A DNA stretch of 64,000 bases, taken from IMG/VR virus record IMGVR_UViG_2880412407_000011, one strand, 5' to 3'. This document shows positions 1 to 64,000 of this stretch, piece after piece (the first letter of the stretch is position 1; every line of letters starts with the position of its first letter). Source of the stretch: a virus. Taxonomy: Duplodnaviria > Heunggongvirae > Uroviricota > Caudoviricetes. A program made the position numbers and the translations under genes. The notes below the pieces were generated by a model. That model was not told the origin of the DNA, searched no databases, and worked only from the letters and a program-made list of their open reading frames with translations.

Positions 1-32874: not shown

Positions 32875-33117
32875 ATGAAAAAATCAGAAGTATTAGGCTA
32901 TTTTGGCGGAGTTGTTAAAACAGCCGCCGCTCTAGGAACGTCAAAAACCACAGTCAGCATGTGGGGGGAAGACGTTCCGTGGAAATGGGCGTTGCTAATT
33001 CAGGCAGTCACTGCCGGGGCGCTCAAATATGAGTTACACATACCGACGGTTGTCATTCCCGATTCTGATCATAATCCGCCTTCTAACCAAGGGGGGATTC
33101 ATGAAAATCAAGCATGA
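32875..33117 (+). CDS. Cro-like HTH regulator
   Basis: 80 aa from MKKSEVLGYFGG...; small HTH protein divergent from the repressor. Confidence 0.6.
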   Translation: MKKSEVLGYFGGVVKTAAALGTSKTTVSMWGEDVPWKWALLIQAVTAGALKYELHIPTVVIPDSDHNPPSNQGGIHENQA

Positions 33118-33526
33118 ACACATCCGCATGGCGATGAATGCCTGGGCGCGTCCTGATGGCGAAAAAGTTCCGGCAGCTGGAATAACCCAGGCTTATTTTG
33201 AGTTGGGTATGACGTTTCCTGAACTGTACGACGACAGCCATCCGGAAGCCCTGGCTCGCAATACCCAGAAAATTTTCCGCTGGATAGAGAAAGACACCCC
33301 TGATGCAGTTGAAAAAATGCAGGCTCTGTTACCGGCGATCGAAAAGGCAATGCCGCCTCTGCTGGTGGCCCGTATGCGCAGTCACAGCTCTGAATATTAC
33401 CGTGAGATCGTCGAACGGAGGGATCGGCTGGTGAAAGATGTGGATGATTTTGTCGCAGCGGCGATCGCCTGGGGCACCCTGACTAACAGTGGGGGGCAGC
33501 CTGGTAATGCTGTTGTCGTGCATTGA
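33101..33526 (+). CDS. YdaT/CII-like regulatory protein
   Basis: 141 aa from MKIKHEHIRMAM...; position right after cro. Confidence 0.45.
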   Translation: MKIKHEHIRMAMNAWARPDGEKVPAAGITQAYFELGMTFPELYDDSHPEALARNTQKIFRWIEKDTPDAVEKMQALLPAIEKAMPPLLVARMRSHSSEYYREIVERRDRLVKDVDDFVAAAIAWGTLTNSGGQPGNAVVVH

Positions 33527-33594
33527 CCAACAATATTCATGCCGGATTTCTTCCGGATGTTCGAGGGTAAAGTTCGGTATCAGAAGAGGTGAGT

Positions 33595-34662
33595 ATGGCT
33601 AATGCCTGGCTCAGATTGTGGCATGACATGCCAAATGACCCCAAGTGGCGAACGATTGCCAGGGTATCAGGACAGCCAATCGCAACAGTGATGGCAGTGT
33701 ATATCCATCTTCTGGTGAGTGCGTCACGAAATGTCACGACATGTCACGGCGTGTCACTACGTGGTCACATTGATGTCACGACGGAAGATTTAGCAAGTGC
33801 GCTTGATGTGACGGAAGACGTAATTGATTCAATTTTGCATGCAATGCAGGGGCGGGTTCTGGATGGTGACCTTATTTCCGGATGGGAAAAACGTCAGGTG
33901 CTGAAAGAGGACAATGGTAACGTTTCGCAAACGGCAAAATCCCCGGCAGAGCGCAAGAGAGCGCAGCGGGAGCGGGAAAAGCTGCGGAAACATAATGCTG
34001 ATTGTCACGATGAGTCACGACGTGTCACGCATCTGTCACGACAAGTCACGACAGATAAAGATACAGATAAAGATACAGATAAAGATACAGATAAAGATAC
34101 AGATACAGAATTAAACCCCACACATAACGCGCGCGAGAGTATTCCGACCAGTGAGTCGAATGGTGCGCCGTTGCAGACAGCCGAACCTGAATACCTGGAC
34201 GGCCTGAGCGAACCGATCGGGAAATTTCCGATGACTACTGTCTGGCAGCCGTCGCCGGATTTTCGACAACGGGCAGCAGTGTGGGGTATGGCTCTGCCTG
34301 AGCCGGAATTTACACCTGCTGAGCTTGCCGCATTCCGGGATTACTGGATGGCGGAGGGGAAGGTTTTCACGCAGGTTCAGTGGGAGCAGAAATTTGCCCG
34401 CCACGTGCAGCACGTCAGGGCACAGGTAAAACCAGTCAGCAAGGGGGGAAGCCATGCAGCATCAGGTGGCACGGCATCACGGGCAGTTCAGGAAATCCGG
34501 GCTGCACGCGAACAGTGGGAACGTGACAACGGATTTATCAGCAACGGAAACGGCCTGGAAGCTGTGGGAGCTCATGGGGGAGGTGTATTCGAACCGCTGG
34601 ACTCAGAAGAACGGGGCCGCACCTTCGAAGCTCTGGATTGCCCAGATTGGTGCGATGACTGA
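33595..34662 (+). CDS. replication initiator (lambda O-like role) containing internal iterons
   Basis: 355 aa; SD agaggtgag; contains two arrays of GTCACG repeats and a (ACAGATAAAGAT)n tract; followed by a P-like gene. Confidence 0.6.
   Translation: MANAWLRLWHDMPNDPKWRTIARVSGQPIATVMAVYIHLLVSASRNVTTCHGVSLRGHIDVTTEDLASALDVTEDVIDSILHAMQGRVLDGDLISGWEKRQVLKEDNGNVSQTAKSPAERKRAQREREKLRKHNADCHDESRRVTHLSRQVTTDKDTDKDTDKDTDKDTDTELNPTHNARESIPTSESNGAPLQTAEPEYLDGLSEPIGKFPMTTVWQPSPDFRQRAAVWGMALPEPEFTPAELAAFRDYWMAEGKVFTQVQWEQKFARHVQHVRAQVKPVSKGGSHAASGGTASRAVQEIRAAREQWERDNGFISNGNGLEAVGAHGGGVFEPLDSEERGRTFEALDCPDWCDD
33720..33780. repeat. iteron array 1 (six GTCAC(G) repeats at ~10-bp spacing)
   Basis: gtcacgaaatgtcacgacatgtcacggcgtgtcactacgtggtcacattgatgtcacgacgg. 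Confidence 0.55.
34003..34107. repeat. iteron array 2 (five GTCACG repeats) followed by 12-bp tandem repeat (ACAGATAAAGAT)x4
   Basis: ttgtcacgatgagtcacgacgtgtcacgcatctgtcacgacaagtcacgacag then acagataaagat x4; encodes (TDKD)n in the initiator. Confidence 0.55.
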
Positions 34663-35116
34663 ACAGCAAATCCGTCTGGTGTGCCGTCAGTGCATGGACC
34701 GCTGCCGGGCGGGTGAAACGTGGCCCCCGGACCTGGCTGAGTTTGTTGCGCTGATTTCGGAGAGTGGGGCAAATCCATTTGGTCTTACGGTGGATGCCGT
34801 GATGGAAGAGTACCGGCGCTGGCGCAATGAATCCTGGCGATACGACGGGAGTGATAAATACCCGTGGCCACAGCCTGTGCTGTACCACATCTGCCTCGAA
34901 ATGCGTACCAGAGGGATTGAGCGCCAGATGACGCAAGGTGAGTTAAAACGACTTGCGGAACGGCAACTGACGAAATGGGCAAAGCATGTTGGTAACGGGA
35001 TGAGTGTTCCGCCAGTGCGACGACAACTGGAAGGGGCGAAACACCCGCAAGGGCCAACGCCAATTGAACGGCTGAAACAGGAATACGAACGCCGGAAGGC
35101 AGCTGGTTTTATTTGA
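34454..35116 (+). CDS. replication protein, lambda P-like (helicase loader)
   Basis: 220 aa; C-terminal pattern VDAVMEEY..W....YPW......Y.......R......T..EL.R.A..QL resembles lambda P; strong SD; overlaps initiator 3' end by 209 bp. Confidence 0.5.
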   Translation: MQHQVARHHGQFRKSGLHANSGNVTTDLSATETAWKLWELMGEVYSNRWTQKNGAAPSKLWIAQIGAMTEQQIRLVCRQCMDRCRAGETWPPDLAEFVALISESGANPFGLTVDAVMEEYRRWRNESWRYDGSDKYPWPQPVLYHICLEMRTRGIERQMTQGELKRLAERQLTKWAKHVGNGMSVPPVRRQLEGAKHPQGPTPIERLKQEYERRKAAGFI

Positions 35117-35149
35117 ATCTGAGAAACGATTTTGTCGGAGGAAATATTA

Positions 35150-35866
35150 ATGGAAACCGTATTTGACGCACTGAAAGCACTGAAAAAAGCCTCTTCACAG
35201 GTAGTGGCATCGCGCCTTGGAATCAGCCGCGAAGATGCTGTCAACGAACTGTGGAAACTGAAGCGCCGTGGTGAAGCGGATAACAAGGGGTCGATGTGGT
35301 GGCTGACTCAGACTGGTGAAAGTGAACCAGTGTCACCGGTACCGAAAGTGACAGCGCAAATGCTGACTGAGGCGATTGAACATCATGGCCCACAAACGGC
35401 GGATGAGCTGGCACTGATGTTCGGGATTACCTCCCGCCGGGCGAATTCATCACTGGCCATGGCAATCAGCAAAGGGCGTCTGATTCGCGTGAATCAGGGC
35501 GGTAAATTTCGGTACTGCATACCGGGCGCTGATTTACCGGCAGAGCCGAAAGCCGCATCCATAACGGAAACGGATGGTAAAGCCTTTCCTCAGCCAGCAG
35601 GTGTTGCGTTACCAGTCGGGGAAGCGGAAACACAGGAAGAAATAAAAACGGAAAGTGTGGCGGTCACAGTGCAGTCACAGCCGTCGTTCACCAGAAAGCA
35701 TCCGGATGGTCTGATTTTACCATCGCTGCATGTGGCTAACCGCGAGCTGCGCCGGGCAAAAGGTCAGGTTCAGAAGTGGGAGCGAGTCTGCGCCGCGCTG
35801 CGGGAGCTGAACAAGTGCCGGGATATTCTCCGGGATATTACCGCCACCAGAGAACAGCAGCGGTGA
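35150..35866 (+). CDS. hypothetical protein (winged-helix-like N-terminus)
   Basis: ORF with GGAGG SD; common lambdoid nin-region type protein. Confidence 0.45.
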
Positions 35867-35898
35867 GTGGGTGGAAGACGTGGTGCCGGGCGGAAATC

Positions 35899-36180
35899 AT
35901 GATACTCCGGCAGTGTGCGGGAACGATGAAGGTAAAAAGCGTTGGCGCACTTATCGGACGAACTGAAGCGGCAGTGAGAACGAAGGCACGGGAGCTGGGC
36001 ATCAGCATGATGTTACGTGGTGATTTTCACCCGTCGGCAAAATATTCTCAGCGTGATATTGAGCTGGCGCGGCAACTGCATCAGAGAGGCATGCAAAGAA
36101 GGGAAATTGCCAGAAAATTAGGCATGCCGCTGCGCATAGTGAATAACTACGTTTATTTCGACAGGAGGGTGTCTGCGTGA
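35899..36180 (+). CDS. hypothetical HTH protein
   Basis: 93-aa ORF MILRQCAGTMKV...; helix-turn-helix-like RREIARKLGMPLRIVNNYV. Confidence 0.4.
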   Translation: MILRQCAGTMKVKSVGALIGRTEAAVRTKARELGISMMLRGDFHPSAKYSQRDIELARQLHQRGMQRREIARKLGMPLRIVNNYVYFDRRVSA

Positions 36181-36404
36181 AAATCCTGTATCAGGATTAC
36201 GGCCCGGTGGGGCAGGTGGTTATCAGCAGTACTGTAATGGAGTTTCGGAAGCATAACCGTGTGGTGGATGCTGTGCTGTTAACCTGTCCGGGGATATCGG
36301 CGAGTCGTGCAGGTGTGTTTATTATGAAGACGAAATTATATGGCAGTAAGGCGTGGATAAAGAAGGCGTATCGTGTAGCGTTGCAGGAGGTTAACAGTGA
36401 GTGA
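36177..36404 (+). CDS. hypothetical protein
   Basis: 75-aa ORF, start overlaps upstream stop. Confidence 0.35.
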   Translation: MKILYQDYGPVGQVVISSTVMEFRKHNRVVDAVLLTCPGISASRAGVFIMKTKLYGSKAWIKKAYRVALQEVNSE

Positions 36405-36708
36405 AATTAAAGAAATGCCGGTAGTTCGTGACGGATATGGCTACTGGACACATCCTGAATATGAAAAATTCTGTGATGGTCGGGAATATATTTCAACGGA
36501 AGAGTTTAACGCCTGGATGGAGGAAAATAATCTTCAATACGTCCTCTGCTTCAGAGATGAAGGATGTGCTGACCTTGATGCGTGTGATGCTGATATTTCT
36601 GCATGGGAACCGGAACGACCAGAGGGCGATGGCTGGTTTATTGGTTCCATTCATGATACGGAAGATGGCCCGGTTTGTGTCTGGTTGCGAAATAAGGCTG
36701 AAGCATAA
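36397..36708 (+). CDS. hypothetical protein
   Basis: 103-aa ORF, overlapping start. Confidence 0.4.
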   Translation: MSEIKEMPVVRDGYGYWTHPEYEKFCDGREYISTEEFNAWMEENNLQYVLCFRDEGCADLDACDADISAWEPERPEGDGWFIGSIHDTEDGPVCVWLRNKAEA

Positions 36709-36835
36709 AGGCGATAAACCAACTAACAACTAAATACTGAAGATTTAAATCAGAAACGATTTTTATTAAATCCTTAACCGGAGGGATTCCTGCACCCTCA
36801 GAACATCAGGAGGCCGCCCGAAAGGGCGGTAAGAA

Positions 36836-37054
36836 ATGAAACATTATTTAGAAAAAAATTACCCACGAAAGAGCAGAACAACAGAGTTTCTGTTTTTCAT
36901 TCTGTTTATAGTGTTGATGATACCGATATCCCCGCTATTACTGGTCTGGATAATTGGAAGGACATTTGAACCAGTTATTGAGCTATATACCGATGTGACA
37001 TGGGAATCATTCAGCGCACTGCACAATAAAATTAATCCGTATAAGGAAAACTGA
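36836..37054 (+). CDS. hypothetical small membrane protein
   Basis: 72 aa with one hydrophobic helix (FLFFILFIVLMIPISPLLLVWIIG). Confidence 0.35.
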   Translation: MKHYLEKNYPRKSRTTEFLFFILFIVLMIPISPLLLVWIIGRTFEPVIELYTDVTWESFSALHNKINPYKEN

Positions 37055-37055
37055 T

Positions 37056-37613
37056 ATGAGCACTATTACCAGAGAACGCGCGGAGATTAAATCATACATC
37101 ACAGGCTTCCTGAGCGACTCGGCGCACGATAACAAGTCTTCAGACAGCCTGCTGGCTAATGTGTTTCGTATCGCGCTGGCATCACTGGAAGCAGAGCCGA
37201 TAGCAATGGTAGTGCCTGATGAAATGGATTTGCTTACCTGCCATCTCGACGGTGTAACTAAAACATATGCTGATGGCTGGAACGCCTGCCGCGTCGCCAT
37301 GCTTCAGGCCGGAAACTTTCGGGAAAATAAGAATTCGTCAACCAACAATTTTCGGGAAATCTCGGAAACGTCAACCAGATCTCCGATAACTCTGGATGGC
37401 TGGATAAGCTGTACTGAGCGAATGCCTGAAAAGAGCCAGAACGTGCTTATTTCGATGAATATCGATAGCGAGGCTGGGCCATTAATATATTCCGCACGCT
37501 ATCTCGGAGGCACGTTCCGGCGCGGAGGTATAGCAGTTAGTCCGGGTAATGATCTTAGGCAAGCAACCCACTGGATGTCGCGACCAGAACCGCCGCAGGA
37601 GGTGAATCAATGA
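37056..37613 (+). CDS. hypothetical protein (DUF551-like C-terminus)
   Basis: 185-aa ORF; ATG overlaps previous stop. Confidence 0.45.
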   Translation: MSTITRERAEIKSYITGFLSDSAHDNKSSDSLLANVFRIALASLEAEPIAMVVPDEMDLLTCHLDGVTKTYADGWNACRVAMLQAGNFRENKNSSTNNFREISETSTRSPITLDGWISCTERMPEKSQNVLISMNIDSEAGPLIYSARYLGGTFRRGGIAVSPGNDLRQATHWMSRPEPPQEVNQ

Positions 37614-37903
37614 CCTGGCCTGAAGCATTCACAACGGTAGGAATTGCGATGGCGGTGGCGCTGGTGGTGTATTCGATTTGCCGCTGGGGATAAAAACGGT
37701 TTGCGGGAAAAGGATAGTTAAGTAGAATTGCTGCGGGTGCTTGAGGCTATCTGCCTCGGGCATGAACACCAACGGCAGATAGAGAAAAGCCCCAGTTAAC
37801 ATTACGCGTCCTGCAAGACGCTTAACATTAATCTGAGGCTCAATCCATGCTGAACACATGTAGGTTAGCCTCTTACGTGCCGAAAGGCAAGGAGAAGCAG
37901 GCT

Positions 37904-38059
37904 ATGAAGCAGCAAAAGGCGATGTTAATCGCCCTGATCGTCATCTGTTTAACCGTCATAGTGACGGCACTGGTAACGAGGAAAGACCTCTGCGAGGTGC
38001 GAATCCGAACCGGTCAGACGGAGGTCGCTGTCTTCGTAGACTACGAATCTGAGAAGTAA
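37904..38059 (+). CDS. hokD: Hok/Gef-family type I toxin (HokD/RelF-like)
   Basis: 51 aa MKQQKAMLIALIVICLTVIVTALVTRKDLCEVRIRTGQTEVAVF... matches E. coli RelF/HokD by recollection. Confidence 0.8.
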   Translation: MKQQKAMLIALIVICLTVIVTALVTRKDLCEVRIRTGQTEVAVFVDYESEK

Positions 38060-38178
38060 GAGACCAGGCGGGGGAGTAATCTCCCGCCACCTCTGATGTG
38101 TCAGGCATCCTCAACGCACCCGCGCTTTACCATACTGAAAATGCTGTTTGAATGTTCATCTCTGAAAGAGGACTATGA

Positions 38179-38523
38179 ATGAAAAAGGTATTGATTGCAG
38201 CACTTATTTCCGGTGTGTCTTTTGGCGCTTTTGCACAGCAGGGTGGTTTCCAGGGGCCAGAAGCAGAGCGTTCAACAGTAGCGCAGGCAAAAGAACTGAA
38301 GGATGATGCATGGGTTATCCTTGAAGGGAGCATCGTTAAAAAAGTGGGTGATGAACGTTATGAGTTTCGTGACAATAGCGGGACAATTGTCACGGATATT
38401 GATGACAGCGTATGGGCCGGGCAGAATGTTTCTCCGAAAGACAAAGTAAGAATTGAGGGTGAAATTGATAAAGACCTGAGCAGTGTTGAAGTTGATGTAA
38501 AGGCACTGAAATTATTAAAGTAA
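38179..38523 (+). CDS. YgiW/YdeI-family (BOF) periplasmic OB-fold stress protein
   Basis: 114 aa with signal peptide MKKVLIAALISGVSFGAFAQ; family-typical length and ...RYEFRDNSGTI.V.ID...W motif. Confidence 0.75.
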   Translation: MKKVLIAALISGVSFGAFAQQGGFQGPEAERSTVAQAKELKDDAWVILEGSIVKKVGDERYEFRDNSGTIVTDIDDSVWAGQNVSPKDKVRIEGEIDKDLSSVEVDVKALKLLK

Positions 38524-38644
38524 CCGCCCCTGCTTGTTAAGCCCGTCTTACTGACGGGTTTTCTGTTTGTACATTCCGGCGTATTGCCTTACAATTCGCG
38601 CAGTCAGCCTGAACAACTGACACCTGCTGTCACCGGAGAATCCG

Positions 38645-38917
38645 ATGACACAACACATAAAATCCCACAATTCTGAAGCCGACCCGGAAATTAAGCAGGG
38701 GAGGCGTTTTCGTGCGCCTCAGTATGGCTGGTTTCACTATCTGTTCTGTACGATCGATGAGGCAGATATGCTTCAAGAGGCGTATCTGCGTCGCGGTGTC
38801 CGTGTGGAGCGGAGTCTGAACGCTGATCGTCTGACCTGGACCGTTTCTGTATATCTTCCTGTTCGTGCACATCTGCCACGGACACATGCCTGCTACCGTC
38901 AGCGCGTCTGGAGGTAA
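38645..38917 (+). CDS. hypothetical protein (rem-like position)
   Basis: 90-aa ORF between hok/BOF and the DUF968-like gene, as in Qin order hokD-rem-ydfU. Confidence 0.35.
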   Translation: MTQHIKSHNSEADPEIKQGRRFRAPQYGWFHYLFCTIDEADMLQEAYLRRGVRVERSLNADRLTWTVSVYLPVRAHLPRTHACYRQRVWR

Positions 38918-39968
38918 TGTGCGGGTATTACTTCGACCTGTTCTGGTTCCGGAACTCGGGCTGGTGGTCCTTAAGCCCGGTCGTGAATCATTGCCAGTTT
39001 TTCATCGCGGCAGGGTGCTGGTGGAGCCGGAACCGAAAAACATGCGGGCGCTGCCATCTGGAGCGGTTCCTGCTGTTCGCCAGCCGCTGGCGGAAGATAA
39101 ATCACTGCTGCCATTTTTCAGCGATGAGCGGGTGATTCGTGCAGCTGGCGGCGCTGGTGCACTGTCTGACTGGTTATTACGTCACGTGAAATCCTGCCAG
39201 TGGCCACACGGCGATTATCATCACAGCGAAACCGTTATTCACAGTTACGGTGCTGGCGCAATGGTGTTGTGCTGGCACTGCGACAACCAGCTGCGCGACC
39301 AGACCTCCGAATCACTTGAGCAACTTACTCAACAAAATCTGACAGCCTGGATGATTGACGTCATACGCCATGTAATGAATGGCACGCAGGAGCGGGAATT
39401 ATCGCTGGCTGAATTATCCTGGTGGGCAGTCTGCAATCAGGTGGTGGACGCATTACCTGAGGCAGTATCGCGTCGCTCTCTGGGATTACCGGCGGAAAAA
39501 ATCCGCTCCGTATACCGTGAAAGCGACATCATACCGGGAGAACAGACCGCCACCAGCATACTGAAGCAGCGCACAAAAAATATTGCGCTACCGCCTCACA
39601 CCCACCAGCAACAGAACCCACCACAGGAAAAGACGGTGGTCAGCATTGCCGTTGATCCGGAGTCTCCGGAATCCTTCATGAAACGACCTAAACGTCGCCG
39701 CTGGGTAAATGAGAAATACACACGCTGGGTAAAGACACAGCCGTGTGCGTGTTGTGGTAAGCCAGCGGACGATCCTCATCATCTGATTGGTCATGGTCAG
39801 GGCGGAATGGGAACAAAATCCCACGATATTTTCACGCTACCGCTGTGTCGGGAGCATCACAACGAGCTTCATGCGGATCCGCTGGCGTTCGAAGAAAAGC
39901 ATGGTTCCCAGGTTGATTTAATTTTTCGTTTTCTTGATCACGCCTTTGCAACCGGCGTGCTCGGGTAA
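38865..39968 (+). CDS. DUF968-like protein (YdfU-like) with C-terminal Cys/His cluster
   Basis: 367 aa; C-terminal CACCGKPADDPHHLIGHGQGGMGTKSHD...CREHHNELH. Confidence 0.5.
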   Translation: MHICHGHMPATVSASGGNVRVLLRPVLVPELGLVVLKPGRESLPVFHRGRVLVEPEPKNMRALPSGAVPAVRQPLAEDKSLLPFFSDERVIRAAGGAGALSDWLLRHVKSCQWPHGDYHHSETVIHSYGAGAMVLCWHCDNQLRDQTSESLEQLTQQNLTAWMIDVIRHVMNGTQERELSLAELSWWAVCNQVVDALPEAVSRRSLGLPAEKIRSVYRESDIIPGEQTATSILKQRTKNIALPPHTHQQQNPPQEKTVVSIAVDPESPESFMKRPKRRRWVNEKYTRWVKTQPCACCGKPADDPHHLIGHGQGGMGTKSHDIFTLPLCREHHNELHADPLAFEEKHGSQVDLIFRFLDHAFATGVLG

Positions 39969-39980
39969 AAGAGGTTACTG

Positions 39981-40340
39981 ATGCGTATAGAGTTTGTTTT
40001 GCCTTACCCGCCGACGGTGAACACCTACTGGCGACGTCGTGGCAGCACATATTTTGTATCAAAAGCCGGTGAGCGTTATCGCCGGGATGTGGCACTTATT
40101 GTTCGCCAGCAGCGGCTGAAATTAAACCTGTCCGGAAGGCTGGCGATAAAGATTATTGCAGAGCCACCGGATAAGCGCCGTCGTGACCTGGACAATATCC
40201 TGAAAGCACCACTGGATGCGCTGACGCATGCCGGACTTCTCATAGACGACGAGCAGTTTGATGAAATCAATATTGTGCGCGGCCAGCTCGTTTCTGGTGG
40301 GCGGCTGGGCGTGAAGATTTACAAAATTGAAAGTGAGTGA
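39981..40340 (+). CDS. rusA: RusA-family Holliday junction resolvase
   Basis: 119 aa; MRIEFVLPYPPTVNTYW...RRDLDN...DDEQF RusA signature. Confidence 0.85.
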   Translation: MRIEFVLPYPPTVNTYWRRRGSTYFVSKAGERYRRDVALIVRQQRLKLNLSGRLAIKIIAEPPDKRRRDLDNILKAPLDALTHAGLLIDDEQFDEINIVRGQLVSGGRLGVKIYKIESE

Positions 40341-40348
40341 GCATAAAT

Positions 40349-40903
40349 ATGATATACCCGGAAATTACAGGCAAAAGCGGTGAGCATTTACGCCTGAAAA
40401 CGCTGGAAAGTGTCTGGATCCAGGGGAAACTGCGTATGTGGGGGCGTTGGTCGTATATTGGCGACGGTAAGACGGGAAATATGTTCAACCAATTACTGAC
40501 CTCTAAAAAGCTGACAAAAACGGCAATTAACGAGGCGCTCCGGAGGATGAAAAAAGCGGGTCTGGACAAACCTGAACTTGAGGCTTTTTTGCGGGATATG
40601 ATCAACGGCAATCAAAAAAGCTGGCTGGCACATTGTACCGATTCAGAGGCGTTAATAATCGACAGGGTTATTGGTGAAGTACTGGCAGGTTATCCCGGGC
40701 TGCTCAATGTTCTGAGTCAGCGTTATGTGGGGCGGGGGATGACTAAGCGCAAAATGGCTGAATTGCTGAATGATGCACATCCGGAATGGAGTTTAAGAAC
40801 CTGTGAAAGACGCATTGAGCATTGGCTAAAGGTGGCAGAATTTATTTTGTACAAACCAATGGTTATGGCTTTTGGTATAGAGAAAAAAGTTATTGCTTTT
40901 TGA
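40349..40903 (+). CDS. late antiterminator Q-like protein
   Basis: 184 aa, immediately upstream of a strong terminator and the tRNA/lysis region; position diagnostic, sequence family not verified. Confidence 0.55.
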   Translation: MIYPEITGKSGEHLRLKTLESVWIQGKLRMWGRWSYIGDGKTGNMFNQLLTSKKLTKTAINEALRRMKKAGLDKPELEAFLRDMINGNQKSWLAHCTDSEALIIDRVIGEVLAGYPGLLNVLSQRYVGRGMTKRKMAELLNDAHPEWSLRTCERRIEHWLKVAEFILYKPMVMAFGIEKKVIAF

Positions 40904-40981
40904 CGTAAAAACTGCTTCAATTCCGGTAAGCTTCGCAAAGCTGTACCGCGAGGCGAATAGCAGACATGGACATTTGAAAGA

Positions 40982-41004
40982 GCCCGCTTTTTGCGGGTTT
41001 TTTT
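40982..41004 (+). terminator. tR'-like intrinsic terminator downstream of Q
   Basis: cccgc-TTTTT-gcggg hairpin followed by a 7-T run. Confidence 0.55.
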
Positions 41005-41127
41005 ATGACTGAAAAACGGCACGGGGCGTTAAACGCGCTGGTGGTTGCTAATACCGGTCTTTCAACTTGCTGGCTTTTTCGACAAGAGTTATTGGTATGT
41101 CACGTTAACCGGAAAAGGGAAAAAGAC

Positions 41128-41325
41128 ATGCTAAAACAGCAGGATATGACAGAAACCGCCAGAGTGGTGTTTAATGAATTAAGCGTTACCGACCCGGCGA
41201 CAGTCGGGGAGATTGCGCAGAATACTTACCTTTCACGCGAACGCTGCCAGTTAATACTGACCCAGCTGGTTATGGCGGGTCTGGCAGACTATCAGTGCGG
41301 TTGTTACAGACGCATTCAGTCCTGA
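41128..41325 (+). CDS. hypothetical small protein
   Basis: 65-aa ORF from MLKQQDMTETARV...; start uncertain. Confidence 0.3.
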   Translation: MLKQQDMTETARVVFNELSVTDPATVGEIAQNTYLSRERCQLILTQLVMAGLADYQCGCYRRIQS

Positions 41326-41460
41326 AGGCTTTTTATTTGTGGTAAATGGGCGGCTGGTGGGGGGGGCGGCACCTGTCAGTCCTTTGCTTATGTGTTGATG
41401 ATAATTTACCTTTTGGGGCTATAATTGAGCTAACCAATTGCTAATGAAAGTAAAATTATA

Positions 41461-42174
41461 ATGGCTGTTGTCTGTTCAGTTATCATGGTTTGCTCCCCAA
41501 TTAATATTTTTCTTGAAAAGGATACGTTGTCACTTAAGCCAGGCTCAGTCGTTCTGGCCACCAAATGCATCAGGGAGCTTTTCCTTATGCATTATGGCAA
41601 AGTTAAAATTGTCGATATAAGCGAATCCGTCGTAAGTCAATATCTGGAAAGTCAGCATAAGCTGACGAGGACTCGTCTGACTGACATTCCGCTTTACCTG
41701 TTGCTGGAACCCAACAATCCTGCGTTGGCTGCGGCTTTAATTACCAGCCAGGGATTTTCCGGAGAGGTCACGGATATGTTTCTTATGATGGCCTGCCTGT
41801 CTCTGTTTGAAACAGATGAACGGATGTCATTGTTTTTAAGTGGATGTTTATCCAGCATAAGTGCCAAAGTCAGGGCGATAATTCAGACAGATATATCAGC
41901 AAGCTGGACGCTTGGTGCGATTGCTCTACAGTTGCATATGAGTGAGAGTTTGTTAAAGACAAAACTGAAAAATGAAGGGGGCATGTTCAGTCGCTTGTTG
42001 CTGGAAGAGCGGATGCGTGTTGCTGTAAATATGTTATGTTCCCGGTATGGATATGGACAGGCTGTAGCAGAAAAATGTGGTTATTCAAGCCGGTCCTACT
42101 TTATTTCTGTATTTCACCGCTATTATGGCTTCCCGCCAGACAGATATGTATCCAGGCAAGGGCTTGATTATTGA
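41461..42174 (+). CDS. AraC-family transcriptional regulator
   Basis: 237 aa; C-terminal AraC-type HTH (SYFISVFHRYYGFPPDRY); low-GC cargo between tR' and tRNAs. Confidence 0.7.
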   Translation: MAVVCSVIMVCSPINIFLEKDTLSLKPGSVVLATKCIRELFLMHYGKVKIVDISESVVSQYLESQHKLTRTRLTDIPLYLLLEPNNPALAAALITSQGFSGEVTDMFLMMACLSLFETDERMSLFLSGCLSSISAKVRAIIQTDISASWTLGAIALQLHMSESLLKTKLKNEGGMFSRLLLEERMRVAVNMLCSRYGYGQAVAEKCGYSSRSYFISVFHRYYGFPPDRYVSRQGLDY

Positions 42175-42202
42175 TTTTCATCTGATTATTATTTTTTGGC
42201 TC

Positions 42203-42278
42203 GGCCCTTTAGCTCAGTGGTGAGAGCGAGCGACTCATAATCGCCAGGTCGCTGGTTCAAATCCAGCAAGGGCCACCA
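42203..42278 (+). tRNA. tRNA-Ile (anticodon CAU, ileX/ileZ-like) - could alternatively be scored as tRNA-Met
   Basis: 76 nt cloverleaf, acceptor GGCCCTT/AAGGGCC, anticodon loop CTCATAA, 3' CCA; closely resembles E. coli ileX. Confidence 0.8.
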
Positions 42279-42368
42279 TCACAAACCGCCATTAGCTTAT
42301 CAGGAAGAGCAGACGACACCATAACAGGGTTGTTGGTGCGGGGCCGGGTCCCCGATGGCGGTCCATTA

Positions 42369-42445
42369 TCGGTATTCTGCGTTGTTAGCTCAGCCGGACA
42401 GAGCAATTGCCTTCTAAGCAATCGGTCAGTGGTTCGACTCCACTA
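42369..42445 (+). tRNA. tRNA-Arg (anticodon UCU)
   Basis: 77 nt, acceptor GCGTTGT/ACAACGC, anticodon loop CTTCTAA, 3' CCA. Confidence 0.8.
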
Positions 42446-42624
42446 CAACGCGCCACACTTATTTTCCAGGCTCGCTTCGGCGGGCCTTTTTTGTATCTGC
42501 GCCACGCCCGGCGCATATCAACCACAGAGCCTTTCGGGGGTGAGCTTACGGAGTGGTCAGTGTGACTTTCTCTGTGGGCAGATCGCTCCCGGGCGTTGGC
42601 TCACCCACCCAAAGGAACGTCACG

Positions 42625-64000: not shown

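What the first reader, a model, noticed from the sequence alone, without database searches (positions are those of the whole stretch)
33595..34662. Ori-like iteron arrays embedded in the replication initiator gene
Two clusters of GTCACG repeats at about 10-bp phasing (33720-33780 and 34003-34050) bracket roughly 230 bp and are followed by a perfect 12-bp tandem repeat (ACAGATAAAGAT x4, 34052-34107) that encodes a (TDKD)n linker. This parallels lambda, where ori iterons lie inside gene O and encode the interdomain linker. The repeat sequence itself differs from the lambda iterons.
Basis: partly seen in the sequence, partly recalled or inferred. Interest (0 to 1): 0.5.

Follow-up and report, generated by a model that had tools for sequence, protein, structure and literature searches.

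The report
Prophage replication origin inside initiator gene
The repeats are real and almost certainly form the replication origin of an E. coli prophage, built like phage lambda's origin (initiator-binding repeats plus an easily melted A/T-rich tract inside the initiator's own gene) but with an unrelated initiator domain and a different repeat; it is a good annotation result, not a new principle.

Summary
GTCACG occurs 9 times on one strand in 328 bp at 10-11 bp phasing, in two arrays (33723-33780 and 34004-34050). Array II is followed directly by (ACAGATAAAGAT)x4.9 at 34051-34109. This tract is the least stable duplex in the replication region.

The gene (33595-34662) encodes a two-domain initiator. 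The N-terminal part is a DnaD-NTD-like winged helix, followed by a disordered linker and a DnaT-type ssDNA-binding domain. A lambda-P-like loader gene comes next.

Comparative data give three results:
- About 85 homologous genes from many Proteobacteria carry phased repeats at the same two positions.
- The repeat core differs between clades (GTCACG, CGAACG, GTAACG, GCAACG and others), but matches between the two arrays of a gene in 57 of 67 loci.
- Synonymous sites inside the motifs are frozen (0.10 vs 1.40 bit). The following (GATAAA)n tract stays A/T-rich even in loci of about 60-69% GC (Asp GAT:GAC 78:2 vs 206:230 elsewhere).

The repeats are therefore selected as DNA and travel with the N-domain, while the C-domain is exchanged at the A/T tract.

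Best reading (0.8): a lambda-like origin, with iterons and an unwinding element inside the initiator gene. Binding and replication are untested. It is a new member of a known kind.

The parts
33595..34662 (+). Replication initiator gene (O analogue, 355 aa). It consists of an N-terminal origin-binding-type domain, a disordered linker and a DnaT-like C-domain.
   Evidence: The ORF is. PHROG hits are 'replication initiation protein' families. Pfam DnaT PF17948 matches aa 211-277 at E=1.6e-17. The RefSeq annotation is, and the AF2 domain layout.
33595..33909 (+). Coding region of the N-terminal winged-helix domain (about aa 1-105), the presumed iteron-binding domain.
33723..33780 (+). Iteron array I: six direct copies at 10-11 bp phasing. 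GTCACG is at 33723, 33733, 33743 and 33775; GTCACT is at 33753; GTCACA is at 33764. The array is read in all three frames (SR/VT/CH/SL/GH/VT).
   Evidence: The array lies at the same gene position (nt 129-165) in homologues. Third-codon positions in the motif have 0.10 bit entropy against 1.40 elsewhere. The window carries a 21-bp, two-iteron insertion relative to most relatives.
33807..33812 (-). Inverted near-copy of the iteron (GTCACA on the minus strand), about 33 bp after array I.
   Evidence: It is present at the same offset (nt 192-197) in Tritos, 204576, pAEv1818, phi1 and many genome loci. Synonymous-site entropy is lower than background (0.5-0.85 bit).
34004..34050 (+). Iteron array II: five perfect GTCACG copies spaced 10, 10, 11 and 10 bp, lying in the linker-coding region.
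   Evidence: This array is present in most of the homologous loci analysed, including several that lack array I. It falls in the segment the AF2 model leaves disordered (aa 143-194).
34051..34117 (+). A/T-rich, purine-strand-biased tract (ACAGATAAAGAT)x4.9 followed by ACAGAATTAAA. It is the presumed DNA-unwinding element, and also a VNTR and the junction between modules.
   Evidence: The tandem repeat is. GC is 0.30, a local minimum. It holds the least stable 40-mer of 32800-37000, in the top 0.15% of the window. A (GATAAA)n tract abuts the last iteron in 25 diverse loci. Codon bias keeps it A/T-rich. Copy number varies from 2 to 9 hexamers among near-identical prophages. The mosaic breakpoint lies at 34075-34115.
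34204..34431 (+). DnaT-type ssDNA-binding domain (about aa 204-279) of the initiator.
   Evidence: NCBIfam DnaT matches aa 204-279. Foldseek matches 4ou6 (DnaT84-153 with dT10) at TM 0.89 and 57% identity. A profile search matches DnaT chains in the PDB.
34655..35116 (+). Lambda-P-like helicase-loader gene, overlapping the initiator's stop codon.
   Evidence: Pfam Phage_lambda_P matches at E=3e-15 and PHROG 'P-like helicase loader' at 1e-53. RefSeq calls it 'replication protein P'. Its reading frame is open from 34454.

Best explanation
This is the replication origin of a lambdoid E. coli prophage, placed inside the gene of its own initiator.

The proposed mechanism has four steps. All of them are inferred; the last paragraph lists what is actually shown.
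1. The initiator's N-terminal DnaD-NTD-like winged-helix domain binds the 6-bp core GTCACG. The core is repeated once per helical turn in two arrays: six copies plus one inverted copy at 33723-33812, and five copies at 34004-34050.
2. The protein oligomerises on the arrays, possibly bridging the two arrays, which lie about 280 bp apart.
3. This destabilises the abutting A/T-rich (ACAGATAAAGAT)n tract at 34051-34117, which melts.
4. The C-terminal DnaT-type domain holds single-stranded DNA and/or docks the P-like loader encoded next (34655-35116), which delivers host DnaB.

Shown here: the repeats exist; they are conserved in position across the family; they are under selection as DNA; they change in concert with the N-domain clade; the tract is selected to be A/T-rich and is the weakest duplex locally; and the domain folds are as described. 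Not shown: protein-DNA binding, looping, melting, helicase recruitment and actual origin firing.
For: (1) Clustering is far beyond chance.

(2) The 10-11 bp period places the motif in all three reading frames, so it is not a peptide repeat.

(3) Phages Tritos, 204576, pAEv1818 (Aeromonas) and phi1 (Pseudomonas), at 65-86% aa identity, have GTCACG arrays at the same two gene positions. The same holds for prophages of roughly 30 of the sampled species, out of 80 loci examined.

(4) In 22 homologues, third-codon positions inside the motif have 0.10 bit of entropy against 1.40 bit outside (permutation p<1e-5).

(5) More distant relatives carry other cores (CGAACG, GTAACG, GCAACG, GGAACG, GTGACG). 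The motif derived independently from array I equals that from array II in 57 of 67 loci.

(6) The repeats stay with the N-domain, while the C-domain and the downstream partner differ: P-like here, DnaC-like in pAEv1818, DnaB in Firinga, others in Tritos and phi1.

(7) A (GATAAA)n tract follows the last iteron in 25 loci from hosts with locus GC of 34-69%. In the 21 of them scored for codon use, GAT:GAC is 78:2 against 206:230 elsewhere, and AAA:AAG is 72:12 against 142:153 (Fisher p = 2e-20 and 2e-10).

(8) In the window, this tract is the least stable 40-mer of the replication region.

(9) The folds fit the proposed roles: a DnaD-NTD / plasmid-RepA-NTD-like winged helix, a DnaT ssDNA-binding domain, and a P-like loader.

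(10) There is precedent for origins inside initiator genes: lambda O (PMC5509034, PMC6022878) and SPP1 gp38 with oriL (PMC6316719).
Against: - No experiment shows that this protein binds GTCACG, or that the region fires as an origin. The prophage may be defective.
- The iteron core is unusually short (6 bp with 4-5 bp spacers) compared with classical iterons of 17-22 bp.
- No sequence-family model links the N-domain to a proven origin binder.
- The downstream GC-rich inverted repeat seen in many relatives, and in lambda, is absent from the window.
- The long 12-bp array is a recent expansion: most close relatives have only 3 hexamers.
- Conservation of array I is confounded with conservation of the peptide it encodes, although the synonymous-site result argues against that.
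Confidence: 0.8

Rival explanations
1. The arrays are initiator-binding sites, but they serve autoregulation or copy control (a roadblock to transcription of the initiator's own gene, titration, or handcuffing) rather than origin firing. The real origin would lie elsewhere.
For: Two separated arrays, one inside the domain-coding region, recall the control iterons of plasmids. Array I is dispensable in some relatives (L085, L147, L151, L153, L162, L164).
Against: No other phased array exists in the 64-kb window. Array II is always abutted by a tract selected to be A/T-rich, which is the signature of an unwinding element. The two roles are not exclusive: array I could be a control site while array II is the origin.
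Confidence: 0.09
2. The repeats bind some other protein (a partition or centromere protein, a regulator such as the Cro- or CII-like neighbours, or a host factor) and merely sit in this gene.
For: Phased repeats of 10-11 bp in two blocks resemble the plasmid R1 parC centromere, which has two sets of five iterons (PMC2241845). No binding data exist for any candidate protein.
Against: The repeats follow the N-domain through changes of every neighbouring gene: Rha, CII-like or hypothetical genes upstream, and P, DnaC or DnaB downstream. Their core changes with the N-domain clade. No partition genes were seen next to them.
Confidence: 0.05
3. There is no DNA-level function. The repeats are slippage-prone low-complexity sequence in a tolerant loop and linker, and/or conserved linker sequences that serve only as recombination joints between modules.
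For: The 12-bp repeat is a VNTR of 2-9 hexamers among near-identical prophages. Iteron number also varies: a 21-bp insertion in the window, and a 10-bp insertion causing a frameshift in L022 and L040. The mosaic junction lies in the tract.
Against: Slippage does not explain any of the following:
- synonymous sites frozen across Escherichia, Pseudomonas, Bordetella and Aeromonas;
- the same core in two arrays read in different frames;
- A/T codon choice against the host's bias.
The joint role is better seen as a consequence of a conserved origin sequence, as with lambda hybrids.
Confidence: 0.04

Closest known systems
Phage lambda ori-lambda within gene O, with the O-P initiator and loader pair
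   Same: - The origin lies inside the initiator gene.
- Repeats are followed directly by an A/T-rich, strand-asymmetric tract.
- The repeats and tract fall (array II) in the interdomain linker.
- The N-domain determines origin specificity, and the C-domain pairs with a P-type loader encoded next.
- Module exchange happens at the origin.
Sources; PMC5509034 and PMC6022878 for lambda; the remaining lambda details are from my own knowledge.
   Different: - The N-domain is not homologous to lambda O: no Phage_rep_O hit, and the fold is DnaD-NTD-like.
- The repeats have a 6-bp core at 10-11 bp phasing, in two arrays of 5-6 direct copies. Lambda has four contiguous iterons of about 19 bp with dyad symmetry.
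- One array lies inside the DNA-binding-domain coding region.
- The C-domain is DnaT-like.
- The window has no downstream palindrome.
Bacillus phage SPP1 gp38 (replisome organizer) and oriL inside gene 38
   Same: An origin-binding protein binds direct repeats located within its own gene, next to an A/T-rich unwinding element. A separate loader then brings the helicase (PMC6316719). PHROG 'replisome organizer' families hit residues 4-173 weakly (E = 3e-8 to 3e-5).
   Different: SPP1 infects a Gram-positive host and encodes its own helicase. It has a second copy of the repeats (oriR) 13 kb away; no second array was found here. Sequence similarity is only marginal.
RepA_N plasmid initiators (pSK41 and pTZ2162 RepA, PDB 4PTA) and the DnaD N-terminal domain
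   Different: There is no Pfam RepA_N hit. [quoted passage not shown] Those replicons are mostly plasmids of Firmicutes.
Rac-type YdaU and DopC/DopE: O-like proteins with a DnaT C-domain plus a P-like partner
   Same: They have the same C-terminal half and the same P-like partner: 87% nt identity to Rac-SA53 ydaU/ydaV from 34079 onward. The pairing of a DnaT_C domain with P is described for DopC/DopE (PMC5509034). Rac is known to carry an active origin, oriJ (PMC3945230).
   Different: Their N-domains differ (DUF1376 or HTH_36), and other repeats lie upstream of the shared junction. The domesticated DopC has no iterons (PMC5509034).

Membership tests
Lambda O / ori-lambda family | Initiator N-domain homologous to lambda O (Pfam Phage_rep_O) | tested here: not met
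   Pfam finds only DnaT PF17948 in the protein. The N-terminal 122 aa give no hit even at E<=10.
Lambda O / ori-lambda family | Four contiguous iterons of about 19 bp with internal dyad symmetry | tested here: not met
   The repeats are 6-bp cores at 10-11 bp spacing, direct, in two arrays.
Lambda O / ori-lambda family | A/T-rich tract immediately after the iterons, inside the gene | tested here: met
   The tract at 34051-34117 has GC 0.30 and is the weakest duplex locally. It is conserved and kept A/T-rich by codon choice.
Lambda O / ori-lambda family | P-type helicase loader encoded directly downstream | tested here: met
   Pfam Phage_lambda_P matches at E=3e-15 and PHROG P-like loader at 1e-53. 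The RefSeq name is 'replication protein P'.
Iteron-type replication origin (general) | Three or more phased direct repeats specific to the replicon, next to an unwinding element and to the gene of the cognate initiator | tested here: met
   There are 6+5 copies, with the tract adjacent, inside the initiator gene. The repeat core covaries with the initiator clade.
Iteron-type replication origin (general) | Initiator binds the repeats, and the region supports replication | not testable with these tools
   This needs EMSA or footprinting and a replication assay.
Phage replisome organizer / DnaD-like N-domain (Pfam Phage_rep_org_N, DnaD NTD, RepA_N) | Sequence-profile membership | tested here: not met
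   No Pfam or NCBIfam hit to the N-domain. There are only weak hits to PHROG 'replisome organizer' and 'DnaD-like' families (E = 2e-9 to 3e-5). NCBI does name the cluster members 'phage replisome organizer'.
Phage replisome organizer / DnaD-like N-domain (Pfam Phage_rep_org_N, DnaD NTD, RepA_N) | DnaD-NTD-type winged-helix fold | tested here: inconclusive
DnaT (primosomal protein I) | C-terminal three-helix ssDNA-binding domain | tested here: met
   PF17948 matches at E=1.6e-17. Foldseek matches 4ou6 at TM 0.89 and 57% identity. The profile hits DnaT chains.
DnaT (primosomal protein I) | Full-length equivalog of host DnaT | tested here: not met
   NCBIfam PRK02854 scores 93.7 bits against a cut-off of 201, and only positions 82-156 of the model are matched.

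The most novel reading that the evidence does not exclude
A large initiator family of proteobacterial prophages, not covered by Pfam or NCBIfam models (about 1,700 clusters at 90% identity), may use a readable 'xxxACG' iteron code, with at least seven specificity classes.

Part of its origin (array I) is written inside the coding sequence of the very domain that reads it. A change of origin specificity would therefore have to be made at the same time in the protein, in its own codons in three reading frames, and in a second array 270 bp away.

If true, origin specificity and incompatibility of co-resident prophages could be predicted from sequence. The family would also be a natural system for studying the co-evolution of a DNA-binding domain with a site that encodes it.
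Probability: 0.45. Interest if true: 0.55.

Novelty: new member of a known kind. Interest (0 to 1): 0.4.

Why it matters
This initiator type matches in 1,227 of 5,426 complete E. coli genomes. In 638 of them the match covers at least 80% of the gene, and these include O157:H7 and other STEC. Even so, neither the phage nor the RefSeq records inspected annotate an origin, and no paper in the searchable library describes the repeats.

Defining the origin has three uses:
- It gives annotators a rule: phased xxxACG arrays at about nt 130 and about nt 400 of the gene, followed by (GATAAA)n.
- It explains why the gene is a hotspot for module exchange and for broken assemblies.
- It offers a testable handle on the replication, and hence the induction-dependent gene dosage, of STEC prophages.

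Conceptually it adds one more independent case of an origin inside an initiator gene, rather than a new principle.

Tried and rejected
- **DnaA boxes.** There are none in or next to the arrays. The nearest one-mismatch site, at 33439, is unremarkable.
- **Internal promoters or terminators.** Counts are not above the shuffled expectation.
- **Lambda-like palindrome after the A/T tract.** It is present in many relatives, but the window's best stem is 4 bp (p=0.83), so it is not part of this locus.
- **A second origin copy elsewhere, like SPP1 oriR.** None was found.
- **Peptide-repeat explanation.** Rejected on frame usage and synonymous-site conservation.
- **Membership in the lambda O, RepA_N or Phage_rep_org_N Pfam families.** No hits.
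- **Literature searches.** Searches for ydaU/iterons, GTCACG iterons, oriJ, and ydaU/ydaV replication found no description of these repeats. The oriJ plasmid paper (Potrykus et al. 2000) and the RepA_N review are not held, so those comparisons rest on memory.

Full report
**1. What is in the sequence**

The ORF 33595-34662 (+) encodes a 355-aa protein. Perfect GTCACG occurs on the + strand at 33723, 33733, 33743 and 33775, and at 34004, 34014, 34024, 34035 and 34045. Degenerate in-phase copies at 33753 (GTCACT) and 33764 (GTCACA) bring array I to six copies. An inverted near-copy lies at 33807-33812.

The hexamer is not enriched in the window overall (37 against 32 expected). Nine same-strand copies in 328 bp compare with about 0.07 expected, and no other phased array of three or more copies exists in the 64 kb.

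Directly after the last copy, Tandem Repeats Finder reports 34051-34109, period 12, 4.9 copies, 97% matches. That stretch is the local GC minimum (0.30). By nearest-neighbour energies it is the least stable 40-mer of 32800-37000, and it falls in the top 0.15% of the whole window.

The 10-11 bp period puts the core in all three reading frames, giving the peptides SR, VT, CH, SL, GH and VT in array I, and CH, SR, VT, SR and VT in array II. The repeat is therefore a DNA repeat, not a peptide repeat.

**2. The gene and its surroundings**

The window is an E. coli STEC prophage. It is 100% identical to strain 2014C-4423. The gene matches in 1,227 of 5,426 complete E. coli genomes, and in 638 of them over at least 80% of its length, O157:H7 included.

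Upstream lie a LexA/S24-type repressor, a P22-Cro-like gene and a CII/YdaT-like gene. Downstream lie a lambda-P-like gene (34655-35116) and a DUF1627 gene.

Pfam sees only a DnaT domain (aa 211-277, E=1.6e-17) in the initiator. No Pfam or NCBIfam model matches the N-terminal 122 residues.

The AlphaFold2 models give this layout:
- a confident N-domain (about aa 11-100), with a low-confidence hairpin or loop at aa 41-60, which is exactly the segment encoded by array I;
- a basic helix at aa 117-141;
- a disordered stretch at aa 143-194, which contains array II and the (TDKD)n repeat;
- a confident DnaT-like domain.

**3. Comparative evidence**

*Phage relatives.* Among phage relatives of the N-terminal half, Tritos, 204576, Aeromonas pAEv1818 and Pseudomonas phi1 (65-86% aa identity) have GTCACG arrays at the same two positions of the gene, and the inverted copy 33 bp after array I. 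Ralstonia phage Firinga (38% identity) has the same architecture but with GCAACG: 4-5 phased copies plus inverted copies at the array I position, four at the array II position, then a purine-rich A-rich tract.

*Genome scan.* A scan of one genome per species with an alignment of the N-domain returned 80 loci, mostly Proteobacteria. Most of them carry a hexamer phased at 10 bp at about nt 129-165 and about nt 340-450 of the gene.

*Iteron classes.* The cores fall into classes that share ACG but differ in the preceding triplet: GTCACG 29, CGAACG 19, GTAACG 7, GCAACG 4, and single cases of GGAACG, GAAACG and GTGACG. When the best phased motif is derived separately for the two regions, it is the same in 57 of 67 loci. 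Most exceptions are weak two-copy calls or orientation flips. Some relatives have array II only (L085, L147, L151, L153, L162, L164). Array II plus the tract is therefore the core element, and array I is an accessory.

*Selection on the DNA.* In 22 GTCACG-class homologues that align without gaps over the first 100 codons, third-codon positions inside the four cores have a mean entropy of 0.10 bit (n=8), against 1.40 bit for the other 86 third positions (permutation p<1e-5).

*The A/T-rich tract.* In 25 diverse loci, the last iteron is abutted by (A/T)AGATAAAGATAAAGA-type sequence, whatever the host GC (34-69% for the loci) and whatever the C-terminal domain type. In the 21 of these loci scored for codon use, Asp is GAT 78:2 GAC against 206:230 in the rest of the same genes, and Lys is AAA 72:12 AAG against 142:153 (Fisher p = 2e-20 and 2e-10). 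The tract is thus kept A/T-rich at the DNA level against codon preference.

**4. Dynamics**

Among near-identical E. coli prophage copies, the hexamer count in the tract ranges from 2 to 9, and proteins from 341 to 355 aa. The window is at the long end. The striking 'perfect x4' array is therefore a slippage expansion of a shorter conserved tract.

Relative to most relatives, the window has a 21-bp insertion in array I. That is two iterons, or 7 residues (TCHGVSL), and it is in frame because 10+11=21. Two viral contigs have a sixth iteron in array II, a 10-bp insertion that frameshifts the gene to 157 aa.

Similarity to Tritos (same N-module, other C-module) ends at 34075-34115. Similarity to Rac-SA53 ydaU (other N-module, same C-module and P-like partner) begins at the same place. 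The module junction is therefore the A/T tract. Rac-SA53 and PPompW initiators share the junction sequence, but have other repeats upstream of it, attached to their different N-domains.

**5. Interpretation**

The simplest account of all this is a lambda-type origin: initiator-binding iterons and an unwinding element inside the initiator gene. The N-domain and its repeats are inherited as one specificity module. The C-domain is matched to the helicase-loading partner, which is P-like here, DnaC-like in pAEv1818 and DnaB next door in Firinga.

What is shown is the anatomy, its conservation, the DNA-level selection, the covariation and the folds. What is inferred is binding, oligomerisation or looping between arrays, melting of the tract, capture of single strands by the DnaT-like domain, and recruitment of P:DnaB. 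I put 0.8 on the origin reading.

The rivals score low for the reasons given in their entries. They are a control-only role for the arrays, another binding protein, and mere slippage or a recombination joint. A control role for array I alongside an origin role for array II remains quite possible.

**6. Comparison with what is known**

Origins inside initiator genes are classical. Examples are lambda O (PMC5509034, PMC6022878), SPP1 gp38 with oriL, which has direct repeats and an A/T-rich unwinding element (PMC6316719), and, from my own knowledge, P22 gene 18 and several RepA_N plasmids. RepA_N N-domains are DnaD-like and bind iterons (PMC7145576). The pairing of an O-like protein carrying a DnaT C-domain with a P-like protein has been described for DopC/DopE, where no iterons remain (PMC5509034). 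Rac prophage is known to have an active origin, oriJ (PMC3945230).

This locus works like lambda but is not a member of the lambda O family. The N-domain is unrelated, and the repeats are short direct cores in two arrays rather than four 19-bp iterons.

I found no description of these repeats in the searchable literature, and no origin annotation in the phage and RefSeq records inspected. That search covers open-access papers only.

Verdict: a real feature, a new member of a known kind, of moderate interest. The unusual points are that one array is embedded in the coding sequence of the presumed reading domain, and that the family-wide 'xxxACG' classes can be read from sequence.

Noticed in passing
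window 34454-34662 (P reading frame overlapping the 3' end of the initiator gene): The P-like reading frame is open from 34454, which is 209 nt before the initiator's stop codon. With this longer ORF the Pfam P-model match starts at model position 31 instead of 55. RefSeq starts P at 34655. PHROG 15931 (482 aa) and proteins P0048 and P0068 are O-P fusions. The true P start may lie upstream, or an O-P fusion may arise by frameshift.
   Followed up: partly
L022 and L040 (IMG/VR contigs), array II: A sixth GTCACG copy (a 10-bp insertion) frameshifts the initiator gene to a 157-aa product. Iteron gain or loss in steps not divisible by 3 inactivates the gene that hosts the origin.
   Followed up: partly
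L091, L100, L103, L105, L109 and others, 25-55 bp after the A/T tract: Many relatives have a GC-rich inverted repeat (up to 11 bp, for example TCTCTCTCTCC/GGAGAGAGAGA) just after the tract. This is reminiscent of the palindrome in ori-lambda. The window itself lacks it.
   Followed up: partly
L169 (Rac-SA53 ydaU) and L170 (PPompW), linker regions: Initiators with other N-domains (DUF1376; HTH type) share the window's C-half and the junction sequence GATACAGAT...AAACCCCACACATA. They carry different repeats upstream, for example CAAAGACACCCAAA x2 and GGAACCCAAAG x2 in PPompW. These are probably their own iterons.
   Followed up: partly
protein hits P0025-P0056 and others: A very large share of database entries for this protein are 'partial'. 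Draft assemblies often break inside this gene, presumably because several prophages per genome share parts of it (up to 6 places per genome).
   Followed up: no
window 30450-30501 (-), 37735-37909 (+), 42203-42455 (+), 43225-43397 (+), 19561-19759, 25551-25667: Other RNA features of the prophage are DicF antisense RNA, a sok antitoxin RNA (a hok/sok-type module), tRNA-Met and tRNA-Arg, sRNA STnc100, and two IS-associated elements (IS009 RNA and the ALIL frameshift pseudoknot).
   Followed up: no
window 32145-32783 (-): The ORF list gives a 212-aa repressor with an HTH and an S24 peptidase domain. RefSeq annotates only a 339-nt 'LexA family protein' in the identical strain. The repressor gene may be truncated or mis-started in the annotation.
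   Followed up: no

Follow-up and report, generated by a model that had tools for sequence, protein, structure and literature searches.

A known hokW–sokW toxin locus of a lambdoid prophage and a probable small membrane-protein gene at its upstream border

The DNA analysed here, called the window, is a stretch of 64,000 nucleotides from a Caudoviricetes record of IMG/VR (IMGVR_UViG_2880412407_000011). On its plus strand it carries a small toxin gene, hokW (37904–38059), which encodes a protein of 51 amino acids. This protein matches the Pfam family HOK_GEF (PF01848, E=4.3e-23; 81 bits against a cut-off of 22) and PHROG 251 (1e-32), and it is identical to HokW of phage 933W. A longer reading frame, mokW (37847–38059, plus strand), consists of 70 codons, is in frame with hok and ends at the same stop codon. 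A gene annotated as mokW occupies the matching position in 933W. Upstream of both lies an open reading frame (ORF) of 27 codons and a stop (37610–37693, plus strand). Its product, MTWPEAFTTVGIAMAVALVVYSICRWG, is a predicted single-pass membrane peptide.

A sequence-only reading of the window had placed the hok ORF and the 27-codon ORF at exactly these positions. It had also described the toxin as HokD/RelF-like and as a member of the Hok family, which agrees with the HOK_GEF match and with identity to K-12 HokD at 47 of 51 residues.

The region from 37000 to 38600 matches prophages of E. coli O121:H19 at 100% identity and those of O157:H7 at 99.9%. In RefSeq, an identical copy is annotated within a lambdoid prophage, where it belongs to the early-right operon. 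The genes there run in the order replication gene P, DUF1627, small genes, DUF4014, DUF551, Hok/Gef, a NirD/YgiW/YdeI (BOF) protein, a hypothetical protein, DUF968, and RusA. The earlier remark that no relBE-like genes lie upstream of hok is correct, and DUF4014 and DUF551 are found there instead. The DUF551 gene of the window (37056–37613, plus strand; Pfam DUF551, E=7e-18; annotated in RefSeq) belongs to this early-right, or nin-region, operon.

On the other side of hok lies a gene of the BOF/YgiW-YdeI family (38179–38523, plus strand; Pfam BOF, 1.9e-33), which starts 120 nt past the hok stop. It accompanies hokW within one mosaic block, 37595–38570, which is 97.3% identical to 933W. The hok and BOF genes may be co-transcribed. 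If so, the fbi element described below would be internal to the transcript and not near its 3' end.

Other RNA features in the window are DicF (30450–30501, minus strand), IS009 (19561–19759, plus strand), the ALIL frameshift pseudoknot of an IS3-family element (25551–25667, minus strand), and STnc100 (43225–43397, plus strand). Two tRNA genes, tRNA-Met(CAT) at 42203–42278 and tRNA-Arg(TCT) at 42379–42455, are located on the plus strand 3' of a Q-like gene. Taken as a whole, the window appears to consist of the late and tail genes of one prophage (about 1–20 kb) joined across IS elements to the early region of another.

The hok gene is preceded by a structured leader, which the sequence-only reading had put at about 200 bp. 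The Rfam model RF01794 matches 37735–37909 on the plus strand over its full length, with 113.5 bits against a gathering score of 59. Measured from the predicted +1 (37735) to the hok ATG, the leader is 169 nt long. RF01794 is named “sok”, yet its match here is to the hok leader in sense orientation, with the hok AUG at its end. The predicted hok promoter (37701–37728, plus strand), read by eye, has a -35 hexamer TTGCGG (37701–37706), a 16-nt spacer, and a -10 hexamer TAGAAT (37723–37728), which would place the start of transcription near 37735. It is invariant across four aligned loci save for one spacer base.

The predicted hokW mRNA, based on the Rfam match and the fold, extends from tac to just past fbi (37735–38128, plus strand). 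No terminator was found downstream of fbi, so the 3' end given here is nominal. The fold of this 394-nt RNA has a minimum free energy of -162.6 kcal/mol (z=-7.4). In the full-length RNA, the 5' end or tac element (GGGUGCUUGAGG, 37735–37746, plus strand) is predicted to pair with the fbi element (CCUCAACGCACCC, 38109–38121, plus strand). Folding thus predicts the fbi/tac-like elements that the sequence-only reading had suggested looking for. When the last 33 nt are removed, the 5' end forms a local hairpin in the predicted fold. The fbi element is kept in K-12 hokD and in the four aligned loci. A tac/fbi closing helix as in hok of plasmid R1 is therefore predicted for this locus too.

Loci of the hokD type (K-12 and two further loci, L004 and L005) have a CCCGCTTCGGCGGGTTTTT terminator after fbi. 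It is missing from the loci of the hokW type (the window and 933W; region 38060–38180).

The antisense RNA sokW is encoded on the minus strand (37855 to 37785; coordinates carried over from the 933W sokW feature). It would start near 37855 and is complementary to the mok start region, so that the mok AUG at 37847 falls within the Sok-complementary stretch. In the predicted fold (z=-5.2), 14 nt at the 5' end are left unpaired, and a long hairpin and a U-rich tail follow. One base is changed relative to 933W, in the hairpin loop. The sok-like promoter that had been thought worth a search on the minus strand is present at 37890 to 37862, with a -35 hexamer TTGCCT (37890 to 37885), a 17-nt spacer, and a -10 hexamer TAACCT (37867 to 37862). 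In published work on the prophage Sp5, primer YO-421 replaces exactly this -10 hexamer, and the resulting mutant is without antitoxin activity (PMC8621323). The window is identical to the wild-type sequence of that study at this site.

A consensus promoter and terminator scan of 37400–38300 found no terminator-like site, and it flagged neither the hok promoter nor the sok promoter. The scan requires four of six matches per hexamer, and both promoters fall below this rule. Because both were missed, the negative results of the scan carry little weight.

In a direct alignment with the hokW/mokW/sokW locus of 933W, the stretch 37696–38180 shows only 3 base differences (0.6%). One affects the spacer of the hok promoter, one the loop of the Sok hairpin, and one the hairpin past the hok stop. 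The 976-bp block that the window shares with 933W is also present in Sp5 (VT2-Sakai), at 97.4% identity to the window. Judged by its sequence, the toxin gene is the known hokW–sokW system of Shiga-toxin-type E. coli prophages, with the antisense control elements intact. The sequence-only reading had considered the control of this hok copy unclear. That doubt can be dropped, since the locus is the studied hokW/mokW/sokW locus with its sok promoter, sok hairpin, mok frame, and tac and fbi elements. The hok/sok locus of the window is nothing new; it is an already characterised system.

The function of this system has been described for Sp5 by Takada et al. 2021 (PMC8621323). HokW of Sp5 stops growth and is located at the inner membrane, and sokW expressed from its own promoter neutralises it. 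After treatment with mitomycin C, sokW RNA is lost in a RecA-dependent manner, and HokW is seen about an hour ahead of endolysin. The reported role of hokW is to help phage release, not plasmid maintenance (all PMC8621323).

The small ORF upstream of this locus is closely linked to the preceding gene. Its ATG shares bases with the DUF551 stop codon TGA (37611–37613), forming an ATGA overlap (37610–37613). A Shine-Dalgarno motif, GGAGGTG (37598–37604, plus strand; read from the sequence), lies 5 nt before the ATG, inside the end of the DUF551 gene. The TAA stop ends at 37693, 8 nt ahead of the predicted hok -35. The small ORF thus ends before the hok promoter begins and is not part of the predicted hok mRNA.

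The peptide has a GRAVY of 1.09, and its best 17-residue Kyte-Doolittle window scores 2.11. This hydropathy fits one membrane helix, as the sequence-only reading had predicted. By the positive-inside rule, R25 would lie inside and E5 outside. The possibility that a programmed frameshift joins DUF551 to the membrane helix was considered, but no slippery site was seen.

The published clone pBAD18-hokW-sokW (primers YO-432 and YO-433; PMC8621323) starts with GAATCA followed by the ATG of the small ORF, and its other end falls within the BOF gene. The small ORF is thus cloned in full, but its native Shine-Dalgarno motif is left out. The paper makes no mention of the ORF (PMC8621323).

Short reading frames are common in this DNA: 51 ORFs of at least 20 amino acids overlap the 3-kb stretch around the small ORF. 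What raises the 27-codon ORF above chance is the pattern of conservation across its copies, not its length alone. Copies were gathered by scanning IMG/VR with a degenerate DNA pattern that fixes 10 of the 27 codons, which together with other loci gave 127 copies. The ORF has exactly 27 codons in 126 of these, and the ATGA overlap is found in all 127. A GGAGG-like motif precedes nearly all of them. Among the 55 distinct sequences, frame 0 is the only plus-strand frame that is open in every one.

The substitutions are also those expected of a coding sequence. On a minimum spanning tree, changes at codon positions 1, 2, and 3 number 34, 40, and 84 (chi-square p=7e-7), and synonymous changes make up a fraction of 0.47 where 0.29 would be expected (p=4e-6). 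Both counts cover the 17 codons left free by the search pattern, and the copies are related, so the p-values overstate independence. Pairwise pN/pS in the unconstrained codons is 0.44–0.46, which corresponds to moderate selection. In 53 of the 55 sequences, the antisense frame with the same wobble positions is open too, and its pN/pS is similar. Start, stop, Shine-Dalgarno motif, and block borders favour the forward frame over this antisense frame.

The most diverged allele, MIWPEAFAITGVAIAIDFLVYVICRWG, differs at 28 of 84 nt (7, 5, and 16 by codon position), and it keeps the length and is still hydrophobic. Alleles that fall outside the search pattern also have 27 amino acids; they are MNWPEAFTAVGVAIAVAFILYSLFRWG in VT1-Sakai and MTWPEAFTTVGVVMAVAFAVYSVCRWG in a virulent Vequintavirinae phage. 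In complete E. coli genomes, many BLAST matches span exactly the ATG to the stop, with unrelated DNA on either side. The gene upstream varies and may be DUF551, one of two hypothetical proteins, a dATP/dGTP pyrophosphohydrolase, EaA, or Ea22. Purifying selection in frame is thus found together with a conserved start, stop, and ribosome-binding site, as would be expected of a genuine gene. Individual pairs of alleles can look different. The window and 933W differ by 6 amino-acid changes and 2 synonymous ones, and in several other pairs amino-acid changes likewise outnumber silent ones.

The 84-nt ORF, at a coverage of at least 80%, is present in 1629 of 5426 complete E. coli genomes (about 30%). 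It is found at up to 7 places per genome, and 163 places are on plasmids. Most copies are at least 90% identical. A tblastn search detected it in 93 phage records and in 180 plasmids of E. coli, Salmonella, and one Klebsiella, mostly non-mobilizable and about 90–100 kb in size. In a scan of one genome per species, true copies were found only in Escherichia and Shigella, plus two tiny contigs of about 400 bp, assigned to Xanthomonas and Acinetobacter, which look like contamination with E. coli phage. A looser pattern applied to genome contigs gave 8 stretches. Matches in Pantoea and in two Verrucomicrobia are due to chance, as they have no ATGA, no Shine-Dalgarno motif, and other lengths. The family is nearly confined to phages and phage-plasmids of Escherichia and Shigella. 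With so narrow a range, the copies are young and partly non-independent. Of the K-12 prophages, Qin and Rac were checked, and neither has a copy.

The ORF is also found in other phage settings. In the virulent 134-kb myovirus vB_EcoM_TH18 (Vequintavirinae; L138, 1501–1584) it lies between EaA and ea22, with no hok nearby. In VT1-Sakai (L137, 1201–1284) it is the last ORF ahead of xis-int. These two contexts suggest that the small ORF travels with Ea-type early genes, beyond nin regions.

Annotation of the ORF is sparse. Some submitters to NCBI have annotated the exact peptide, under the name “hypothetical protein” or “bacteriophage protein”. None of the records inspected, namely four RefSeq loci, 933W, and VT1-Sakai, annotates the ORF. 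Pfam, NCBIfam, and PHROGs offer no credible family (best E-values 0.01–0.04). Comparison by sequence detected no relationship to known small membrane proteins; the only match, to KdpF, has E=0.024 over 12 residues and is below the family cut-off. An exact-sequence look-up groups the peptide in clusters together with DUF551 proteins; on inspection these show no true fusion and contain only partial or over-extended gene calls. The small-gene supplements of ribosome profiling in Sakai and a full-text literature search for the peptide gave no mention of it. Early prophage genes are repressed under the conditions of such ribosome-profiling studies. Taken together, the small ORF is probably a real, widespread, and unannotated small membrane-protein gene that belongs to the neighbouring phage operon and is not part of the toxin system.

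The DNA that follows the small ORF is highly variable. In the 119 loci with enough downstream DNA to judge, a hok gene lies downstream on the same strand within 1.2 kb in 76 and is absent in 43. The first 300 nt after the ORF fall into 18 sequence classes. The largest class has hok/sok directly after the small ORF (49 loci). Others have a second small hydrophobic ORF and then hok (18 loci), a terminator and a RelE/ParD pair (10 loci), more early genes (9 loci), or a terminator and then hok (6 loci). Further contents are HigBA-like pairs, Phd/Doc-like pairs, antirepressor-type genes, a cytosine methylase (Dcm-type) cut into the hok leader, and the prophage end. Inspected loci illustrate this range. 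The same hypothetical protein precedes the small ORF in loci where a RelE/ParD pair follows on the opposite strand or where hokD follows. In another, a dATP/dGTP pyrophosphohydrolase precedes a small ORF that lies at the very end of the prophage, beside chromosomal genes. The small ORF is the fixed left border of a variable cargo slot, of which hok/sok is the commonest but not the sole cargo.

The sequence-only reading had treated the small ORF as an addition to the hok locus, and this part of it does not stand. Its translation is coupled to that of DUF551, hok is missing from 43 of the 119 loci that carry it, and at least one remnant of the hok leader exists without it. It is thus not a conserved part of hok loci. 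Divergence between the window and 933W falls from about 13% in the small ORF (11 of 84 nt) to 0.6% in hok/sok, which points to a recombination break at the stop codon of the small ORF.

Several loci show how the slot is built. Variable contents are seen in L003, L006, L017, L029, L054, L086, L107, L119, and others, and in several classes an intrinsic terminator lies within a few bases of the small-ORF stop. In L086 and L089 the hok promoter and the 5' tac hairpin are intact, and the leader is cut after about 95 nt, with a DNA cytosine methyltransferase gene in place of the rest. These two are an example of cargo replacement within a hok locus. L139 (E. coli CFSAN061762, 901–953) is a hok promoter/tac remnant with 87% identity and no small ORF upstream. 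It has an ISNCY transposase fragment about 260 nt downstream, and the same short match occurs in many complete E. coli genomes. In 20 loci, L041 among them, there is a second conserved hydrophobic ORF of 28 amino acids, MSDDISLAMEGALAVIAVVGVYCLVVFL, with its own GGAGG motif. It starts 36 nt past the first small ORF, which is a diverged allele there, and lies before hok. In L039 a 68-aa protein with a similar hydrophobic tail occupies the same place.

The explanation proposed here is that two independent units lie side by side, the hokW/mokW/sokW locus (37696 to about 38130) and a separate 27-codon gene that is the last cistron of the operon before it. The probability of this reading is put at roughly 0.7. 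In the first unit, a stable hok mRNA starting at about 37735 would be held closed by pairing of its 5' end with fbi. Translation of hok would depend on the in-frame mok, and SokW (37855 to 37785, minus strand) would cover and block the mok start. Once SokW is gone, HokW would be made and would damage the inner membrane. In the second unit, the small ORF would end the upstream early operon, translationally coupled to the DUF551 stop and served by its own Shine-Dalgarno motif. The peptide would reside at the inner membrane and, as a best guess, modulate a membrane protein of the host or of the phage during lytic growth.

The neighbourhood itself invites another reading, in which the small ORF is a component of the hok system, either a second membrane toxin or a modulator of Hok insertion or of mok/hok expression. 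In 76 of 119 loci the ORF is followed within 1.2 kb by a hok gene in the same orientation, in 49 it directly abuts the hok promoter, and both genes encode small hydrophobic peptides. The insert of pBAD18-hokW-sokW begins at the small-ORF ATG, so that both were cloned together, apparently unnoticed (PMC8621323). Yet the other 43 copies have different cargo or a prophage end within the same distance, the hok-leader remnant and K-12 hokD do without the small ORF, and the virulent phage has its copy between EaA and ea22 with hok not nearby. The position upstream of the hok promoter, the coupling to the preceding gene, and the break at the stop codon (13% against 0.6%) also speak against membership in the hok system, which is considered very improbable. 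The ORF might still be a toxin in its own right, a type I-like membrane toxin that is silenced in the lysogen by prophage repression instead of an antisense RNA. In size and hydrophobicity it resembles short membrane toxins such as DinQ and TisB, which have 27–29 amino acids, and the early lytic operon would be its sole source of expression. Of the marks of a type I toxin it has the short hydrophobic peptide. An own promoter, a long, structured 5' UTR, or an antisense gene was not seen, in a scan so weak that it also missed the real sok promoter. It is moreover coupled to ordinary early genes and occurs in a virulent phage. Arabinose-driven pBAD18-hokW-sokW caused no growth defect (PMC8621323), which says little, as the clone is without the native Shine-Dalgarno motif. 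An independent toxin is given equally long odds.

Both of these readings assume that the peptide is made. Alternatively, the small ORF may be untranslated, a chance frame in a young, recombination-prone linker that ends Ea/DUF551-type genes. The narrow host range and the identity of at least 90% among most copies would suit such a linker, as would the abundance of short ORFs here and the allele pairs richer in amino-acid than in silent changes. PGAP made no call in the four RefSeq loci inspected, and no Pfam, NCBIfam, or PHROGs family covers the peptide. Against a chance frame stand the excess of third-position and synonymous changes on the minimum spanning tree (p about 1e-6) and the retention of length, start, stop, ATGA, and Shine-Dalgarno motif at up to 33% nucleotide divergence. 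Replacements remain hydrophobic, and mosaic block borders fall exactly at the ends of the ORF. A chance frame is therefore regarded as improbable.

If the toxin locus and the small gene are indeed two adjacent units, their arrangement may matter at induction. Antiterminated transcription of the early operon would then continue across the hok locus, meet the convergent sok promoter head-on, and shut sok off. The idea comes from the window, where no terminator is found between the small ORF and hok, and as a mechanism it is conjecture. Shutting off sok in this way would explain the RecA-dependent loss of sokW reported for Sp5. In 933W the hokW block is at the right end of the prophage, on the same strand as int at the left end, across att. 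There, transcription from PL would reach the block only once the prophage has been excised and circularised. A point against read-through is the terminator that separates the small ORF from hok in some loci.

A more far-reaching proposal combines several of these points. The small ORF would found an unnamed family of small membrane proteins, present in about 30% of complete E. coli genomes, in phage-plasmids of P1 size, and in virulent Vequintavirinae; it would border a cargo slot; and read-through would switch on HokW at induction. As a whole this combination is rather unlikely, and it is put forward tentatively.

The small ORF is a modest but concrete lead, being very common in prophages of pathogenic E. 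coli and having clean signs of coding. As it adjoins an exchange point of toxin–antitoxin and accessory genes, it could serve as an anchor for cataloguing the cargo slot. Tagging it or knocking it out should also be easy. Read-through, if true, would be the missing switch of HokW, and it would answer which step of induction removes sokW RNA, a question left open by the Sp5 study.

The closest known relatives of the locus are 933W (AF125520) and Sp5 of the Sakai strain, which share with the window the BOF/YgiW-like gene downstream. 933W has annotated mokW, hokW, and sokW antisense RNA, and a 27-codon ORF lies upstream, as in the window. The two copies differ in their small-ORF allele (11 of 84 nt) and in their setting. 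In the window the block lies in the nin region, between replication gene P and DUF968/RusA, whereas in 933W it lies at the right end of the prophage beside tail-fibre genes.

For the small peptide, similar cases exist among small proteins of other kinds. KdpF, AcrZ, and MgtS are examples of the small single-pass membrane proteins that E. coli and its phages encode, and TisB and DinQ are short type I toxins. All are of similar length with a single hydrophobic helix, and the small ORF has likewise been missed by annotation.

The founding member of the toxin family is hok/sok of plasmid R1. Its layout is that of the window locus: mok and hok share a frame, the tac element at the 5' end pairs with fbi at the 3' end, and the antisense Sok RNA combines an unpaired 5' tail with a terminator hairpin. 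R1 is a plasmid, whereas the window locus is in a prophage and no terminator was found after its fbi. HokW is 44% identical to R1 Hok (PMC8621323).

The hokD (relF) gene of the K-12 prophage Qin is closer in sequence, sharing the 47 of 51 residues noted above. Qin has no copy of the small ORF. A DUF968 gene (ydfU) adjoins hokD there, as DUF968 is found in the neighbourhood of the window locus. The Shine-Dalgarno motif, coding region, 3' hairpin, and fbi of hok are shared between the two. However, the DNA of the two is homologous only from about 15 nt ahead of the hok ATG through fbi; where the window has tac, the mok start, and sok with its promoter, K-12 has relE and relB. Since the homology lacks the leader, the window holds the complete locus and the Qin copy is the truncated one.
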